Made by a program: the position numbers and the translations under genes
Virus genome (UHGV): UHGV-0106586
Length of the DNA: 61,990 nucleotides
Source: a virus
Strand: one strand, 5' to 3'
The notes under the pieces: model-generated
Seen by the model: only the letters and a program-made list of their open reading frames with translations
Databases searched by the model: none
What the model was told of the DNA's origin: nothing
In this document: positions 1 to 61,990 of the stretch, piece after piece
Layout of the letters: each line of letters opens with the position of its first letter
Numbering within the stretch: the stretch's first letter is position 1

Positions 1-45
1 TTTTTGAATCTCCAATTTAGGATTTAGTGGTAAAGCTCTTTATCT

Positions 46-74
46 GGGGCTTACTTTATCGAACTATAAGCCCC
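46..74. terminator. GC-rich hairpin (ggggctta / taagcccc) just beyond the 3' end of minus-strand gene 87..470
   Basis: 8-bp inverted repeat seen in sequence; no clean U-run, so weak as an intrinsic terminator. Confidence 0.3.
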
Positions 75-86
75 TTGTAAAGTACT

Positions 87-470
87 TTATTTGTTAATTT
101 TGAAGATAGTTACATAACCATCGCTGCCGATGATTTGTGATGCTCCAGCTTTTTCTACTTGATAGCCCATATTTTCAAGATGGTAAACAGCATCATCATA
201 ACCATATGCGCCGCCCTGATAACGTCTCTTATCACATCTTACTAATACCTTTCCACGTCCTGCCAGTGCATTTAGTACGGCTTTTTCACTTGAAAGTGTA
301 CCATCTAACATGGTTGCCGTGTAATGGTTGATTCTATTCCCGTTTACATCATACTTAAAATTGAATGCGTGAACAACAATCAATTTGCCGTTAAATTTTT
401 CATCAAGTGACTTCTCCAGTGCGTTGCGAAAGTTGTCTTTATTGATGAATTTAGGTGCACGATAAGCCAT
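87..470 (-). CDS. hypothetical protein (127 aa)
   Basis: ORF with ATG start preceded by AGGAGA RBS (471-483 on minus strand); no motif recognised. Confidence 0.5.
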   Translation of the reverse strand: MAYRAPKFINKDNFRNALEKSLDEKFNGKLIVVHAFNFKYDVNGNRINHYTATMLDGTLSSEKAVLNALAGRGKVLVRCDKRRYQGGAYGYDDAVYHLENMGYQVEKAGASQIIGSDGYVTIFKINK

Positions 471-535
471 TTTTGAATCTCCTAGTTTAAGGACTTTACT
501 TAGTGGGGAAGGCCATTCCCTCCCTGTTGATGCAA

Positions 536-564
536 ATATTAGATAACCCTAGCCAGAGAGTCAA
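536..564 (-). promoter_or_regulatory. sigma70-like promoter for gene 87..470 (-35 TTGACT, 17-bp spacer, -10 TAATAT, read on minus strand)
   Basis: Hexamers and spacing read directly from the reverse complement of 536-564. Confidence 0.4.
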
Positions 565-740
565 GAAAAATTTTAAAAATATTTTTGCAAAAACTGTAAT
601 GAAACGGGCGCACGCGAATACCACAAAACAGAACTATAATCAAGAATTATTTTTCAATCCGCTACAAATTTTTCTGTTGACTTTTATTTCCAGATGTGGT
701 AGCCTTGTGAGAAATGGCGACATCCCCACCTGCACCCACC

Positions 741-919
741 TACCTGCACAATTCTAAAATGATTTTTCTTGCCCGACCTGAGCGGGGTCTGCACGTTTTG
801 AAAATGAAAAAGCTCTTTGGAGATTACCTGCACAGTTTGAAAATGAATTTTCTCTTTGGAGTTCAAAATTTTCTCTACAGATTTCTCTACAGAACTCTAC
901 CTGCACAATCCTGAAATGA
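741..919. repeat. Three copies of a 22-bp direct repeat (tacctgcaca-N-aaatga) at 741-762, 825-846, 898-919, plus tandem ttctctacag at 871-892
   Basis: Repeats seen directly in the intergenic sequence. Confidence 0.6.
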
Positions 920-992
920 AAAAGCCCCCCTTACCTGAAAAATTTACCAGATAAGAAAGGCTTAGTCTATTGTGAATATTCTACAGAGTTTC

Positions 993-1778
993 TTAGTTCT
1001 TTGCGTCTAAGAAGGTAACTTCCGGTGAAGAGAAGACCGTCTCGATATCCTCATCAGTTCTTGCATAGATATATGTATCTGCATCACTGCCAAATGTTAC
1101 TGCAATTCTGTGATTGCTCTTTGACAGGTGGGTAACTAGAGCGTTACTTAGAGACATCTTCTCAACCGGAGGGTTACTTTGATGTATCTTACCTTTTCTT
1201 CGTCTGAAGAGGGTAACTGTATCATCTGTGAACATTACTACACCTGCAAAGTATTCTGGTTCACAGTAGTTATTCCAACCTGAGCGTAACTTGTGGTACA
1301 TCTCTCCTTCGTAGACATACAGATAAACATCTACACTCTTCATCACCTGATTAATGATAACTGTGACGGCTTGAGGGTCTAGTCCACCGATACCTGCGCC
1401 AATCATAGGTAACCCGACTTTCTTCAACTGATTGACTTCACAGTATCTGTTAAGCTGTTTCAAAGATGACTCTAAAGCACTGTATCGGGCATCTTTACCA
1501 GTCTTAAGCTGAGTGTAAAGGTTAGCTATACGGCCTTGTTCTAAACGTGCTACAGAGAAATTGCCTAGTAAATTTTCACAGGGTTTGTGACCTATACCAC
1601 CTGCATACAGATAGACTTCTGTATCAGTCTCATATGCTTTTGGGTAAAGTTTAGAAATCTTGTCAGCGATACCTGCACCCATTAAATTCATACAGTTGCA
1701 ACCGTGACCAATAATATCAAACTTACCTTTATCAAATGCTGAGAAGATATCCCCATTGATGATTTTTACAATACCCAT
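993..1778 (-). CDS. macro-domain (ADP-ribose binding/processing-like) protein with ~130-aa C-terminal extension of unknown function
   Basis: N-terminal IIGHGCNCMNLMGAGIA and later LPMIGAGIGG resemble macro-domain glycine-rich ADP-ribose pocket motifs; recalled by eye, not searched. Confidence 0.5.
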   Translation of the reverse strand: MGIVKIINGDIFSAFDKGKFDIIGHGCNCMNLMGAGIADKISKLYPKAYETDTEVYLYAGGIGHKPCENLLGNFSVARLEQGRIANLYTQLKTGKDARYSALESSLKQLNRYCEVNQLKKVGLPMIGAGIGGLDPQAVTVIINQVMKSVDVYLYVYEGEMYHKLRSGWNNYCEPEYFAGVVMFTDDTVTLFRRRKGKIHQSNPPVEKMSLSNALVTHLSKSNHRIAVTFGSDADTYIYARTDEDIETVFSSPEVTFLDAKN

Positions 1779-1979
1779 TTAGCATCTCTCCCAAGATTCT
1801 TTATCTTCTGAAGGTTTTACACGTTGTCCTTCGTGGTCTACCCAGATACATCCACAACCTTCACAGATTACTGGCATTGCATAACCAGCTTTAAAGTCAT
1901 CTTCAGTGATAAGACCTTTTAAGTCACCTGTATCACGTCCAAACATTTCGATAGCACAATCTTTGCAGAAATCAGCCAT
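1779..1979 (-). CDS. small Cys-rich hypothetical protein (start taken at ATG 1979; track start 2015 is a non-ATG codon)
   Basis: ORF in track; CxxC...CEGCGC pattern; start uncertain. Confidence 0.35.
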   Translation of the reverse strand: MADFCKDCAIEMFGRDTGDLKGLITEDDFKAGYAMPVICEGCGCIWVDHEGQRVKPSEDKESWERC

Positions 1980-2205
1980 GAATAATTGCCTCTTGAATGA
2001 TGATGCCTTCGCCACAGCGACTTTTGAAATCTTCTAATGGTTCAGAGATGAAGCCACGTAAACGGTCACTGAATTTACGTTTTAAACCCTTCTTATAAGT
2101 TAGCACATCTTCCCCTGCAAACGGGACGACTTCATCTCTCCCTATGAATACTGCTGAACGTACAATCTTACGGGTCTTTTTATCTCTGGCTAGTATTACT
2201 CTCAT
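1972..2205 (-). CDS. hypothetical protein (77 aa)
   Basis: ORF with ATG start, same strand as neighbours. Confidence 0.35.
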   Translation of the reverse strand: MRVILARDKKTRKIVRSAVFIGRDEVVPFAGEDVLTYKKGLKRKFSDRLRGFISEPLEDFKSRCGEGIIIQEAIIHG

Positions 2206-2506
2206 AGTTTACCTTCTCAGTTAGTTCATATAAATCAACATGCTCAATACTATCAATGTTGATACCAATCTTTTTGAAGCGTTCTATCACTTCGTTGTCA
2301 GTCATCCATATCAGACACCAATGATTGTGTATGGATTCTTCAAGAAGGTCAACACAATCTTTAAAAGTTTTTGTATCACTTCTTGTCCCGACTACTGCAA
2401 TTGTTCCATATAACCACTTACCATTGCCGTAAGTTACTTGTGCTACACCAACTTCTTTATCGTTCTCATAGTAAACGGCTACAAAGTCTCTTCCATTAAT
2501 CTGCAT
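2180..2506 (-). CDS. hypothetical protein (108 aa)
   Basis: ORF in track, tight packing with neighbours. Confidence 0.4.
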   Translation of the reverse strand: MQINGRDFVAVYYENDKEVGVAQVTYGNGKWLYGTIAVVGTRSDTKTFKDCVDLLEESIHNHWCLIWMTDNEVIERFKKIGINIDSIEHVDLYELTEKVNYESNTSQR

Positions 2507-2508
2507 AG

Positions 2509-2778
2509 TTACTTCCTCGTTTTAAGAACTGCTAAGATTTCTTTAGAGTCTGGTAAGAACCATGTGTAGTGATTCTCTTTGATTTCTGGATGAGTGTCAA
2601 CCTTTATTTTGCAATCTTTACCAACATGCTTAAGCTGTGCTGTGACACCTTGCATAAAGATATGACACATCACGTTATCCATAATGGTTGGTATGAAGTC
2701 AATTCGCATATAAGTTTCTTTTGGTCGTGGTAACAGTAAGTACCCTTCTACGTAAAAAGTATCTTCATTCTCTGTCAT
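2509..2778 (-). CDS. hypothetical protein (89 aa)
   Basis: ORF in track; stop overlaps next start. Confidence 0.4.
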   Translation of the reverse strand: MTENEDTFYVEGYLLLPRPKETYMRIDFIPTIMDNVMCHIFMQGVTAQLKHVGKDCKIKVDTHPEIKENHYTWFLPDSKEILAVLKTRK

Positions 2779-3044
2779 TGCTGTTTATTTCCTAATAAAA
2801 TCATATCAATAAGGTTATTAGCTTTGATTGTACATTGGTAGAATCCATCACGATAAAACTCAAGGGCTGCTGCCACATCACTACCAGTATTACCTTTGAC
2901 AGTGAATCTTGACTCTTCTTGAGTGTACTTGTCACCCTCACTTACTTGGGAGTTTTTGAATGTACTGTTCACTTTGTTCGTTGAACACCCTGACATAATT
3001 ATCAGTAACACAAACATTATAAAACTCTGGCTTAGTCTTTTCAT
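2775..3044 (-). CDS. putative o-spanin (outer-membrane lipoprotein, Rz1-like), out of frame and overlapping the 3' end of the i-spanin gene
   Basis: N-terminal signal with lipobox IIMSGC; ATG with GAGG RBS; overlaps 2938-3044 of the i-spanin ORF in another frame. Confidence 0.5.
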   Translation of the reverse strand: MKRLSQSFIMFVLLIIMSGCSTNKVNSTFKNSQVSEGDKYTQEESRFTVKGNTGSDVAAALEFYRDGFYQCTIKANNLIDMILLGNKQQ

Positions 3045-3285
3045 ATGTTATTACCTCTTTTGTGTGCTTATTCTTAGCAAGCACATCTTTCAAATCATTT
3101 TTGTAATTGGTGCTGAGTGTGGCTAAACCCTCCTGATAAGCATCTTTAGCAACACTTATTAGTTTCTCATTATTTAGCTCAGTTTCAGCAACTTGGTAGT
3201 CTCTGTAAGAGTATCCTCCCCAGACACCTGCTCCAACTAAGAAAACAATTATGAAAGTAGCTTGGCAGAACTCTTTAAATGTCAT
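2938..3285 (-). CDS. putative i-spanin (Rz-like: N-terminal TM helix plus coiled-coil periplasmic domain)
   Basis: Hydrophobic FIIVFLVGAGVWGG segment followed by charged helical region; AGGAGA RBS; classic overlapped Rz/Rz1 arrangement. Confidence 0.5.
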   Translation of the reverse strand: MTFKEFCQATFIIVFLVGAGVWGGYSYRDYQVAETELNNEKLISVAKDAYQEGLATLSTNYKNDLKDVLAKNKHTKEVITYEKTKPEFYNVCVTDNYVRVFNEQSEQYIQKLPSK

Positions 3286-3304
3286 TTAACAATCTCCTGA
3301 AATG

Positions 3305-3330
3305 AAAAAGGCTCCCGAAGGAGCCTGTAT
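3305..3330 (-). terminator. rho-independent terminator (ggctcc-cgaa-ggagcc hairpin followed by U-run on minus strand)
   Basis: Perfect 6-bp stem with tetraloop at 3310-3325, A-run on plus strand at 3305-3309. Confidence 0.55.
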
Positions 3331-3337
3331 CTTAACC

Positions 3338-3802
3338 TTAACTGAGGACTTTAGCAAGGATATTCGCAGCCATCGAAGAAGCTTTTGCAGCAGCAACTAC
3401 GCCAGCTTTGACAGTGCCATCCTTAATAGCAGATACCGTTGCAGCATCAGTAAAGAGGTAAGTGATTGTTTTAGAACCACTTGTAAAGGAAAGCATAAGA
3501 GTAGTTTCCAGATTGAAAGAGCGATACGGAGCACCTTCTTTAACGATACCTTCAGCACCTAACTCTGAAGCCTTACCCATATCATAAATAGTCATCAGGT
3601 TTTCTTTGTGTGCAGTCGTTGAACCAGCACCTTTTACGTGCTTTTTAACATTCAACAATGCACGATATTCACGAATGCTGCCATCAGCTTTTACATTAAC
3701 AGCACGAAAAATTTTACCTTCAAAGTTACCTTGAATCAATTTACGAACTACTACAGATTTGTTTGTCGTATCGTCCAGTGCTACCGTAATGATATTGTTC
3801 AT
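3338..3802 (-). CDS. hypothetical protein (154 aa)
   Basis: ORF in track; no motif recognised. Confidence 0.45.
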   Translation of the reverse strand: MNNIITVALDDTTNKSVVVRKLIQGNFEGKIFRAVNVKADGSIREYRALLNVKKHVKGAGSTTAHKENLMTIYDMGKASELGAEGIVKEGAPYRSFNLETTLMLSFTSGSKTITYLFTDAATVSAIKDGTVKAGVVAAAKASSMAANILAKVLS

Positions 3803-3812
3803 AAGTTTTCTC

Positions 3813-4508
3813 TCAATGTTTAACTAACATGGTTTTAATGTGTGGAAGGATTCTATTTACCTTCTGAACATTCTTCTCTGTATCTTCTATAAAGCATACT
3901 ATATTAAAGTAAGGAAGAATGCAAGACTGAATCATCCTAACTTTTAAACTTTCTGCACTTATAGAGTTAGTTCCAAAACCACGCATAAAAAGCAAGTAAC
4001 CATGCTCTATATTGTGCCTTAAAAACATCTCAGTAGGTATTCTCTGAGATTCACCTCTTGCTGTCAAGAGTCCAACTGCTGCATGATTTGCAATTGCATC
4101 AATAATGTTGAAAACATATGTTGGCTTTGCTCTTACAGAATCAAGAAGATTAGTGTACTGTGAGAATGACCCATCAGTCAATTCCGTTGAACAATCTTCG
4201 TGATTAAAATTTGTGAGAACCCCATCAATATCTGCTAAGATGAGATTCCCTTTTTCTACAAGGTCTTTATTGACTATGACTAAGCTATCACGACTTACGC
4301 CTATAGATTGTCCAGTCTCTTTGTCCACAACGTTCACAATTGGTTCTGATGTGTGGAACTCTTCAAGTGAACATACAACTTCTCTTGCAGTGTCTTCAAA
4401 ATCCCTGCACTGTTCTGGAGTCCATACACAGGAATCAAGACCTAACTCATGAGGATGCGAGTCATAAGCATGGCACAGTACTTCATCAGACTTTCTTAAT
4501 TTTTTCAT
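3813..4508 (-). CDS. HAD-superfamily phosphatase, possible 5'(3')-deoxyribonucleotidase
   Basis: LILADIDGVLTNF matches HAD motif I (DxDGx); phage nucleotidase context. Confidence 0.5.
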   Translation of the reverse strand: MKKLRKSDEVLCHAYDSHPHELGLDSCVWTPEQCRDFEDTAREVVCSLEEFHTSEPIVNVVDKETGQSIGVSRDSLVIVNKDLVEKGNLILADIDGVLTNFNHEDCSTELTDGSFSQYTNLLDSVRAKPTYVFNIIDAIANHAAVGLLTARGESQRIPTEMFLRHNIEHGYLLFMRGFGTNSISAESLKVRMIQSCILPYFNIVCFIEDTEKNVQKVNRILPHIKTMLVKH

Positions 4509-5034
4509 GATTTACCTTAGAAATGTTTGTTGCAAATTCACATTGAGCGATAACTTTCATATTGTTATAGACATCTTGAGAGTATTTCTTAGCTTTAGGG
4601 ATTTTGTACGAATACCCAGCATTATATGATGCTAAAACTTTTTGTAAAGTCTTCTTTGATTTTGGCTGACCATGTACCTTTGTCCAAAACTCAAGCTCTT
4701 TATGTGTTTCTTTTGCGGCATAATCAAAATCCTTTAAGAGTTTCTTTTTAGCCACATTAGGACTGATTTTGTTACGCTTTACAACAGTCTTCAAGTGATT
4801 CTGGAAAATACCATAGTCATGGGTCTTTTTATTCTCTACCTTCAGACCTAACTCTGACTCTTGTAAGGCTATAGCTGCTAGAGTGATACCCCAACCTTTG
4901 CCCATATTATCCTCACCATACTGGTAAGCTTTTAACATGTTTACTTTTTGGCTAATTGATAGCTCTGGGCAGTCAACTGCATAAGATAAGTGTGCTGTAA
5001 ACATTAAGCACAAACCTAGAATCAACTTCTTCAT
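4486..5034 (-). CDS. secreted lytic transglycosylase-like protein (SLT family) with N-terminal signal peptide
   Basis: Signal MKKLILGLCLMFTAHLSYA; ALQESELG...YGIFQ and YNAG motifs resemble the SLT catalytic region. Confidence 0.5.
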   Translation of the reverse strand: MKKLILGLCLMFTAHLSYAVDCPELSISQKVNMLKAYQYGEDNMGKGWGITLAAIALQESELGLKVENKKTHDYGIFQNHLKTVVKRNKISPNVAKKKLLKDFDYAAKETHKELEFWTKVHGQPKSKKTLQKVLASYNAGYSYKIPKAKKYSQDVYNNMKVIAQCEFATNISKVNHEKIKKV

Positions 5035-5097
5035 TGGTTCTCCTGTTTAGTTTATCGTGACAACAATTATACAGCACTCTGCACAAAATACAAATAA

Positions 5098-5122
5098 AAA
5101 AGGCCGCCGAAGCAGCCTTTTA
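5098..5122 (-). terminator. hairpin terminator downstream of rIIB
   Basis: aggccgc-cgaa-gcagcct stem-loop with flanking A/T runs. Confidence 0.45.
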
Positions 5123-5134
5123 AGAAATTACTTA

Positions 5135-6244
5135 TTAGATTTCACGTTTACGCTGAGAGATGAGTTCCCCAGCAGTGCCAACGATGACATGCAAAGCTTC
5201 AGTCTTGCCATCCCATGCTTTCAGCACTTTACGTTGATTGTCAACGATTGCTGCAACTTCATAACGTGATGAACGCATCTTCATATCGTTGTAATCAGTT
5301 GGAACAGATACAACATCTCGTGGATGGACACGAACCTTCAGAATTGTATCACCTGAGAAGCAACGAACATAATCCCAAGCACCAACGTGAAGACCTTGAG
5401 AGCAAGTCACGTTACGGTTATTATCAACCATCCAACGTGGCATTTCTACAATGTTACCCAAATCATTAGGTACTCTGTAGGTACGGGAATCAACTAGCTT
5501 GCCTTCATGAGTAGAGACTTTCTTCCATCCAATGATGTAACCTTCTTCATCAATTTCAACATCAAGGTGTGATACGAATCCCCAAAGTTGTTCTACAGAG
5601 TCTTTAGATGGGTTTTCCATCAGTTTTTCGAAGAACATTACAAGTCGTTCAAAACCTTTATCACCAGTCTTCATCATGTGAAGAATACGGTCAACCAGAG
5701 TAGAACGCATCTCAACAGCACCGTAGAATAACTTGTCACCTTTGATTGTGATAGCACCCTGAGTGAAGTTTTCGATAGACTTACGAATATTCATCAGTTC
5801 AAAGGCTTTCTTAAACTCACCTTTCACAACATGAACTACAATCTCTTGATAGTTCGGATGAGTAGACTCAACAATTTCAGATTCTGAACCGTAAGTCATA
5901 ATTACAGAGTCGCCAGTAATCATGTACTCAATCTTGTCATCTTTCTGCATAGCTTCATGCAGTTTATTTACCGGAGCTTTCTGTACAGACTCTTTAACGA
6001 CCTTTTCAACTGGTTTGTCAGCTTTCTTTTTAAAGGTCTTAGCAACTTGCTTCAAAGTCTTCTTAGCTGGTGTAGAAGTCGCCTTCTTATTTCCTTTTAA
6101 GGTTGCTTCATGACGCTCTACAGCACGACCAACTGAACGGGTTGAAGTATTAAATTTCTGTGCAATAGCTGTTTTAGTCAGCTTGCCCTCTTTAACCAGT
6201 TTGTAAATTTCTGCGTCAATCTGTGCTTTAGTTTTAGTAGTCAT
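5135..6244 (-). CDS. rIIB: rIIB-like protein
   Basis: C-terminal region ...VHPRDVVSVPTDYNDMKMRSSRYEV and GAITIKGDKLFYGAVEMRSTLVDRIL align with T4 rIIB as recalled. Confidence 0.8.
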   Translation of the reverse strand: MTTKTKAQIDAEIYKLVKEGKLTKTAIAQKFNTSTRSVGRAVERHEATLKGNKKATSTPAKKTLKQVAKTFKKKADKPVEKVVKESVQKAPVNKLHEAMQKDDKIEYMITGDSVIMTYGSESEIVESTHPNYQEIVVHVVKGEFKKAFELMNIRKSIENFTQGAITIKGDKLFYGAVEMRSTLVDRILHMMKTGDKGFERLVMFFEKLMENPSKDSVEQLWGFVSHLDVEIDEEGYIIGWKKVSTHEGKLVDSRTYRVPNDLGNIVEMPRWMVDNNRNVTCSQGLHVGAWDYVRCFSGDTILKVRVHPRDVVSVPTDYNDMKMRSSRYEVAAIVDNQRKVLKAWDGKTEALHVIVGTAGELISQRKREI

Positions 6245-6292
6245 CTTATTACTCTCTCTTGTTAGTTAATAAATCATTTTGTGAGTCTATTC

Positions 6293-6313
6293 TAAGGGGC
6301 TTCAAAGCCCCTT
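6293..6313 (-). terminator. small hairpin between rIIA and rIIB
   Basis: agggg-loop-cccct seen in sequence. Confidence 0.3.
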
Positions 6314-6323
6314 GTCAAACACT

Positions 6324-8690
6324 TTAATCGTAAATTGTAGTCCCTTCTGGAACACACTTCACATCAAAGCCCAAGAACTTACTCACTTCGATGGGTGACA
6401 CTTTATTCCAATCTAAATGAGAAAGCAAGAAGTTTTCTTGTTTTCTTTTTGAGAAGTAGTTTGTCACCTTAATAAACATACGGTCACCAGCTTTCTTAAT
6501 TTTCTTGTAAAGCTTTGTATCCTTACCAAGACACCTTTTCAAATCTTGCAATACACTAATAGTGTAAGTGTATGCAAATTGTGCAGCAACGTATTGGATT
6601 TTACCGAACATTGCCTCAACAGCATCTTCATTACCTTCTAGGAAGATAGTTTTGTTTGTGTCCCGTGAATAGCAATAACCATCAGAAATCTTCCTGTTAT
6701 TGAACGTAAAGTTTCTGGTAATAATCCAACAGCTTGTAAGGTTAAGGACACCACGCATACAGATGCGTGTCATATACCTGTTATGATTAATCCAATGAAC
6801 ATCAGTTAAGCTGTCGTTCAAGAGCTTCTCATCTACTTCAATCCAGTCTTCTGGTATCTTTTTCCAATTTGCTTTTCGGAAAACATAGACTGTCTTCCCT
6901 ATAACATTAGCAACTGACTTAGCTACATCTTCTGGAGATGAGCAAAAACATTTGCCATCAACTGTGTCACCAACTGCCTTAATGTAAAGCTGAGGTTCTT
7001 CAATTGTGTCTAAGTCTTCTGATACCTCTTTGTAGGAGGCTACACCTTCTGCTGGAACAGCTTTCCAGAGTTTTACAACACCTCTTACAGCTTCTTTACG
7101 CTGATAGTGATGTTCCTTATCAGACATCTTCACAATCTTTAACAAGCTTTTATCAAGTTTGTGTAGGTTGATTAAGTCATCTAGCTCTTTTTCAGTCGAG
7201 AATACAAACACAATACCATTATATCTGTGAAACAGACTTGACTCGTTGGCGTAGTCTCGACATGCACCACGCAAGATTTGATTGCGTCCTACAGTCTTTT
7301 CAGTTCCATTTTTATTGCGACGGTCATTAATCACGAACAAAAACTGTTCAATTTGGCTTTTACGCATTGCACCAAAGATATTGAACATACTTGCCTCTTG
7401 AGTGTAGGAAAGTGCTGTTGCACGAATCTTACTCTCTAAAGAGTTGAACTTGACATAAGCAACTGGATTATAAAGATAATCCACTTTAGGGATATTGTTC
7501 CCGTTCCTATCAACCTTGATATTACCTTTACCGTCACGTTCATAAATGACTGAGCCGTCTTCTGCGTAGATAATCCCACGACGGATGTTTAGTAATTCTA
7601 CTTCCAGAGAATCAAGCTTAACGCCTCCCCACTCTAGCTTTGGACACACAACATTAAACATCTCTCGTGAGTTCAAACGTAACTCAGCATAAGCCTGTGC
7701 AGCATCCATGAGTGTAGGTTGACTATTAACTTTCTTGATAACATCCTTTGTAATTGCTTCAGTTATCTTTTTAGTAGCCTCAATGATAACATTTTTTGTC
7801 GTGTCATTCATCTGCAATGCTTCACGAGAAGCTGCAATAGCAACTGAACCAATAGGCATGTAGATGTTTACAAGGTCTACGCTCCTACGGAAAAACTCTG
7901 GCAAGACTTTGAAGAAATCATCACCAAGTAATGCTTCCATGTTAACTGGATAGGCGATATTACCCATCACCACATTAAACTCTGTCCTGTTACCACTAGA
8001 ACGCCAGCTTTGCTTATGAATCATGGCATCATAAACACCCTCTTCACGGGCAATGACGTTCATATCTGCTAATACATCGTCATACTCGATATTACTTTCT
8101 GGTTTTACAGCAAAGTATGAATATACATTACCAGCCTCTTCAAAGAACTTTGAGATACGATGGTCAGCAACTGCTACACGTACAGCTAAACCATTAGGTT
8201 CTTTTGTTGGGTTAGTGGTTAGCTTAGTTACTTGAGGGATACCATTCTCAAGATAAACAGAGTACTTATTAACAACACCGTCAACATAGCTAGACACTGT
8301 GAATGACTGAGCAATTGCAAATGGTGATTTTGAGCCGATACCCATTGCACCAATGTAGTCATTAGAGTCATTCTTCGTAGAAGCCCCATAGTTTAGGTAC
8401 AAACTCATAACTTTATCATGAGTTAATCCAGTTCCAAAATCACGAACTTCAAAGTAAGGCTCAAAACGAGTAGGTAAATGCACATGGAACGGGATGTTCT
8501 CTTTTCCAGCCTCTTTCTGAGCATCTACTGCGTTACATGACAGTTCACGAATCACTGCCCTTTCTTTAAAGGTATATACACCAGAACTCAAAAGGCTGAA
8601 CATTTCAGGTGTCATTGTAATCTGTGCTTGAGACGTCTCTAAAGAAGTTGAACTCTTAATCACTTCTGCGTGGTCGTTTACCATGCGCAT
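6324..8690 (-). CDS. rIIA: rIIA-like protein (GHKL ATPase-like N-terminus)
   Basis: KERAVIRELSCNAVDAQ, RDFGTGL and NDYIGAMGIGSKSPF match T4 rIIA N-terminal motifs as recalled. Confidence 0.85.
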   Translation of the reverse strand: MRMVNDHAEVIKSSTSLETSQAQITMTPEMFSLLSSGVYTFKERAVIRELSCNAVDAQKEAGKENIPFHVHLPTRFEPYFEVRDFGTGLTHDKVMSLYLNYGASTKNDSNDYIGAMGIGSKSPFAIAQSFTVSSYVDGVVNKYSVYLENGIPQVTKLTTNPTKEPNGLAVRVAVADHRISKFFEEAGNVYSYFAVKPESNIEYDDVLADMNVIAREEGVYDAMIHKQSWRSSGNRTEFNVVMGNIAYPVNMEALLGDDFFKVLPEFFRRSVDLVNIYMPIGSVAIAASREALQMNDTTKNVIIEATKKITEAITKDVIKKVNSQPTLMDAAQAYAELRLNSREMFNVVCPKLEWGGVKLDSLEVELLNIRRGIIYAEDGSVIYERDGKGNIKVDRNGNNIPKVDYLYNPVAYVKFNSLESKIRATALSYTQEASMFNIFGAMRKSQIEQFLFVINDRRNKNGTEKTVGRNQILRGACRDYANESSLFHRYNGIVFVFSTEKELDDLINLHKLDKSLLKIVKMSDKEHHYQRKEAVRGVVKLWKAVPAEGVASYKEVSEDLDTIEEPQLYIKAVGDTVDGKCFCSSPEDVAKSVANVIGKTVYVFRKANWKKIPEDWIEVDEKLLNDSLTDVHWINHNRYMTRICMRGVLNLTSCWIITRNFTFNNRKISDGYCYSRDTNKTIFLEGNEDAVEAMFGKIQYVAAQFAYTYTISVLQDLKRCLGKDTKLYKKIKKAGDRMFIKVTNYFSKRKQENFLLSHLDWNKVSPIEVSKFLGFDVKCVPEGTTIYD

Positions 8691-8718
8691 AATACTTTCC
8701 TCTTAGTTTACTGTTAAA

Positions 8719-8895
8719 TTACTTATTAAACATTTTACCAGAACCACCACACATAGGGCAACAACCTGCTCTTGTATAGCCTTCTCCATTACAGTAGTCA
8801 CATTTTTTGTGTTCTGCAAAGTACTTACAAAGAAGATAAACAAGGACTGCTACACTACCAAGTGACAGCAAAATTTCTATCCAATATGCTTGCAT
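8719..8895 (-). CDS. small TM plus Cys-rich (CxxC...CxxC) protein, 58 aa, below the ORF-track length cutoff
   Basis: Translated by hand: MQAYWIEILLSLGSVAVLVYLLCKYFAEHKKCDYCNGEGYTRAGCCPMCGGSGKMFNK. Confidence 0.25.
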   Translation of the reverse strand: MQAYWIEILLSLGSVAVLVYLLCKYFAEHKKCDYCNGEGYTRAGCCPMCGGSGKMFNK

Positions 8896-9212
8896 GACTC
8901 ACCTCTCATATTCTTGTAAAGGATAAAGCTTCTGTCATGGACGATACTTGTAGATACTGCAAAGTTACTTTCAAGCATCTGTTTGTTTGGATTGTAGAAG
9001 CTTTCTTTAAACTCGTCAAGTGCAAATTGGTGATTGTCTGGAAGACCTTTTACACAGACCTTTATTGTGATTGCTGCTGCAATCTTACCAGTCAGTTCTT
9101 CTTTAGCTGCTACTAAAATTTTGTTAAGGAACTTACGACCATTTTCAGGTTTCTTGATGTTCTCCCAACGTTCTTCTAAGACGATGTTGATGTTCATCTC
9201 TTTGATTTTCAT
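8877..9212 (-). CDS. hypothetical protein (111 aa)
   Basis: ORF in track. Confidence 0.4.
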   Translation of the reverse strand: MKIKEMNINIVLEERWENIKKPENGRKFLNKILVAAKEELTGKIAAAITIKVCVKGLPDNHQFALDEFKESFYNPNKQMLESNFAVSTSIVHDRSFILYKNMRGESCKHIG

Positions 9213-9229
9213 AATCTTCTCCAGAAATT

Positions 9230-9252
9230 AAAAAGGCTCCCGTAGGAGCCTC
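9230..9252 (-). terminator. rho-independent terminator (ggctcc-cgta-ggagcc)
   Basis: Hairpin 9235-9250 with A-run upstream on plus strand. Confidence 0.5.
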
Positions 9253-9265
9253 TTATCATATACTT

Positions 9266-11047
9266 TTAAAGCTGCTTGTCAATATTATTTCGAATATCAC
9301 CAAGAGTTGTGTAGCCGAACTGCTCAGAGTCGCTAAAGACTAGACGTAAAGCACAAGCTGGATGTTCAAGTGCATCTGCAAAGCTCTGGAACCCATAGCC
9401 ATCTACAGCTTTCAGGTTTTCACCATCCCACATAGGTGCTACACCACCAAAAGCAGACTTCTTAACACCACTATCTGTTTTAGGGTCTTTTGCAAGCATA
9501 ATCTCTTTACCACCAATGCTTGCAAGAGTTGCTTTGACAGCAAATGCAAAGGTGTCACGAGTCATGTACTGGTAAGTGTAAGAACCTACACCAAACACTA
9601 CGTTAGAGCTTGCAAAACCCATTTCATACAAACGCTTCAGTATTTCGTTTGCACGTTCCAACGTGATAGAATCACCATAGATAAGGCCAATGTGCTCATC
9701 CAGTACCTTAAAACCTTTAGAGTTGATAGTCCCTCCAAAGATGTTATACAGGGTCTTAATAGCCCCATCAATCTCTGCTACAGGACGTGTTACAACGTTT
9801 GCAGAACCAACCATATAAGCATTTTTCAACATCACTGTATCAGCAACTTCAAAGTCTTCTCTGTCAACAACCATCTCGTAGCCTTCTGACAGTAGCCATC
9901 CAGCAATACCATAATTGATGTTTTCAAGCTTCATGTTCAGAACAGCATTCAACATTGTGTCGCTGGCTTCCAGCTTGCTTAAGTGTTCGTAATAAGCCTT
10001 TTTAGCACACTCTAAATGGATTGCTTTGTATCCTGTGACAATATGTACAGGGTCTCCAGAATCAGGACGAATTACCAGTTTGCCATCACGTCCCATAATC
10101 TCTTTACGGAGTTCTGGCAATATGACTGATACAGTTCTCCAGAAGTTATAAGTATCTGAAACAACACTTGCAATACCAGTTGGGTAAGTTTCTGTTAAGA
10201 AGCGACGGAAGGTTTGTAACTCACCTTTAAAACGTCTTTCATCTTCAATCAATTCATTACCACCTTCCCAAGCAATGTTTGCACACATTACAGAGTGTTC
10301 AGTGGCTGGTACAGAACTACCAATATCAGAGATTGGGTAGGACTGTCCATAGATGCGTTTAGCTGTATATACAGCAGGGAAGCTATCAGTCCCTTTAAAG
10401 CTGGTTAAGTGACCTACAGCATTAAATGCGTCATCAGTAAAGCCAGACATACCACGCATAGCAAAGTCATGGCACTGATAAGGTAAATGTAAGTCGTTGT
10501 CACAAGTAAGGTCAGCCCATTTCTTACAGATACGTTTGTAGTGCAATGCGATAGTTGCAATGGTACAAGCCTTCCAAATCTCAGCAGAGAAAGCATCTTC
10601 CAGATACCCCGCTACCCAATGGAAACCTGAAACAGTGTTCTGGAAGACAATCATTGGTACACGCATAGGGACAACTGTGCCTTCTTCTACAGCGTATACT
10701 TCAACTGGCAGATAACCTAAGTCGTGAAGTGCTTCCCAATGCTCTCGACCAATAGCATCTTTACCCAGAACACCGTTCATGACTTCTAAGATTTCATCAA
10801 TTGCTTCTTTTTTGTCACGTTCGAAGAAGGTGGCGTTCCAGTGGTCTATCAGGTAATCTTTAACAAAACGTTGAATACCAAAAGCCACTACACCGTCAAT
10901 TGCTAAGGGGCTGTTAAACCATTTGTCACTACGTGGTGTTAGGTTGAACATCAAGTACTCTGTTGCGCTAGGATACTGGTAGATGTGACCAGATTTGTAA
11001 GCATCTGCATTTAAACCTGCTGGTACTGCATAAAGTGATTTAGTCAT
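9266..11047 (-). CDS. nadV: nicotinamide phosphoribosyltransferase (NAMPT)-like enzyme, 593 aa, longer than typical ~470-500 aa NAMPT
   Basis: Full-length NAMPT-type fold judged from translation; adjacent to a PRPP-synthetase-like gene; exact substrate (PRPP vs ADPR-PP) not decidable by eye. Confidence 0.8.
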   Translation of the reverse strand: MTKSLYAVPAGLNADAYKSGHIYQYPSATEYLMFNLTPRSDKWFNSPLAIDGVVAFGIQRFVKDYLIDHWNATFFERDKKEAIDEILEVMNGVLGKDAIGREHWEALHDLGYLPVEVYAVEEGTVVPMRVPMIVFQNTVSGFHWVAGYLEDAFSAEIWKACTIATIALHYKRICKKWADLTCDNDLHLPYQCHDFAMRGMSGFTDDAFNAVGHLTSFKGTDSFPAVYTAKRIYGQSYPISDIGSSVPATEHSVMCANIAWEGGNELIEDERRFKGELQTFRRFLTETYPTGIASVVSDTYNFWRTVSVILPELRKEIMGRDGKLVIRPDSGDPVHIVTGYKAIHLECAKKAYYEHLSKLEASDTMLNAVLNMKLENINYGIAGWLLSEGYEMVVDREDFEVADTVMLKNAYMVGSANVVTRPVAEIDGAIKTLYNIFGGTINSKGFKVLDEHIGLIYGDSITLERANEILKRLYEMGFASSNVVFGVGSYTYQYMTRDTFAFAVKATLASIGGKEIMLAKDPKTDSGVKKSAFGGVAPMWDGENLKAVDGYGFQSFADALEHPACALRLVFSDSEQFGYTTLGDIRNNIDKQL

Positions 11048-11065
11048 CTTTTAATCTCTCTCGAA

Positions 11066-11085
11066 ATGGGGCTTGTAAGCCCCTA
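11066..11085 (-). terminator. hairpin between NAMPT-like and PRPP-synthetase-like genes
   Basis: ggggctt-gt-aagcccc inverted repeat. Confidence 0.3.
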
Positions 11086-11092
11086 TAAAGTT

Positions 11093-11974
11093 TTAATCAA
11101 GGTTTGCTACAGTAACTTGACCATAATGTGTTAAACCACGTTCTTTAGCTTCCCCTAAAGAGTTTGTAGTGTAGATGTGGTCAATGCCATTGTCAAGAAG
11201 GTTTTCAACACCTTTGGAAAAGATACCATGTGTTACATAGAGTTCTACACGTTTTGCACCTGCTTCACGAAGATGTTTAGCTGCTTCTATGAAGGTTCGA
11301 CCACCATCACAGATATCATCAAGAATCATAACAGTTTTATCTGTCAAATCAACATCATCAAGGATTCGCATACCAGTAATTTCACCAGTCTTAAGGTTAC
11401 GTACTTTAGACATTGTGATGTATGGCTTATCCACCTCTTTAGCAGTCTCTGCAATCTTCTTAGCAGCACCTGCATCTGGGGCTACTAAGTAATCAATCAG
11501 TGGGTCATTTGCATAGTGGACTGCAATTTCCTTTTGAGGAATACTCTGGAAGCAGTTAAACAGGTTATCTGGTACATAGCTGTGAGGGTCAACTGCACAG
11601 ACTGCATCAAAACCCATTGCATTAACCTGTTGTGCAAACACTTTCAAAGCTGCTGCATCACCTTTAAACATGTGACGGTCATAACGTGCATTTGGCAAAT
11701 AGTAAAAGATAATGGTCTTCATAGCAAACTTATGAGGTACTAAATCATCAATTGCCTCTTTAGCAAGTGCCACAGCAAACAATGTGTCTTTATCATAACC
11801 TTTTACAATCATAATCACATTGTTGATGGATGATGCTGCATAAGCAGTAAAATCAACAAACTCTGGCGAAAAGTGCCCACCAATCTCACCAGAAGGAAAT
11901 TGGATGATGTTAAACTCTTCTTCATGAGTTCCTTTAGTCGGTGAATGAACTGTAACACGGATAGATGTTTTCAT
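11093..11974 (-). CDS. ribose-phosphate pyrophosphokinase (PRPP synthetase)-like enzyme; start taken at ATG 11974
   Basis: YLPNARYDR (cf ARQDR), DPH (cf DLH), VAPDAGAAKK and VMILDDICDGGRT (PRPP/phosphoribosyl-binding loop) match the Prs family as recalled. Confidence 0.75.
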   Translation of the reverse strand: MKTSIRVTVHSPTKGTHEEEFNIIQFPSGEIGGHFSPEFVDFTAYAASSINNVIMIVKGYDKDTLFAVALAKEAIDDLVPHKFAMKTIIFYYLPNARYDRHMFKGDAAALKVFAQQVNAMGFDAVCAVDPHSYVPDNLFNCFQSIPQKEIAVHYANDPLIDYLVAPDAGAAKKIAETAKEVDKPYITMSKVRNLKTGEITGMRILDDVDLTDKTVMILDDICDGGRTFIEAAKHLREAGAKRVELYVTHGIFSKGVENLLDNGIDHIYTTNSLGEAKERGLTHYGQVTVANLD

Positions 11975-11984
11975 AGTTTCTCTC

Positions 11985-12290
11985 TTAGTCAAAAGTTACG
12001 TTTGTTACTGCCATTGCAGATTTGCATTTTGCAGGGTCTACAACGTGATAAAGTACACTACAGTTACCTGTGCTGTCTGGTACAGGCTTTACCCATTGAT
12101 GCTCTATAGTTGGCTCTCCTAAGTCTTTGTAAGAACCATCTGTAAAGTTGTTTACCATCTCAAGTGCAATTGGTTCTGGAACATGACCACGTATCATGTA
12201 CATCTCACAACCATTACCACCTTCACTGACTAAGGGTAAAATCTCCCACTTTTCTTTAGCCATTGTAAGTTGCCCTATAAACTGTCTCAA
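11985..12290 (-). CDS. hypothetical protein (101 aa)
   Basis: ORF in track. Confidence 0.4.
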   Translation of the reverse strand: MRQFIGQLTMAKEKWEILPLVSEGGNGCEMYMIRGHVPEPIALEMVNNFTDGSYKDLGEPTIEHQWVKPVPDSTGNCSVLYHVVDPAKCKSAMAVTNVTFD

Positions 12291-12771
12291 ACTTCAACAG
12301 GAGAGATATTGCCAAATCTGTATAGTTGTTATCAAGCACATCTGGCATATTATTTTTGATATATTTCTCTTGCTCTTCATAGGTCATCTTAGGGGTGCTT
12401 AAAAGATTATCCCTTTGCTTCTGGTTATCAAGTTTAGTCTGGATAAACCAGTTTGTGCAGTGGTGCTCACCACCCTTTGTAACAGGTTTGTGGTGACCTA
12501 ATGTGAAGGATTGACTACCTGTGTATCTGCAAAGTTTATTGAGAACTGTAATGGTGTTCTTCACAACAAAACATTCATACAAGTTATCTATAGTGTAGTG
12601 TGGGTAATAGCGGAATAGTGCTCTTTCACGAGTACTCTCACGATTCCAGAGAATCATGTGGTTTGAGTTAGAAGGGTCGTATTGGTGGGAGTCAATGAAC
12701 TCTTGACGTTCCTCAAAGCTGAGCCTTAACACTGACATTGCAGCCGAACGTTTCAGGTTTGACAGGTACAT
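12256..12771 (-). CDS. hypothetical protein (171 aa)
   Basis: ORF in track. Confidence 0.4.
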   Translation of the reverse strand: MYLSNLKRSAAMSVLRLSFEERQEFIDSHQYDPSNSNHMILWNRESTRERALFRYYPHYTIDNLYECFVVKNTITVLNKLCRYTGSQSFTLGHHKPVTKGGEHHCTNWFIQTKLDNQKQRDNLLSTPKMTYEEQEKYIKNNMPDVLDNNYTDLAISLLLKFETVYRATYNG

Positions 12772-12787
12772 ATTATCTCCAAAATAA

Positions 12788-12812
12788 AAAAGGGAACCTT
12801 TACAGTTCCCTA
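12788..12812 (-). terminator. hairpin terminator (gggaac...gttccc)
   Basis: Inverted repeat flanked by A/T runs. Confidence 0.4.
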
Positions 12813-12823
12813 ATCATATAGTC

Positions 12824-13135
12824 TTACTGTGAGATTTTCAACACTTTGAGGAAGCCTTCTTCACCAATGTTGCTTATAATGTAATTTGTAGGTTTAATAG
12901 AATGGTTTAGACATACAATCTTCTTGTCTTTCTTGTTGTAAGTTAGTTTAAGCTGTTCTAGCTCTTTACTACCATCAAGAGATTCATTGTACATCTTCAC
13001 AGCTTTCTTAAATGGGATGTGTTCACCACCAAAGGTTAGAAATCCCGTACCACAATAATGTGCGTTATGTTGCTCAACCATAAACTGACACAGAACTGCA
13101 ATCTGAATCTTACGAGTGTTATAAATCTTTTTCAT
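12824..13135 (-). CDS. hypothetical protein (103 aa)
   Basis: ORF in track. Confidence 0.4.
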   Translation of the reverse strand: MKKIYNTRKIQIAVLCQFMVEQHNAHYCGTGFLTFGGEHIPFKKAVKMYNESLDGSKELEQLKLTYNKKDKKIVCLNHSIKPTNYIISNIGEEGFLKVLKISQ

Positions 13136-13146
13136 GTTAACTACCC

Positions 13147-13404
13147 TTATTTGTTACGTTTACGGTTACGAGCTTTCTTAGCTGCACGTTTAATTGCTGC
13201 TGCACCAGTTGGTCGATGTGCTTGTTTTTTACCACCTTTTCCACGTCCGACGTGGATGTAAGGCTGCTTTTCAATTTGGCTTGCAAGAACTTGTGCAACT
13301 GCTGAAGCATCTACACCAACCTGCTTTCCAGTCATAGAAATGATTGCTGCTGCTTTTGCCAGTGCCTTCAAGAAGCCAGCCTTCATATTACCTAAAATTC
13401 CCAT
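13147..13404 (-). CDS. hypothetical protein with highly basic C-terminal tail
   Basis: ORF in track; C-terminus ...IKRAAKKARNRKRNK. Confidence 0.4.
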   Translation of the reverse strand: MGILGNMKAGFLKALAKAAAIISMTGKQVGVDASAVAQVLASQIEKQPYIHVGRGKGGKKQAHRPTGAAAIKRAAKKARNRKRNK

Positions 13405-13419
13405 TTTTATTCTCTCTTA

Positions 13420-13776
13420 TTAAAGTTTAATACAGAACTTATGAAGTTCTTCTTCAGTGATTCCTATTGGAGTTACACCTTCTCTGATGTTTTGAATCCT
13501 GTAGAAGTCTCCAAATTTGTCTGATTCATGGATGACAAATGTAACGTTCTTCACCATCGTTGCAAGGGCACATAATGAACGTTCGCCAAACTTTTCTCTT
13601 GTGTAAATCATCCAAGCATCTAACTTGTTAATGTCGTAAGTCCACTTACCAGAATAATCATTCTGCTCGCCATTGACAATCACCTTGCCATCCATACTCT
13701 TTTCTCCAGATGTTTTGGTTATCAGAACCACGATATGGTTTAACTGTTGGTTTAGAAGAATCATACTTACCATCAA
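13420..13776 (-). CDS. hypothetical protein; start uncertain (track start overlaps nrdG by 119 nt; internal starts at ~13695 or ~13611 possible)
   Basis: ORF in track; overlap with nrdG noted. Confidence 0.3.
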   Translation of the reverse strand: MMVSMILLNQQLNHIVVLITKTSGEKSMDGKVIVNGEQNDYSGKWTYDINKLDAWMIYTREKFGERSLCALATMVKNVTFVIHESDKFGDFYRIQNIREGVTPIGITEEELHKFCIKL

Positions 13777-14143
13777 TCACCACGTCAACATATTTCATCA
13801 CATCTAAGTGGATTTTTTCGTGCAGTTGAAAACCTGTCCAAAGCCATATAGACTTTTCTGGATAAACAGTTTTAATACGCTTGCATATGTTGGTGACCTC
13901 TCGAATGTTTCTGTCATCCAGAGGCTCCCCACCAAGTATTGACAGCCCACTGATAGCCTTATCATTCATTAACTTAATGATGCCGTAGAGGTTTGCATAA
14001 GTAAACTCTTTACCAGCATTAAACTTCCAAGACTCCCTGTTAAAGCAACCTTCACAGTGATGTTTACAGCCAGCTACGAAGAGGCTTACACGAACCCCTT
14101 CACCATTAGCTGTGTCAAATGGTCTAATCTCCATGTAATTCAT
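13658..14143 (-). CDS. nrdG: anaerobic ribonucleotide reductase activating protein (radical SAM)
   Basis: FVAGCKHHCEGCFN is the CxxxCxxC radical-SAM cluster motif; size ~160 aa typical of NrdG. Confidence 0.8.
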   Translation of the reverse strand: MNYMEIRPFDTANGEGVRVSLFVAGCKHHCEGCFNRESWKFNAGKEFTYANLYGIIKLMNDKAISGLSILGGEPLDDRNIREVTNICKRIKTVYPEKSIWLWTGFQLHEKIHLDVMKYVDVVIDGKYDSSKPTVKPYRGSDNQNIWRKEYGWQGDCQWRAE

Positions 14144-14178
14144 CTAGTTACCTCACCAATATTATTTAAGCCTTTTAC

Positions 14179-14574
14179 TCATTCAAATACCACCTGACAA
14201 GGAACTTGTTTAGTAATAAATTCTTCACAGTGTTCTTTAATGAAGTTTTGTAATGGCACACAGTCTTGTGCACACGTCATTAGCATAATGTACTCTGGAT
14301 TCATAATATTTTCAATGGTGTAGAAGACAACATTGTCAAATAATTCATGACCGTCTTCTTCAGACCAAGTTCCAGTGACTATAGCTAATTTGTCAAGCAA
14401 TTCATTAGGCAACGCTACACCATCTTCTGCGGAATCACTTAGAACGTTGTCACCTATGTACAATGTGAAGACCGTATGAAATGTTGAGTATCTTACGTGA
14501 TTCTTTTCGCAAGAGCCACACTCTGAGGCGTAATCTTTAATCCACTCTAACTGTTTTTTGTTTAACTTAATCAT
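14179..14574 (-). CDS. hypothetical protein (131 aa)
   Basis: ORF in track. Confidence 0.4.
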   Translation of the reverse strand: MIKLNKKQLEWIKDYASECGSCEKNHVRYSTFHTVFTLYIGDNVLSDSAEDGVALPNELLDKLAIVTGTWSEEDGHELFDNVVFYTIENIMNPEYIMLMTCAQDCVPLQNFIKEHCEEFITKQVPCQVVFE

Positions 14575-14771
14575 AATTTCACCTTAGCTGGCAATGCACT
14601 GAATGCTATAGCTAACCCTAAAAATGGTTTGAAGCATGACCATAAATCCATCTGACCATGATATGTGAAACTCCATTGTGGGTCTGAAAAACCCCATACC
14701 ATAACGCTAACTCCAAAGAAGAAGATTAGAATGTGAAGTATGTATATCAACGTTTTTGATATTTTAAACAT
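14571..14771 (-). CDS. small hydrophobic protein (66 aa)
   Basis: ORF in track; hydrophobic ILHILIFFFGVSVMVWGF segment. Confidence 0.3.
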   Translation of the reverse strand: MFKISKTLIYILHILIFFFGVSVMVWGFSDPQWSFTYHGQMDLWSCFKPFLGLAIAFSALPAKVKL

Positions 14772-14924
14772 TTTAACTTATCTCTCAACTCACAATAAGA
14801 GAGTCCTAAAAAGAACCCCAGTAAGACAGAACCTATGAACAGGCCAATGATGCTCTCTGCCATATCTAACATCCAATAAAAAGGTGATGTAAGCCTATCA
14901 AGACTCACACCACCTTGTCAAGTT

Positions 14925-15872
14925 TTACATAGAAATCCTGTCACGAATCTCAGCAATTTTTGCATCATTCATTCGGGATTCACCTTTAATCTTAGTCCAC
15001 CCAAGATACCCACACACTCTGTTAATCACAGAGATGTCATGTGAATGGCAAACCTCACATTCTTCAACATCAGCCTTTGGTCTGTTGCCACAATGTTCGC
15101 AGATTGCTAAGTCAAAGTTAAGTCCCTGATAGAAACCTTTCAACATCCCTCTTGTAATACAACTTTTAAGTGCTGTTAAGTTTTCTGGGTTAGCTACCCT
15201 TACATACTGGATTCTGCCGCCTCTACAGATATGGAAGAATGGTTCTTCTAAGTCCTGCTTCTCAAATGGTGAAATATCTGCTGCAACATTCATATGGAAA
15301 CTGTTTGTAAAGTATTCCTTATCAGAAACACCTTTGATAACGCCAAACATATCTCTGAACTGTTTTAGTTGAGTCCCACAAAGTGATTCTGCTGGAGTAC
15401 CATAGACGGCATATAAGAAGCCATCTTCATTCTTAAACTCTTCAGTTTTCATGTTAATGTATGCCAGAACATCGTATGCAAAACTATAGCTTCCAACTTC
15501 ATGAAGTCGTTTACCCTCAGCAAGAACAGACAACTCATCAAGAGCAGTAACCCCAAAAGAAGCTGTGAAGGACTTCACGATATCCCAACCAACCTTGTCA
15601 GTAGGTTTCTTAGTCCCTTTGTACAGACCACCTTGTGTGAATGCAAGAGGGTTAGAACTTGCTGGCATATTAGCAATCATTTCGTAGCGTTTCTTGTGGA
15701 AGCTGCGAATCATCTCTAGGTACTTATCAAGCTCTTTCCAGAAATCTAAACCATTCTCTTTAGAATACTGGTAAATCATTGGCAAGTTCAAAGATACAGC
15801 ACCAATGTTAGCACGACCTACATAAAACTCTTCACCATCTTCGTTATGATATGGTGATAAAAACGCTCTACA
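14925..15872 (-). CDS. nrdD: anaerobic ribonucleoside-triphosphate reductase, C-terminal exon (inferred exon 2)
   Basis: RVCGYLG glycyl-radical motif and CEHCG...C zinc-ribbon near C-terminus; open frame extends upstream of any start codon to 15893. Confidence 0.7.
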   Translation of the reverse strand, partial: CRAFLSPYHNEDGEEFYVGRANIGAVSLNLPMIYQYSKENGLDFWKELDKYLEMIRSFHKKRYEMIANMPASSNPLAFTQGGLYKGTKKPTDKVGWDIVKSFTASFGVTALDELSVLAEGKRLHEVGSYSFAYDVLAYINMKTEEFKNEDGFLYAVYGTPAESLCGTQLKQFRDMFGVIKGVSDKEYFTNSFHMNVAADISPFEKQDLEEPFFHICRGGRIQYVRVANPENLTALKSCITRGMLKGFYQGLNFDLAICEHCGNRPKADVEECEVCHSHDISVINRVCGYLGWTKIKGESRMNDAKIAEIRDRISM

Positions 15873-16614
15873 CTTATTGTTCAGGTAAGTTCGCTACGCT
15901 TACCCCGCTTTATTCAAGCTGCTTACTGTCACCAGTAAGTCCAGACTATATCTTCTACTTATTTCTAAGTAGCGTACCATTTCGAGTCGCTTGACCCTAC
16001 ACCGCTACATTCATCACGGTTAGTCGTTCGGCATTTAAATGTACTCAAAATCATGTTCAAAGTTATTATACTCTTTTACACCCTTCAATATTGAAGAGAT
16101 AGTCTTGCGATTATACCCAAGTACATTAGATAACTCTCGTATTGACTTAGCAACAATAACTTCTTTTGTCACTTTATGTGTAGCCTTCACAGCATATGAA
16201 CGCTTACAAAACTTGTAGCAACCATTTTCATAACCCTCTTTAACATTCTCAGAATGAGTTCCCCATTCTAAGTTAGAAGCATGGTTGTTCAGTTTGTTAT
16301 CATCTTTGTGTTTTACAATTGGAAGATTGTTAGGGTTAGGTACATACTTTTCAGCAACTAACCTATGGACATACATGTCACGATTCTTCCTTCCATAAAA
16401 CCTTACTTTCATATAACCAGTGTTGGATTTCCACTGCGTAAGTTCTACACCATTTTTCCTAAAGACTCTTCCGTCCTCAGTAACATGATAATTTGGCATG
16501 TAATACTCCTATTTTATATAGTTTCTTACATCGTACATCATTTAGCACAGGATTGTCTACACCTGTAGAGTTTCCCTGTTTAGGCACGTTTTAGATGAGC
16601 TATAGAGCTTGTTA
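15873..16614 (-). mobile_element. probable group I intron interrupting nrdD (boundaries inferred), carrying an HNH homing endonuclease ORF
   Basis: nrdD frame broken by stop right after ...ISPMG and resumes at CRAFLSP...; inferred intron ends in G; possible P1 guide GCUCAU near its 5' end; 7-bp stem with GTGA tetraloop in 3' part. Confidence 0.5.
16035..16499 (-). CDS. HNH homing endonuclease (intron-encoded)
   Basis: VHRLVAEKY...VKHKDDNKLNNHASNLEWGTHSEN is a classic HNH motif. Confidence 0.75.
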   Translation of the reverse strand: MPNYHVTEDGRVFRKNGVELTQWKSNTGYMKVRFYGRKNRDMYVHRLVAEKYVPNPNNLPIVKHKDDNKLNNHASNLEWGTHSENVKEGYENGCYKFCKRSYAVKATHKVTKEVIVAKSIRELSNVLGYNRKTISSILKGVKEYNNFEHDFEYI

Positions 16615-17811
16615 ACCCATCGGTGAAATTACCTTGCCAGAACGCTCAAAAGCTTCTGCTACAGCACCATGACCAGATACACTTAAGAAATCTGGATACA
16701 TTGCTTTAGAGCAACACTCAATAGCTTTACTGTACAGGTGTCCTTGACAGATATTTTCATCATGTCTCTTCTGGTCATAAATATAAACCAGTTTAGGAAA
16801 TACAACAGGTTTTTTGCTCTTACCTTGTCCATTCATACGAACATCTAGGAGAGTGCTTGCAATCATGTACTGTAGTCGGTTATCTTCATTAGACATGTCT
16901 GAGTCAAGTAAACCAAATGTTAAAGTTGTGAATGCAAAATCACCACGGCTACAGGGTACTGTATTTAGTTTCATCTCTAGTGACTGGAAGCCTTGAGTTA
17001 ATTCAATCTGTAGCTGCTCCATGACATAATTATGGTAATGTTCTTTAGGAATACCGTAAGATGCTGCTTTCTCAGCATGATAGCGTAGAGACTTCTTAGC
17101 ATACGGTACAAGCACCTTATCAATCTCCGCTAAAGTAAATCCACCAAATTGCTGTGCAGTTGCTGAAAGAACTACATCACCGATAACTTGTAAGGCTGAC
17201 AGTACAGACTTCGGTTCACAGTATTCGATGCCAGACATTTCAAAGCCACCTTTCAGTACTTTACCAATGTCAAACAGGCAACAGTTGATACCACCAAAAA
17301 TTAGGTCTCTTAAGTCATGGATGTAGATAAACCCTTTTTCAATGGCTTCGAGTTCCTCTGGTGTTAAATGGTACTGCTTAAAGATTTCTTTAGTCAGATA
17401 ACCACGAATAATTGAACCTTTTGTAGAAATTAAACTGCTGTCAAAGTTAGCGTTTTCACGGTCGCCTAAGAAGAGTGTATCTTTGGTCTTCTGGTATAGT
17501 TCATCCCAATTTTGAGCAACTTCTTTACGGTAATTTCTATATGTTGAGTAAGACTCATAAATCTCGTGATTGACTTCTGCCAAAGCACCCTCAACAATAC
17601 TGTGAATATCGTTTACAGAAATTAGCAAATTATTCTGCTTAGTGGACTTTACCAGAATCCTCATAAATGCTGACTCAAGAGCTTGAGTAACATCTGGTGG
17701 AAGCTCTTTATAACCAACTCTGTTAGCTGACTTTGTGACGGCTGCTAAAACTTTTTTGATATCGGGTTCTTCAAGTGAGCCGTTCTTTTTAATAATCTGT
17801 ACTTTGTTCAT
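16615..17811 (-). CDS. nrdD: anaerobic ribonucleoside-triphosphate reductase, N-terminal exon (inferred exon 1)
   Basis: N-terminal ATP-cone-like region (IIKKNGSLEEPDIKKV), class III RNR-like body; frame ends ...KVISPMG then stop. Confidence 0.75.
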
Positions 17812-17830
17812 TATTGCCCCTTTACATACT

Positions 17831-17856
17831 AAAAAGGTCTCCGAAGAGACCCTTTC
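17831..17856 (-). terminator. rho-independent terminator (ggtctc-cgaa-gagacc)
   Basis: Hairpin 17836-17851 with flanking A-run. Confidence 0.5.
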
Positions 17857-17859
17857 ATT

Positions 17860-18066
17860 TTAAATCTTTTTAGAAAACTTCGCAAAGAGTTCTCTTAGTT
17901 TTTCAGTTATACCTAACTGTATCTCTAATATTTCGAAGATAACCCATAGTAACATGGCTCCAAACAATGAACCTTGCTCAAAGTCAGTAAATAGGTTAAC
18001 AATAAGCATACCAATCACAATAGCTGGTGCATCAACAACCAAACCTTCCCAAATGCGTTTAAGCAT
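17860..18066 (-). CDS. small membrane protein (68 aa)
   Basis: ORF in track; hydrophobic VVDAPAIVIGMLIVNLF segment. Confidence 0.35.
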   Translation of the reverse strand: MLKRIWEGLVVDAPAIVIGMLIVNLFTDFEQGSLFGAMLLWVIFEILEIQLGITEKLRELFAKFSKKI

Positions 18067-18301
18067 TATTCACCTCTGCCATAAAATTCTGTAGCGTCCC
18101 AACAGGTTTTAGGTTTTGTCCATCAGTTTTCATGATGAACGGCATCTGACGAACTGGCATCTGTGCAATATCCGTCAGGTCTGATAGTTCATAGTCCTGC
18201 CCTAACATTCTCACAATATGGTCAATACCACGAGCTTTTGCAAAATTCTTTGCAGTCTCACATTGAGGGCATCCAGTTTTGGAGTAAATTACATAAGTCA
18301 T
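18059..18301 (-). CDS. glutaredoxin/NrdH-like redoxin
   Basis: CPQC active-site motif near N-terminus; ~80 aa; sits beside nrdB. Confidence 0.6.
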   Translation of the reverse strand: MTYVIYSKTGCPQCETAKNFAKARGIDHIVRMLGQDYELSDLTDIAQMPVRQMPFIMKTDGQNLKPVGTLQNFMAEVNNA

Positions 18302-19374
18302 TAAGGAACCTCTAAAAATCCACTATTCAAATCATCTACAACAGTATTCAACAGGTACGCACCGTTCTGTTGCTCCTGATTAGCATTCTGCTCTTTATCA
18401 ATTTCCATCTTCTTAATCATGTACTTCAAAGGTGGTTCTTTAGGAGCTACAAAATCTCTGGGAATGCCAAACATATCATACAGTGGGGCAGCATTATAGT
18501 AAACCCACTCATGAAGAAGCTTTGTATTTAATCCAACTACAGCACGTCCTTCGGAGAAGATATAATACGACCATTTCTCTTCACTTTCAACTACTTCATC
18601 TAAGATTACTTTAATCTCTGGAAGAATTTGTTGAAAAGCTTTCTGCCACTCATCATCTCTTAAAGTTTCTTTTAAAACTTCAATATCAATTTTAGTGTGA
18701 AGGATTTCGTCAAGCATAATTTTCTGTACCGCTTGAGCAATACCCTGAAATTTATCTTGAGCATCAAGTGCAAAAGTACATGCAAAGGATGCCATAAAAG
18801 ATATACCTTCAAGTGCAGTCACTGCAAACAGCCCTTTCAGAATCACTTTATGGAAGTGTAAAGGGTCTTTGTCCAGAAGTGAGTCGCGCACATAACTCAG
18901 GCGATAGTTTATACCTTCATCCAGTAATTCTTCAAGAACACGATTCACAGTTTTTAATCGGTCTTGTACAGCAACATTCTGGTTAATCTCATCTAAGATT
19001 GTTTCAGGGTTTTTAATACATTGCCTTACAATCTCTGAGTAAGTAAGAGCATGTAGGTTTTCAATCTCAGACTGCTTCATAATTGCAGTTGCATAGATGT
19101 CATCAGAGATAAATGGTGCAAAGGCAAATGCCAAACTCTTAGCAACTTGAGTATCTGCTTCCCACTGCCACTTAAGAATCTCAAGCATTACACCTGACAT
19201 TGATGCTGGAACACTCTCAAAATCAAGACGTGATTGTTCAAAAGGGAACTCATCTTCTGACCAATCTTGTGCTTTTTGTTGTTTATAAAGCTCAAAGATT
19301 TTTGGGTAGTGTTTATTAAGTGAGTCAAAAGTTTTTCTCTCACCACCTAAAAAGATTGGGTGCTGGTTAATCAT
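18301..19374 (-). CDS. nrdB: ribonucleotide reductase class Ia small subunit; start taken at ATG 19374, which overlaps the upstream stop (ATGA)
   Basis: N-terminus aligns with E. coli NrdB as recalled; size ~357 aa; adjacent to nrdA. Confidence 0.8.
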   Translation of the reverse strand: MINQHPIFLGGERKTFDSLNKHYPKIFELYKQQKAQDWSEDEFPFEQSRLDFESVPASMSGVMLEILKWQWEADTQVAKSLAFAFAPFISDDIYATAIMKQSEIENLHALTYSEIVRQCIKNPETILDEINQNVAVQDRLKTVNRVLEELLDEGINYRLSYVRDSLLDKDPLHFHKVILKGLFAVTALEGISFMASFACTFALDAQDKFQGIAQAVQKIMLDEILHTKIDIEVLKETLRDDEWQKAFQQILPEIKVILDEVVESEEKWSYYIFSEGRAVVGLNTKLLHEWVYYNAAPLYDMFGIPRDFVAPKEPPLKYMIKKMEIDKEQNANQEQQNGAYLLNTVVDDLNSGFLEVP

Positions 19375-19628
19375 AGCGTGATTTCTCCTTTCTTTATCAT
19401 TTCTAAGGCTTGTTTTCTGTCTAAAACTTCCCAATTTTCTTTGTTGAACATCTCATAAGGTCTTGCGTAGATTTTACCATCTGCTGTAGAGATGTAAGAG
19501 ATACCAGCAACCCATGAGTCATCCTTTTGTTTTATCATCATATCTGTGCTACTCACATAGTACATCGTTTTCCGAGGCTTGTGGAGCAAGTATATAGGTC
19601 GCTCATGTTTTTCTATTAAATCTTTCAT
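19371..19628 (-). CDS. hypothetical protein (86 aa from ATG 19628) between nrdA and nrdB
   Basis: ATG with GGAGAGA RBS; stop overlaps nrdB start. Confidence 0.4.
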   Translation of the reverse strand: MKDLIEKHERPIYLLHKPRKTMYYVSSTDMMIKQKDDSWVAGISYISTADGKIYARPYEMFNKENWEVLDRKQALEMIKKGEITL

Positions 19629-19650
19629 GGTCTCTCCAAAGTTAATTTTA

Positions 19651-19670
19651 GAGGGTCTTTTACGACCCTC
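19651..19670 (-). terminator. hairpin (gagggtc-tttta-cgaccctc)
   Basis: Inverted repeat seen directly. Confidence 0.4.
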
Positions 19671-19683
19671 ATAGTTATTAAAA

Positions 19684-21918
19684 CTAAACACCACAACCCT
19701 CGCAATAAGCATCTTGCAGTGCAGATTTACCTACACCAATGCGACTGTTAAGGTAGTACATGGTTTTCATACCTACTGAGTTGGCATAAATCATGTACTT
19801 CAAAGCTTGAGACAATGATACCTTCTTAGCTTTTGCATAGTCAACATAGAAATCTGAAGAGATAGCTTGACCAGTGAACTTTTGAACAATTGCATAACAA
19901 TCAATCAGGTCAAAGGTGTCAATATCCCAAGCAATTTCGTATACATACTTCAACTCTTCATAATCTGGAACAATAAACAGTACGTTACCAGTTGCAGACT
20001 TTTTAGTTAAAATAAAGTCACGAATTGGATACAAGCCATTTGTCGTATTAGTTGCCAGTGAAGAACTCTCATTAGGCATGTAAGCTTCTAATACAGAGTT
20101 ACGGATTCCACCATTTTCTTTAATACGTTGTGCTAAGTCATCCCAATCATATCTTAGTTTTGCATCATGCTTCTCATCAATCTTCTTGTTAGCTGTCTTC
20201 GGAGGAACCCAACCTTCAGGATACTTAGTGAACTTCATGTATTCAGGTACACCGCGCTCTTTAGCAAGTCTTAGAGAAGCTTCATGCAGATAGTAAGAGT
20301 GCATCTCTGCAAGTTCGTGAAGCTTTGTCTTGCCTGCTCTTGAAGAGTAGTTCACGTAGTTTTTCGCAAGGTAATGAGCCACATTTGTAAGGCCAATCCC
20401 AACAGAACGACGCTTCTGAACATGGTTGCGCATCGACGGATACGGATAATCCATAAGGTCAATAACGGAGTCAACCATTGCAAGAGCATAATAAGCAACG
20501 TCAGCGTATTCATCTTCTGAAATTCTCCCTGCAACCAAACTAGCTAGGAAGCAAAGAGCTACCTCACCATCCTCTTTCACAGCATCATCTCTGTAAAGGT
20601 CTGTCTCTTTCTCAAAGCCGTACACTGGCAACACAATTTCCATACAAAGATTTGACATCTTCAAAGGCTCTTTAAATGGCGTATGTGTGTTTGCATTATT
20701 TGTGAAGAATGGATACACACGGCCTGTTGCATAACGCTGCTGGATAAACAGTTTAGCAATTTCACGAGCCTTTACTCGTCTGTGCTTAACACCTGAATGT
20801 ACTGCATGACCAACTGCCATAGCAAACTCATCAGCAGATGCTGTGTAGAACATGTCATAGAGCTTTGGTGCATCCTTGTAAGAGAATAGCAACCAATCTG
20901 TATCATACTGAACACACTGCCAGAAATAATCATTTGTACCAAATGAGTAGTCCATCTCGTTAATACGTTTAGAAGGAACCGTTGTAGGGTGCTTCAAACG
21001 TAGTAAATCTTCAATCTGCGGGTCTAGAGCAGTGTAGAAGTTGTTAGCTGAACCACCACGACTCTTCTGTTTATTTGCCTCTACAGATGAACGTACAAGC
21101 TTGTAATAAGGTAGTTTACCCATGTGCTCAATAGTATTTTGACGGATACCATCACCAATAGTACGAGTCTCCATCAGCATCCCAATACCAGCTTGCTTTG
21201 TGGTCATGTCATAGGCAACCTTTGCAGCAATACCTAGAGATTCAGCAGTATCATTCGCCTTAATCAAACAGCATGACGCATAACCTGATTTAGTAGCTCT
21301 TAAACCATTCAGATAAGGCGTAGGGGCGTTAATCTTCAGGTCAGATAAGTAAGTGTACAGCTTGATAACATCTTGCAGTCTACGGTGCTTTGGTTGCTTC
21401 TCAAAGGCTTTCATAGCCATACCCATAAACATAAACTGTGGTGACTCAAAAAGTCTTCCCGTTTTAATATCACGGATACCATACTTGTCTCTGAACTGTT
21501 TCAGGACTGCATAACCATAAGAGATATCTTTTGAGTGCACAATGTACCCTTGCAGGTATTCAAGCTCTTCCTGAGAATAGTCCATCTTCTCCCAAAGTCC
21601 TGCTCTCTCCATATTTTTAACGAAGGTAACTAGCGTAGGAACCTTAGTAAAGCCTCCAAAAGCTTCTTTGTAGATAATTCCTAGAAGTAGCCGTCCAGCC
21701 ATATCTGAGTACTCTTGAGTTTGTTTATCAACACAAACATCAATCATGGCTTGGTGCATCTCTTTTGTAGTGCAACCCTCATAGACACGCTTCATGGCTT
21801 CCATAGTGACTTCTGACCAGATAATTCCACGCTTATCTGCCCATGATGCCCACTTATTCAGTCTTTCTGGGTCAAAGCTTACTACTGTACCGTTTGATTT
21901 TTTAATTGTCTTAATCAT
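19684..21918 (-). CDS. nrdA: ribonucleotide reductase class Ia large subunit
   Basis: 744 aa with N-terminal ATP cone; ends ...CEGCGV, typical of the NrdA C-terminal Cys pair. Confidence 0.85.
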   Translation of the reverse strand: MIKTIKKSNGTVVSFDPERLNKWASWADKRGIIWSEVTMEAMKRVYEGCTTKEMHQAMIDVCVDKQTQEYSDMAGRLLLGIIYKEAFGGFTKVPTLVTFVKNMERAGLWEKMDYSQEELEYLQGYIVHSKDISYGYAVLKQFRDKYGIRDIKTGRLFESPQFMFMGMAMKAFEKQPKHRRLQDVIKLYTYLSDLKINAPTPYLNGLRATKSGYASCCLIKANDTAESLGIAAKVAYDMTTKQAGIGMLMETRTIGDGIRQNTIEHMGKLPYYKLVRSSVEANKQKSRGGSANNFYTALDPQIEDLLRLKHPTTVPSKRINEMDYSFGTNDYFWQCVQYDTDWLLFSYKDAPKLYDMFYTASADEFAMAVGHAVHSGVKHRRVKAREIAKLFIQQRYATGRVYPFFTNNANTHTPFKEPLKMSNLCMEIVLPVYGFEKETDLYRDDAVKEDGEVALCFLASLVAGRISEDEYADVAYYALAMVDSVIDLMDYPYPSMRNHVQKRRSVGIGLTNVAHYLAKNYVNYSSRAGKTKLHELAEMHSYYLHEASLRLAKERGVPEYMKFTKYPEGWVPPKTANKKIDEKHDAKLRYDWDDLAQRIKENGGIRNSVLEAYMPNESSSLATNTTNGLYPIRDFILTKKSATGNVLFIVPDYEELKYVYEIAWDIDTFDLIDCYAIVQKFTGQAISSDFYVDYAKAKKVSLSQALKYMIYANSVGMKTMYYLNSRIGVGKSALQDAYCEGCGV

Positions 21919-21933
21919 TTTGAATCCTACAGA

Positions 21934-21960
21934 TGAAAAGAGCCTCCGAAGAGGCTCCCT
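21934..21960 (-). terminator. rho-independent terminator (gagcctc-cgaa-gaggctc)
   Basis: Hairpin 21940-21957 with A-run. Confidence 0.5.
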
Positions 21961-21963
21961 AGT

Positions 21964-22305
21964 TTAAATCTTGAAAATTTGCTCATTCTGCCACATATCG
22001 TAAAACTTATCACTTACTTTTGTGACTGAAGAAGTGTGCATACAATTCAGGAAGAACCATGATGATGGTGTATTATCATCCATAAGTGTTTCAAGTTTTT
22101 GTGTAACGTTCACATCCATGTCTGCAACAACGTAATTACCTCGCATCTTGCAAACAACTCTTCCAAACAAGATTGCACTTCTGCCTCTTCGGTCGTCACA
22201 GTACATAACTGTGTCCCCGTGCTTAACATCTTGTCCGATACTATCAACACCTAATTTAGCACCTGAGATAATGTCATCATAAGACAGCTTTTTTGCTTTA
22301 GACAC
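21964..22305 (-). CDS. hypothetical protein (113 aa)
   Basis: ORF in track. Confidence 0.4.
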   Translation of the reverse strand: MSKAKKLSYDDIISGAKLGVDSIGQDVKHGDTVMYCDDRRGRSAILFGRVVCKMRGNYVVADMDVNVTQKLETLMDDNTPSSWFFLNCMHTSSVTKVSDKFYDMWQNEQIFKI

Positions 22306-22630
22306 GGTATTTCTCCAAGTTTCTTTTTAGATATAACCAACCATAGTCAGTTCTTTCTACACCCATGAAGAGTGGAGCCATTACAACTTTACCAAAAGTA
22401 TTCCTGTGTTGACAGATTTCAAAAGAATACTCTTTCTCAATATCAATCCCATATTTGTACAGGACTGCTTTTAAAACTTGTTCATTATCCAGAAGTGTAT
22501 CTGGAGTCTCACCATACTTCTCAAGTAACGGGTCATTCATAAACACCGTCATAGAGATATTGTAGTTTGAGAAGTGGCTCTTCTGAGCCACACCTTCTTT
22601 ATTAATGTTCTGTGAATCCATTATAACCAA
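22298..22630 (-). CDS. hypothetical protein (110 aa)
   Basis: ORF in track. Confidence 0.4.
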   Translation of the reverse strand: MVIMDSQNINKEGVAQKSHFSNYNISMTVFMNDPLLEKYGETPDTLLDNEQVLKAVLYKYGIDIEKEYSFEICQHRNTFGKVVMAPLFMGVERTDYGWLYLKRNLEKYRV

Positions 22631-23357
22631 CCCCTTTTAACCAGCACTTCAGGTTATTAGCATCATAATTCAGTTTCGGGTATGAGGTTACATGGAACTG
22701 CTCACCATCGTAGTAGACAATATCTGCAATCCATAGTCCATTCTCTTTACAGAAATCTTTATCTGCTTTAGAGGTAATTGGATTAACTTCTACAAAACCA
22801 TCTACACCCAAATCCTTTAAGCTACCTACAATACCTTTGCAGATAACGCATGTCTCAGATACTACCACAAAAAGTTCTTGGCTTTCAAGTTCTACAATGT
22901 ATTCACCAAGTTGTACTTTAGGGAGATTTGATTGCTTCATAATCTTCCCATCGGCTGCACGGACAATCGCATACCACTCTTTACCATCAACCACTGACAT
23001 TCTGATGATACACTCTTGACCAGTACGCTTCTCAATATCTGCAAGACGTTTTAAAGCTTCTTCATAGTCATCTGTGTACTTCAGGTCATTATTATGGCAA
23101 ACAGCTTTCATAGCACCGTTATGGTCATGTTGTGACAGATAAATCAGACCATCAAGAACATATTGCAAATCTGCCTGAGCATCCAGTGTCTCAATGGGGT
23201 CTTTTTCTTCAATTGCTTTTACAAGCTCTTTTGCTTCTTCAAGCATACACAGAGACTGGGATTTTAAAGATTCCCAATACTCATCACTGTAAGGTTGCTT
23301 TTGAGTGTTTCCACAACGAAGATTCCAGTTTTTTACTGCTTCTCTTGAGTTAAACAT
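22602..23357 (-). CDS. MazG-like nucleoside triphosphate pyrophosphohydrolase N-terminal domain fused to unknown C-terminal domain
   Basis: LEEAKELVKAIEEKD...DAQADLQYVL resembles the MazG EExxE metal-binding motif. Confidence 0.45.
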   Translation of the reverse strand: MFNSREAVKNWNLRCGNTQKQPYSDEYWESLKSQSLCMLEEAKELVKAIEEKDPIETLDAQADLQYVLDGLIYLSQHDHNGAMKAVCHNNDLKYTDDYEEALKRLADIEKRTGQECIIRMSVVDGKEWYAIVRAADGKIMKQSNLPKVQLGEYIVELESQELFVVVSETCVICKGIVGSLKDLGVDGFVEVNPITSKADKDFCKENGLWIADIVYYDGEQFHVTSYPKLNYDANNLKCWLKGVGYNGFTEH

Positions 23358-23595
23358 TTGGACTCCTTAAAAATCTGTTAACCTTTAGCTCTCGTGTTTC
23401 AATATATTCCAGATGCTCACGTAGCTTTTGACGTTTAAGCATTAGGTGCTGCATTTGAGGCTCAACAGCTCCAACTTCTTTAATTATTGACTCTCTGGCA
23501 TTTGCAAGAATGCGCTCAAGTTCTTCAATCTTGCTGTCAACCCTTGCTACGTGACTCACAGCTTTACTTTTGTTAAACATTTTATTCTCTCTCAA
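23350..23595 (-). CDS. hypothetical coiled-coil protein (81 aa)
   Basis: ORF in track; charged heptad-like composition. Confidence 0.4.
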   Translation of the reverse strand: MRENKMFNKSKAVSHVARVDSKIEELERILANARESIIKEVGAVEPQMQHLMLKRQKLREHLEYIETRELKVNRFLRSPNV

Positions 23596-23601
23596 TAGTT
23601 A

Positions 23602-24102
23602 TCAAGCACAGTTTGCTTTCATTACCTTATGGATTCTTTTTTCAGCATCTTCATAAGTTTCTTTAGTGATAAACTTAATTGCTGCAATATTGGCATTGTA
23701 GAAGAGTCTGAGTTTAGAGTCAATCCTTTTTGTCATTACATCGAACTTATGTTGAAGGTTTGCTTCACCATAAACTAGACCACCTTTCGTGTAGTAGGTT
23801 TGGATAATGTAAAAGTCAAAAAATTCTTTTCCAAAGCTCTCGATATCTTTTTTAATATACTCAGAAGAAGTCTCATAAGTCATCCAATCACTCTCCTTAG
23901 TAACTACCTTCTTCCGAGTCTTACCAGCAACTTTTCTTTTGGTCACACTATTAAGCTGTTTTTTACCCAAATAGTACTGTCCAGTCTTTTTACAGTACAC
24001 TAGGTAGACAAAACCAAAGTGCTTTGCTGGGTCAACTTCACCACATAGTGAAATCCAGTGACCATAAGTGGGGCAACTCCCAAAACCTTTAACTTTAATC
24101 AT
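23602..24102 (-). CDS. hypothetical protein, possibly GIY-YIG-like nuclease
   Basis: FGFVYLVYCKKTGQYYLGKK loosely resembles GIY-YIG; weak. Confidence 0.3.
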   Translation of the reverse strand: MIKVKGFGSCPTYGHWISLCGEVDPAKHFGFVYLVYCKKTGQYYLGKKQLNSVTKRKVAGKTRKKVVTKESDWMTYETSSEYIKKDIESFGKEFFDFYIIQTYYTKGGLVYGEANLQHKFDVMTKRIDSKLRLFYNANIAAIKFITKETYEDAEKRIHKVMKANCA

Positions 24103-24614
24103 TCATAAGCTTCTCCGTGATTTGTAAACTCTCTATGGAGTTCTTCTCTTTTCTTTTTGACAACTGCTTCAGCCTCAGCAACAGAGTCAAATAGACCTAG
24201 ATGGTAGCAAACTTTATTATGCTTAATTTGTGCAGCCCATCTACCTCTTTGCTTGTGGTAATATACACCCTTCACGCCAGACTTATTATCTCTTCTTTTG
24301 ACTGCATTACAGTTGTTGTCTGACCTGCTGCACTCTCTCAAATTGTCGAACCAGTTATCGCATCTGATACAATTCTTATGGTCAACAAATTTTGGGAGGT
24401 ATCCTTTCATATACAAGAATGCCAGCCTGTGTGCTGCATATCTTTTTCCGAAAAGTTTTATATAGATATAACCGCTATGGTGTTTCAAACCTGCTACTGA
24501 GCCAGCTTTGGCCTTACCTTTTCTATCAACTAACCAAGTAAAGACCCCTGTTTCGGGGTCATAGTGTAGGTATTCTTTAAGAGTTTGTTGAGTTAACATT
24601 TGGTGTCCACCCAT
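24099..24614 (-). CDS. HNH endonuclease with C-terminal AP2 DNA-binding domain (free-standing homing endonuclease)
   Basis: HNH region ...AHRLAFLYMKGYLP...VDHKNCIRCDNWFDNLRE plus AP2-like SGVKGVYYHKQRGRWAAQI...GLFDSVAEAEA; start ATG 24614 or 24599. Confidence 0.75.
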   Translation of the reverse strand: MGGHQMLTQQTLKEYLHYDPETGVFTWLVDRKGKAKAGSVAGLKHHSGYIYIKLFGKRYAAHRLAFLYMKGYLPKFVDHKNCIRCDNWFDNLRECSRSDNNCNAVKRRDNKSGVKGVYYHKQRGRWAAQIKHNKVCYHLGLFDSVAEAEAVVKKKREELHREFTNHGEAYE

Positions 24615-25623
24615 ACTTATCAAAAGTAAAATCGTCTTTCTTATTTCTTTCCTGGTAAGCTAAGAAAAAGTGTTGCTGCATTAACTCTAAGGGTGTTCTG
24701 GTAATTGTTTGACCATCCCACGAGACATAAGTGTATGACTCTTTCTTAGCATAAAGCTCATAAATTGCATCAAGACACTCTTTGTAAGTAGTTTTACCTT
24801 CAAGGGCTTTCATTACAGCAACCTTACCAACGCCCTTTAAACCAAAATAGTTATCTGCATTATCACCAGCCACAGCTTGGTAACAAAGAAATTTAAAACC
24901 TACCCCAACTGTCTTCTTAGCTTTTGGTGTCGATTTTATTGGACAATCCCAAATTTCACCAACGTTGTTATCAGCAATGAAAATCAAAGGTGACTTCTCA
25001 TAGGTCATATCAATGCAGTAAGTCCCTTCAGCTTGGCGAAGGTCTTTATCAATACTCATTAAGGCAGCCTTTTTTCCCATCTTTTCAGCTTTAGCAATAA
25101 CGATAGAGTCAGCTTCAAATCCATCAAGAATCAATTTGAACTCTGGTCTGGATAAAAGATATTCACGACAAGCAACTAAGTGTGTTGGTGTGACAGCATC
25201 TTTACGGTTACCTTGATATTGGTGCTCAAGACCTTTAATGTCTTTATGCTTATGCACACCTTTCTCTGTTAAATAACCTACCCAAGTTCTTTCTTTACCA
25301 ACAACTTTAAGCCATTCCTGAAGAACCTGCTGAGTAGCCATGATAGCTTCTTTTTCACTCTTAGCTTCTTTCCAAGTCTGTCTTTCCCATTCATCTTCAT
25401 CAAATGTTAGTCCAAGCTCTTCTACAAGGATTCTCTGGTCTGCTAACCATCTTGCAGCGTCTTTTGCATTATCAAATGGTTCAGACTCTTCTGCTGTGAG
25501 TTTATTGACATACTTATATTTTGCTTTCTCAACTACACAAGCACCTTTATAGGCAATACTGTCAGAGTCAATAAAGACATGTGTAACTGAATCGGGAAGT
25601 TTTTTTAATGTGTACTTCTCCAT
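24577..25623 (-). CDS. 5'-3' exonuclease / flap endonuclease (T4 RNase H / T5 D15-like)
   Basis: N-terminal VFIDSDSIAY and H3TH-type GDNADNYFGLKGVGKVAV motif. Confidence 0.7.
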   Translation of the reverse strand: MEKYTLKKLPDSVTHVFIDSDSIAYKGACVVEKAKYKYVNKLTAEESEPFDNAKDAARWLADQRILVEELGLTFDEDEWERQTWKEAKSEKEAIMATQQVLQEWLKVVGKERTWVGYLTEKGVHKHKDIKGLEHQYQGNRKDAVTPTHLVACREYLLSRPEFKLILDGFEADSIVIAKAEKMGKKAALMSIDKDLRQAEGTYCIDMTYEKSPLIFIADNNVGEIWDCPIKSTPKAKKTVGVGFKFLCYQAVAGDNADNYFGLKGVGKVAVMKALEGKTTYKECLDAIYELYAKKESYTYVSWDGQTITRTPLELMQQHFFLAYQERNKKDDFTFDKYGWTPNVNSTNS

Positions 25624-25685
25624 TGTGACTCTCCATATGAAAAAGCCCCATACTAAGTACAGGGCTTTAAAGTAGCTTTTAGAGA

Positions 25686-26543
25686 TTAGTCTTCTGTATC
25701 GAAGTCTTCATCTTCTTCGTCATCTGGGTCTGGCAAGTCTTCATCGTCACCATCATCAGAAGCATTCGAAGGTTTGTGGTCTGTTGCATCTTCTTCAGTG
25801 ATTTCACCGTTATCTTCAACACCATCAAGACCAAGCATAGCCAGTTCATCTTCATCCAGTTCAGGTTCGCCGTTAGCACCGTTACCACCAGTGTAAGGTA
25901 CAAGAGTATCAATGATAAACTGTTCCTGAATAGGTTTTGTCAGAACATTGTTCTCAAAAGTGTAGAAGTGAGTAGAAAGAATCACACTACCAAAAGAACC
26001 GTTACCAACTGCAATATCTGGATGAATTACATCATAGTTCTTGTCATCTTCATGTTTGTCAGATGCTTGAGCTTTGATTTTCTTCATCGGCTGTTTAACA
26101 GCTACACGCTTACCATTTACTTCTTCAATCAGCATTACAGGGAATGACTGTTTAGCTGTCCACACAGCACCATCTTTATAAGCTGCTGCACGACTTACTT
26201 TCAAGATGTAGTAAGTGTCTGCTTCAAATGGTGGTTTGCAACCAAACTTCTCTTCGAAGTCATCTGCATCAACTGCTTCAGTAGTAACTTTATCCCAACC
26301 TTCTGGATTTTTCTTAGACTTAGTAAACTCTTTAAACAGCTTGTTACCATCTTCTGCCAGAATTGAAACACTGTAGTTACAGTCTTTGCCTGGGAATTTC
26401 TTATCAATGGATTTACCTTTTCCCGGACGTGGTGAAGTGTTCAGGTAATAAAACCAGACATCTTTCAGAAGGTAACGCAGAGTTTGACGTTCAGTACCAT
26501 TATACTTCTCTACCGGAGCTTTCATTTTAACAACTTTAGACAT
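25686..26543 (-). CDS. single-stranded DNA-binding protein with acidic C-terminal tail (T7 gp2.5-like)
   Basis: Highly acidic C-terminus ...DDEDLPDPDDEEDEDFDTED; position within the replication module. Confidence 0.55.
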   Translation of the reverse strand: MSKVVKMKAPVEKYNGTERQTLRYLLKDVWFYYLNTSPRPGKGKSIDKKFPGKDCNYSVSILAEDGNKLFKEFTKSKKNPEGWDKVTTEAVDADDFEEKFGCKPPFEADTYYILKVSRAAAYKDGAVWTAKQSFPVMLIEEVNGKRVAVKQPMKKIKAQASDKHEDDKNYDVIHPDIAVGNGSFGSVILSTHFYTFENNVLTKPIQEQFIIDTLVPYTGGNGANGEPELDEDELAMLGLDGVEDNGEITEEDATDHKPSNASDDGDDEDLPDPDDEEDEDFDTED

Positions 26544-26616
26544 TATTTAAACCTCTATCTCAATTTATGAAGAGTACCAATTCTAATTTGTTGATACTCT
26601 ATTGTCAAACATTAAT

Positions 26617-26766
26617 TACTGGAAGTTGTGCTTATCTTTAGAAGCTGCTTTACGTGCAGTTTTTCCAGTTCTTACACGCTTCTCTTCATAGTATTTTGCT
26701 GGTTTTCCAGCAGTGGCTTTTAAGGAATCCCCAAAAACTTGTTCAAATGCTTTAGAGTGTTTCATG
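26617..26766 (-). CDS. small basic protein (49 aa), below the ORF-track cutoff
   Basis: Hand-translated MKHSKAFEQVFGDSLKATAGKPAKYYEEKRVRTGKTARKAASKDKHNFQ. Confidence 0.25.
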
Positions 26767-27055
26767 ATATTCTCCGATATACTTGATATTCAAACACATC
26801 TTCTTTAATTATAAACAGCCAACCAATATTATGTCGAGGTATAGTAATAGTGACTGTTATCATACTGTGATGGAACTTTTCTTCTACCTCAACGCCTCCA
26901 TCACATTTCATGTAGAGCATTCTATAGAACCTATCAACCTTTGTCAAACACTCTTCCTGAAATTCATTTAAACTTTTTTCTTCAAAGAAGGGTATGAACC
27001 CATCTCTTTTATAACTATCACTCAGTTTCAAACGGGCAGTCATCTGCATCCTCAC
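26762..27055 (-). CDS. hypothetical protein (97 aa)
   Basis: ORF in track. Confidence 0.4.
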   Translation of the reverse strand: MRMQMTARLKLSDSYKRDGFIPFFEEKSLNEFQEECLTKVDRFYRMLYMKCDGGVEVEEKFHHSMITVTITIPRHNIGWLFIIKEDVFEYQVYRRIS

Positions 27056-29003
27056 TTAATACAGGTGGAATCGTTGAGCTTTGACGCTGTTCTTCAGTAT
27101 AGACTTCACCAGTCTCACGGTCAAACACTTCATCTTCATAATGAGGTAAAGAGTCGTCATAATGGTCTTCAGCTTCACCAATACCAAACTGTTGACGAAT
27201 ATTTTCTGCTGCACCATCAATATCAACACCACATCCAGAAGCTTTGATAAGACGTCCTGTATCTGGATTGTACCAAGTATGACCAGCAATACCTGTTGAC
27301 TTACCATGACGACGACACTTGGTTAACTTGATTTTTGTCAAGTTTTTCTTAACAGGGTCTGGGTCAACCTTGTTACGCATTAACAGAATGTTATTCATAG
27401 AAATCTGGAAATATGCACCAGAACCCTTAATGTCCTCTTCAGAGATATCTCCACCTTCAGAGTTAGCTTTCTGACCACCTGCACTCTTACGAACGTGACA
27501 TACGTTTACCTGCGCATACTGGTAGCGTTTGCAACGACGCAATAGCTCAGACAAAACTTCTTCTTCATCCGTATCAGAACGTGACAGGGCTAACGTGATA
27601 GGGTCAAGAATGATAATCTTACAGTCTAAACTGTTAACAAGATAGTCAACAAACTCTAGCAGGTTATCTTGGTCAATTGCCCCTTGATGGTCAACGATAT
27701 GGATACGACGGCCTTTAGATAGTTCTGCGTGTGCTCCTTTTAACTCATCCCAATCCCGTTCATCATAAGGAATCTCAGAAATCTGCTTGCTCAGGTGAAT
27801 TGCACAGAGCATCTCCATCAACTCTTCATAGGTATCTTCTACAGGAATTACACCGATATTATAATCAGTTTCTTTCCAAGCTGAATAAATCATCTCGCGA
27901 GTGTAAGCTGACTTACCTACTGAAGATGGTGCTGCAATAGTTGTAATCTCACCTAAACCATAACCACCATAAGTCAACCTGTTCAAATCTCCGAAAGACT
28001 CTGGGAAAGGAATCAATGGAATCTGACCACGATTCTTCATTGCCTCAAAACCATCTGCGAAGTTCTTGATACCAGCAGGGCAGTAACGAGGTGCGTTGTA
28101 GATACGCTGCTTAAATCCTTCCAGAACTGTATCTTTCTCTTTATAGAACTTTGTCCACCACTCGTTAAGGTCTTTTACACCTTCTGGATACTGGAATAAA
28201 CGAACCTTCTCAATAGGGAGGATACCAGCAGCCTCTTTAGTGGCTTTAGCGCCTGCTTCATCGTTATCAAAGCACAAGTAAATCTCATCAAATGATGTGA
28301 TGTACTGATAGTTGTCTTTGATAGACTTAATGTTTGCACCTGATGGAACAGATACGTGACAGTAATTCTTACGACGAGACTTATCTTTAATCGCCAAAGA
28401 AGTCATGTAGATTGCTGTAGCGCATTCCATCTCACCTTCCCAGATGAATAAACGGTTACCACCTTCTGGAGCAATCCATGAACCAAACATCGCCAGTTCA
28501 CCTTTAATGTCTCCAACACCACCTGAGAAGTCTTTTAGCTTACCACGTAGGTGTTCTTTTGGGTGGTCTTCTGGGTAACGGTGACGAACACGGTAGCCAA
28601 CATGCTCTAGCTTGCCATCTTCATTGCGTTTGTAAGTTGGGTAGAAATGCGCATCAATTTCACCATCACTGTCAATATCAACCTTAATACCCAAACGCTC
28701 AAGAACTTTTGCAGGAATCTTCCTGTCTTTCAAGTCCATTGCTTCAAGGTTTTCTTTCACATCGTCTAAATCCATTCCACGGAAAGTACGGTTTTTATTG
28801 TCTGAACCAGTAGAATAAGTGCTCACGATTTGTCCTTTATCAAAATCCCACTCTGGGAAACCTTTGTTACAACTAAAGCAAGTCATTGAATAAGAATCAT
28901 CGTCATGATGATAGATTGAACCAGCATCTGATGAACCACAACGTGGACATGCACAATGACCAACAAACTGACCAGCCTCTTTCAATTTACGACCTTTAGA
29001 CAT
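27018..29003 (-). CDS. bifunctional DNA primase/helicase (T7 gp4-like: zinc ribbon, TOPRIM primase, DnaB-family helicase); start taken at ATG 29003
   Basis: N-terminal CxxC...CxxC zinc ribbon; Walker A AAPSSVGKSAYT in C-terminal half; size ~660 aa. Confidence 0.85.
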   Translation of the reverse strand: MSKGRKLKEAGQFVGHCACPRCGSSDAGSIYHHDDDSYSMTCFSCNKGFPEWDFDKGQIVSTYSTGSDNKNRTFRGMDLDDVKENLEAMDLKDRKIPAKVLERLGIKVDIDSDGEIDAHFYPTYKRNEDGKLEHVGYRVRHRYPEDHPKEHLRGKLKDFSGGVGDIKGELAMFGSWIAPEGGNRLFIWEGEMECATAIYMTSLAIKDKSRRKNYCHVSVPSGANIKSIKDNYQYITSFDEIYLCFDNDEAGAKATKEAAGILPIEKVRLFQYPEGVKDLNEWWTKFYKEKDTVLEGFKQRIYNAPRYCPAGIKNFADGFEAMKNRGQIPLIPFPESFGDLNRLTYGGYGLGEITTIAAPSSVGKSAYTREMIYSAWKETDYNIGVIPVEDTYEELMEMLCAIHLSKQISEIPYDERDWDELKGAHAELSKGRRIHIVDHQGAIDQDNLLEFVDYLVNSLDCKIIILDPITLALSRSDTDEEEVLSELLRRCKRYQYAQVNVCHVRKSAGGQKANSEGGDISEEDIKGSGAYFQISMNNILLMRNKVDPDPVKKNLTKIKLTKCRRHGKSTGIAGHTWYNPDTGRLIKASGCGVDIDGAAENIRQQFGIGEAEDHYDDSLPHYEDEVFDRETGEVYTEEQRQSSTIPPVLSEDADDCPFETE

Positions 29004-29196
29004 TAGCACCTCTTCGTTGTAGTTCTGCCTTCAATCCATTTTCAATCTTGTCCAGTTCATGAATTTCATCTGCAATCTCTTTCCTTCGTGATTCAACTCT
29101 CTTAAGACGTTCAATCATTACCTCATTGGAAAGAGATGAGAGTTCCACTAAGCGGTGGTCAATAACTTTAAAATTGTCTTTTACTCTCATCTTCAT
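28996..29196 (-). CDS. hypothetical coiled-coil protein (66 aa)
   Basis: ORF in track. Confidence 0.35.
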   Translation of the reverse strand: MKMRVKDNFKVIDHRLVELSSLSNEVMIERLKRVESRRKEIADEIHELDKIENGLKAELQRRGANV

Positions 29197-29204
29197 TCTC
29201 TCTT

Positions 29205-29948
29205 TTAAACTTTAATGATGGCTCTTAGCTTGTTCTCAAGGTCTGCAAGAGTACCATTATTATGAATAATGTCACGCTCATATTTTGTAGAAATCCCATT
29301 TTCTGAAACATGTGATGAAACTTTGTCCACATTGTCTCTTTTTACTTCAATAGTTTGGTGTGCAAATCTACTCAGCCATTCAGCTTCAGAGTCAAATCTT
29401 AAATCACTGATTAAGACAAAACCATATTGATTTCTAAGTGAGCACATTTCATGGAATCTAACCATTCTTTTTTCAAGGTCTTTAGACCAGAACTTGTCGC
29501 CCATTACCTTACGGACAACTTCAGTACCCCAAATTTGTTGAATTTGTCTTGATGAGAATTTATACTTTTTACTAAATCCCAGACGTGTTAGTATGGTAGG
29601 TTTAGCAACCTTCTTAAGCTCCATGATTAATCGTCCGGTTAACTCTGACATAAGCTTGAAGTCCATATGATAACGTTCATCTCTGAAGGTGAACTCCATA
29701 GCTTCCGTAACTTTAAACATCAGTTCATGATATGATAAGTCAAATACCTGTGGAGTCTCTTTAGTTTCACCATACAGGTCATTCCAAGTCAGGTCAAATA
29801 TCTTTGATGCAGACATTTTAAGGTTGTCTGCAAAGGCCATTACAGCAACATTGTAGCCGTACTCATCCTCTAAGATGTTCTTCACAATAGAACATGAGGT
29901 GTCTTTTCCAGAGCGTGCCTTTCCAGTAAATGCGATAATATTACTCAT
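29205..29948 (-). CDS. deoxynucleoside monophosphate kinase (T4 gp1-like)
   Basis: P-loop IIAFTGKARSGKDT closely resembles the T4 dNMP kinase N-terminus as recalled. Confidence 0.65.
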   Translation of the reverse strand: MSNIIAFTGKARSGKDTSCSIVKNILEDEYGYNVAVMAFADNLKMSASKIFDLTWNDLYGETKETPQVFDLSYHELMFKVTEAMEFTFRDERYHMDFKLMSELTGRLIMELKKVAKPTILTRLGFSKKYKFSSRQIQQIWGTEVVRKVMGDKFWSKDLEKRMVRFHEMCSLRNQYGFVLISDLRFDSEAEWLSRFAHQTIEVKRDNVDKVSSHVSENGISTKYERDIIHNNGTLADLENKLRAIIKV

Positions 29949-29999
29949 TTTATCTCCCTTAATTACTAAAAAGCCCCCAACTAAGGAGGCTTGTAAGAT

Positions 30000-30821
30000 T
30001 TATAAAGACTTAGTGCAGTTGGTCACTGGTAATCTGTGAGTGCTCTTTTCAGCCATAGCTGAGACTTGCTTCACAAAATCATCACCGAAGTTAATACGCA
30101 GCTTCTCTTCAATGATTGAAGCCCCAATGTTTACCAAAACATCATTGATTGCTTGCATACTGACACCACCAGTCATCTCCTCAACGAACTCAATGGTTAC
30201 CCCCAACATCTGAGAAAGTTGGATTAGTGCAAAGATATTCATCATTGTAGAGATAGCTGGAATCATCAGAGCAACCTTCACCTGTAGTGGCTCTACATCA
30301 GCTACAGAGTCATCTTTCACAGCTTCTGCTAAAGAGTCTTTAGTTTGCTGGATAATCTCTTTGATTCGTGGGTTTAATTCTTCTACGCCCCAATCAAGTT
30401 TTTCATATCGTGAAAGTTTCTCTTCCATACGCTTCTCAAGAACAGCCATAACAGCACTCGTTGATGAGATAAGCGTATCAATAATGAAATCAGTGTCCTT
30501 AGTCAGCAACAGTTCCTTATCTTCGTCTGACATTCTGATATAGTCATTCTTTTGTATTTCATAAAAAATGAACTCTGCAAGAGCATCAACACCTACAACA
30601 ATAGATGCTAAGGCAAGCTTTTTGTCACACAGCATCATGTTAACCTGTTCTGCAAAAGCACCGTTATCAGACTTGTCTTCAGGCAAGTTATAGCTTGCAG
30701 GCATAAACTGTTCTGTGTAGTTGTTACCACGAAGAATCATAGCCATGCTTTCTACGGCATTGATTAAGAATGCTTCATCAACACCTTTCTCTTCAAGCAT
30801 CTTTTCTACATCGATATTCAT
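30000..30821 (-). CDS. hypothetical protein (273 aa)
   Basis: ORF in track. Confidence 0.45.
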   Translation of the reverse strand: MNIDVEKMLEEKGVDEAFLINAVESMAMILRGNNYTEQFMPASYNLPEDKSDNGAFAEQVNMMLCDKKLALASIVVGVDALAEFIFYEIQKNDYIRMSDEDKELLLTKDTDFIIDTLISSTSAVMAVLEKRMEEKLSRYEKLDWGVEELNPRIKEIIQQTKDSLAEAVKDDSVADVEPLQVKVALMIPAISTMMNIFALIQLSQMLGVTIEFVEEMTGGVSMQAINDVLVNIGASIIEEKLRINFGDDFVKQVSAMAEKSTHRLPVTNCTKSL

Positions 30822-30822
30822 A

Positions 30823-31245
30823 TTATTTCTCTCTCAGTTGGTTAAGTTTCTTTCTAGAACATTTTAAGTTTTCAGATGAAGAAAAGTCAAGTGTCTTTTC
30901 AGAACGTGGATAGTAATGCCTATCCCAAGAAGTTTCAACATCGTTAATCAGTGACGCTAGATTACACAGGTCTGTACCACTTTGCAACCTCTTTTTAAGA
31001 GAATCAAGTAAAGCAACTGTGTCTTTAGCTTTACGTCTCGCTGTAGCAACATCTTTCATATGCTCAAATACAGAGCATTTTAAGTCATCTTCATAGTTTT
31101 CAGACAACTCTATTTCATGTTGTATATCAACCATTCTCCTGTGATGGTGAGCATATTCCCGTTGAGCAGCAATGTCAAGTTCTTCCAACTTCTGCAAAGC
31201 TCTAACAAAGTCAGCTATGTCTGGGTGAACAAACATTTTCTGCAT
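30823..31245 (-). CDS. hypothetical protein (140 aa)
   Basis: ORF in track. Confidence 0.45.
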   Translation of the reverse strand: MQKMFVHPDIADFVRALQKLEELDIAAQREYAHHHRRMVDIQHEIELSENYEDDLKCSVFEHMKDVATARRKAKDTVALLDSLKKRLQSGTDLCNLASLINDVETSWDRHYYPRSEKTLDFSSSENLKCSRKKLNQLREK

Positions 31246-31502
31246 GTAAGCCTCTTTTAAGTAACTATTAAGTTTTAATCTTTTATCTTAACGTATTCTA
31301 TACGTTATACTTTAAAGCTTTTTAAAAGCTATTAAATAATCTTTTAAGAGTTTTAAAGTATCTGTATAGTTAAACTGTTAAGTAACCTTTTAAGTAAAAA
31401 CCCACTTCGCAAAGATTAACACCTTGTCAAGTGCATTGTCAACTTGCTTTTTATAATTTTTTGCAGTAATGTATGAGGTTAATGATTTTAGAGGGAGTAA
31501 AA
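31246..31502. promoter_or_regulatory. AT-rich divergent control region between minus-strand and plus-strand gene blocks; palindromes (ctttaaag, gctttttaaaagc); candidate promoters and/or replication origin
   Basis: Strand switch at this point; TTGTCA and TATAAT hexamers present but spacing imperfect; palindromes seen directly. Confidence 0.4.
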
Positions 31503-34202
31503 ATGGAAAACGTAGATTTTAAAAACTTACATTTAGTTGGTGATACAGAAACTGATGGTTTACTCCTTGAGTTTACTAAAGTGCACGTAATGGCTTTCGC
31601 AGACTATAAATCTGACGATGAAGAGCCACCTGTATGGGTCTTTACAGATGAACCTATCCTCGGTCACAAGTATACCAAGTACATTAAGGGTGGTTTACGT
31701 GAAGGTGTTGAATTTGCGTTAAAGGCAAAACGTCTTTGCATCCATAACGGTCTCGGTTATGACTGGTGGGTTTTCAATCACATTGCACCCGATTTGTGGA
31801 ACTTTGATAATCCAAAGTGTAAGCCGTGGAGTAATTTCTTTCAGGATTCTCTTATCCAGTCTCGTGTTCAGTGGATGGATAGACCAACTCCAAAGGGCTA
31901 TAAAGGTGCTCATGGCTTGGCAGCATGGGGTGCTCGTGTGGGTGTCCGTAAACCAGAGATTGAACATTGGGGTGTGTGGAATGCAGAAATCTTCACTCGT
32001 GTTGTGGAAGATATCCGTATTAACGCCAAAACTAAACGTGCATTGGATAATGAATATCTGAAGCTTAAGAAGTGTGGTATAGACACTTATGAAACCTACA
32101 TGCGAGCTAAAGAGACATCTTTCTGGATGAGTCAACAGGCTATCAATGGTTGGAAAGCTGATAAAGAGCTTATGGAGTTCCATGTAAAGGAACTTGACAA
32201 GTTGACTAATGAGCTTGCTTCAGAAGTTGAACCACATCTTCCTCCAACTATTAAAACCAAAGGTAAAGTCACTGGAGAAGAATTTGCAAAAGCTTGGAAT
32301 GAGTATGTTGAAGCGTTTGGTCATGCAGATGGTCTGAAGAGAATTACCAAGTACCCTAAGACAAAGTATCGTCAACAGGTACGCAACGGTGAGATGCAGA
32401 CATATGAAATCAAGCCATTTGGTAAGCCAACTACAAAGATTTTTAACATTGAAAAGCGGAATTGCTATACACCAACCAACTCTGTAACTGGCGAAGAGTA
32501 CAAGGAAGGCTTTGTAGCAATGAAGGATGCTCGTGCAATTTGCAATGAGTTGAATGCAAAGATTGGTAAGAAGTGCAAAGACTGGAAGCCAGTAAAAACA
32601 GTTAAAACTGTGAAGTACTATAACAGCCATGTTGTTAACCACTTTAAGCTTGAGTCAAGTCGCTACACAGGTTTGATTGATGCACCATATACACCAATTG
32701 AGTTCGAAGTTTCTCGTATGACTCAGGTAGCAGTTGTTAAAGACTACTTGAAATCAGTTGGTTGGATTCCAGATGACTGGAACTATAAGAAAGACTCTGA
32801 TGGTCGTCCTGTTAAGGTTTGTCGCTTCAAAGACAACAAAAAGATGATTACAAAACATCCTAAGTGGGATGAGATGGTGGAACGGTGTGGTTTGAGTTAT
32901 GTTGAACATGAAGGTGTCCAGTACATTGAACATAACTGGTCTGTGAAGAAGTACACAGATTTGCTTGAGCCTTGCTTAATCCGTACTTCACCAAAACTTA
33001 CTGAATCATCTTATGATACGATTGAAGGTGAGCTTGGACAGAAGATTGCTAAGTACTATACTTTGATGCACCGACGCAGAACTATTGAGAACTCAAAGGA
33101 TGATGAAAAAGGTTGGTTGAACCAGATTCGTCCAGATGGTCGCCTTAGTGCTGGTGCAATGGTATTTGGTACTTCAACTGGACGTATGACACAATATGGT
33201 ATTGTAAACGTACCGTCTGGTGCTGCTGTCTATGGAGCACCTATGCGGGAAGTTTGGACTTGTGAAGAAGGTACAGATATCATCTCTGTAGACCAAAACT
33301 CAGCACAGCTAGTTCTTCTTTGTAACTTTATGGGTGATGAAGAGTTCACTAAAGCGGTAACTGAAGGTAAAGAGTCAGTAGAATTTACCAAGCAAGAGGA
33401 TGGGAGATACTATTGCAAGCATCTTGATAAGTACCTCAATCCAGAAACTGATAAGTATCTTCGTTATGATGCTGAGAATGACCTCTACGAAGTCTACACA
33501 GGTACTGATGCACATACACTGAATAGTATTTACTTTGGTCTGAACAAGGAAGAAGATATTGTTCGTTGTAGGGAAACACAGGATGAGGAACTTCTCCACG
33601 AGATTACAAAAGGTCGTAAGAAGGCCAAGAATGGCATCTACGCCCTGTTATTTGGAGCCGGAGACGAGAAGTTTGCAAAAACTATCAAGGCATCATCTAC
33701 GGAAGAAGGTGCATTGACTAAACAAACTTACTTTGTGCGTCTACCTAAGATTAAAAAGCTGCTTGACAGGTTAGAGGAAGACTTCAAAGCAACTAAGAAG
33801 GCACTTGAAGAGGTTTTTGGAAAAACTTCTGCAATTGCCAAAGGTGGTTATATCAAAGTCGCTGGAGCGTGGTTATGGTGTAAATCTCCACATAAGTTAT
33901 TGAATTTCACACTCATGGGTAGTGAGGCGCAGGTACAGAATGAGGGGATTAACTTGGCTAATAGAGAGTTAACAGAGCGAAAACTTACAGTTCTAAATGG
34001 TAGGAAACCAGCTATTGGTGCTAGATGGGTCTGTAGTTACCACGACGAAGTTTCTTTAGAGGTTCCAACAAAAGCTGTACCAGATGTTAAGGAGATTATT
34101 GATAGAATGTATGGTCAAGCATCAAAAAATCTTGGATTAAAGAGTAAGACGCTTGTTACAGGCACTGGTAAGGTAGGTAAGACATGGTACGCCGTACACT
34201 AA
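31503..34202 (+). CDS. DNA polymerase, family A (T7 gp5-like) with 3'-5' exonuclease domain
   Basis: N-terminal LVGDTETDG exo I motif; C-terminus ...YAVH as in Pol I family; ATG 31503 preferred (GAGGGAG RBS) over track start 31473. Confidence 0.85.
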   Translation: MENVDFKNLHLVGDTETDGLLLEFTKVHVMAFADYKSDDEEPPVWVFTDEPILGHKYTKYIKGGLREGVEFALKAKRLCIHNGLGYDWWVFNHIAPDLWNFDNPKCKPWSNFFQDSLIQSRVQWMDRPTPKGYKGAHGLAAWGARVGVRKPEIEHWGVWNAEIFTRVVEDIRINAKTKRALDNEYLKLKKCGIDTYETYMRAKETSFWMSQQAINGWKADKELMEFHVKELDKLTNELASEVEPHLPPTIKTKGKVTGEEFAKAWNEYVEAFGHADGLKRITKYPKTKYRQQVRNGEMQTYEIKPFGKPTTKIFNIEKRNCYTPTNSVTGEEYKEGFVAMKDARAICNELNAKIGKKCKDWKPVKTVKTVKYYNSHVVNHFKLESSRYTGLIDAPYTPIEFEVSRMTQVAVVKDYLKSVGWIPDDWNYKKDSDGRPVKVCRFKDNKKMITKHPKWDEMVERCGLSYVEHEGVQYIEHNWSVKKYTDLLEPCLIRTSPKLTESSYDTIEGELGQKIAKYYTLMHRRRTIENSKDDEKGWLNQIRPDGRLSAGAMVFGTSTGRMTQYGIVNVPSGAAVYGAPMREVWTCEEGTDIISVDQNSAQLVLLCNFMGDEEFTKAVTEGKESVEFTKQEDGRYYCKHLDKYLNPETDKYLRYDAENDLYEVYTGTDAHTLNSIYFGLNKEEDIVRCRETQDEELLHEITKGRKKAKNGIYALLFGAGDEKFAKTIKASSTEEGALTKQTYFVRLPKIKKLLDRLEEDFKATKKALEEVFGKTSAIAKGGYIKVAGAWLWCKSPHKLLNFTLMGSEAQVQNEGINLANRELTERKLTVLNGRKPAIGARWVCSYHDEVSLEVPTKAVPDVKEIIDRMYGQASKNLGLKSKTLVTGTGKVGKTWYAVH

Positions 34203-34687
34203 CACTTCAAGACTACAAGGATAATTTTATTTATGACCCCGACAAAGGGGTCTTCTACAACAAGTATGACAGGAATAGGCAAGCTAAAGCTGGGCAGATT
34301 GCAGGAGGAAGTGATGCTTATGGTTACAAAGTACTTAAATTCAAAGATGTCGTAATAAAAGTTCATCACCTCGTTTGGTGGTTCGAGCATGGTTACAAGC
34401 CCACTAAGATGATAGACCACATTGATGGTAACAGAAGTAATAATCATATCTCTAATCTTAGGGAGACTGATAAGTATGGAAACGCCCAAAACAGAGTTAA
34501 GCAGACAGCTAACAAGTCAGGTTACAAGGGTGTGCATTATTTTAAAGACTGCAATAAATGGAGGGCTGCTATAACATGCAGAGGTAAAAGGACATCACTT
34601 GGCTTATTTGACACACCAGAAGAAGCCCATAAAGCTTACTGTGAAGCTGCTATTAAACTCCACGGAGAGTTTGCAAAACTAAGTTGA
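34184..34687 (+). CDS. HNH endonuclease with AP2 domain (free-standing, overlapping the 3' end of the polymerase gene)
   Basis: KVHHLVWWFEHGYKP...IDHIDGNRSNNHISNLRE plus AP2-like SGYKGVHYFKDCNKWRAAI...GLFDTPEEAHKAY. Confidence 0.75.
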   Translation: MVRRTLTLQDYKDNFIYDPDKGVFYNKYDRNRQAKAGQIAGGSDAYGYKVLKFKDVVIKVHHLVWWFEHGYKPTKMIDHIDGNRSNNHISNLRETDKYGNAQNRVKQTANKSGYKGVHYFKDCNKWRAAITCRGKRTSLGLFDTPEEAHKAYCEAAIKLHGEFAKLS

Positions 34688-34738
34688 CAAGGTGCTCAGG
34701 GAAGAGTACCTTATACAATATCTTATATAGGAGGGCTT

Positions 34739-34948
34739 ATGAGCCACCGTGGAAGAACCCATGCAGCGATGATGAAAGGTGCTTCAAAGGAGACTATCAA
34801 AAATCGTAAGCAGAAGTTGTTTGAGAGAATGAACAGGTTAATTGACAATTCATCTCTTTCAGGTTCTGAGAAGGTTTTCTTGAAAGGTAATCTGAAAAGC
34901 GTTGCACAAGAACTTATTGACATTGAGTATTGGAGACATCAAAAATGA
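34739..34948 (+). CDS. hypothetical protein (69 aa)
   Basis: ATG with AGGAGGG RBS. Confidence 0.4.
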   Translation: MSHRGRTHAAMMKGASKETIKNRKQKLFERMNRLIDNSSLSGSEKVFLKGNLKSVAQELIDIEYWRHQK

Positions 34949-35157
34949 CACTTGCAGACGTTATTCAGCAACTTCACGACAATTGCTATACTCCAGAGTT
35001 GATTCAGGAGATGTCTATTGTGGTAATGCCTTGTAAGTTCGTAAAAGCTTTTAATGGCGAATCTTTAAGGTCTGCACATATCCTTATTGTTGACGGTAAG
35101 ATTGCAAGGGACCGTACAGGAGTCCTTAAGGGTGAACGTATTAGCATTGACATCTGA
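34945..35157 (+). CDS. hypothetical protein (70 aa from ATG 34945)
   Basis: ATG with GGAGA RBS; track start is a TTG. Confidence 0.4.
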   Translation: MTLADVIQQLHDNCYTPELIQEMSIVVMPCKFVKAFNGESLRSAHILIVDGKIARDRTGVLKGERISIDI

Positions 35158-35174
35158 GTATTGGAGATACCAAA

Positions 35175-35330
35175 ATGAAACGCAAAGTAAAATTCTTTAG
35201 TTTGTATGGAAGAGTCGGTAAAGGTTTTGATTGGCAACTTCTACGTTCAGATGTTAAAAGCAACGAGTTAGCACAGCTTATTATAAACTATCGACGAACG
35301 TACAGAGAAGTAGAACATCGTGAACAGTAA
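35175..35330 (+). CDS. small hypothetical protein (51 aa), below track cutoff
   Basis: Hand-translated MKRKVKFFSLYGRVGKGFDWQLLRSDVKSNELAQLIINYRRTYREVEHREQ; GGAGA RBS. Confidence 0.3.
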   Translation: MKRKVKFFSLYGRVGKGFDWQLLRSDVKSNELAQLIINYRRTYREVEHREQ

Positions 35331-35343
35331 TAGGAGAAGTATT

Positions 35344-35580
35344 ATGTGGAAAGCAGTAATTGTGCTTAGTGTTATCCTTCTATCTGGCTGTAATCCCTCT
35401 TACGAGGACAAAAATGCTTCTTATAGCCTCCCACCAGAGATGCAAGATTGCAAAGTCTATAAGTTACATGGTGATGCCATAAGCAGAGATATTGTTGTTG
35501 TCAGATGTCCAAACTCTCAAACAACAACATCTTATAGCTATGGAAAAAATGGTCAATCACACACTACTGTTATTGAGTGA
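35344..35580 (+). CDS. small lipoprotein (78 aa), early region
   Basis: Signal MWKAVIVLSVILLSGC with lipobox LSGC; ATG with AGGAGA RBS. Confidence 0.5.
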   Translation: MWKAVIVLSVILLSGCNPSYEDKNASYSLPPEMQDCKVYKLHGDAISRDIVVVRCPNSQTTTSYSYGKNGQSHTTVIE

Positions 35581-35590
35581 GGTGTTCAAG

Positions 35591-35797
35591 ATGGAAGTCC
35601 TAGTAAACTATATCTACTGTTATGATGTTGTTCACTCCACTACAACCGTAGCTCAACGTAACCCAATCGTCCCACGAGAAGGTGAGTTGGTTCGAATCGA
35701 GGGTTGGACTTACACTGTGGAAAGCATCATTCATAAGTTTGATGTTGCTGGTGATGTTCAAGTTATTGATGTAGAGATTGGTGGTAAGAGAAAATGA
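35591..35797 (+). CDS. hypothetical protein (68 aa from ATG 35591)
   Basis: ATG with GAGG RBS. Confidence 0.4.
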   Translation: MEVLVNYIYCYDVVHSTTTVAQRNPIVPREGELVRIEGWTYTVESIIHKFDVAGDVQVIDVEIGGKRK

Positions 35798-35979
35798 AAA
35801 CAGAACCTGTAAAAACTGAAGACGGAAACATTGAGACATTCTCAATCACAGTCGCTGGTGATGAGTTCTCTTGCAAATGTGGGTGTAACTGCTTTCATAA
35901 ACCAGATAAAACAAAACTTGGTCTTTATGAATGTAATAGCTGTGGGTTGAGGTTCTTAGACAAAAGCAAGGATATGTGA
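35794..35979 (+). CDS. small zinc-ribbon protein, paralog A
   Basis: FSCKCGCNCFHKPDK...YECNSCG; paralogous to ORF 36307..36498. Confidence 0.45.
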   Translation: MKTEPVKTEDGNIETFSITVAGDEFSCKCGCNCFHKPDKTKLGLYECNSCGLRFLDKSKDM

Positions 35980-36227
35980 TGAAGATAACTCAAGAAATGA
36001 AGAAGTTGTATGAGAGAAGTGTGAAGATTCCACCAAGAACTGATGCAAAGAAATTACTATTCAACTCTTGGATGAATGATTGCACGTATGAGCAATACTA
36101 CTTTAAAGTAATAGCATCAGGCGAAAGACCAGAATCACCTGAATTTTATGATATTTACATAAAGGAGCAAGATGAAAAATGTTTAGATTTCTACGAAAAA
36201 TACATGGAAGTTATAAATTCAATTTAA
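35976..36227 (+). CDS. hypothetical protein (83 aa)
   Basis: ORF in track. Confidence 0.4.
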   Translation: MMKITQEMKKLYERSVKIPPRTDAKKLLFNSWMNDCTYEQYYFKVIASGERPESPEFYDIYIKEQDEKCLDFYEKYMEVINSI

Positions 36228-36306
36228 TTATCAAAGAAGACTTTGGTGGACATGCTTGGCACTCCTTCTACTCAAAAGGCTCCATAGATTGTGAGGCAAG
36301 AGATAA

Positions 36307-36498
36307 ATGAACAAAGAAGATAAGCATAAAAATGCTGTACGTACTCCTGATGGAAAGGTTCAATCCTTCATCCTGACAGTTGGTGGAAAGACGTTTCGTT
36401 GCCACTGCGGAGCAAACTGTTTTCATAAACCAGATAAAAATGACCTAGAGCTTTACGCATGTAATGCTTGCAATACTTGGTATCACTCAGAGGAATAA
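36307..36498 (+). CDS. small zinc-ribbon protein, paralog B
   Basis: FRCHCGANCFHKPDK...YACNACN; paralogous to ORF 35794..35979. Confidence 0.45.
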   Translation: MNKEDKHKNAVRTPDGKVQSFILTVGGKTFRCHCGANCFHKPDKNDLELYACNACNTWYHSEE

Positions 36499-36499
36499 A

Positions 36500-37600
36500 A
36501 TGACAATTCTATACAAACAAAATAAAGATGGCTCTTTTAACGTCTGGTCATGCGTTGCTGTAGGCGACAAAGTTATTACAACCTACGGTAAAGAAAATGG
36601 CAAGATGATGTTTGAAGAGTATACAGCAGAACCTAAAAACATCGGTAAAAAGAATGAGCGTAACGCTGAACAGCAAGCTCTCTTTGAAGTTGCTGCTAAG
36701 TATAAAAAGCAAGTTGACCGTAAAGGTTATGCTTACACAAAAGAGTCTGCACAGAATACTGAGAAGGTAGGTGTACAACTTGCTCATGATGCTGCAAAGG
36801 TTAGTCATGCAAAGTATTTGATATTCCCTGCTGATGCTCAACCAAAACTTGATGGTGTTCGTTGTAGAATTTCAAGAGATGCTGATTCAGTTAGCTTCAC
36901 GGCCTATTCTCGTGAGAATACTGTTTACAACGTCCCAGCAGAACTAATCCCAGATTTACTTTTGTTGCTTAAATTGCATCCACAAGTCGAAGACTTTGAT
37001 GGTGAGATTTATGCTCACGGTTGGGACTTAGAAGATATTGTGTCTATGATTAAGAATGCTGACAATCCAGAACGCCACCTTCTTAAATTCTACTGGTATG
37101 ATATCTGTGACAATTCAAAAACTTGGCCTGAGCGTCGTGAAGTTATTGATAACTCACCCATTATTGAGCTTGGTGATACCTGTAGAGTTGTTCCTGTACA
37201 GACTATCCGTGTTAACTCTTGGGAAGAGTTTGATGAAGCTCATGATAAGTGGGTTGAAGCTAAGTTTGAAGGTGCAATGTACCGTTCAATCTCTGAAGAC
37301 TCCTTCTATGAGTGTTGTCACCGTTCATACTTCTTGATTAAGCACAAGAAGATGCACACTGAAGAGTTTAAAGTGACTGGTGTAAAGACTGATAAGCGTG
37401 GTCATGGCAAGTTCGTTGTAGAGACTCTTCCTAACGTCTTTGTAGATGTCTCATGGAAGACTACTCATGAGAAGAAACAGTATCTTGCTGAGCATCCTGA
37501 AGAGTTTATCGGGAAACCTTTAACGGTTCAGTTCCAGAAGATGACTCGTAAGGGGTCTTTACAGTTTCCTGTTGGTTTAGTTATTCGAGATTACGAATAA
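36500..37600 (+). CDS. ATP-dependent DNA ligase
   Basis: KLDGVRC adenylation motif I (KxDG); size ~366 aa; ATG 36500 with AGGA RBS. Confidence 0.75.
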   Translation: MTILYKQNKDGSFNVWSCVAVGDKVITTYGKENGKMMFEEYTAEPKNIGKKNERNAEQQALFEVAAKYKKQVDRKGYAYTKESAQNTEKVGVQLAHDAAKVSHAKYLIFPADAQPKLDGVRCRISRDADSVSFTAYSRENTVYNVPAELIPDLLLLLKLHPQVEDFDGEIYAHGWDLEDIVSMIKNADNPERHLLKFYWYDICDNSKTWPERREVIDNSPIIELGDTCRVVPVQTIRVNSWEEFDEAHDKWVEAKFEGAMYRSISEDSFYECCHRSYFLIKHKKMHTEEFKVTGVKTDKRGHGKFVVETLPNVFVDVSWKTTHEKKQYLAEHPEEFIGKPLTVQFQKMTRKGSLQFPVGLVIRDYE

Positions 37601-37606
37601 AAGTTG

Positions 37607-37634
37607 TTGACATAGATAATTTGGTGAGTATACT
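37607..37634 (+). promoter_or_regulatory. sigma70-like promoter (-35 TTGACA 37607-37612, 16-bp spacer, -10 TATACT 37629-37634) overlapped by an 8-bp inverted repeat (37623-37630 / 37655-37662)
   Basis: Hexamers and dyad read directly. Confidence 0.5.
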
Positions 37635-37804
37635 GAGCATCATAAACCGACGGGTACTCACCAGCATCACTTAAGAGTCTTCTAAGAGGGTTTTTAAGTA
37701 ATGTTCGGTCGGGTTTGGTAGGGTAAGGTCGGGTAAGGTAAGGTAATGTATGGAAGGATGGCAGTAACCTTATAAAAAATCTGCCAAATAAGCTATAAAG
37801 TCTG

Positions 37805-37839
37805 TTGACAAGTCAGGTGTTATAGCTTATTTTTATACT
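37805..37839 (+). promoter_or_regulatory. second promoter-like element (TTGACA 37805-37810; -10 either TATTTT or TATACT) embedded in the inverted repeat agctataa / ttatagct
   Basis: Seen directly; -10 assignment ambiguous. Confidence 0.3.
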
Positions 37840-37877
37840 CAACGTAATACAAAATTTAATATAACTTTGAGGTCATT

Positions 37878-38261
37878 ATGAAAAAGATTTTATTAGCTGC
37901 TGCAATGGTTATGGCAATGAATTTACCAGTCAATGCAACAGAACTCCCCAATGTGGACTTATCAGGTGTTCCAGAAGACACTTGTCAGATTGTTAAAGGT
38001 GTTGCTTTGGCTAATGGTGAGTTACTTAAACCAATCTCTGAAGAGTCTTTAACAGAGATGACTGATAAGGTGACTGACTATCAGTATCGTGTTCTTGCAG
38101 AGTATTTCCTGCAATCTGCAAACATTAAAGAGAAGCACCATGAAGATATTGATGTACAGGCTATGCTCAATCATCGTATTCAGTTTAAAGAAGACTTGAT
38201 GCAAAAAGCTATGTATGGTGTTGAGTATTTCTTAGAAAACAGAAGCTGCACAGGTATTTGA
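37878..38261 (+). CDS. secreted/periplasmic hypothetical protein with signal peptide
   Basis: N-terminal MKKILLAAAMVMAMNLPVNA signal-like sequence. Confidence 0.5.
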   Translation: MKKILLAAAMVMAMNLPVNATELPNVDLSGVPEDTCQIVKGVALANGELLKPISEESLTEMTDKVTDYQYRVLAEYFLQSANIKEKHHEDIDVQAMLNHRIQFKEDLMQKAMYGVEYFLENRSCTGI

Positions 38262-38262
38262 T

Positions 38263-38475
38263 ATGGCTCTTAAAAAGTTACATCCCAGAAGCGGTTATGG
38301 TAAGATAATTGACGATACAGACGGCTTTACAGTCTTTACAGTTATCTGTCAAGATGATTCACAGATTGAAAAGGCTCTTGATGATTATCTTAACGATGAA
38401 CGTGAAAAGGTTAGGGCTACAAACATAGATTCATTGATTGACACTTCACGCAAACGGAAGAAGAAAGATGAATGA
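38263..38475 (+). CDS. hypothetical protein (70 aa)
   Basis: ORF in track. Confidence 0.35.
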   Translation: MALKKLHPRSGYGKIIDDTDGFTVFTVICQDDSQIEKALDDYLNDEREKVRATNIDSLIDTSRKRKKKDE

Positions 38476-38767
38476 GATTTTTGACCCTTATGCTCCACAA
38501 GATGATTGGGAGGCTGACAGAGAGGCTGAAATGGAGAGTTATATTTGTCCAATGGATGTAGACGAAATGAGAGACTTCGTTGCACATCGTTTTAAGAGAG
38601 AGATTAAATCCAGAGGTCTTTCTCAAGAGCAAGTTGCTAAAATTTGTGGTATCTCTCAGGCTCGTGTATCCAACATAATCAATCTCACTGGTAATGTCTC
38701 CCTTGAGTTTATGTTGGAAGTATGTGAAAAATTTGGTGTTAACTTTAATTTAAGGCTGGCAGATTAA
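38468..38767 (+). CDS. helix-turn-helix DNA-binding protein (XRE-like), probable transcriptional regulator
   Basis: LSQEQVAKICGISQARVSNI resembles an HTH; ATG 38468. Confidence 0.5.
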   Translation: MNEIFDPYAPQDDWEADREAEMESYICPMDVDEMRDFVAHRFKREIKSRGLSQEQVAKICGISQARVSNIINLTGNVSLEFMLEVCEKFGVNFNLRLAD

Positions 38768-38768
38768 T

Positions 38769-39128
38769 ATGAAACGTGAAAACATTATCCACTCTGAAAA
38801 CTTCGCATTAGGCTTTTATGGTGTGCCTACTCACCTTGAAAAGTATTATGGTGTAAAGATTCTCTCCAATCTCATTATGGCTTACAAAGATGGTAAGATT
38901 AAACATACTGAGAAGAAACGTGTCATGGGTTATATGGCTGTAGGTTCAGCAATCTCAAACATTAAGCTGGAAACAACTAGTAGCCAGATTGTGAAAGACC
39001 ACTTCATCAAAGAGCTTTACCACAATCTTGATGGTGTAGATGTTCAGGCTGTTTGGCTGGATGTTGATGGTCACAACTACACAAGTTTCGTTTTCAAAAA
39101 TGATGACATCAAGTGTCTGTTCCCATAA
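38769..39128 (+). CDS. hypothetical protein (119 aa)
   Basis: ORF in track. Confidence 0.45.
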   Translation: MKRENIIHSENFALGFYGVPTHLEKYYGVKILSNLIMAYKDGKIKHTEKKRVMGYMAVGSAISNIKLETTSSQIVKDHFIKELYHNLDGVDVQAVWLDVDGHNYTSFVFKNDDIKCLFP

Positions 39129-39141
39129 TAGGTGATTAACT

Positions 39142-39657
39142 ATGATTGATATCTACTTACAAGATGCTCATGCAGATTTCCTTAAGGAAATGCTTAAAAA
39201 GTTTATGGCTTCACAGTATGAGAATGAAGCATCTTTTAAAATAGTCACATGTGGCGACGAAGCTGGTTTTGTTGAGATTGAGCATGAAGGTACTGGAAAG
39301 ACTGTTTGTAAGTTACCTGATAGCATGTTCTCTAGCACATTCTTAGCAAAGACTATCATAAATGTTAAGCTTGTACCTCAGATTGAAACATACTCTGGTA
39401 CAGATTACCCTAAAGGTTTTAAGTCACTGATGAAGTACTTCTTAGATGACTTTGTGAGCAATCTTCTGCGAGAGGTAAAAGAAAGTCGTACAGTGTTGAC
39501 TGTAGAGAATATGGGAGGCACTATTAGGGTTACTTCTGACTGCTTTGTTATGAACCTCTTCGACTTCGTTCCTAAGAACTTTGATGGTATTCTGGATGAA
39601 GAGGATGACTGTGTAGACTTTATATTGGTTCTTGAACCAGTTTTTGAGGTTAAATAA
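39142..39657 (+). CDS. hypothetical protein (171 aa)
   Basis: ORF in track. Confidence 0.45.
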   Translation: MIDIYLQDAHADFLKEMLKKFMASQYENEASFKIVTCGDEAGFVEIEHEGTGKTVCKLPDSMFSSTFLAKTIINVKLVPQIETYSGTDYPKGFKSLMKYFLDDFVSNLLREVKESRTVLTVENMGGTIRVTSDCFVMNLFDFVPKNFDGILDEEDDCVDFILVLEPVFEVK

Positions 39658-39921
39658 ATGAAAATTGAACACTGCTATGAGTCTGATGGAACACCTATCC
39701 GATGTCCACATTGTGGGTGTACAGACTTACAAGGCGAGGTAAGTGAAATAGTCAACGGTCATATTGCTGAAGAGAGTACAAGGTGTACAGGATGTAATGA
39801 AATCATTGCTTTCTGGGCTTATGGTTTATACCAGCCTACACCACACTTAATCTACCATAGCAATAAAGCTGTGAAGAATGTTATTAACTGGTTCATTAAG
39901 AAAGGATTTACAAATGATTAA
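39658..39921 (+). CDS. small zinc-ribbon-like protein (CPHCGC...CTGCN)
   Basis: Two CxxC pairs. Confidence 0.4.
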   Translation: MKIEHCYESDGTPIRCPHCGCTDLQGEVSEIVNGHIAEESTRCTGCNEIIAFWAYGLYQPTPHLIYHSNKAVKNVINWFIKKGFTND

Positions 39922-40459
39922 ATTAATCTTTGCAAGTGGTGAAAATGGGGAGTTTGGTACTCCAACTGGTATGCCGTGGCCTCGACATAAACAGGACATG
40001 CAAGAGTTTAAGAGACTCACTAAAAATAACTTAGTAGTGATGGGTAATGAAACTTTCAAGACTCTGGGAAGTAAACCTTTACCAGAACGTGCAAACCTCA
40101 TCTTAACAAACTCTGTACCATATTTAGGCATAGATTTTGGCAAAGATGATGTAATGTATGCTAAGGCCAGCAAAGAATCCTTTGGAGCATTTTTGAACTA
40201 TCTTGATAGCTCTATTGATGAAGATGTATTTGTAATTGGTGGTGCAGGTGTCCTTGTCAATGCTTTACCGTATGCTGGTGTAGTTTTCCATACAGTTTTC
40301 CATAAAGTTACTGAAGAGGCCACTGTGCATTTACCTTTTGAAAACTTCTTTGAGAAGCTGTATGATAACCGTGTATTTACAAAGGTACAGTCAAAACCAT
40401 CAGAGGATGGTAAAGCAACCTTTGAAATTTATGTTCCACAAGTAAAAGGACACTTTTGA
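39914..40459 (+). CDS. folA: dihydrofolate reductase
   Basis: MIKLIFASGENGEFG...MPW...VVMGNETFKTLG...PLPERANLILT follows the DHFR N-terminal pattern; directly upstream of thymidylate synthase. Confidence 0.75.
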   Translation: MIKLIFASGENGEFGTPTGMPWPRHKQDMQEFKRLTKNNLVVMGNETFKTLGSKPLPERANLILTNSVPYLGIDFGKDDVMYAKASKESFGAFLNYLDSSIDEDVFVIGGAGVLVNALPYAGVVFHTVFHKVTEEATVHLPFENFFEKLYDNRVFTKVQSKPSEDGKATFEIYVPQVKGHF

Positions 40460-40460
40460 T

Positions 40461-41360
40461 ATGTCACAAGCAGATACAAGTTACAAAAATATCCTGAACC
40501 ATGTTTTATCAGTCGGTGAACTGCGTACTACACGAACTGGAGATGTTATCTCTGCATTTGCTCCACCACAATTTCGTTTTGATATGAGAACTGGTTTCCC
40601 ACTATTAACATCTAAACAGGTGTTTACACGGCAAGTTATTGGGGAAGCTTTATGGTTCCTGAACGGTGAGAATAAACTGGGTGAACTCCGTTACCGTACT
40701 TGGGGTGAAAATGACGGAGAACGTTGGACAATCTGGTCAGATGATTTCAAACGCTGGTTAAGCTCTAATTATTCTTCTGAACAAGATTGGTTAGAAGATG
40801 CAGGTGGGAGAATCTACGGAGTTCAGTGGAGAAACTTTGAAGGTCATAATGGTTGTGTTGTAGACCAGTTAGATACCTTAGTAACGAAGATGAAGGGTGA
40901 TATCACAGACCGTTACATGCTTGTTAATGCTTGGAATGCAGCAGATATTGCAGCTAACTCAATGGCTTTAGCACCTTGTCATGTTCTGTTTCAGATTTAT
41001 ATCACTAACGAGGGTGAAGTTGACTTACAATGGTATCAGCGTTCTGTAGACACCTTTTTAGGACTTCCCTTTAACATTGCATCTTATGGCTTTATTCTGG
41101 AAGTTCTTTGTAAGATGACTGGATACACTCCACGGTACTTGATAGGTGTTTTTGGAGATACCCAGATTTATCAGAACCATATGAAGCAGGTTTATGAACT
41201 GATGAACAATGAAGAGTTCCATGCACCAACTTTTGAGATTGGTATCCCACTTAACACTTTAAGTGACTTAAAACATCTCACTGCAAGTGACTTTATTGGT
41301 GGTATTAACAATTACCAACATGCAGGAAAGATTGAAGCACCTTTGTCAGTAGGTAAATAA
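40461..41360 (+). CDS. thyA: thymidylate synthase (ThyA family; a dUMP-modifying hydroxymethylase variant cannot be excluded by eye)
   Basis: MALAPCH (catalytic Cys), QRSVDTFLGLPFNIASY, GDTQIYQNH and C-terminal ...APLSVGK align with E. coli ThyA as recalled. Confidence 0.8.
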   Translation: MSQADTSYKNILNHVLSVGELRTTRTGDVISAFAPPQFRFDMRTGFPLLTSKQVFTRQVIGEALWFLNGENKLGELRYRTWGENDGERWTIWSDDFKRWLSSNYSSEQDWLEDAGGRIYGVQWRNFEGHNGCVVDQLDTLVTKMKGDITDRYMLVNAWNAADIAANSMALAPCHVLFQIYITNEGEVDLQWYQRSVDTFLGLPFNIASYGFILEVLCKMTGYTPRYLIGVFGDTQIYQNHMKQVYELMNNEEFHAPTFEIGIPLNTLSDLKHLTASDFIGGINNYQHAGKIEAPLSVGK

Positions 41361-41364
41361 AACA

Positions 41365-41392
41365 AAAAAGGCTCCCGTAAAAAGGAGCCTTA
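41365..41392. terminator. bidirectional hairpin terminator between convergent genes (ggctcc-cgtaaaaa-ggagcc)
   Basis: Stem 41370-41375 / 41384-41389 with A/T runs on both sides. Confidence 0.55.
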
Positions 41393-41396
41393 AACT

Positions 41397-41768
41397 TCAC
41401 TTTTCAGTATTCTTTGTGTTCTTTTCAGTAATAGCTTGGAGGGCTGATACTGATTGAGCCAGATTATTCACACTATCAGAGAATTTATCAAGAGTCTTAG
41501 TAAGTTTTGCGTTCTCACCCTTAACATTCTCTAACTGGACTTTCTGGTTCTCCATCCCTAGCTGAAGCAACCTCATATCAGACTGTAAATCACGGATAGC
41601 TGAATAATTACTTTTGGAATAATTATCCAACTGCTGTAACTTTGTTGTGATAGACACTTCTTGTTTACCATCCGAAACTTGCATGGTGGTATACATCCCA
41701 ATAACACTAAAAATACCAACTACAATTGCACCAATATTATTTTTAAAAGCTTCATCTAGCCACTTCAT
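41397..41768 (-). CDS. membrane-anchored coiled-coil protein (123 aa)
   Basis: N-terminal hydrophobic IGAIVVGIFSVIGMY followed by Q/L-rich helical region. Confidence 0.4.
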   Translation of the reverse strand: MKWLDEAFKNNIGAIVVGIFSVIGMYTTMQVSDGKQEVSITTKLQQLDNYSKSNYSAIRDLQSDMRLLQLGMENQKVQLENVKGENAKLTKTLDKFSDSVNNLAQSVSALQAITEKNTKNTEK

Positions 41769-41962
41769 TTATTCTCCCCCTTAAAAGCTTTTTCTAAGTT
41801 ATCTACGAACTCATCATCAATAGGTGTGTCTGTTTTACTCGCAAGGTATCTTGCAAGCTTAAAGAACACTTTCTCAATCATGTATTCACTTAGAAGGGAT
41901 AAAATGAGTTTCCAGAAGAAGCTACCTAGATTTTTTAGAAGAATTGCTAGGATTGTAGGCAT
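41765..41962 (-). CDS. small hydrophobic protein (65 aa)
   Basis: ORF in track; hydrophobic N-terminal region. Confidence 0.35.
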   Translation of the reverse strand: MPTILAILLKNLGSFFWKLILSLLSEYMIEKVFFKLARYLASKTDTPIDDEFVDNLEKAFKGENK

Positions 41963-42041
41963 TTAATCACCTCATCAGCCAAGATGGTGAGAATACCCAT
42001 AAAGAATATTAACACCATCTTAACAATCAGTCAACAAGGGA

Positions 42042-44387
42042 TTAAGCAGTTCTTACCCAAGCCATTAACTTGTAGAACTGGTTAGTAACACTAAATGCTG
42101 AACCAGAACCTGTACCACCAGTGTTACCGCTAACTGTGTGGCTATGAGCACCAATACCTACTGAGTGAGCATGTCCCCCAGCAGATGCAGCAGAACCACT
42201 TACAGAGTGAGTGTGAACACCATCACTTTCTGTACAACCAACGTGCGTTTGAGCAGAGTTTGATGAAGCAACACGACCAGATGGTACGTTAGCGTTATCA
42301 CCTTGTGAGATTCTATGTGCGTGCCCACCACCAGAGTTAGCAGTACCACTTACAGAGTGGGTGTGAGCACCAGTGTTGTTAGTGTTCTTTGTACCATAAT
42401 CAAAAGATGAAGTGGTAGCAGAGAAACTATGGGTATGTGATGGTAAGTTACCAACAGCTAACGTCACAGAATCTGAACCACCAGTTGTAGCAACATCTGA
42501 ACCGTTTGCTGCTGCGATTCTGATAGTTCTACCAATACCATTGTTCAGGTACGTCCAAGTTAACCCAGGAAGTGCTGTATTAGGGTCAACATTACTATTA
42601 AACCACGTTACAATACCTACTGGGTAGATTTTATTCAGGTCTGTAGAGTCACTAATTGCTGTTGCAATCTTCTGGTCAGTCTCTGCTTTAGTATATGCAC
42701 CAATATCTGAAGGAGATGGTTTAAATGCCGTTGAATACAACTGCGCCTCTCCAACATATGCTCCATCTGCTCCATAAGCATATGTGAAGACATCAAGACC
42801 TTTGGACCCGTATGTAAAACCAATACCTCTGGCATGAGCAATACCAGCAGCATGTGCTACATGGATGGCTAAATCTTTCAGACCCTGCTCAATACCGTTA
42901 TTTCTTACAAACCCTGAATAATCTTTGTTGAATGATGCTGAGTCATCCAATCTATTAGTTGTCCTTGTCATTAAAGATTGGTTTAACAGTTTTGTTTTTA
43001 AGAAATATCTAGCATCCAAGTTAGACCAATCAGAAGGTTGAACTTGACCAGTGATTCTTACTGTTTTGTTCAGTAAGAAGTCATCCTTCATGTAAATGGT
43101 AGTAGCAGTCCTGTCATTGTGGATAGTGAACCTTTCTGGGTTGCTTGGTTCCCCATTACCAATATACCACCTTCTAACACCATCAGCATTAAAACCAGCA
43201 AAGTATAACCCATTGTCTTGTGCAGTATTCCTTAGTTGTAACAATAAGCCATTTTGATTAATAATCTGTGCAGACCTGAAATTGTTTACATCACTCAGTT
43301 TAGCAAGATTACTCAAAGTTCCTGCTGGAATATATCTAGAGTCAATGTTAGTCCAATCAGAAGGTTGTACTTGACCATCAATTTGAACTGTTTTGTTCAT
43401 GGCAATAGTGTTACCTAGTGAGACTTGTGTTTTTGTTAGGTAGTTATAGATTTTTAAAATGTTCTCATCACCGTCATTACCAATGTACCACTTATAATTC
43501 CCATCTGACTTTCTTGCTCGAATATATAAAGAGGGAGCAGTGTCCACATTTTGCAGAGTGATGGCTTCAGCATTCTTCTTAGCGATAAAATTAGCGAAAA
43601 TGTTAGTACCAGTAAAAGTATTATTAGCGGTTAACTGTGCAAATCTCTGATTAGCCACTGTCTGAGTGAAGTATCTAGCATCTAAGTTAGCCCAATCAGA
43701 AGGCTGAACTTGACCAGTAATCTGGATAGATTTGTTCACAGAAATTAGGTTATCCAGAAGAGCTAAATACGCACCGGATTTGACATTTTTGATAACAAGA
43801 TTATCTGCACCTCTATTATCATTACCTAGATACCACCTGTTAGTGCCATCTACATCTTGACCACGAATATATAGCGGCATTCCTTGTGTAATGTTCTTAA
43901 CAATAAGAGCTTCATTATCAGAGAGGATAGCTTGAGTACCTCTAAATGTGTTATTTACAGCTAATCTTGCATATCTTGCATCATTCTCTTCATTAGTTCT
44001 CATCCCAAGTTCATTAGGGCTTGGCTTATTCAGAGTATGATAAACAGTTGCCGACCTTGAAGCATCTGCAATAGTTAGTTTAAGGCCATTTGCGTTAATT
44101 TTAAAAGTCTTTAAAACATCCCCAATATTAATCTCAGAAGAGCCTGTTGGGTCAAACACTACCTTACCACCATAAAGTAACTTAACAATCCCTAAGTCAC
44201 CTGTCATAGTACTACCAGCAATCTGAACAAATCTTTCAAGTTTAAAAGATGCTAAGAAATCTCGATAGGTCATTCGACGGTCTTCATCACCCAGCATTTC
44301 AGGTCTCTTTTTAACTCTGACATGAAGAAGGTCGTCTGAACGGATTGTGTCGATTGAGTTTAATTCACTCAACTTGTAATCTGCCAT
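42042..44387 (-). CDS. tail fibre protein with tandem ~100-aa internal repeats and His-x-His-rich C-terminal region
   Basis: Repeated WY(I/L)GN and GQVQPSDW-N-D-RYF modules; C-terminal HTHS/HAHR/HSHT motifs; ends ...AWVRTA. Confidence 0.7.
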   Translation of the reverse strand: MADYKLSELNSIDTIRSDDLLHVRVKKRPEMLGDEDRRMTYRDFLASFKLERFVQIAGSTMTGDLGIVKLLYGGKVVFDPTGSSEINIGDVLKTFKINANGLKLTIADASRSATVYHTLNKPSPNELGMRTNEENDARYARLAVNNTFRGTQAILSDNEALIVKNITQGMPLYIRGQDVDGTNRWYLGNDNRGADNLVIKNVKSGAYLALLDNLISVNKSIQITGQVQPSDWANLDARYFTQTVANQRFAQLTANNTFTGTNIFANFIAKKNAEAITLQNVDTAPSLYIRARKSDGNYKWYIGNDGDENILKIYNYLTKTQVSLGNTIAMNKTVQIDGQVQPSDWTNIDSRYIPAGTLSNLAKLSDVNNFRSAQIINQNGLLLQLRNTAQDNGLYFAGFNADGVRRWYIGNGEPSNPERFTIHNDRTATTIYMKDDFLLNKTVRITGQVQPSDWSNLDARYFLKTKLLNQSLMTRTTNRLDDSASFNKDYSGFVRNNGIEQGLKDLAIHVAHAAGIAHARGIGFTYGSKGLDVFTYAYGADGAYVGEAQLYSTAFKPSPSDIGAYTKAETDQKIATAISDSTDLNKIYPVGIVTWFNSNVDPNTALPGLTWTYLNNGIGRTIRIAAANGSDVATTGGSDSVTLAVGNLPSHTHSFSATTSSFDYGTKNTNNTGAHTHSVSGTANSGGGHAHRISQGDNANVPSGRVASSNSAQTHVGCTESDGVHTHSVSGSAASAGGHAHSVGIGAHSHTVSGNTGGTGSGSAFSVTNQFYKLMAWVRTA

Positions 44388-44433
44388 TATAAATTTTCCT
44401 CTTAAAAGGGGCTATAAAGCCCCTGTAAAGAAA

Positions 44434-45621
44434 TTAAGCTGTTCTCTGCCATACATACAGCACGAAGGATGGCTGTTCAATGTTGAAAGCTTGCCCACCA
44501 CCAACACTGTTCGTGTTTCCACTATGCGTATGCTCAGAAGAAGAAACTGTCACAGTACCATTGTGCGTATGTGAACCAATACCAACTGTGTGACTGTGAG
44601 CACCAATACCCACCGTATGGTTGTGGTCACCAGTTGTGTTAGTGGTAACACTGAAAGAGTGGGTGTGCTCACCAGCGACTTCACAGACAGCATCTGCTGA
44701 GTACCATGATTGGTCATTCCTTGTAGACCAAACCATTGCAGGTCTTTCCGATAGACCACCACCTGCTTCATAGGTCAATCTGTGGTTGTGAGCACCAGCA
44801 GCACTTGTTGACCCACTGCCAACGTGATTATGGTTACCAGTTGTGTTGGTGGTCTTTGTCCCATAGTCAAAAGAGTTGGTAGTCTTAGTCCCATAATCAA
44901 AAGCTGAAATTGACACAGTTGCATTATGAGTGTGACCACCACCACTAAGAGACACAGAGTGAGAGTGTTGAGGCATGTTATTAACTGACAAAGTGACAGT
45001 CGAAGCACCAAATACAGAACCTGCTGGCCTTGTATCAGAGTCATAACCAACCAATGCCCTACCTTTTGAAACCAACTCCCAAGTACCTCCACAAATTAAG
45101 TATGTAGAAGGGTTTGCAGAGTTCATAGAAAGATGGATAGTACCTACTGGATAAGAAGCCTGAACAGCCTTGTACAAGTTATTTACTGCTCTTGCTGTAG
45201 CATACTTATCTGCATCTTCATTATACAGGTTAGATGTTGTCCAGTTCTGAACATTACTTAAACCAACCTGTGCCTTAGTTGTATTGTGTGGGTTACTCTT
45301 GTCCTTGATATGTTGTTGGACAAGATTATTAACCTCTTCTGAAGACATAATCTGTAGATTTGCTCTTGCCTCAGCTACATTAACAATATCTGATAAGTTA
45401 TTTGCAGCAACTAACTGAAGAGCATTAATAACATTATCTAAACCAATCTGTGTCTTAGTAACACCATGAGGGTTATTTCTTAGGCTTGAGTGTGGAGCAA
45501 GTAATTGCTCAAGAGTACACCTCTTATCCTCAATACCCTGCTTAAGATGGAAGATATCACTAAGGTCAATTGGTAAGGCTGCTTGAGGCAAGGCACTAAT
45601 TTGAATTTCACCTACTGCCAT
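44434..45621 (-). CDS. second tail fibre / receptor-binding protein with fibre repeats and His-x-His-rich C-terminus
   Basis: NPHGVTKTQIGLDNV and NPHNTTKAQVGLSNV fibre-repeat motifs; YPVGTIHL... collar-like region; HxH motifs; ends ...VWQRTA. Confidence 0.7.
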   Translation of the reverse strand: MAVGEIQISALPQAALPIDLSDIFHLKQGIEDKRCTLEQLLAPHSSLRNNPHGVTKTQIGLDNVINALQLVAANNLSDIVNVAEARANLQIMSSEEVNNLVQQHIKDKSNPHNTTKAQVGLSNVQNWTTSNLYNEDADKYATARAVNNLYKAVQASYPVGTIHLSMNSANPSTYLICGGTWELVSKGRALVGYDSDTRPAGSVFGASTVTLSVNNMPQHSHSVSLSGGGHTHNATVSISAFDYGTKTTNSFDYGTKTTNTTGNHNHVGSGSTSAAGAHNHRLTYEAGGGLSERPAMVWSTRNDQSWYSADAVCEVAGEHTHSFSVTTNTTGDHNHTVGIGAHSHTVGIGSHTHNGTVTVSSSEHTHSGNTNSVGGGQAFNIEQPSFVLYVWQRTA

Positions 45622-45623
45622 TA

Positions 45624-51445
<5,822 letters not shown>

Positions 51446-51486
51446 TCATTTTTAACCAAGCCTTTGATATATAAGTATTTTCTCTG

Positions 51487-51556
51487 TTAAGCGTGAGCTA
51501 CGTAAAAAATAATTTTTGGTGGGTATATCTGTTCAGAAGATTTCACGTAGCATTCG
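51487..51556 (-). promoter_or_regulatory. conserved ~70-bp element upstream of gene 50615..51406 (copy 1 of 2)
   Basis: Shares blocks ttaagcgtg, tacgtaaa, gtgggtat, atttcacgtagca with 53631-53700. Confidence 0.4.
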
Positions 51557-51563
51557 ACTATTA

Positions 51564-53612
51564 TCAATCATCTTCTGGGAATGATGAACTTAATAGCGTA
51601 GCTTCTGCGTATTGGTCGTAGATATTACTGCTAAAGGTCATAAAGCTGGTTTCATCTGGTTTAATGGCAACTTCACCACCAAGTGAAACTTTCACAGGCT
51701 CCTGAATACGTTTGCTCAAAGCACTAATTTCATCTCTCAGGCTTTGGATATCCGTATTCGTTAATGCCGCATCTTGTCTCATGGTGATTAATTCTGGATG
51801 CTGGAAGTTAGCAAGATTCATAGCTGCACTATTAAACCAACCTTTCACATCGTCCATTGTAAATACTGGCTTAAGTCCAGACTCTTTAGCCAGCTCTGGT
51901 AATTTAGCTTGTGCTTCCATTCGTTCAGGTGTAGAGGCTAATCTTTCATAACCTGCATAGATAGCACTACCAGCTAATAGCATATTCCCAAGATTAAACC
52001 TTGATGGTTTCCCGTTCTTTCTATTCACGTTATCCGCTGTAGTATCAGCGACCTGACCTAATCTTGTGATAGCAGTCATAAGCCCGTAAATACTTCTGGT
52101 TACACCAACAACTTTATTTACAGCAATAACACCAGCCAAGACTTTTAAACTATTAATCAAGCCAGAACCTAAAGCATCAACAACTTTCTTTTGTTCATCG
52201 GTTAAACCACGATAAGCCAATGTCACCTCATCAAAGAACGCCCTTACCCTGTAACTAATATCAGTCAGGTTATCGACACCGTGTGACATAGAAGTCATGA
52301 GATTACCAAGACTTTCACCTAATGTTTTACCACTCCCACCAAGACTATTTAAAAGCGTTGTTAAGCTTCTTGTGAAATCTTGAAGACCATTTTCAGAACC
52401 TCTGAAGATATCCGTTAGTGAGTTGTTCCAAGTATTCTTTAAGTTCCCTAACATCGTCTGCGTAGAGTCCTGAATAGCTTTCCAGCCACCTCTGGAATTA
52501 ATCTGTGAACCAAGTTCTTTAGCAAACTTAGGGAGTGCATCAGAGGCTTTAACATCACCATTTTTCATCTTATCGAAAAGCTGTTTTTCAGTCAGACCTA
52601 AAGCCTTTGCAAATGCCTGAGTAGCACCCGGTAAAGCTTCAGATAGTTGCCCCTTAAGCTCTTCAGCCATCACCTGACCCTTAGAAGCCATCTGCGATAC
52701 TGCGGTTAATGCTCTTTGAATCTGCTCATCTGAACGACCCATTAAACGGGCATATCCAGTTAAGTTTTTAAATAATTCCTCTGAGCCTTCAAGACCCATC
52801 GTATTTTTTGCAGATGCACCAAATGAAGCAAACTGTGCTTGTGTTTCGGTTGTGTCCATACCAGTAATTTGAGTTAAATCTTGAATGAACTTTTTGACCT
52901 GTGTACTTTGGTCACCGAATACGAAATCAATACTTCTTTCCGATGATGCACGTTGAAGGCCAACTTCCATAATCTTCTGATAAGCGGATAGTACAGCCTG
53001 AAAGCTGATAAATGCACCTGCTGTTTTAACTGCTGCTGAACTCAAACTATCAAGACTATTAGCTGCTCTGTCACCGTTAATGCTGGTGGATGTATGACCT
53101 TTAGCTTTAGCAATTGCTTCTCTGACTGAAGCATTTAACTGAGCCAGCTTCTCATTGAATTTTGAATTATCCATCTGACCAGCTTTAGCAGATAGCCCGT
53201 AAAACTGAGATTTGATGTATTTCTGCAAAACAGGGTCAAAGCCCTTTAACTTGCTCATATTCGCTGAGTAAGCTGCTGTGATTGCTCTGTTTCCGCTAAT
53301 TCGTGGCTGTCTTGGTTGTTTTGGAGGATTAATAGCGTCATTAACCTGACTTGTGAAACGGAAAGCTTTTGTGCTTCTTGCTCTCTGTTCAATCTTGTCA
53401 AAAGCCTTATTAAACTTCCTTTCAAGTTGCCCTAAAGAACTTGTCAAATTACTATCAAGCTGTTTTGTATTAATCCTGAAACCTTTATTTAGGTTCTTTT
53501 CAATTCTTTGTGCTGACTGCAAAGCTGCCTTTTCAACTCTTTGCAAGCCTTTAACAACGTTTTCACTGAAGCCTAATTCAACGATAAAACTATCAACTGT
53601 AAATTTGCTCAT
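51564..53612 (-). CDS. tail tape measure protein
   Basis: 682 aa, alpha-helical low-complexity composition, TMP-like core QVMAEELKGQLSEALPGA, position upstream of baseplate genes. Confidence 0.7.
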   Translation of the reverse strand: MSKFTVDSFIVELGFSENVVKGLQRVEKAALQSAQRIEKNLNKGFRINTKQLDSNLTSSLGQLERKFNKAFDKIEQRARSTKAFRFTSQVNDAINPPKQPRQPRISGNRAITAAYSANMSKLKGFDPVLQKYIKSQFYGLSAKAGQMDNSKFNEKLAQLNASVREAIAKAKGHTSTSINGDRAANSLDSLSSAAVKTAGAFISFQAVLSAYQKIMEVGLQRASSERSIDFVFGDQSTQVKKFIQDLTQITGMDTTETQAQFASFGASAKNTMGLEGSEELFKNLTGYARLMGRSDEQIQRALTAVSQMASKGQVMAEELKGQLSEALPGATQAFAKALGLTEKQLFDKMKNGDVKASDALPKFAKELGSQINSRGGWKAIQDSTQTMLGNLKNTWNNSLTDIFRGSENGLQDFTRSLTTLLNSLGGSGKTLGESLGNLMTSMSHGVDNLTDISYRVRAFFDEVTLAYRGLTDEQKKVVDALGSGLINSLKVLAGVIAVNKVVGVTRSIYGLMTAITRLGQVADTTADNVNRKNGKPSRFNLGNMLLAGSAIYAGYERLASTPERMEAQAKLPELAKESGLKPVFTMDDVKGWFNSAAMNLANFQHPELITMRQDAALTNTDIQSLRDEISALSKRIQEPVKVSLGGEVAIKPDETSFMTFSSNIYDQYAEATLLSSSFPEDD

Positions 53613-53630
53613 TGTTCATATTTCACCTCT

Positions 53631-53700
53631 TTAAGCGTGTTGTACGTAAATTCTATTTTTCAGTGTGGGTATTAGCTTTACAGATTTCACGTAGCACACA
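53631..53700 (-). promoter_or_regulatory. conserved ~70-bp element upstream of the tape measure gene (copy 2 of 2)
   Basis: Same conserved blocks as 51487-51556 in the same order and spacing. Confidence 0.4.
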
Positions 53701-53770
53701 TACAAAAAAGGGAGAAACTACCGATGTCACTCGATAATCTCTCCCGTAGATTTTTACCCAACCAATCTTT

Positions 53771-53974
53771 TTACCCAACCAGATAATAATTGCCATCTTC
53801 ACCAACAATCTGACAATCACTTGGTAATTTATCAAGACACCATTTAGCGATTCTTCTGATTCTGTTATTTTGCTTAGAGGTGGATGATTTGATTCGTTTT
53901 GGTTTGTTGGGTTGTTCTTTCAGTCGTTCACTAATTGCCTTGATGAGTTCATAGCGTTCTGTTAAATCAATCAT
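53771..53974 (-). CDS. hypothetical protein (67 aa), N-terminus paralogous to the next ORF
   Basis: MIDLTERYELIK vs MNDLTERDKRIK. Confidence 0.3.
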   Translation of the reverse strand: MIDLTERYELIKAISERLKEQPNKPKRIKSSTSKQNNRIRRIAKWCLDKLPSDCQIVGEDGNYYLVG

Positions 53975-53999
53975 TCACCACCTCCTTTTTAATTCGATT

Positions 54000-54308
54000 T
54001 TAATCTAAGTAGTGTATACACTCGACACCGCGTTCATTCTTTTGAATTTCATAACGTAGTGAAAGACCAGTTTGATAATACACAGTATCAAGCTTATTTA
54101 TCTTATCCTTGAGTTCGATAAGAAGTCGCGTTAAATCATCCCGACCATCACACTTTAGTTCGGCAAGAGGCTTTTCGTCCATACGACCAATAAGATATTC
54201 AGTGACCTCCTGAATATCACCAAGAGTCGTTTTAATTTCATTGAACCTATCTTCAAAAGGTTCCATCACCCCTTTAATTCTTTTATCACGTTCTGTTAAA
54301 TCATTCAT
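54000..54308 (-). CDS. hypothetical protein (102 aa)
   Basis: ORF in track. Confidence 0.4.
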   Translation of the reverse strand: MNDLTERDKRIKGVMEPFEDRFNEIKTTLGDIQEVTEYLIGRMDEKPLAELKCDGRDDLTRLLIELKDKINKLDTVYYQTGLSLRYEIQKNERGVECIHYLD

Positions 54309-54316
54309 TAATCACC

Positions 54317-55027
54317 TCAAATAGCCTTTGCATATTTCTGAGAAATCTTCATTAACTGCTCAATATCGGCTTGCATAGCAATCTTCTTCTGTGATTCATA
54401 TTCACTAACAAGTTCTTTCATAGCCTGAAGCTCTCTTGAGAGATACAACTTAACATTTTCAAGTTGCTTGTTACGTGATGCCAAGATGTTCTGTCTAGCA
54501 AGTTCACAGAGTTCTTCATCGCTCTTATTAGTCATATAAATAAATTGACCAGCACCCCTTGAAGCTTTAACCATCTTCACAATTCGATATCCGTCAGGAA
54601 GATTATTAATCACGTCTGGGATATTCTCAGGAAAAGTACCAAAACCATCATTATCTTCGTATTGGTAATAGACAAATGGTTTCTGTGACAATTCATCCTG
54701 AATCTCAAATTCTGACGGCTCAATAGCTGATTGCATCAGGGTAACTTTGCTGTAAGCGTCATCAAGTTTAATACGCTGTGCTTTTAACTGTGGGTAATAT
54801 TCACGCTCAAGATTAAATAGTGCTTCACTTTTGCAGATATCTGGCATTTCTTGAGGCTCAGGAGACACAAAGGTAATTTCCTTTGGTGACATCTTTAACG
54901 ATTGCTCAAGCTTAATTCTTTCATCGTGTTCTTTACGCTGAATAGTGATAGCTGGATGTTCAGTCTGTGGCGACCAGTCACCGAAGCTATCAACCTTTCT
55001 GCCATTAATGTAAATATCATTTGTCAT
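54317..55027 (-). CDS. hypothetical protein (236 aa)
   Basis: ORF with ATG and GAGGAAAT RBS. Confidence 0.45.
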   Translation of the reverse strand: MTNDIYINGRKVDSFGDWSPQTEHPAITIQRKEHDERIKLEQSLKMSPKEITFVSPEPQEMPDICKSEALFNLEREYYPQLKAQRIKLDDAYSKVTLMQSAIEPSEFEIQDELSQKPFVYYQYEDNDGFGTFPENIPDVINNLPDGYRIVKMVKASRGAGQFIYMTNKSDEELCELARQNILASRNKQLENVKLYLSRELQAMKELVSEYESQKKIAMQADIEQLMKISQKYAKAI

Positions 55028-55553
55028 TATAATTTCCTCTAAGTGTGATTATTTCTTAATAGAGCACCTTCAACGCCAATACACTTAGAAGATGACTTAA
55101 CGATTTATTAAAGATGCTCTATAAAGAAAAGCCCTAAACATAGGTTCATCCTCATCTGTGAAGGGCTTTGGAGGTTTGCTTTAACGTTAACGAAGTTTCA
55201 GGAAAAAGTTCTGTTTGAAAACTCTTAAAGAAACGCCCTAACTCATGATTAGGGCAAAGCTGTAAAGGGTTCAATGAATGAATGATTAAGCACTTTTTGA
55301 GATAGCCTATCTAGTGTGGGCTAAATAGGCCATGACGAAAAGCATTGCACCTTTCCAACTCAGAATATAGTTATCATCGATGTAGAGACGATTAATATTT
55401 TAATTCAAGGAGAATTGCTCTCCCTATATATACAATTATGTCATGCTCAAGGTTATTTGTCAACAGCTTTTTAACAGATTGGTAACATTTATACTTTAAT
55501 AGATGCACCTGCAATCATACCAATCAATACAAAACAGATAATCACCAATTCCA

Positions 55554-55877
55554 TTAATGCACCACCTTCGAATCCGTCACCAAAATATTGTCAGCGTACA
55601 AAATTGCTATAGCTGCCTTGAGATATCTTTCAGGGCTAATACTGTATTTGTTCGTTTGCTCGATAACCAATCTTTTCATGTTGCTGTCTATAATTGGTAG
55701 CATCATTCGAGGCTCGTTAAACTCCACCGACTGAATAAAGTCTTCAATTACTTCTGAGTTATCAGCCATTAGCCTTAACAGCCTGTCAAAGTCAATGCTA
55801 ACACCTACATCAGTGAAAGCCTGAATCATCATAGCGGTGTCGTTATCAACGAAAATCTGTAATGGGTAATTGTTCAT
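55554..55877 (-). CDS. hypothetical protein (107 aa from ATG 55877)
   Basis: ATG with AAAGGAGA RBS. Confidence 0.45.
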   Translation of the reverse strand: MNNYPLQIFVDNDTAMMIQAFTDVGVSIDFDRLLRLMADNSEVIEDFIQSVEFNEPRMMLPIIDSNMKRLVIEQTNKYSISPERYLKAAIAILYADNILVTDSKVVH

Positions 55878-56032
55878 TTTTAAAATCTCCTTTTTACCAG
55901 ACCTCCTCAATCGCTCTGTAACGAGCTAAACAGTCTTTTTCAGGGGTAGCCTGTACAGTGGTATTACCCACCCTAAAATAAGATAGTTTTTTGCGTTAGA
56001 ATGCGATTGAGAGCGCCTGAGAAGCTATTTTT

Positions 56033-56320
56033 CTAATTTCTCTTAAAGTCTCGGACTTGCATAAGATTTTTTGGTCTGGTATCGGCTCTGTTACCATTTC
56101 GATGGATAATTTGCTTGTTGGATTGATAGCCATGATAAAGGAACCAGACAACATATTTCACGTAGAAAGTATATCGGCCTATATTAAATGTTTTGTTGCC
56201 GTAGTCGTCGGTATTTATCGTGACTGACTCTCCATCAGACCAGCACAGGGAATCACTGGATTCATCATAGATAAGGTGTTCTGTAAAATATCGTCTAACA
56301 TCTTCATGCCAAGGTTTCAT
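56033..56320 (-). CDS. truncated/degenerate HNH-like protein (N-terminal HNH region only, no AP2 domain)
   Basis: LIYDESSDSLCW...FYVKYVVWFLYHGYQ...IIHRNGNRADTRPKNL parallels the N-terminal halves of the intact HNH-AP2 proteins but with substituted catalytic positions. Confidence 0.4.
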   Translation of the reverse strand: MKPWHEDVRRYFTEHLIYDESSDSLCWSDGESVTINTDDYGNKTFNIGRYTFYVKYVVWFLYHGYQSNKQIIHRNGNRADTRPKNLMQVRDFKRN

Positions 56321-56532
56321 AAAACCTCCTCACCCCAATAACCTAATTCAATCTTGTGACGCTCAAACCATTCCGGTTTAACTGCTGTTTTCAGTACTTC
56401 ATTTGGGCCAATGGCTTTAATGAAAATATCTTTTGAGTTATGGATGTCACCGAATCCGTTTCCCTTAATCAGGAGGTCGGAGATGTGGCGAATCATTTTA
56501 TCCGTGTGGTATTCAAAGGTAACGCATAGCAT
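56317..56532 (-). CDS. hypothetical protein (71 aa)
   Basis: ORF in track. Confidence 0.35.
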   Translation of the reverse strand: MLCVTFEYHTDKMIRHISDLLIKGNGFGDIHNSKDIFIKAIGPNEVLKTAVKPEWFERHKIELGYWGEEVL

Positions 56533-56810
56533 TAAACCTCCATCGCTAACTTGTGAATCTTAAGACTCAATAGACGGGCAATATCAATCTTAAAGCCGTT
56601 AAGTGCCTTCAAAGTATCTAAAGCGTCCTGAGTAATTCGGATGTGCTTACGACCTTTAGAGACTGGATATTTAAGTAAATCCGACTCAGTGACCTCTTTA
56701 GCAATTGCAAGCTGCATTACAGTTTGATGAGGCAAGTTAGTAGCTCGTTTAATTCTGGTAAGCTCGTTAAAAGCTTCCTCTGAAATACGGGTTAATGTGT
56801 GTTTATTCAT
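56532..56810 (-). CDS. hypothetical protein (92 aa)
   Basis: ORF in track. Confidence 0.4.
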   Translation of the reverse strand: MNKHTLTRISEEAFNELTRIKRATNLPHQTVMQLAIAKEVTESDLLKYPVSKGRKHIRITQDALDTLKALNGFKIDIARLLSLKIHKLAMEV

Positions 56811-57368
56811 TTAAAATTCCTCTGTAACTAAATACGGGTCAAACTCGAAATCTGGTTGCTCGTTTTCCATTGGCTCAATATTCCCAACGGCAATATGATG
56901 TTCAACAATACCAATTAGCTTTGCACACATTACAGCAAGCAAAGCGCAATATTTATCGCTTGGTAATTCATGGCTAAGTCTGGTTGCTTGTCTTTGAAGA
57001 TAATTTGTCACGCTGGCTGCGTTAATTTCGTCAAGATTCTTTAGAAGATAAAATAGTTTTTTGTTGTATTTCGGGTGGCCTTCACTTCTACAGAATCCAA
57101 TGAAAATATCATCAAGCTTACTTGGTAGTTGCTCGTAAGAATCAAAGTTAGCCAGATAATTTTTAATAGTGTTCTGGGTGCTCTTTCTGGTTGGCATAAA
57201 TCTGTCTCGTGGCGTAATGCTACGAATTACTTCGTCAATGCCTTTGCGTTCTTTCTTGGTGAGCTTGGGTAGTTCGTAGCTGGTTGGGTTGTTTGTGTAA
57301 GCGTAGGAGTTGTGCTTGTTACGTTGTCTCGATGCCTGAAGCATCGCTCTAAATTCTGCGTCTCTCAT
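56811..57368 (-). CDS. hypothetical protein (185 aa)
   Basis: ORF in track; first gene of a minus-strand operon. Confidence 0.45.
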   Translation of the reverse strand: MRDAEFRAMLQASRQRNKHNSYAYTNNPTSYELPKLTKKERKGIDEVIRSITPRDRFMPTRKSTQNTIKNYLANFDSYEQLPSKLDDIFIGFCRSEGHPKYNKKLFYLLKNLDEINAASVTNYLQRQATRLSHELPSDKYCALLAVMCAKLIGIVEHHIAVGNIEPMENEQPDFEFDPYLVTEEF

Positions 57369-57419
57369 TCATGTTCCGACCCTCATAAGATGTTATTATT
57401 CTGTTAACTTATATATACA

Positions 57420-57448
57420 ATACTAGCATTTTCAAAGACTAATGTCAA
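57420..57448 (-). promoter_or_regulatory. sigma70-like promoter for minus-strand operon 57368..55554 (-35 TTGACA, 17-bp spacer, -10 TAGTAT)
   Basis: Read from reverse complement of 57420-57448. Confidence 0.35.
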
Positions 57449-57473
57449 GTATTTTTTAACATTTTATTAACAT

Positions 57474-57486
57474 CTGTGGTATAATG
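57474..57486 (+). promoter_or_regulatory. extended -10 promoter-like element (TGGTATAAT), plus strand
   Basis: TGnTATAAT seen at 57478-57486; no good -35. Confidence 0.35.
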
Positions 57487-57612
57487 GTTCTATGGGGAGA
57501 GTAAAATATAAAGGCGTGGCTATGAGGTTTATTCGATAGGGGTTGGTACAAGCCCAACTAACCGAATCAACTATGTATGTCACATGGTATTGCATTGCAC
57601 ACAGGAAATTTA

Positions 57613-57789
57613 ATGGTAAATCTCCCTCCTGAACTGGGGTCACCTGATGTATGGGCTGGTGGAGGTATCGGGCTGATTGCAGGTCTGTTACTCCGCTACG
57701 TCCTCGTCAGAGTGCTTGTTGTCTTTAAACTGTTCGGTCGTACATGGACGCTTGACCTTAAGGATAATGACCACACGGACCCCCGTTAA
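57613..57789 (+). CDS. small single-pass membrane protein candidate (58 aa), more GC-rich than surroundings
   Basis: AGGAAA RBS then ATG; GGGIGLIAGLLLRYVLVRVLVVF hydrophobic helix. Confidence 0.3.
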   Translation: MVNLPPELGSPDVWAGGGIGLIAGLLLRYVLVRVLVVFKLFGRTWTLDLKDNDHTDPR

Positions 57790-58840
57790 ACCCCCTTCAA
57801 AACCCCTATACCATCTCGTACAGGGGTATCTTTAGCATTTTGTGCTATCTATTAAAAAATAGCTTGACAGAACCAGAAAGCTGTATCTATCAAGTATTCA
57901 CCTCTCTGACAGTGATTTCTAAAAGTTCTTATTTTTCAATAAGTTGTAATTAGCCATATATAGTAGCTGTTCAGCACCTTCACAGATGACTTCAAGCCTT
58001 CTTAGCTATCCACTAAGCGGGAGAAGAGCGATAACCCCAGAGAGGGAAGCTCCCTTCTAATTGGTATTGTTATGAGGATGCTTCATCCGAATCATCTACC
58101 AATCCCTAAACCGACTTTCTTAACCAGCCCTTTACGTTATTCGTTCACAGTGTTGATAAGTGGTTTTGCCCTCTGTTTCTGTTATCATCGGGCTTACCTT
58201 ATCAGGGCTTTGAAATGCCCTGTAACTCCCCTCTTAACGGGAGAGAAAGAACATAGTGACCCCAAGCGAAGCGCCCCTCTAAAAAGATTTTTTAGCTACT
58301 TTGTTTAAAAGCACATCAAACGATACATTTTATTGATTTAGGTCAAAGACAAAAGCATTGACAAAATGGTAAGATTGTTCACATGACCTTACTTAACAGA
58401 TTCTTAAGAGCTTTGAAACAGCCTGTCTAACAAGGTCACTACCTCTGGTCTTATCGTTCCCTCTCTTCTTGGTAGTTCTGTTAAGTATTTTTCAGTTTTA
58501 TTCTTAAGATAATTGTTAAGATAGAACCTACCTTCGGTTTCATGGTTCTCTTCCTCCCGTTAAACAATTCTTCCTAACTATCTACATAATCACTACCAAG
58601 AATCTTACAAGGTAATATCCAGACCTCTTATAGTTGACCTGATACAGAAACATTACAGACATGCTCTCTAGGTTCTGTGTAGTTCCCTTGTTGGGAATAG
58701 ATGCTCCTACAATAAGAGCATCATTAATCTATATACTCCTCTTCCGAGAACTTAATGTTTTTTTAATGTATATCAATCATTATCCAAAATATGATATGAA
58801 GTTTCTTGGTAGTATTACATCAACAAGTTAATTGAAATAA

Positions 58841-59284
58841 GGAATATTATTTAGAAATGGTGTAAAAATCGAGGGTTCACTTGTAAATCCTAAACCAAGA
58901 CAATACCTGGCTTTTGGTTGTCGGATTAATGGTAAGTTCAGAATACTTAAGGTGCATCAGGTTATTTTCTATCTATATCATGGTAAACAAGCTAAACTAT
59001 AGATTGACCATATAGATGGTGACCCGCTAAATAATGCTATTAGCAATCTTCGCGAGGTTACCAAAGAGCAGAATCAGGCAAACATGATACCCAGAAAGAA
59101 AACAAAATCAGGTTACAAGGGGGTACACCCAAGAGTGGATAACAAGGGGTTCTGGGCTACAATACGCTGTAATGGAAAATCTCATTATCTGGGTCAGTTT
59201 AATACAGCAGAAGAAGCTGCAAAAGCCTATGATGCTGCATCACTGGAATTGCATGGTGAATATGGACACAGGAATTTTAGCTGA
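58841..59284 (+). pseudogene. HNH-AP2 homing endonuclease pseudogene: no start codon for the N-terminal part, in-frame TAG at 59000-59002, AP2-domain remnant retained as ORF 59084..59284
   Basis: Hand translation ...VHQVIFYLYHGKQAKL*IDHIDGDPLNNAISNLRE...SGYKGVHPRVDNKGFWATIRCNGKSHYLGQFNTAEEAAKAY parallels the intact copy at 34184..34687. Confidence 0.6.
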
Positions 59285-60237
59285 TAGTTAATAAAGACCT
59301 GACATAAACTTGTCGATAGGTCTGATTAAAGTTTATACAGTGATTTTTCATCTTCTAATTTTTTTATAAAAATCGTAGTAGCCTCTCTACATTCCCCTTC
59401 ACCGATAATCTTCAAAAATATCTACACAGTTGATTCGGTAGAATCTACCTCATGATTGATGGCTGTTAAGTACCCCAGATTCACGATATAGCACCCCCTT
59501 TGCAAAAGCAGTTAAAATATCTATAACCAATTATTGACTTTCTTTATAGCATCTGTTAACTCCACATCAAGAAACCTTTATCACACTTCAAAGCATCTAT
59601 CAAGAAGATTTCACCTATCAATAGATGTAACATTTTATAGTTCTGTGAAGTCCTATCCAGTTTTCTCTGTAACAGACACAAACTTCTGTGACCTTATGTA
59701 TCAATGACTTACAAGACATGCTCTCAAGGTGCTGTATAGCCTCTTATCTTCAAATACACAAAACCCTTATAAATCAGTACTGATACGTATACAGTTCGTT
59801 TTTAACATAATAGCTGTTTTACGCACTAATCGTGTTCTACATGAAATCTGTATAGATATTAAGGTGTCTGTAAGTGATTTTTTAAGAGGAGCTACGAAGA
59901 ACTATAACCATCACCTCCTAACTTTCACATGGGAAACTGTTAAGCAGCTTGATAGTCACTTTGAGGGAATATTGATAGTGACCAACTGCATAGATAGCGT
60001 TATATAGTCCTGTATATAGCACTTTTCTAGGAGTCGAGAGAGGGACGACTAACACGATACAGTTTACCCTGAAAAGAGACTTCACAGATTCTTTATATAT
60101 TTCAATAAGTTATGCTAAAAAGGGACTATATCAATACTGCATAGAATCTGTGTAAAACTGCTTAGATAGTGCATAAATACACCGTTGAATTGCATAATCA
60201 TTCACTGATATTGTCCTGTTATTAACAGGTATGTTCT

Positions 60238-60316
60238 CATAGTTGATTCGGATGTTCTAGGAATCATCCTCATAGTTGATTCGGATGTTCTAGGAATCAT
60301 CCTCATAGTTGATTTA
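60238..60316. repeat. 33-bp tandem direct repeat (catagttgattcggatgttctaggaatcatcct), 2.4 copies, with internal dyad symmetry; ~85 bp upstream of the recombinase-like gene
   Basis: Copies at 60238-60270, 60271-60303 and a partial copy at 60304-60316; related sequence at 59429-59464. Confidence 0.7.
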
Positions 60317-60399
60317 GACCTTGATGATTTTTATTAGACACGTTTAAATACACTACCTAAAGCGATACAATCTAGGTATCAGTTTTGAGGTGGTAAACA

Positions 60400-61659
60400 A
60401 TGAAACGTGTCATTTCATACATTCGTTTCTCATCAGAGAAGCAAGCTAAAGGCGACTCACTCCGCAGACAATCTAAGATGGTCACTGATTGGCTTAAGGC
60501 TCATCCTGAGTACTACCTTGACCAAGATTTATCTTTTCGTGATTTAGGTGTGAGTGGATTCACTGGTAAGCACTTGAAAGGTGGCTTAGGTGACTTCTTA
60601 ACCGCTATCGAGAAAGGGCTTGTTAAAGCTGGTATCAAAGTTTCTAAACGTTGTCCTGCATGGCTTAAGCTTAATGATGACCGTAAAAGCTTCTCTGTGA
60701 TACCTGAGAAAGTGGAGACTGTGAAGAGGTGCTTTCAGCTACGGTTAGAGGGTAAGTCTATCTGGGAGATTGTCAGAACTCTTAATGCTGAAGGTCACCA
60801 GACGCTTAACCAGTACAAAGCAGGTAAGTTTGGTCAAACATCTGTTCAAGACCTTTTGAAGAATCGCTCTGTAATTGGTTACTTCACACCTAAAGGCTGT
60901 GAGGAGATTGCAGGTTATTACCCGTCTGTAATTGATGAAACAACATTCTACAAAGTTCAACAACTATCACATTCTCGTTACGGTAGAAAACCTGCTTCAG
61001 ATAAACCATTGAGTGTGAATCTCTTTAAAGGTGTTATCCGTTGTTCTGAATGTGGTCATGCTTTGATTATCACAGGCTTTAGCGATACAAGAAACGGGAT
61101 TTATCGTTGTCCTCTTCGTAATGAAAACCGTTGTAGTGCTAAAGGACTTTCACGTAAGCAAACCGATGGTACATTGCTTGCCCTGCTATCTCGTCTTGAC
61201 CGATTTGATAGCGATATGACGAATACCATAGACACACTGAAGCTACACCGTGAACACATCTCAAGCAATATTGAAAAGCTGGTACAGCTATCACTTGAAA
61301 TTGAAGACTTGTCCGCTATTACCAGCAAACTAAGACAACTAAAGAATGAGCTATCACAAGTTGATGCGGATATCGAGAAGGAGACACAACGCCTTAAATC
61401 TATTGATGTGGGTTGTTTGTCTGATTGTGACTTGACTACAAAGGCGGGAAGGATTGAAGCACAACTGATAATCAAAAGTGCTGTTAAAGAGGTCGTTTTA
61501 AATACTGCTAAACGTCGCTGTAAAGTAACTTTTCACAACGGTAAAGCAATCACCTTACCAATAACAGAAAACCCCTCAGACAACGTTACAGAGGCTATAC
61601 AGTCGCTTTCTGAAGTCACTGAGAGGGGTTTAATAGATGTTGATGAGGTTATCATATAG
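60400..61659 (+). CDS. serine-recombinase-like protein (resolvase-type N-terminal motifs, recombinase domain, zinc ribbon) with apparently truncated catalytic domain
   Basis: YIRFSSEKQ and DLGVSG motifs; recombinase-domain-like middle; CSECGH...YRCPLRNENRC zinc ribbon; no DRLxR-type motif found by eye. Confidence 0.6.
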   Translation: MKRVISYIRFSSEKQAKGDSLRRQSKMVTDWLKAHPEYYLDQDLSFRDLGVSGFTGKHLKGGLGDFLTAIEKGLVKAGIKVSKRCPAWLKLNDDRKSFSVIPEKVETVKRCFQLRLEGKSIWEIVRTLNAEGHQTLNQYKAGKFGQTSVQDLLKNRSVIGYFTPKGCEEIAGYYPSVIDETTFYKVQQLSHSRYGRKPASDKPLSVNLFKGVIRCSECGHALIITGFSDTRNGIYRCPLRNENRCSAKGLSRKQTDGTLLALLSRLDRFDSDMTNTIDTLKLHREHISSNIEKLVQLSLEIEDLSAITSKLRQLKNELSQVDADIEKETQRLKSIDVGCLSDCDLTTKAGRIEAQLIIKSAVKEVVLNTAKRRCKVTFHNGKAITLPITENPSDNVTEAIQSLSEVTERGLIDVDEVII

Positions 61660-61673
61660 TTGAGATTCTATCG

Positions 61674-61990
61674 TCAGTAGCGCTTGTTAGGATTCACAGA
61701 AAGCTTCTTCAAAGTACTACCTGTACCAGCATTATTAAGCACCTTTGAAGCTTGCTCATTAGCGGCATCTGAGAAGGTGCTTTTTCCGTTCTCAACTTTG
61801 ACACTTCTACCACAATTGATACGGGCTTGAAGTTGCTCATTAGTAAGTTCACTCGTAGAGCGATTATATAGCTCCTGACACATCAACATACCGTTACCTA
61901 AGCTTGTTGTAGTGTTCCCTGTATTCTTCTTAGAAGTAGCACCACCGTCATTTGTAGTAGAAGTCTTTCCAGTGGCTGCTGAAATATCAG
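61674..61990 (-). CDS. partial CDS (3' portion; 5' end lies beyond the window) paralogous to tail gene 50615..51406
   Basis: Open frame runs to the window edge; 61891-61990 is ~88% identical to 50850-50949 (last ~60 nt identical); C-terminus ...LSVNPNKRY vs ...[11 protein letters not shown]. Confidence 0.5.

What the first reader, a model, noticed from the sequence alone, without database searches (positions are those of the whole stretch)
57370..60399. ~3-kb ORF-poor, repeat-rich region in an otherwise densely coding genome
Between divergent promoters at ~57.4 kb and the recombinase-like gene at 60.4 kb there are only short, doubtful ORFs. The region contains an HNH-AP2 pseudogene (58841-59284), two related GC-rich ~50-nt hairpin elements (about 58005-58060 and 58228-58285, sharing cgggaga...acccca...cccTcTaa), a repeated ~28-bp motif agacatgctctc-aggt-ctgt-tag at 58655-58682 and 59711-59739, several hairpins, and the 33-bp tandem repeats at 60238-60316. 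No tRNA-like T-loop motifs were recognised. Candidate explanations are a homing-endonuclease graveyard, structured ncRNAs, a packaging or replication-origin region, or a recombination target.
Basis: seen in the sequence. Interest (0 to 1): 0.7.

Follow-up and report, generated by a model that had tools for sequence, protein, structure and literature searches.

The report
Non-coding arm of a phage-satellite-like island
The 3-kb gene-poor stretch is not part of the Felix O1-like phage: it is the non-coding control region, including the integration site, of an 11.5-kb E. coli chromosomal island caught in its excised circular form, and it copies a piece of the phage's genome end, which suggests a previously undescribed parasite of these phages.

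Summary
57370-60399 has one conserved gene (58 aa), a decayed HNH-AP2 gene, a 33-bp tandem repeat and dispersed repeats. The two "GC-rich hairpins" are not special.

The context was missed. Window 1-50894 is a Felixounavirus (~94% nt). Window 50895-61990 is a circular permutation of an 11,497-bp island: serine recombinase, Dit, tape measure, eight small genes and ~3 kb of non-coding DNA. It sits in yecE or near wrbA in about 10% of complete E. coli genomes. Positions 60308-60353 are its attP. The attL, attR and empty attB sites reconstruct exactly.

The contig's last 55 nt repeat 50895-50949, so the island closes an 11,041-bp cycle in the assembly graph.

The non-coding DNA holds conserved divergent promoters, a variable cargo slot, length-variable repeats and about 130-350 nt homologous to the Felixounavirus terminal-repeat left boundary (predicted cut 59468|59469). 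All island variants lack GATC and have 38.6% GC, as Felixounaviruses do.

Best reading: the cis-acting arm of an undescribed satellite-like island, with attP shown and packaging mimicry inferred. It is unresolved whether the phage-island join is an assembly chimera or a true cointegrate.

The parts
50895..61990 (.). Circularly permuted (excised, attP-form) copy of an ~11.5-kb E. coli integrative island. Order: Dit, TMP, eight small genes, non-coding arm, attP, recombinase, Dit C-terminus. Cycle length 11,041 bp.
   Evidence: 98.8-99% identity to the island in yecE of E. coli MS10495. The window's last 55 nt equal 50895-50949 exactly. The independent contig L005 closes the same circle: 11,008 + 162 nt = 11,041 + 95 + 33.
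57420..57485 (.). Back-to-back divergent sigma-70 promoters. The leftward one serves the 185-aa-gene operon; the rightward one serves the 58-aa gene.
   Evidence: Consensus scan gives 10/12 and 11/12, both with TG. The hexamers are invariant in five island variants.
57537..57577 (-). Repeat unit carrying TAGTTGATTCGG. It is present in some island variants and absent in others.
   Evidence: The same unit sits at the el.3 site of L024.
57613..57789 (+). Conserved 58-aa small membrane-protein gene. This is the only conserved ORF in the stretch.
   Evidence: Intact in L020, L022, L023, L024 and L025. Third-position divergence is far higher than at positions 1+2. It is called as a gene in two assemblies and annotated in strain ES5.
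57802..57826 (+). Terminator-type hairpin followed by a T-rich tail.
   Evidence: -13.2 kcal/mol, z = -2.8. It is present as its own reverse complement in L020, L022, L024 and L025, so the stem is preserved.
57909..58003 (+). 95-bp unit of a variable-number tandem repeat.
   Evidence: One copy here, two in L005 and L023, at least three in L006, and 1.9 in L022 and L025.
58051..58108 (+). el.1: a quasi-palindromic ~58-nt unit with TTGGTA...TACCAA ends. It is related to the 33-bp repeat unit in reverse orientation.
   Evidence: 96-100% identical to non-coding DNA of phages NBEco004, NBEco005 and EC106, in either orientation. A second copy lies next to attR in L023. Hairpin z = -2.2.
58367..58622 (+). 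el.2 block: homologous to sequence inside the Felixounavirus terminal repeat.
   Evidence: blastn and nhmmer hits to SP22, EC106, JH2 and Moogle, all within their non-coding region.
58841..59284 (+). HNH-AP2 homing-endonuclease pseudogene in the island's cargo slot (about 58850-59320).
   Evidence: PHROG 99 and Pfam AP2 hits. The gene is an intact 174 aa in L020, L023 and L025. The slot holds a Dam-type methylase in L024.
59327..59574 (+). el.3 block: homologue of the left boundary of the Felixounavirus direct terminal repeat. It includes the unit AGTTGATTCGGTAGAATCTACCTCATG (59425-59451). The predicted cut-site equivalent is 59468|59469.
   Evidence: 93% identity over 45 nt to more than 25 Felixounaviruses. 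nhmmer E = 3e-12. Alignment A1. The 613-bp DTR of Ro111lw starts, and the pEP20 record opens, at CTGCTT|GGTAGCCC.
59638..59739 (+). Second copies of two short repeats. 58473-58499 is repeated at 59638-59664, and 58657-58682 at 59714-59739. Together they bracket the cargo slot.
   Evidence: families D3 and D4. Both are present in L020.
60236..60314 (+). 33-bp variable-number tandem repeat. Each unit carries TAGTTGATTCGG, and the last partial unit forms the left arm of attP.
   Evidence: TRF gives 2.4 copies at 100%. L005 and L007 have 3.4 copies. In L023 it is replaced by an inverted el.1-type unit.
60308..60353 (.). attP of the island's large serine recombinase: GTTGATTTAGAC-cttgaTGATTTTtattagacac-GTTTAAATACAC. 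The shared core TGATTTT is at 60325-60331.
   Evidence: The window junction equals the left half of attR joined to the right half of attL of the integrated copy. The reconstructed attB is 100% continuous in intact yecE of 5,139 genomes. The junction is absent from all 5,426 complete E. coli genomes.
60400..61659 (+). Large serine recombinase with an in-frame 88-aa deletion that removes the ESLDRLSR catalytic motif.
   Evidence: Pfam Resolvase, Recombinase and Zn_ribbon hits. Relatives are 507 aa. The deletion is mapped.

Best explanation
The stretch is the non-coding, cis-acting arm of an ~11.5-kb integrative island of E. coli, Shigella and Salmonella. The metagenome assembler captured the island as an excised circle or concatemer and joined it to a Felixounavirus contig through shared Dit sequence.

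**Shown**
- The island integrates through a large serine recombinase whose attP is at 60308-60353.
- The arm starts with a conserved divergent promoter pair.
- It encodes one small membrane protein followed by a terminator.
- It contains a cargo slot, occupied here by a dead HNH-AP2 gene.
- It contains two length-variable tandem repeats.
- It contains a family of quasi-palindromic units built around TAGTTGATTCGG.
- It contains two blocks homologous only to the Felixounavirus non-coding genome-end region. One of these spans the phage's terminal-repeat left boundary.
- The whole island lacks GATC and has the phage's G+C content.

**Inferred**
- The island is a satellite-type parasite of virulent Felixounaviruses.
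- After excision at attP, the terminus-like block (cut site near 59468|59469) lets the helper terminase recognise and package island DNA.
- Packaging is probably as a multimer.
- The repeat units may act as protein-binding sites for packaging and/or helper-driven replication.
For: **Island identity and mobility**
- the island is found in 550 of 5,426 complete E. coli genomes. It has the same architecture at yecE and, in strain ES5, between wrbA and ymdF, where a different serine recombinase is present.
- attL, attR, attP and attB reconstruct exactly.
- The attP junction occurs only in metagenome contigs: the window, L005-L008 and L030. It never occurs in complete genomes.
- k-mer-length overlaps close the circle.

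**Link to the phage**
- Every island match to Felix loci falls inside the phage's non-coding region.
- The strongest match spans the DTR boundary, which is defined independently in Ro111lw and pEP20.
- An exact 29-mer is shared with Felix phages.
- Five island variants have 0 GATC against about 40 expected each, while flanking chromosome has 41-67. GATC absence is a genus trait of Felixounavirus (PMC5477317, PMC4690856).
- G+C is 38.6% in the island, 38.7% in the phage and about 50% in the host flanks.
- The island's Dit N-terminal part is about 94% identical in nucleotides to phage Dit, and the TMP ends are conserved.
- The other island genes tested are absent from 50,697 phage records.

**Function of the arm**
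- Promoter conservation.
- The small ORF is under purifying selection.
- All five copies of the motif with at most one mismatch lie in the 3 kb.
Against: - No experiment or read-level data show induction, replication or packaging.
- Only the left DTR boundary has an island homologue. The right boundary does not.
- The 11-bp phased CTTAACAG arrays of the phage region are missing.
- The bases at the predicted cut itself are not conserved.
- The 27-nt core unit is absent from one phage (Ro111lw) and one island (L020), so it cannot be essential on its own.
- Non-coding divergence between variants (8-15%) is close to third-codon-position divergence (10-25%). Most of the 3 kb is therefore only weakly constrained.
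- No replication gene was recognised.
- The window's recombinase is probably dead.
Confidence: 0.55

Rival explanations
1. True cointegrate. The circular island has recombined into the phage genome by a single crossover in the shared Dit sequence. The 3-kb region is then physically part of a roughly 98-kb recombinant Felixounavirus genome and travels with it. The island either hitch-hikes by homologous recombination or is a phage-borne moron.
For: - The contig runs without a break from phage baseplate genes into island TMP and on to a second Dit copy.
- The recombinase is deleted and this form is never found in chromosomes, as expected for a copy that no longer integrates.
- Island and phage share at least 500 nt at about 94% identity.
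Against: - The contig ends exactly one k-mer (55 nt) into the repeat, which is the signature of an unresolved graph cycle.
- The hybrid Dit protein exists in no other contig of the collection.
- No phage record among 50,697 carries the island arm or its genes.
- An extra 11 kb would exceed the 83-90 kb range of the genus.
Confidence: 0.15
2. The island is real, but its 3-kb arm has no cis-acting role beyond attP and the promoters. It is a hotspot where cargo genes such as HNH-AP2 and Dam methylase come and go. The rest is decayed filler, including scraps picked up from phages by recombination.
For: - The cargo slot has alternative contents.
- Repeat units come and go, and most of the arm evolves near the synonymous rate.
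- Short el.1-type units occur in either orientation in different phages.
Against: - About 2.4 kb of non-coding DNA is kept in every variant examined, including those with a different recombinase and integration site.
- No protein remnants are detectable.
- GATC is still completely excluded from it: 0 against 10-13 expected.
- The phage-homologous block is specifically the genome-end boundary.
Confidence: 0.2
3. The arm is mainly a helper-dependent replication origin. The repeat units and tandem arrays act as iterons for an island or phage initiator, as in the non-coding region of the V. cholerae PLE. On this view it is not a packaging signal.
For: - Reiterated motif copies are confined to the arm.
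- There are AT-rich tracts at 59321 and 58281.
- An uncharacterised 185-aa gene starts right beside it.
- The position of the Felixounavirus origin is unknown and could lie in the same non-coding region.
Against: - No initiator, helicase or primase homologue was found.
- The 185-aa protein could not be modelled (pLDDT 47).
- Motif copies vary in number, spacing and orientation, and are dispensable in some variants.
Confidence: 0.2
4. The region encodes structured non-coding RNAs, meaning tRNA-like or regulatory RNAs.
For: Long stretch without ORFs. A few local hairpins are present: the terminator at 57802-57826 and el.1.
Against: - No tRNA.
- No Rfam hit, even at E<=10.
- The alignment-based fold scan of six variants found nothing beyond the terminator.
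- The proposed GC-rich hairpins have z near 0.
Confidence: 0.05

Closest known systems
PLE (phage-inducible chromosomal island-like element) of Vibrio cholerae, satellite of the virulent myovirus ICP1
   Same: - Small chromosomal island that uses a large serine recombinase.
- Associated with a virulent myovirus.
- Has a long non-coding region with repeats.

These PLE properties are from my own knowledge of the PLE literature and from the abstract of 10.1101/2024.04.22.590561.
   Different: - No RepA-type initiator and no other PLE gene was detected.
- Different host and different helper.
- Carries helper-type TMP and Dit genes.
- GATC-free like its presumed helper.
PICMI (phage-inducible chromosomal minimalist islands) of Vibrionaceae
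   Same: Minimal satellites of virulent phages without capsid-remodelling genes, packaged as concatemers (abstract of PMC10803314). The 11,041-bp cycle here would fit eight copies into one 88-kb Felixounavirus headful.
   Different: No shared genes were tested or seen. This island is larger, has tail genes and uses a serine recombinase. Packaging is not shown.
P4 and PICI-type satellites that carry their helper's cos or pac site
   Same: The idea of a short helper-identical cis site embedded in otherwise unrelated satellite DNA. Here that is a 29-nt exact match and 93% identity over 45 nt, against no similarity elsewhere in the arm.
   Different: - The helper uses direct terminal repeats, not cos or headful pac.
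- Only one of the two repeat boundaries is mimicked.
- No primase, AlpA, terS or capsid genes are present.
Felixounavirus non-coding genome-end region, about 1.7 kb between convergent operons, holding the 581-613-bp direct terminal repeat
   Same: - Homologous blocks el.2 and el.3.
- Shared TAGTTGATTCGG unit.
- C-over-G skew.
- No GATC.
- Repeat-number variation. PMC5968733 reports a 33-bp repeat difference between VSe11 and VSe102.
   Different: - The island arm is twice as long and flanked by outward-facing genes.
- It has promoters, a gene, a cargo slot and attP.
- It lacks the 11-bp phased CTTAACAG arrays and the right repeat boundary.
attP sites of large serine integrases (phiC31, Bxb1 type)
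   Same: About 46 bp with imperfect dyad symmetry around a short core. It lies directly upstream of the integrase gene and integrates inside a host gene.
   Different: The left arm is the last unit of a 33-bp tandem array whose copy number varies. The integrase of this copy is internally deleted.

Membership tests
Large-serine-recombinase integrative element (attP/attB system) | attP next to the recombinase gene: a short core flanked by imperfect inverted repeats | tested here: met
   The site is 60308-60353, with GTTGATTTAGAC facing GTTTAAATACAC across a 22-nt centre. It lies 47 nt upstream of the gene.
Large-serine-recombinase integrative element (attP/attB system) | Hybrid attL and attR in integrated copies, and an exact empty attB | tested here: met
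   attL and attR were read in L023. The reconstructed attB is 100% continuous in yecE of 5,139 genomes. The island is 11,497 bp.
Large-serine-recombinase integrative element (attP/attB system) | Complete catalytic domain in the recombinase | tested here: not met
   The window copy lacks 88 residues, including the ESLDRLSR motif. Relatives are an intact 507 aa.
Phage satellite (general definition) | Chromosomal island with its own integrase but no capsid, terminase or lysis genes | tested here: met
   The gene content is recombinase, Dit, TMP, an HNH gene and seven small genes with no family match.
Phage satellite (general definition) | Excision and amplification when the helper infects | tested here: inconclusive
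   The attP form is seen only in metagenome contigs, tied in the assembly graph to a Felixounavirus. No time course or coverage data are available.
Phage satellite (general definition) | Carries the helper's packaging signal | tested here: inconclusive
   There is homology to the DTR left boundary. There is none to the right boundary. Function was not tested.
Phage satellite (general definition) | Packaged in helper virions and transferred | not testable with these tools
   Needs virion DNA or transduction assays.
PLE | RepA-type initiator with an iteron origin, and PLE-specific genes | tested here: not met
   No such domain appears in any island protein.
PICI / cfPICI / P4-like | Tyrosine integrase, AlpA, primase-replicase, and terS, capsid or Psu/Sid-type genes | tested here: not met
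   None was detected. The integrase is a serine recombinase.
Felixounavirus terminal-repeat region | Left repeat boundary sequence | tested here: met
   Alignment A1. Ro111lw and pEP20 fix the boundary at CTGCTT|GGTAGCCC.
Felixounavirus terminal-repeat region | Right repeat boundary and 11-bp phased CTTAACAG arrays | tested here: not met
   Local alignment scores are at the shuffled level. TRF finds the arrays in the phage loci but not in the islands.
Felixounavirus genome signature | No GATC, and about 39% G+C | tested here: met
   There are 0 GATC in five island variants and 38.6% G+C. The genus trait is reported in PMC5477317 and PMC4690856.
tRNA or any Rfam RNA family | Covariance-model or ARAGORN match | tested here: not met
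HNH-AP2 homing endonuclease | HNH and AP2 domains in an intact reading frame | tested here: not met
   The domains are recognisable. The 5' end is deleted and there is an internal stop. Relatives are intact.

The most novel reading that the evidence does not exclude
An undescribed and common family of 11.5-kb satellites, or hyperparasitic islands, of virulent Felix O1-like phages. It occurs in about 10% of complete E. coli genomes and also in Shigella and Salmonella.

- The islands are GATC-free like their helper.
- They carry helper-type tape-measure and distal-tail genes.
- They use a 3-kb non-coding arm that imitates the helper's genome end to get packaged.
- The variant in this window has a dead integrase and appears to live only outside the chromosome, either as a non-integrating satellite or riding inside the phage genome.
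Probability: 0.45. Interest if true: 0.85.

Novelty: new variant of a known kind. Interest (0 to 1): 0.75.

Why it matters
- Felixounaviruses are widely used for Salmonella and E. coli typing, biocontrol and therapy. No satellite of them turned up in the library searched here.
- An island in one of ten E. coli genomes that excises, shares the phage's tail genes and genome-end sequence, and obeys the phage's total ban on GATC would be a new helper-satellite pair in the best-studied bacterium.
- It could explain strain-to-strain differences in sensitivity to these phages.
- It would give a direct handle on two open points: how Felix O1-type terminases recognise their genome ends, and why the genus excludes GATC.
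- It is also a practical warning. Metagenomic 'phage' contigs can be phage-island composites joined through shared tail genes.

Tried and rejected
- **tRNA cluster.** Felix O1 relatives carry about 20 tRNAs, but none is in the window.
- **Known RNA families.** None found.
- **Conserved RNA structure.** An RNAalifold window scan on six variants gave only the terminator hairpin. The large z-scores elsewhere came from near-zero energies.
- **GC-rich hairpin elements.** Not more stable than shuffles.
- **Hidden protein remnants.** No PHROG hit at E<0.01 for any ORF in the arm.
- **Homology of the window's 33-bp repeat to the '33-bp repeat' reported in phage VSe102.** The phage arrays are 3 x 11-bp CTTAACAG repeats, so I do not claim this.
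- **Island counterpart of the phage's right repeat boundary.** None found.
- **DnaA boxes and IHF sites.** No meaningful enrichment.
- **Function of the 185-aa and other small proteins.** No Pfam, PHROG, NCBIfam or PADLOC match. The AlphaFold model was too poor to search (pLDDT 47).
- **CRISPR-like reading of the 95-bp repeats.** Rejected, because the 'spacers' are identical.
- **Chimeric misassembly of the TMP-to-recombinase stretch.** Rejected. It is the true order of a circular permutation and is reproduced in independent assemblies.
- **Literature.** Searches for a Felixounavirus satellite, for this island, or for its RefSeq protein accessions found nothing.
Full report
**1. What the window is**

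The window is a whole metagenome contig, NODE_478_length_61990 from ERZ1304109.

- Positions 1 to about 51.4 kb are collinear with Felixounaviruses at 92-95% nucleotide identity. An example is CRP22, positions 80543 down to 29206.
- Synteny breaks at the tape-measure gene (51564-53612). Only the two ends of that gene match Felix phages.
- In Felix O1-type phages the chaperones, tube, sheath, capsid and terminase genes follow at this point.
- The window instead has eight small minus-strand genes, the 3-kb stretch in question, a serine-recombinase gene (60400-61659) and a second, partial Dit-like gene running off the contig end.

**2. The observation**

- The stretch is ORF-poor. The longest ORFs (92, 78, 57 and 56 aa) are interrupted in related copies.
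- None of the ORFs in the stretch matches a phage protein family at E<0.01.
- One ORF is real. The 58-aa product of 57613-57789 is a predicted membrane protein. It is intact in five diverged copies, and changes are concentrated at third codon positions.
- A hairpin terminator follows it at 57802-57826 (z = -2.8). In other copies the hairpin is present as its own reverse complement.
- The divergent promoters at 57420-57485 are strong consensus matches. They are nearly invariant among variants.
- The HNH-AP2 pseudogene, the 33-bp tandem repeat (60236-60314) and the 26-nt repeat pair are all confirmed.
- The two 'GC-rich hairpins' are weakly similar sequences that fold no better than shuffles.
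- There are no tRNAs and no Rfam families.
- An alignment-based fold scan found no conserved structure other than the terminator.

**3. The region belongs to a chromosomal island**

- The block 53650-61670 matches the chromosomes of 550 of 5,426 complete E. coli genomes. In 121 of them the match covers at least 80% of the block, at up to 98.7% identity.
- In strain MS10495 the element is 11,497 bp and splits yecE. Its order is:
  - yecE 5' part
  - recombinase (507 aa)
  - Dit ('phage baseplate protein')
  - TMP (682 aa, identical to the window's)
  - eight small genes
  - about 3 kb of non-coding DNA containing an intact 174-aa HNH-AP2 gene
  - yecE 3' part
- Joining the chromosomal sides of attL and attR gives a sequence found uninterrupted, at 100% identity, in yecE of 5,139 genomes.
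- The window sequence at 60300-60345 is the left half of attR fused to the right half of attL. This is the attP of the excised element. The shared core TGATTTT is at 60325-60331, and the imperfect inverted arms are GTTGATTTAGAC and GTTTAAATACAC.
- The window order (Dit-TMP-small genes-arm-attP-recombinase-Dit) is therefore a circular permutation of the island.
- The contig's final 55 nt are identical to 50895-50949. Fifty-five is the assembler's k. The MEGAHIT contig L005 ends with 127 nt identical to 50943-51069, and the SPAdes contig L007 with 55 nt. All of these assemblies thus contain a cycle.
- The cycle is 11,041 bp in the window. L005 plus the missing 162 nt gives 11,170 bp, which equals 11,041 + one extra 95-bp unit + one extra 33-bp unit.
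- A diverged variant with an intact recombinase was also found in attP form, in an unrelated assembly (L030).
- The attP junction is absent from all 5,426 complete E. coli genomes and from IMG/VR.

**4. The island family**

- The same architecture occurs at yecE (L023, L024). In strain ES5 (L025) it lies between wrbA and ymdF, with a different serine recombinase.
- Relatives in IMG/VR lie next to a lambdoid prophage.
- The 185-aa protein has homologues in E. coli, Shigella, E. fergusonii, E. albertii and Salmonella. All are annotated as hypothetical.
- The 185-aa and 236-aa proteins have no tblastn match in 50,697 phage records.
- No small protein has a family match in Pfam, PHROGs, NCBIfam or PADLOC.
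- I found no paper describing the island.

**5. Anatomy of the arm across variants**

- Four diverged copies keep the arm at 84-94% identity in three blocks: 57370-58058, 58106-58850 and 59321-60231.
- Between the last two blocks lies a slot with alternative contents: HNH-AP2, a Dam-type methylase, or nothing.
- A 95-bp unit (57909-58003) varies from one to at least three copies.
- The 33-bp unit varies from 2.4 to 3.4 copies. In MS10495 it is replaced by an inverted, shorter relative.
- A family of units shares TAGTTGATTCGG followed by a short inverted repeat. All five copies with at most one mismatch lie within these 3 kb, and none lies in the other 59 kb.
- Individual units are present or absent at a given site, both in islands and in phages.
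- Overall divergence of the arm (8-15%) is only a little lower than third-position divergence in the neighbouring genes (10-25%). Constraint is therefore patchy.

**6. Link to Felixounavirus genome ends**

- Against all phage records, the arm matches only short islands of sequence in the non-coding region of Felix O1 relatives.
- With nhmmer, every hit between six island arms and six phage loci falls inside that non-coding region and none falls in the flanking genes.
- In these phages the region lies between convergent operons. It holds the 581-613-bp direct terminal repeat (PMC6454146, PMC8303462).
- The Ro111lw record carries both 613-bp repeat copies.
- The Ro111lw repeat starts at CTGCTT|GGTAGCCC. 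The pEP20 record ends and begins at exactly the same point.
- The strongest island-phage match is 93% over 45 nt, extending to about 130-350 nt, and it straddles this boundary (alignment A1). The equivalent position in the window is 59468|59469.
- A 29-mer of this block is shared exactly with several Felix phages, and with another island variant.
- A second block (58367-58622) matches sequence inside the phage repeat.
- The right repeat boundary has no island counterpart.
- The phage's 11-bp phased CTTAACAG arrays are also absent from the island.

**7. An independent signature**

- GATC does not occur anywhere in the window.
- It is absent from the Felix part: 0 against about 178 expected.
- It is absent from five independent island variants: 0 against about 40 expected each. 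The chromosome on either side has 41-67 per 10-12 kb.
- It is also absent from the phage loci examined.
- Lack of GATC is a reported trait of the genus (PMC5477317, PMC4690856).
- Island G+C is 38.6%, against 38.7% for the phage part and about 50% for the host flanks.
- The recombinase and the island-specific small genes have no phage homologues, yet they obey the rule too. This is therefore not simply inherited phage DNA. The island seems to be under the same selection as the phage.

**8. Interpretation**

*Shown:*
- The stretch is the non-coding arm of an integrative island.
- It ends in attP.
- It begins with the island's promoter hub.

*Inferred:*
- The island is a satellite-type parasite of virulent Felixounaviruses.
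- The arm supplies cis signals copied from the helper's genome end. These most plausibly serve terminase recognition and cutting near 59468|59469, and possibly also helper-driven replication.

*Further points consistent with this reading:*
- The island's Dit and TMP share their interaction-prone ends with the phage proteins.
- The excised form turns up only in metagenomes, entangled with a Felixounavirus.
- The window's variant has a recombinase lacking its catalytic ESLDRLSR segment.
- That 419-aa form is never seen on chromosome-size contigs. The TMP, by contrast, occurs in hundreds of chromosomes.
- Eight copies of the 11,041-bp cycle equal 88.3 kb, about one phage genome. I note this without giving it weight.

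**9. What remains open**

- The join between phage and island inside Dit may be an assembly chimera through a shared repeat. I think this more likely, because the contig stops one k-mer into the repeat, the hybrid Dit is unique to this contig and no phage isolate carries the island.
- Alternatively it is a real cointegrate formed by a single crossover.
- Induction, replication and packaging are untested.
- Much of the arm could be tolerated filler around a few functional sites.

Noticed in passing
window 1-61990: GATC is completely absent from the whole contig. The Felix part has 0 against about 178 expected, and the island part has 0 against 39-48 expected. Five other island variants also have none, while the adjacent E. 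coli DNA has normal counts.
   Followed up: yes
window 60400-61659: The serine recombinase has an in-frame 88-aa deletion that removes the ESLDRLSR motif. This exact 419-aa form is on record only on contigs of 62 kb or less, never on chromosomes.
   Followed up: partly
window 50615-51427 and 61674-61990: There are two Dit-like copies. The first has a Felix-type C-terminus and the second an island-type C-terminus. They become identical from 50895 (= 61936) onwards. The hybrid first copy is found in no other contig of the collection.
   Followed up: partly
window 51564-53612: The island tape-measure protein (682 aa) shares only its first ~45 residues and its 3' gene end closely with the Felixounavirus protein (742 aa). 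Overall identity is 31%. Together with Dit, it might enter or poison helper tails.
   Followed up: no
L024 11675-12337 (E. coli ET82) and other variants: In many island variants the cargo slot holds a DNA N6-adenine methyltransferase instead of HNH-AP2. This is curious for an element that contains no GATC.
   Followed up: no
L030 62-116: A diverged, excised island variant has a different repeat in its arm: 2.4 exact copies of a 23-bp unit containing the palindrome-like TGACATTTTGTCAC. No exact match was found in IMG/VR. The right end of the contig is Nextera adapter sequence.
   Followed up: partly
window 57933-57945 and 60099-60111: Two copies of TTTCAATAAGTTR, one mismatch from the IHF consensus, bracket almost the whole non-coding core. 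Both are kept in L020.
   Followed up: no
window 56033-56320: A second, intact small HNH endonuclease gene (95 aa) sits inside the island's leftward operon. Some variants have a different gene at this position.
   Followed up: no
window 1-118: The first ~100 nt of the contig resemble a sequence present three times in the early region of a Moogle-like phage (L034 6770-8528). This may explain why the contig breaks there.
   Followed up: no
L020 1-9900: In one metagenome the island lies directly beside the tyrosine-integrase end of a lambdoid prophage. The same metagenome (3300045988) also yielded a 93.8-kb Felixounavirus contig (L039).
   Followed up: no
L001, L002, L010, L011 (Felixounavirus non-coding regions): The phage terminal-repeat region is built of 11-bp phased CTTAACAG-type repeats, with 31-bp and 62-bp higher-order units. 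This suggests a protein that binds one face of the helix.
   Followed up: no

What the first reader, a model, noticed from the sequence alone, without database searches (positions are those of the whole stretch)
60238..60316. 33-bp tandem repeats with dyad symmetry upstream of the recombinase-like gene, plus a related site 0.8 kb away
The unit catagttgattcggatgttctaggaatcatcct occurs 2.4 times. It contains inverted pentamers (gattc/gaatc and ggatg/catcc). A related sequence agttgattcggtagaatctacctcatgattgatgg lies at 59429-59464. This looks like iterated protein-binding sites: an operator for the downstream gene, recombination sites, or iterons.
Basis: seen in the sequence. Interest (0 to 1): 0.55.

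Follow-up and report, generated by a model that had tools for sequence, protein, structure and literature searches.

The report
Variable repeat beside an integrase attP site
The 33-bp repeat is real. It is a copy-number-variable duplication of a short stem-loop motif at the edge of the attachment site (attP) of an 11-kb mobile island that inserts into the E. coli gene yecE, and this island was assembled here next to a Felix-O1-like phage and borrows that phage's genome-end sequences.

Summary
In detail: 2.4 perfect copies of a 33-bp unit lie at 60236-60314, and a significantly related site lies at 59429-59464.

The window is a gut-metagenome contig. Positions 1-51.2 kb are a Felixounavirus. 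The rest is an ~11.4-kb island that sits in yecE in about 10% of complete E. coli genomes.

In the window the island's right end is joined to its left end. This makes an attP site with core TGATTTT at 60325-60331, just upstream of a large serine integrase gene that has lost 88 aa of its catalytic domain. The repeat abuts attP, and its last partial copy forms the outer part of the P arm.

Unit number varies among close relatives: 0, 1 or a replacement sequence in chromosomes, one in another excised copy, and 2 or 3 in otherwise identical metagenome copies. Multiplicity therefore looks like replication slippage rather than design.

The unit belongs to a motif family, TGATTC-GGNN…NNCC-TCAT, in which changes in the stem are compensated. 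Five copies lie in the island's non-coding DNA. Another lies 12-15 bp from the terminal-repeat boundary of some Felixounaviruses, and the "related site" is homologous to that one.

Operator and iteron readings are not supported. The function of the motif remains unproven.

The parts
60236..60314 (+). 33-bp tandem array. Unit 1 is 60236-60268, unit 2 is 60269-60301, and the partial copy is 60302-60314.
   Evidence: TRF gives period 33, 2.4 copies and 100% matches. The repeat finder family D2. Relatives carry 0, 1, 2 or 3 units.
60244..60273 (+). Stem-loop module within unit 1: TGATTC-GGATG-ttctaggaat-CATCC-TCAT.
   Evidence: Motif scan. Stem table of 10 distinct variants. The DNA fold is weak, -3.6 kcal/mol, z = -1.5.
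60277..60306 (+). Stem-loop module within unit 2, identical to the module in unit 1.
60215..60229 (+). Terminator-like hairpin CCTGTTATTAACAGG immediately upstream of the array. It is conserved in the chromosomal copies.
60306..60355 (.). attP of the island. The P-arm half-site TAGTTGATTTAGAC is at 60306-60319, the core TGATTTT at 60325-60331, and the P'-arm half-site GTTTAAATACACTA at 60342-60355.
   Evidence: attL, attR and the reconstructed attB share only TGATTTT. The best dyad centre is TT at 60330-60331, with 13/22 matches. The same junction occurs in an independent 11,473-bp metagenome contig.
60343..60371 (+). Promoter-like site TTTAAA-17-TACAAT for the integrase gene, inside the P' arm.
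   Evidence: Consensus scan only.
60400..61659 (+). Large serine integrase gene with an in-frame 264-nt deletion. Residues 79-166 of the 507-aa protein are missing, including ESLDRLSR and helix E.
   Evidence: Pfam matches Resolvase only at model positions 1-63 of 145, plus Recombinase and Zn_ribbon_recom. Alignment to the chromosomal copies.
59429..59464 (+). The 'related site'. It contains the module TGATTC-GGTAG-aat-CTACC-TCAT at 59431-59453, followed by a degenerate partial repeat.
59412..59538 (+). Block homologous to the Felixounavirus sequence that spans the terminal-repeat (DTR) boundary. By alignment, the phage end would fall at about 59468/59469.
   Evidence: The first 45 nt are 93% identical to about 30 phage records. 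Identity over 116-127 nt is 72-77%. The phage DTR boundary comes from Ro111lw, pEP20 and UAB_69.
58072..58094 (-). Short module TGATTC-GGATG-aag-CATCC-TCAT, with the flanks TTGGTA…ACAATACC that also surround it inside the DTR of one phage contig.
57522..57569 (-). Long module TGATTC-GGTT-(30 nt)-AACC-TCAT.
51232..61990 (.). Body of the yecE island in permuted form: tape-measure gene, small ORFs, HNH gene, AP2-HNH remnant, non-coding region, attP, integrase and the start of a second Dit-like gene. The contig ends at 61990.
   Evidence: 99.4% identical to E. coli chromosomal islands. 99.98-100% identical to independent metagenome contigs.
50848..51390 (-). Junction zone inside the Dit-like baseplate gene, where the phage and island sequences are both about 90-98% identical to the window.
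   Evidence: Three-way identity profile. Collinearity with phage VpaE1 ends at 51382.

Best explanation
The array is a slipped-strand duplication of a single 33-bp module. That module sits at the outer edge of the P arm of the attP site of a yecE-targeting mobile island that is moved by a large serine integrase.

Shown:
- The window carries the island's right end joined to its left end (P arm, core TGATTTT, P' arm, integrase gene).
- The array ends 11 bp from the core.
- The partial third copy supplies the distal P half-site.
- Unit number differs (0, 1, 2, 3, or a replacement sequence) among copies that are otherwise nearly identical.

Inferred:
- The duplication arose by slippage between the 13-bp direct repeats CTCATAGTTGATT, which lie 33 bp apart. 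Two microhomology-flanked deletions in this same island copy are the same kind of event.
- The number of units has no required function.

Shown for the motif:
- The unit belongs to a family of short modules with fixed flanks (TGATTC … TCAT) and a variable stem-loop whose base stays complementary (GGTAG/CTACC, GGATG/CATCC, GGTT/AACC, GGATAA/TTATCC).
- Five copies lie in the island's non-coding DNA.
- One copy lies 12-15 bp outside the terminal-repeat boundary of some Felixounaviruses. The 'related site' at 59431 is homologous to that phage copy and to the boundary itself.

Inferred with low confidence: the module is a structure-dependent cis site, read as a hairpin or cruciform, that is used in phage-type processing of DNA ends (packaging or associated replication). 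The island shares or copies it from Felix-O1-like phages. It is not an operator of the integrase gene and not the crossover site.
For: Context:
- Window 1-51382 is collinear with Felixounavirus VpaE1.
- Window 51389-60400 is 99.4% identical to islands in E. coli yecE, and 550 of 5426 genomes have a match.
- Window 60325-61990 matches the island's left end, beginning at the yecE junction.

att sites:
- attL, attR and attP share only TGATTTT.
- The chromosomal P half-site TAGTGTATTTAGAC and the P' half-site (TAGTGTATTTAAAC on the other strand) lie equally far from the centre at 60330-60331 (and direct reading).
- The same attP junction occurs in an independent 11,473-bp metagenome contig that has a full-length integrase and one unit.

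Copy number:
- Variant A has 0 full units, variant B has 1 (at least 37 genomes), variant D has one diverged unit plus a partial one, and variant C has a different insert (at least 141 genomes).
- The deleted-integrase lineage has 2 units (this contig and JGI 3300029816) or 3 units (ERZ920430, ERZ1303766). Outside the array the matching stretches are 100% identical to the window for JGI 3300029816 and 99.77-100% for ERZ920430 and ERZ1303766.

Slippage signature:
- The 264-nt and roughly 80-nt deletions in this copy are flanked by 9-13-nt direct repeats.

Motif family:
- TGATTCGG occurs 5 times against 0.96 expected.
- Ten distinct variants all keep a 3-6-bp complementary stem base, with compensated changes at pairs 3 and 4.

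Phage link:
- The DTR boundary GCTT|GGTAGCCC comes from Ro111lw, whose record carries the repeat at both ends, from the pEP20 record ends, and from the annotated DTR of UAB_69.
- Reported DTR lengths are 581-613 bp (PMC8303462, PMC4837284, PMC6454146).
- Homology of 59412-59538 to this boundary.
Against: - The predicted hairpins are weak (-3.6 to -4.6 kcal/mol, z -1.5 to -2), and alternative pairings exist.
- Felixounaviruses that lack the module at the boundary (Ro111lw, UAB_69) still have normal terminal repeats, so the module is not essential for phage packaging.
- No protein that binds the module was identified. The island's small ORFs have no family matches, and both structure models were unusable.
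- The repeated growth of the array (1, then 2, then 3 units) in the deleted-integrase lineage could reflect selection rather than neutral slippage.
- The unit's 5' end (TAGTTGATTCGG) resembles the integrase half-site (TAGTGTATTTAG) at 8 of 12 positions, so a link to the integrase is not excluded.
- The join between phage and island in this contig may be an assembly artefact.
Confidence: 0.55

Rival explanations
1. The units are accessory or decoy binding sites for the serine integrase. In this lineage the protein is truncated to its DNA-binding domains. Bound units would modulate recombination or integrase expression in the excised form.
For: - The array abuts attP, and the partial copy is part of the P arm.
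- The unit's 5' end matches the distal half-site at 8 of 12 positions, by direct reading.
- The truncated protein keeps its Recombinase and zinc-ribbon domains.
- Arrays of 2-3 units are seen only in the deleted-integrase lineage.
Against: - From established knowledge: large serine integrases use simple sites of about 40-50 bp without arm-type accessory sites.
- The same module occurs 0.8-2.7 kb away in both orientations, and also in phages that have no integrase.
- At least 141 chromosomal islands with an intact integrase carry a different sequence at this position.
Confidence: 0.12
2. The units are iterons of the island's replication origin.
For: - They are direct repeats in a 1.1-kb non-coding region, and further copies lie elsewhere in the island's non-coding DNA.
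- Island DNA appears as separate ~11-kb contigs at high coverage in metagenomes.
Against: - Only 0-3 units are present and the number varies. In many islands the site is replaced.
- The copies elsewhere differ in spacer length and orientation.
- No initiator, primase or helicase was detected.
- Only a single copy occurs in phage genomes.
Confidence: 0.08
3. The units form an operator for the downstream recombinase gene.
For: In the excised form, the dyad-containing repeats lie 30-110 bp upstream of the gene's promoter-like site.
Against: - In the integrated state they are about 11 kb from the gene, at the opposite end of the island.
- The promoter-like site lies beyond the crossover, in the P' arm.
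- Copy number is variable.
Confidence: 0.06
4. The modules are selfish or neutral mini-palindromes, similar to REP or MITE elements. They insert and duplicate in non-coding DNA and have no function for the island or the phage. The array is simply the most recent duplication.
For: - Presence or absence is polymorphic at fixed sites. A 24-26-nt module between TTGGTA and ACAA is filled in the IMG/VR phage-size contig L038 and empty in the listed hits among the 253 matching phage records in the phages collection, which span only 92-115 of the query's 141 nt.
- The boundary site is filled in about 30 phages and empty in Ro111lw and UAB_69.
- One module is nested inside another in variant C.
- A possible TA duplication is visible at one site.
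Against: - No transposase or RAYT-like gene was found in the island or the phage.
- The flanks TGATTCGG and CCTCAT are strictly conserved and the stem changes are compensated, which points to selection.
- One copy is retained next to attP in most island variants.
Confidence: 0.18

Closest known systems
attP sites of large serine integrases (phiC31, Bxb1, A118/LI, and the integrase of the Vibrio PLE satellite)
   Same: - The site lies just upstream of a gene for a roughly 500-aa recombinase with Resolvase, Recombinase and zinc-ribbon domains.
- Site, prophage junctions and host target share only a short core.
- Imperfect inverted half-sites lie about 12-24 bp from the centre.
- The target is inside a host gene.
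   Different: - A variable tandem module is fused to the outer P arm.
- In this copy two half-site positions are changed and the integrase has lost its catalytic core.
Helper-derived packaging sites carried by phage satellites (P4 cos, cos-type SaPIs such as SaPIbov5, E. coli PICIs)
   Same: - It is a small integrative island that lacks capsid and terminase genes.
- It carries a stretch homologous to the genome-end region of a specific phage group.
- It is found excised and assembled together with that phage.
   Different: - The presumptive helper is a virulent myovirus with short exact terminal repeats, not a cos or pac temperate phage.
- Only one of the two repeat boundaries is recognisably copied.
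- Induction, packaging and transfer are all untested.
Hairpin-forming sequence at the T7 concatemer junction (Chung, Nardone and Hinkle 1990; recalled from memory, not checked here)
   Same: A short palindromic element lies next to the terminal-repeat boundary of a phage that must duplicate its repeat during packaging.
   Different: There is no sequence relationship. In Felixounaviruses the module is absent from many members, so it cannot be essential.
Structured repeat families with fixed ends and a variable palindromic core (integron attC sites, REP elements, PeSL cassettes of T4-type phages)
   Same: - The flanks are conserved.
- Core length is variable (13-38 nt) and complementarity is maintained.
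- Copies are dispersed in both orientations in non-coding DNA.
- Insertion and deletion are polymorphic.
   Different: - The modules are much shorter.
- No cognate tyrosine recombinase, RAYT or promoter component was found.
- The family is restricted to one island family and one phage genus.
Plasmid or phage iterons
   Same: Direct repeats of a few tens of bp lie in a non-coding region.
   Different: Too few copies, which also vary in number. The spacer length is not fixed, and there is no neighbouring initiator gene or AT-rich unwinding region.

Membership tests
attP site of a large serine integrase | Adjacent gene for a large serine recombinase (Resolvase, Recombinase and zinc-ribbon domains) | tested here: met
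   Pfam finds all three domains. Full-length 507-aa orthologues are 92-95% identical. The window's own copy lacks residues 79-166.
attP site of a large serine integrase | attL, attR, attP and attB are related by exchange of arms around a short common core | tested here: met
   The core is TGATTTT. The flanks swap exactly as expected between the E. coli junctions and the window. attB was reconstructed from the junctions; no empty yecE site was examined.
attP site of a large serine integrase | Imperfect inverted half-sites symmetric about the central dinucleotide | tested here: met
   TAGTGTATTTAGAC and GTTTAAATACACTA lie at +/-11.5 to 24.5 bp from TT 60330-60331 (sequences).
attP site of a large serine integrase | Integrase-catalysed attP x attB recombination | not testable with these tools
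   Indirect support only. Integrated copies exist in about 550 genomes, and excised-form junctions occur in 5 or more independent assemblies.
The tandem units as part of the recombination site proper | Units lie within the roughly 50-bp symmetric site and are conserved with it | tested here: not met
   Only the partial third copy overlaps the P arm. The full units lie 24-95 bp from the centre, and they are absent or replaced in many islands.
Iterons of a replication origin | Three or more regularly spaced, conserved direct repeats next to an initiator gene | tested here: not met
   0-3 units, variable in number. No initiator was found.
Operator of the downstream gene | Sites overlap or adjoin the gene's promoter in the resident (integrated) state | tested here: not met
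   In the integrated state the array and the gene are at opposite ends of the island. The promoter-like site is in the P' arm.
Phage satellite (PICI, P4 or PLE kind) | Small integrative element with its own integrase that lacks capsid and terminase genes | tested here: met
   The island is 11.4 kb. It carries an integrase, Dit-like, tape-measure, HNH and AP2-HNH genes and unknown ORFs.
Phage satellite (PICI, P4 or PLE kind) | Carries the helper's packaging signal or its own small terminase | tested here: inconclusive
   A 127-bp block is homologous to one Felixounavirus terminal-repeat boundary, and a second block matches repeat-internal sequence. The other boundary was not found, and no TerS-like protein was found.
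Phage satellite (PICI, P4 or PLE kind) | Helper-induced excision, replication and packaging | not testable with these tools
   Only circumstantial. The excised form was co-assembled with a Felixounavirus, and contigs break where the island and phage Dit genes are nearly identical.
Known RNA families | Match to an Rfam covariance model | tested here: not met
   No match at gathering thresholds over the whole window, and none at E <= 1 over 57300-60420.

The most novel reading that the evidence does not exclude
The yecE island would be an unrecognised phage satellite of virulent Felix-O1-like phages, analogous to the Vibrio PLE/ICP1 pair. It is present in E. coli, Shigella, Salmonella and relatives. 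It excises through its serine integrase and is processed by the helper's packaging machinery, using a copied terminal-repeat boundary. The TGATTC…TCAT stem-loop modules, including this tandem array beside attP, would be the cis signals for that hijacking. The island's Dit-like and tape-measure genes would then remodel or interfere with the helper's tail.
Probability: 0.25. Interest if true: 0.8.

Novelty: new member of a known kind. Interest (0 to 1): 0.45.

Why it matters
The repeat on its own is an ordinary slippage polymorphism. It marks something more useful: the exact attP/attB system of a widespread enterobacterial island, found in about 10% of complete E. coli genomes and also in Shigella and Salmonella.

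This island shares tail genes and genome-end sequences with Felix-O1-like phages, which are widely used for typing, biocontrol and therapy. If the island parasitises or interferes with these phages, it would affect the outcome of phage therapy. It would also be a second example, after PLE/ICP1, of a satellite of a virulent myovirus.

The motif family and the mapped att sites give concrete handles for testing this: PCR across attP and attB, module deletions, and sequencing of virion DNA.

Tried and rejected
Searches that found nothing:
- Exact-match scans of IMG/VR for the 29-nt unit and for the attP junction found nothing.
- A scan of one genome per species with the integrase returned only a 548-bp contaminant contig.
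- No tRNA genes and no Rfam matches were found.

Protein function:
- Pfam, PHROGs, NCBIfam, PADLOC and a PDB sequence search gave nothing for the island's small ORFs beyond HNH, AP2, Dit-like and tape-measure.
- A 'transposase' label on one annotated orthologue was not reproduced.
- AlphaFold models of the 185-aa ORF (shallow 19-sequence alignment) and the 92-aa ORF (single sequence) had pLDDT 45 and 42. They were too poor for fold search, so none was run.

Ideas considered and dropped:
- I first read the array as marking the second terminal-repeat boundary of a divergent Felixounavirus. The region turned out to be island DNA, and no homology to the phage's second boundary was found.
- A match between an AT-rich 11-bp repeat at 57451-57473 and the phage's boundary repeat is weak (E 0.05-0.15) and lies just upstream of a promoter. 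I treated it as chance.
- The first-stage idea of a single nested dyad was rejected, because the two pentamer pairs cross each other.

Literature: searches for a yecE satellite or a Felixounavirus satellite found nothing relevant.

Full report
**1. The observation**

Tandem Repeats Finder reports an array at 60236-60314 with period 33, 2.4 copies, 100% identity and score 158. It is the strongest array in the window, and the repeat finder shows two identical 33-mers plus a partial third copy.

They are interleaved (GATTC GGATG … GAATC·ATCC), so they cannot form one nested dyad.

The second site at 59429-59464 shares AGTTGATTCGG, TAG-AATC and CCTCAT with the unit. A local alignment scores 32. 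The mean for 500 dinucleotide shuffles is 18.4 +/- 2.5, and one shuffle reaches 32. TGATTCGG occurs five times in the window, all between 57.5 and 60.3 kb, against 0.96 expected.

**2. What the surrounding DNA is**

The window is an entire metagenome contig, ENA ERZ1304109 NODE_478, length 61990.

Positions 1-51382 are collinear with Felixounavirus genomes in reverse orientation. Identity to VpaE1 is 88-95% in most matched blocks (73.7% in one short block, 33648-34202). Homology to the phage stops inside the gene for a Dit-like baseplate protein.

From there to 60324 the sequence is 99.4% identical to an ~11.4-kb island inserted in the E. coli gene yecE (DUF72). Of 5426 complete genomes, 550 have a match. 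Positions 60325-61990 match the other (left) end of the same island, starting exactly at the yecE junction.

In chromosomes the order of the island is:
- the left part of yecE
- a large serine recombinase of 507 aa
- a Dit-like protein
- a tape-measure protein
- seven or so small ORFs, including an HNH endonuclease
- either an AP2-HNH endonuclease, or a Dam-type methylase plus a small invertase-like recombinase
- about 1.1 kb of non-coding DNA
- the right part of yecE

In the window the island is therefore permuted, with its right end joined to its left end.

**3. The attachment site**

The junction sequences are:
- attL: …TTAATCGGG-TGATTTT-TATTAGACACG
- attR: …TAGACCTTGA-TGATTTT-AGACAGCCGCC
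- window: …TAGACCTTGA-TGATTTT-TATTAGACACG

The window sequence has the P arm of attR and the P' arm of attL around a common 7-bp core at 60325-60331. This is the structure expected of attP.

The best dyad centre is TT at 60330-60331. In chromosomal copies the motif TAGTGTATTTAGAC in the P arm and its near-perfect inverted partner GTTTAAATACACTA in the P' arm lie at equal distances from that centre, 11.5-24.5 bp. A promoter-like TTTAAA-17-TACAAT for the integrase gene lies in the P' arm.

An independent 11,473-bp metagenome contig (ERZ1090866 NODE-760) carries the same attP junction. It has a full-length integrase and the whole island in permuted order. None of the 5426 complete E. coli genomes contains an attP junction. 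The excised form is therefore real and is not a chromosomal tandem.

**4. Where the repeat sits and how it varies**

The array lies between a conserved terminator-like hairpin (60215-60229) and the P arm. Its partial third copy (60302-60314) supplies the distal P half-site.

At the same position, other copies of the island have the following:

| Variant | Loci | Content at this position | Number of genomes |
|---|---|---|---|
| A | L034 | No full unit (GGTATGTTCTAGGAATCATCCT, then the P arm) | not counted |
| B | L030, L032, L033 | One unit | at least 37 |
| B-like | excised contig L046 | One unit | - |
| D | L043, L044 | A partial unit plus one diverged unit (GGTT…AACC in place of GGATG…CATCC) | not counted |
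| C | L031, L035 | A different sequence holding a short module in the opposite orientation | at least 141 |

The truncated integrase of the window occurs, with exactly the same protein sequence, in several other metagenome assemblies. In those, the array has two units (JGI 3300029816) or three units (ERZ920430 from a type-2-diabetes gut cohort, and ERZ1303766). Outside the array the matching stretches are 100% identical to the window for JGI 3300029816 and 99.77-100% for ERZ920430 and ERZ1303766.

The array is thus a variable-number tandem repeat. In this lineage the P half-site reads TAGTTGATTTAGAC instead of TAGTGTATTTAGAC. That gives 13-bp direct repeats (CTCATAGTTGATT) spaced 33 bp apart, an ideal substrate for slippage.

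The same island copy has a 264-nt in-frame deletion in the integrase gene. It removes residues 79-166, which include ESLDRLSR and helix E. It also has a deletion of about 80 nt that removes the start of the AP2-HNH gene. Both deletions lie between 9-13-nt direct repeats. These are events of the same mechanistic class as the duplication.

**5. The motif behind the unit**

Each unit contains TGATTC-GGATG-(10 nt)-CATCC-TCAT. Scanning every locus collected gave ten distinct versions with the same flanks and cores of 13-38 nt. In all of them the base of the core is complementary:
- GGTAG/CTACC
- GGATG/CATCC
- GGAT/ATCC
- GGATAA/TTATCC
- GGTT/AACC
- GGT/ACC

The third and fourth pairs change on both sides together.

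In the window the copies are at 57522-57569 (-), 58072-58094 (-), 59431-59453 (+), 60244-60273 (+) and 60277-60306 (+). Fixed flanks with a variable but self-complementary core suggest recognition of a folded or extruded structure rather than of a rigid duplex site. The predicted DNA hairpins are weak, however (-3.6 to -4.6 kcal/mol, z about -1.5 to -2), and alternative pairings exist. No Rfam family matches.

**6. The link to Felix-O1-like phages**

The 45 nt around 59431 are 93% identical to about 30 Felixounavirus records. Weaker homology of 72-77% extends over 59412-59538.

In the phages this sequence lies in the ~1.7-kb non-coding region between convergent transcription units.

Three records fix the position of the terminal-repeat boundary:
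- The record of Ro111lw carries the direct terminal repeat at both ends. PhageTerm reported 613 bp for it (PMC6454146).
- The record of pEP20 is opened at the same point.
- The record of UAB_69 has an annotated 618-bp DTR.

All three place one repeat boundary at …GATGTATATCTGCTT|GGTAGCCC…, which is 12-15 bp after the module. Other reported repeat lengths are 581 and 608 bp (PMC8303462, PMC4837284).

The island therefore carries a copy of one genome-end boundary of these phages. By alignment the end would fall near 59468.

A second block, 58411-58467, matches repeat-internal phage sequence. The short module at 58072-58094 has the same flanks (TTGGTA … ACAATACC) as an insertion inside the repeat of one phage-size IMG/VR contig. 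The listed hits among the 253 matching phage records in the phages collection span only 92-115 of the query's 141 nt, so they lack that insertion.

Ro111lw and UAB_69 lack the module at the boundary but still have normal repeats. The module is therefore not essential to the phage.

**7. Interpretation**

The best-supported reading is this. The array is a slippage-generated, copy-number-variable duplication of one module at the outer edge of attP. The module belongs to a structured motif family that the island shares with the genome-end region of Felixounaviruses.

A role for the module in end processing or packaging is an inference from position and homology only, and I give it low confidence.

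The operator reading fails because in the integrated state the array and the integrase gene are at opposite ends of the island. The iteron reading fails on copy number, variability and the lack of an initiator gene. An accessory role for the integrase, and a purely selfish or neutral mini-palindrome, remain possible.

**8. The phage-island join**

Between 50848 and 51390 the window is about 90-98% identical to both the phage and the island Dit genes. The contig ends inside a second, island-type Dit gene. Independent ~11-kb island contigs also start and stop in this gene.

This is what an assembler does at a near-identical repeat, so the join may be an assembly chimera. It could equally be a true recombinant. 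Either way, the island in excised form and a Felixounavirus were in the same sample.

Many chromosomal copies carry IS insertions, which shows decay in some lineages. Orthologues of an island ORF occur in E. coli, Shigella, Salmonella, E. fergusonii and E. albertii.

I found no description of this island as a satellite in the searchable literature.

Noticed in passing
window 50848-51390 and 61674-61990: The contig joins a Felixounavirus to the excised yecE island inside a Dit-like baseplate gene that both carry at about 90-98% identity. It then ends inside a second, island-type copy of that gene. This is either a real phage-island recombinant or an assembly chimera.
   Followed up: partly
window 60400-61659: The integrase has an in-frame 264-nt deletion between KAG…KAG direct repeats. 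It removes the catalytic ESLDRLSR motif and helix E but keeps the DNA-binding domains. Exactly the same truncated protein occurs in several independent gut metagenome assemblies, which points to a lineage that persists without integrating.
   Followed up: partly
window 58820-59284: The AP2-HNH homing-endonuclease gene lacks about 80 nt, including its start codon, compared with chromosomal islands. Other island variants carry a Dam-type methylase and a small invertase-like serine recombinase at this position instead.
   Followed up: partly
window 57909-57963: A second copy-number-variable repeat with a period of about 95 nt lies here. The window has one copy, ERZ920430 has two, and the JGI 3300029816 contig has three or more.
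   Followed up: no
window 51564-53612 and 50615-51427: The island carries its own tape-measure and Dit-like genes, both related to those of Felixounaviruses, but no other tail, capsid or terminase genes. That is an odd gene set for a prophage remnant.
   Followed up: partly
L001 (JLBYU28) 1-1722 and relatives: The Felixounavirus terminal non-coding region is packed with dozens of CTTAACAG/TTAACA-type repeats. It also has an 11-bp tandem repeat (GTTAAGAAAAT x2.5) ending exactly at the other terminal-repeat boundary.
   Followed up: no
L046 11430-11473: The independent excised-island contig ends in a Nextera adapter sequence. Its break falls in the island's other non-coding region, which could be either a physical DNA end or low coverage.
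   Followed up: no
window 60245-60265 and 59432-59445: The pentamers GATTC and GAATC are both GANTC sites, and some island variants encode an N6-adenine methyltransferase whose specificity is unknown. This may be coincidence.
   Followed up: no
L052-L060 (E. coli chromosomes): Many chromosomal islands are interrupted by IS2/IS3, IS21, IS1 or IS4-type insertions in the tape-measure gene, the 236-aa ORF or the non-coding regions.
   Followed up: no

What the first reader, a model, noticed from the sequence alone, without database searches (positions are those of the whole stretch)
60400..61659. Serine-recombinase-like protein with apparently incomplete catalytic domain in a lytic-looking phage
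The protein begins with resolvase-type motifs (YIRFSSEKQ, DLGVSG) and has a recombinase-domain-like middle and a zinc ribbon, but by eye the segment that normally carries the conserved Asp/Arg catalytic residues and the E-helix is missing (it runs almost directly from DLGVSG...GLVKAG into the recombinase-domain-like region). It may be an inactive recombinase repurposed as a DNA-binding regulator, or a compact active variant acting on the adjacent repeats.
Basis: partly seen in the sequence, partly recalled or inferred. Interest (0 to 1): 0.6.

Follow-up and report, generated by a model that had tools for sequence, protein, structure and literature searches.

The report
Broken serine integrase beside intact attP
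This gene is an ordinary large serine integrase from an 11-kb E. coli chromosomal island that recently lost 88 codons, the core of its catalytic domain, by a slip between two 10-base repeats, so it is almost certainly a dead enzyme and not a new compact recombinase.

Summary
ORF 60400-61659 (419 aa) has only the first 63 of 145 positions of the resolvase catalytic domain. An intact recombinase domain, zinc ribbon and coiled coil follow directly.

It is not a new compact family. It is a 264-nt in-frame deletion allele of a 507-aa integrase found in about 290 of 5426 complete E. coli genomes, where it sits at the left end of an ~11-kb island inserted in yecE. The deletion lies between two copies of TAAAGCTGGT. 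It removes the D-R-x-x-R motif and the E-helix. The allele has no private substitutions, so the deletion is recent.

A conventional attP lies 70 bp upstream, with core TGATTTT at 60325-60331. Its matching attB is intact in yecE of 5139 genomes.

The "lytic phage" context is uncertain. The window is a complete metaSPAdes contig. Its last 55 nt repeat 50895-50949, so 50895-61935 forms a closed 11,041-bp cycle joined to a Felixounavirus stem through a shared Dit-like gene. This may be a homologous-recombination cointegrate or two molecules joined by the assembler.

The gene is most likely a relic. Residual att-site binding cannot be excluded. The island's repeated exchange with virulent Felix-like phages is the more interesting lead.

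The parts
60400..61659 (+). Deletion allele (419 aa) of a 507-aa large serine integrase
   Evidence: ORF list; Pfam; alignment to 507-aa relatives; the exact protein is on 10 metagenome contigs
60409..60621 (+). Remnant of the catalytic domain (aa 4-74). It keeps the equivalents of Tn3 resolvase Y6/R8/S10 (Y7, R9, S11) and D48. The model confidence here is moderate to low.
   Evidence: PF00239 positions 1-63/145; invariant columns; pLDDT 46-86 over residues 1-80
60624..60633 (+). Deletion junction: the single retained copy of the 10-nt direct repeat TAAAGCTGGT. Full-length alleles carry two copies 264 nt apart.
   Evidence: Junction comparison; the repeat is present in 5 of 6 full-length alleles
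60703..60966 (+). Recombinase domain (RD), intact
   Evidence: PF07508 at 2.5e-14; pLDDT 83-94; fold match to 4KIS
61021..61404 (+). Zinc ribbon with four invariant Cys (C215, C218, C237, C245), with the inserted coiled coil (helices at about aa 252-335)
   Evidence: PF13408; invariant Cys; predicted helices; A118 integrase alignment
60306..60355 (.). attP. The 7-bp stretch shared with attL, attR and attB is TGATTTT at 60325-60331. The likely central dinucleotide is TT at 60330-60331. The flanking arms form an imperfect inverted repeat (15 of 24 positions).
   Evidence: attL/attP/attR alignment; symmetry scan; the reconstructed attB is contiguous in yecE in 5139 of 5426 genomes
60343..60371 (+). 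Sigma-70-like promoter match (TTTAAA-17-TACAAT) between the attP core and the start codon
   Evidence: Consensus scan only, and no more matches than in shuffled sequence
60236..60314 (.). 33-nt tandem repeat, 2.4 copies, abutting the left arm of attP. Each unit starts with the same CTCATAGTTGATT as the outer left arm of attP.
   Evidence: TRF; 1 unit in chromosomal island L014, 2 in the window and L006, 3 in L005 and L007
50895..61935 (.). 11,041-bp closed cycle in the assembly graph. It is the yecE island in its circular (attP) arrangement: Dit-like 5' part, TMP, eight small ORFs, HNH-AP2 remnant, attP, integrase, Dit-like 3' part.
   Evidence: Collinearity with the islands in L001 and L010; the terminal 55-mer equals an internal 55-mer
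61936..61990 (.). Last 55 nt of the contig, identical to 50895-50949. Its length equals the likely final k of the metaSPAdes assembly (55, my inference).
   Evidence: contig name NODE_478_length_61990
50615..51406 (-). Dit-like gene 'copy A', a hybrid. Its 3' part (50618-50826) is 94% identical to virulent phage CRP22. From 50950 onward it is 100% identical to the island lineage seen in another sample (L005).
   Evidence: Segment identities; this exact 263-aa protein is found only on this contig
61674..61990 (-). Dit-like gene 'copy B', 3' part only, island type. It runs off the end of the contig.
58841..59284 (+). Remnant of an HNH-AP2 homing-endonuclease-like gene. An 89-nt deletion between 10-nt near-repeats (junction 58841-58850) removed its 5' end.
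   Evidence: AP2 domain; the intact gene in L010 encodes 174 aa

Best explanation
The ORF is a recently crippled copy of a conventional large serine integrase. The parent is a 507-aa enzyme that inserts an ~11-kb, low-GC, phage-derived island (integrase, Dit-like protein, tape-measure protein, small ORFs) into E. coli yecE. It does so by attP x attB recombination at a TGATTTT core. In this lineage, replication slippage or illegitimate recombination between two TAAAGCTGGT repeats removed 264 nt. The loss covers beta3 through the E-helix of the catalytic domain, including the D-R-x-x-R motif. The product keeps the serine nucleophile and the att-site-binding domains (RD, zinc ribbon, coiled coil). 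It cannot assemble an active site or the E-helix dimer/tetramer interface. It therefore cannot cut or exchange DNA. Shown here: the deletion, its mechanism signature, the lost residues, attP and attB, and the parent family. Inferred: loss of activity, and that the gene is now a relic. The likely reason it is tolerated is that this copy of the island no longer needs to integrate. It is seen only in the attP arrangement, always together with one Felixounavirus lineage. Most probably (about 0.6) it is carried inside that phage genome as a homologous-recombination cointegrate through the shared Dit-like gene.
For: Domain truncation against the full domain in relatives. A clean 88-aa gap at 93-94% identity. 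Ten-nt direct repeats at exactly 264-nt spacing in 5 of 6 full-length alleles, with one copy at the junction. Thirteen family-invariant residues are lost. In Tn3 resolvase, mutating R68 or R71 greatly reduces cleavage and recombination (PMC2794168). Matching the deleted D87-R88-x-x-R91 motif to those residues is my assignment from the motif pattern, not a residue-level alignment. There are no private substitutions against six full-length alleles, so the event is recent. attP, attL and attR were aligned, and attB is intact in 5139 of 5426 genomes. The full-length gene sits at yecE in every chromosomal copy examined. None of the highest-ranked matches among 5426 complete E. coli genomes shows the contiguous deletion junction. 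The 419-aa protein occurs only in metagenome sources. A second microhomology deletion disrupts the HNH-AP2 gene in the same lineage. The island cycle is attached to a Felixounavirus stem. The same stem and cycle break at matching points in other assemblies.
Against: The deletion is in frame and the ORF stays open. By chance that has a probability of about 1 in 3, and it is favoured here because the repeat encodes K-A-G in both places. The identical protein occurs in at least three metagenome data sets, so the lineage persists. RD, zinc ribbon and coiled coil are predicted with high confidence and match the DNA-bound A118 integrase C-terminal fragment, so att-site binding may survive. No activity was measured. 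The physical link to the phage rests on one metaSPAdes contig.
Confidence: 0.75

Rival explanations
1. The truncated protein is kept because it still binds att sites. It could act as an autoregulator at attP, which lies just upstream of its own gene. Or it could act as a decoy or dominant-negative that blocks the full-length integrase of resident yecE islands. For a phage that carries it, this could prevent island excision or integration during infection.
For: Intact RD, zinc ribbon and coiled coil. [quoted passage not shown] The ORF is in frame and identical in several data sets. About 5% of complete E. coli genomes carry a full-length island that could be a target.
Against: There are no private substitutions, so there is no sign of selection since the deletion. 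No diverged relatives share the architecture: all close and distant homologues listed with a resolvase domain are about 480-670 aa. Another gene in the same lineage is decaying by the same kind of deletion. Without the E-helix the protein loses the main dimer interface, which should weaken full-site binding (my knowledge of serine recombinases, not tested here).
Confidence: 0.2
2. It is a compact but active serine recombinase that acts on the adjacent repeats (60238-60316, 59429-59464).
For: It keeps the Y-x-R-x-S nucleophile motif and D48. Repeats lie nearby.
Against: It lacks the D-R-x-x-R motif and the whole E-helix, including 13 family-invariant residues. In Tn3 resolvase, R68 and R71 are needed for catalysis. 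The remaining 75 residues are half of the alpha/beta fold and are modelled with low to moderate confidence. The allele is a recent one-off derivative of a full-length gene. The true crossover site is attP at 60325-60331, not the repeats.
Confidence: 0.02
3. The short gene or its setting is an assembly artefact. Either the deletion is a collapse, or the phage-island join is a chimera of two separate molecules: a Felixounavirus and a free circular island.
For: The contig ends in a 55-nt exact copy of 50895-50949, a stem-plus-loop graph shape. The hybrid 263-aa Dit protein at the join exists on no other contig. MEGAHIT assemblies give the stem (L019) and the cycle (L005) as separate contigs that break inside the shared stretch.
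Against: For the deletion: four assemblers give the same junction, and the repeat is only 10 nt. For the join: a cointegrate predicts the same graph. metaSPAdes did thread stem, shared stretch and island. A circle with a dead integrase and no recognisable replication gene would struggle to persist on its own. In the window's sample the island copy of the 55-mer has been converted to the phage type, whereas L005 and L007 differ there at 4 positions. That implies the two recombine.
Confidence: 0.4

Closest known systems
507-aa 'recombinase family protein' at the left end of the E. coli yecE island (e.g. WP_001685055.1 in strain JML285; clusters P0001 and P0002)
   Same: 93-94% protein identity outside the gap. 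Same RD, zinc ribbon, coiled coil and C-terminal tail. Same attP arm sequence next to the gene. Same neighbours, Dit-like protein then TMP.
   Different: The window copy lacks aa 79-166. It is seen only in the attP arrangement and only in metagenomes.
Listeria phage A118 / L. innocua prophage integrase C-terminal fragment bound to an attP half-site (PDB 4KIS)
   Same: Best structural match of the model (Foldseek E = 4e-11) and a sequence match over aa 152-366. Like that crystallisation construct, the window protein is essentially RD, zinc ribbon and coiled coil without a working catalytic domain.
   Different: 4KIS is a laboratory truncation. About 15% identity. The window protein still carries 75 N-terminal residues of the catalytic domain.
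YbcK-type recombinases of lambdoid phages and the DLP12 prophage
   Same: Closest relatives in the phage collection: 33% identity over 96% of the query, with the same domain order.
   Different: They are full length (about 496 codons are spanned in the record). The match splits into two pieces around the gap. Their genomic setting differs: they lie inside lambdoid genomes and are not next to an attP at a yecE island.
SPbeta integrase (deposited as 'Resolvase homolog YokA'), phiC31 and Bxb1 large serine integrases
   Same: The family profile matches the SPbeta integrase at 5e-28 and phiC31 integrase across the V-x-R-F-S-R plus E-helix segment. They share the attP x attB logic with a short core.
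   Different: The segment that aligns to phiC31 residues 98-175 is exactly the part deleted in the window protein.
Tn3 / gamma-delta resolvase catalytic core
   Same: Y7, R9, S11 and D48 follow the pattern of Y6, R8, S10 and D36 (my assignment from the motifs). The parent's D87-R88-x-x-R91 follows D67-R68-x-x-R71.
   Different: The R68 and R71 equivalents and the E-helix are absent. Mutation of R68 or R71 alone greatly reduces cleavage (PMC2794168).

Membership tests
Large serine recombinase / integrase | Complete N-terminal catalytic domain: serine nucleophile, conserved Arg/Asp residues and the E-helix | tested here: not met
   PF00239 positions 1-63 of 145 only, against 1-144 in the parent. 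Thirteen invariant residues, including D87, R88 and R91, are deleted.
Large serine recombinase / integrase | Recombinase domain (PF07508) | tested here: met
   E = 2.5e-14 over aa 102-189; pLDDT 83-94
Large serine recombinase / integrase | Zinc ribbon domain with four Cys and an inserted coiled coil | tested here: met
   PF13408 over aa 208-262; C215, C218, C237 and C245 invariant; long helices 252-335; 4KIS is the top fold match
Large serine recombinase / integrase | Cognate attP next to the gene and an attB in the host, sharing only a short core | tested here: met
   7-bp shared core TGATTTT at 60325-60331 with imperfect inverted arms. The attB rebuilt from attL and attR is contiguous at 100% identity in yecE of the listed genomes and covers at least 80% of the query in 5139 of 5426.
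Large serine recombinase / integrase | Catalyses attP x attB recombination | not testable with these tools
   Needs an in vivo or in vitro assay. Loss of activity is predicted from the residues lost.
Small serine resolvase / invertase (PHROG 125, 'DNA invertase') | Full catalytic domain followed by a short C-terminal helix-turn-helix | tested here: not met
   Only a weak N-terminal match (E = 4.7e-4, aa 1-73). The C-terminal part is RD and zinc ribbon, not HTH.
Gene of a Felixounavirus genome | Physically contiguous with the phage backbone on both sides, and present in related phages | tested here: inconclusive
   No related gene in any Felixounavirus record; the best phage hits are lambdoid at 33%. 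Joined to the backbone on one side only, through a shared Dit stretch. The other side ends in the 55-nt repeat.
Phage satellite (P4-like, PICI, cfPICI, PLE) | Integrase plus helper-dependent excision, replication and packaging functions | not tested
   The island has an integrase and Felix-like Dit and TMP homologues, but no recognisable replication or packaging genes and no PADLOC defence match of note. Its behaviour on infection is unknown.

The most novel reading that the evidence does not exclude
A virulent Felixounavirus lineage stably carries an 11-kb E. coli yecE island, which entered by homologous recombination through the Dit-like tail gene. The island is itself a hitchhiker or satellite of Felix-like phages. 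The in-frame dead integrase is retained as an att-site-binding decoy that interferes with resident copies of the island. This would be a phage-island arms race played with a disabled recombinase.
Probability: 0.1. Interest if true: 0.7.

Novelty: new member of a known kind. Interest (0 to 1): 0.35.

Why it matters
For the recombinase itself it matters little. It is a textbook case of gene decay by microhomology deletion, and it warns against reading a truncated domain as a new compact enzyme.

The setting is more useful. A common E. coli island at yecE, present in about 5% of complete genomes, has Felixounavirus-like base composition. It carries homologues of the phage's distal tail and tape-measure proteins. 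It shares near-identical stretches and short noncoding motifs with strictly virulent Felix-like phages. In gut metagenomes it turns up in circular form together with such a phage. I found no description of this island in the literature searched. If a virulent phage used in typing and therapy can pick up or mobilise a chromosomal island, that bears on phage safety and on how satellites arise.

Tried and rejected
- A single-sequence phmmer search of the parent's catalytic domain against PDB found nothing. A family profile was needed.
- An exact search for the deletion junction in IMG/VR viral contigs gave 0 hits.
- The plasmid collection had no match to 58000-61990, so this is not a known plasmid.
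- The E. coli complete genomes had no match to the Felix core 26000-50800. The idea that the island is the visible end of a complete Felix-like prophage in sequenced strains is therefore rejected.
- Literature searches for the island (yecE with prophage; Felixounavirus with satellite; satellite with tape measure and serine recombinase) returned only Stx-phage integration at yecE and unrelated work.
- Pfam, PHROG, NCBIfam and PADLOC scans of the eight small island ORFs gave only an HNH hit.
- I tried to judge selection from lineage-specific substitutions. There are none, so dN/dS cannot be applied.
- I tried to settle cointegrate against two molecules from contig break points. Both models predict the same graph.

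Full report
**1.

ORF 60400..61659 (+) encodes 419 aa. Pfam finds three domains:
- Resolvase PF00239, restricted to aa 4-74, which is profile positions 1-63 of 145.
- Recombinase PF07508 at aa 102-189.
- Zn_ribbon_recom PF13408 at aa 208-262.

PHROGs files the protein under the integrase family phrog_95. The only solved relatives by sequence are C-terminal fragments of the A118-type integrase. An AlphaFold model built with 28 homologues gives high confidence for the recombinase domain, zinc ribbon and coiled coil. Confidence is only moderate to low for the first 80 residues. The model's best structural match is the DNA-bound C-terminal fragment 4KIS.

**2. What it is**

A search of 5.8 billion proteins found no family of short relatives. 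The nearest proteins are 507-aa E. coli "recombinase family proteins" at 93-94% identity. More distant hits that carry a resolvase domain are about 480-670 aa.

The alignment shows one clean 88-residue gap. The window protein runs ...EKGLVKAG|IKVSKRCPAW..., whereas the relatives have KAG-DTLLIESLDRLSRQ...(E-helix)...KKEAAKAG-IKVSKR. The parent covers the whole Pfam catalytic domain, aa 4-164 for profile positions 1-144.

At the DNA level the full-length alleles carry TAAAGCTGGT twice, exactly 264 nt apart. The window has one copy, at 60624-60633, with the flanks joined. This is the signature of a microhomology-mediated deletion by slippage or illegitimate recombination. It is in frame because both repeat copies encode K-A-G.

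**3. What was lost**

In a 28-sequence family alignment, 13 invariant residues fall inside the gap: L81, E84, D87, R88, S90, R91, V112, L114, E144, S145, K148, R151 and W156. The family profile aligns this segment to phiC31 integrase residues 98-175, the V-x-R-F-S-R motif plus the E-helix.

D87-R88-x-x-R91 has the pattern of D67-R68-x-x-R71 in Tn3 resolvase. This is my assignment from the motif, not a residue-level alignment. In Tn3 resolvase, mutation of Y6, R8, S10, D36, R68 or R71 greatly reduces cleavage and recombination (PMC2794168).

The window protein keeps Y7, R9, S11 and D48. It lacks the two arginines and the E-helix. From established knowledge of serine recombinases, the E-helix forms the dimer and tetramer interfaces. 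I therefore infer the protein is catalytically dead. This was not measured.

**4. A conventional attP and attB**

About 290-300 of 5426 complete E. coli genomes carry the full-length gene. In all seven chromosomal copies examined it lies at the left end of an ~11-kb insert that splits yecE, a DUF72 gene. The insert contains the integrase, a Dit-like "baseplate" protein, a tape-measure protein, about eight small ORFs including an HNH, and then either HNH-AP2 or a Dam methylase.

Window 50848-61990 is collinear with a circular permutation of this island. The right end of the island (AP2 remnant, 59084-59284) is joined to the left end (integrase), which is the excised attP arrangement.

Aligning attL, attP and attR gives a 7-bp shared core, TGATTTT, at 60325-60331. 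The flanks form an imperfect inverted repeat, 15 of 24 positions, around TT at 60330-60331. The attB rebuilt from the outer halves of attL and attR is contiguous in yecE of 5139 of 5426 genomes, at 100% identity in those listed.

The parent is therefore an ordinary integrase with an identifiable attP.

- The 33-nt array (60236-60314) abuts the left arm of attP and shares its outer 13 nt. It has 1 copy in a chromosomal island, 2 here and 3 in other samples.
- Region 59429-59464 belongs to a patch that is conserved with a noncoding region of Felixounavirus.

**5. How old and how widespread**

Every base of the window gene outside the gap is found in at least one of only six full-length alleles. 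There are no private substitutions. The deletion is therefore recent, and selection since the event cannot be assessed.

The exact 419-aa protein is on 10 contigs: ENA ERZ1304109, ERZ920430 and Logan ERR1190806, ERZ1303766, and JGI 3300029816. All are in the attP arrangement. The protein is known only from metagenome sources, not from isolate genomes. Some of the ENA assemblies may be re-assemblies of the same runs, so I count at least three independent data sets.

Among the E. coli complete genomes, the highest-ranked matches to the junction region were all split over 445 nt, which is the full-length gene.

The same lineage carries a second microhomology deletion. It removed 89 nt, with its junction at 58841-58850, and took out the 5' end of the HNH-AP2 gene. 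That looks like decay rather than design.

**6. Is the gene in a lytic phage?**

Window 1-51383 is a Felixounavirus, about 94% identical to virulent E. coli phages. However, the window is a complete metaSPAdes contig, NODE_478_length_61990. Its last 55 nt (61936-61990) are identical to 50895-50949. I take 55 to be the final k of that assembly; this is my inference from the 55-nt overlap. So 50895-61935 is a closed 11,041-bp cycle, the island, attached to a 50.9-kb phage stem.

The attachment lies inside a Dit-like tail gene. Segment identities are as follows:

| Segment | Compared with | Identity |
|---|---|---|
| 50618-50826 | phage CRP22 | 94% |
| 50618-50826 | the island's Dit gene | ~50% |
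| 50950-51069 and 51232-51460 | the island lineage in another sample (L005) | 100% |
| 50950-51069 | known Felix phages | 86-88% |

The hybrid 263-aa Dit protein is found on no other contig.

MEGAHIT assemblies give the two parts as separate contigs. L019 (62,259 nt) is the phage stem and is 100% identical to the window over 4773 nt. L005 (11,008 nt) is the cycle. Each stops 127 nt into the shared stretch, which begins at 50943. The metaSPAdes fragment L007 stops 55 nt into the same stretch.

Two structures give this same graph:
- A cointegrate: gp41, Dit, island, integrase, Dit, phage TMP and onward. It would arise by a single homologous crossover.
- A phage plus a free island circle that share the Dit stretch.

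I favour the cointegrate, at about 0.6, for four reasons:
- metaSPAdes threaded the stem into the island.
- A circle with a dead integrase and no recognisable replication gene has no obvious way to persist across samples.
- In each of the three assemblies where this end could be examined (the window, L005, L007), the island contig ends by merging into a shared Dit stretch.
- In the window's sample the island copy of the 55-mer has been converted to the phage type. It differs at four positions in L005 and L007.

Reads are needed to settle this.

No complete E. coli genome contains the Felix core, and no Felixounavirus record contains a related recombinase.

**7. Most likely working**

The 419-aa product cannot recombine DNA. 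It is most probably a relic, tolerated because this copy of the island is propagated without integration. The C-terminal domains of serine integrases bind attP half-sites on their own (PMC3783163; 4KIS). Residual binding to attP or to the yecE sites, and hence autoregulation or interference with resident full-length integrases, therefore remains possible. I put that at about 0.2. A compact active enzyme is very unlikely, at about 0.02.

**8. Comparison and novelty**

The protein fails the defining catalytic-domain test for a functional large serine recombinase. It meets the tests for the recombinase domain, the zinc ribbon and the att sites. I file it as a defective allele of a known kind, not as a new kind.

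The surrounding biology is the more interesting and, as far as my searches show, undescribed part:
- The yecE island has Felix-like GC content of 36-40%.
- Its tape-measure protein is 31% identical to the Felix one.
- A stretch of its Dit gene is 99.4% identical to that of a virulent phage.
- Two short noncoding patches are shared with Felixounavirus.

Noticed in passing
window 50895-61935; 61936-61990 equals 50895-50949: The contig is a stem plus a closed 11,041-bp loop: the last 55 nt repeat an internal 55-mer. Eight copies of the loop would total 88.3 kb, close to a Felixounavirus genome length. This may be coincidence.
   Followed up: partly
window 50615-51406 and 61674-61990; L010 8207-8980; L002 22652-23449: The Dit-like tail gene is a mosaic between virulent Felix-like phages and the chromosomal yecE island. 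The island copy in strain Ecol_517 is 99.4% identical to phage CRP22 over 162 nt but about 50% identical in the 3' third. This implies repeated recombination between a chromosomal island and strictly virulent phages.
   Followed up: partly
window 59412-59527 and 58428-58462; L015 579-692 and 937-971: Two short noncoding patches of the island match the ~1.2-kb gene-free region near the start of many Felixounavirus records. One has a 45-nt core at 93% identity and the other is 35 nt at 94%. Their function is unknown; a promoter, origin or packaging signal are possibilities. That region of the phage is not on this contig.
   Followed up: partly
window 57559-60287: The motif CATAGTTGATTCGG occurs five times (up to 3 mismatches, both strands) in the 3-kb gene-poor part of the island, against 0.16 expected. 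Two of the five copies lie in the 33-nt tandem array next to attP.
   Followed up: partly
window 58841-59284: The HNH-AP2 homing-endonuclease-like gene (174 aa in chromosomal islands) has lost 89 nt between 10-nt near-repeats. This leaves a 66-aa AP2-only ORF.
   Followed up: yes
window 57909-57991; L006 5-183; L001 around 14899-14911: An ~83-95-nt unit is present once here, twice in chromosomal islands and three times in the JGI contig. It is another length-variable tandem repeat, and assemblies break at it.
   Followed up: no
window 51564-57368: The island encodes a 682-aa tape-measure protein that is 31% identical to the Felix one, plus eight small ORFs (67-236 aa). Apart from one HNH hit, these have no match in Pfam, PHROGs, NCBIfam or PADLOC. 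This exact TMP sequence is indexed in 1583 blocks of the assembly collection.
   Followed up: partly
L016 18701-20798; L014 21715-22377; L001 2977-4205 and 5904-8206: The chromosomal islands vary at the right end. Some carry a Dam methylase and a 191-aa small resolvase instead of HNH-AP2. In strain EC45, IS2 sits in the integrase gene and an IS21-family element sits next to the Dit gene.
   Followed up: no
window 34298-34675: The Felixounavirus part carries its own HNH-AP2-type homing-endonuclease-like gene, 48% identical to the island's AP2 remnant over 60 aa.
   Followed up: no
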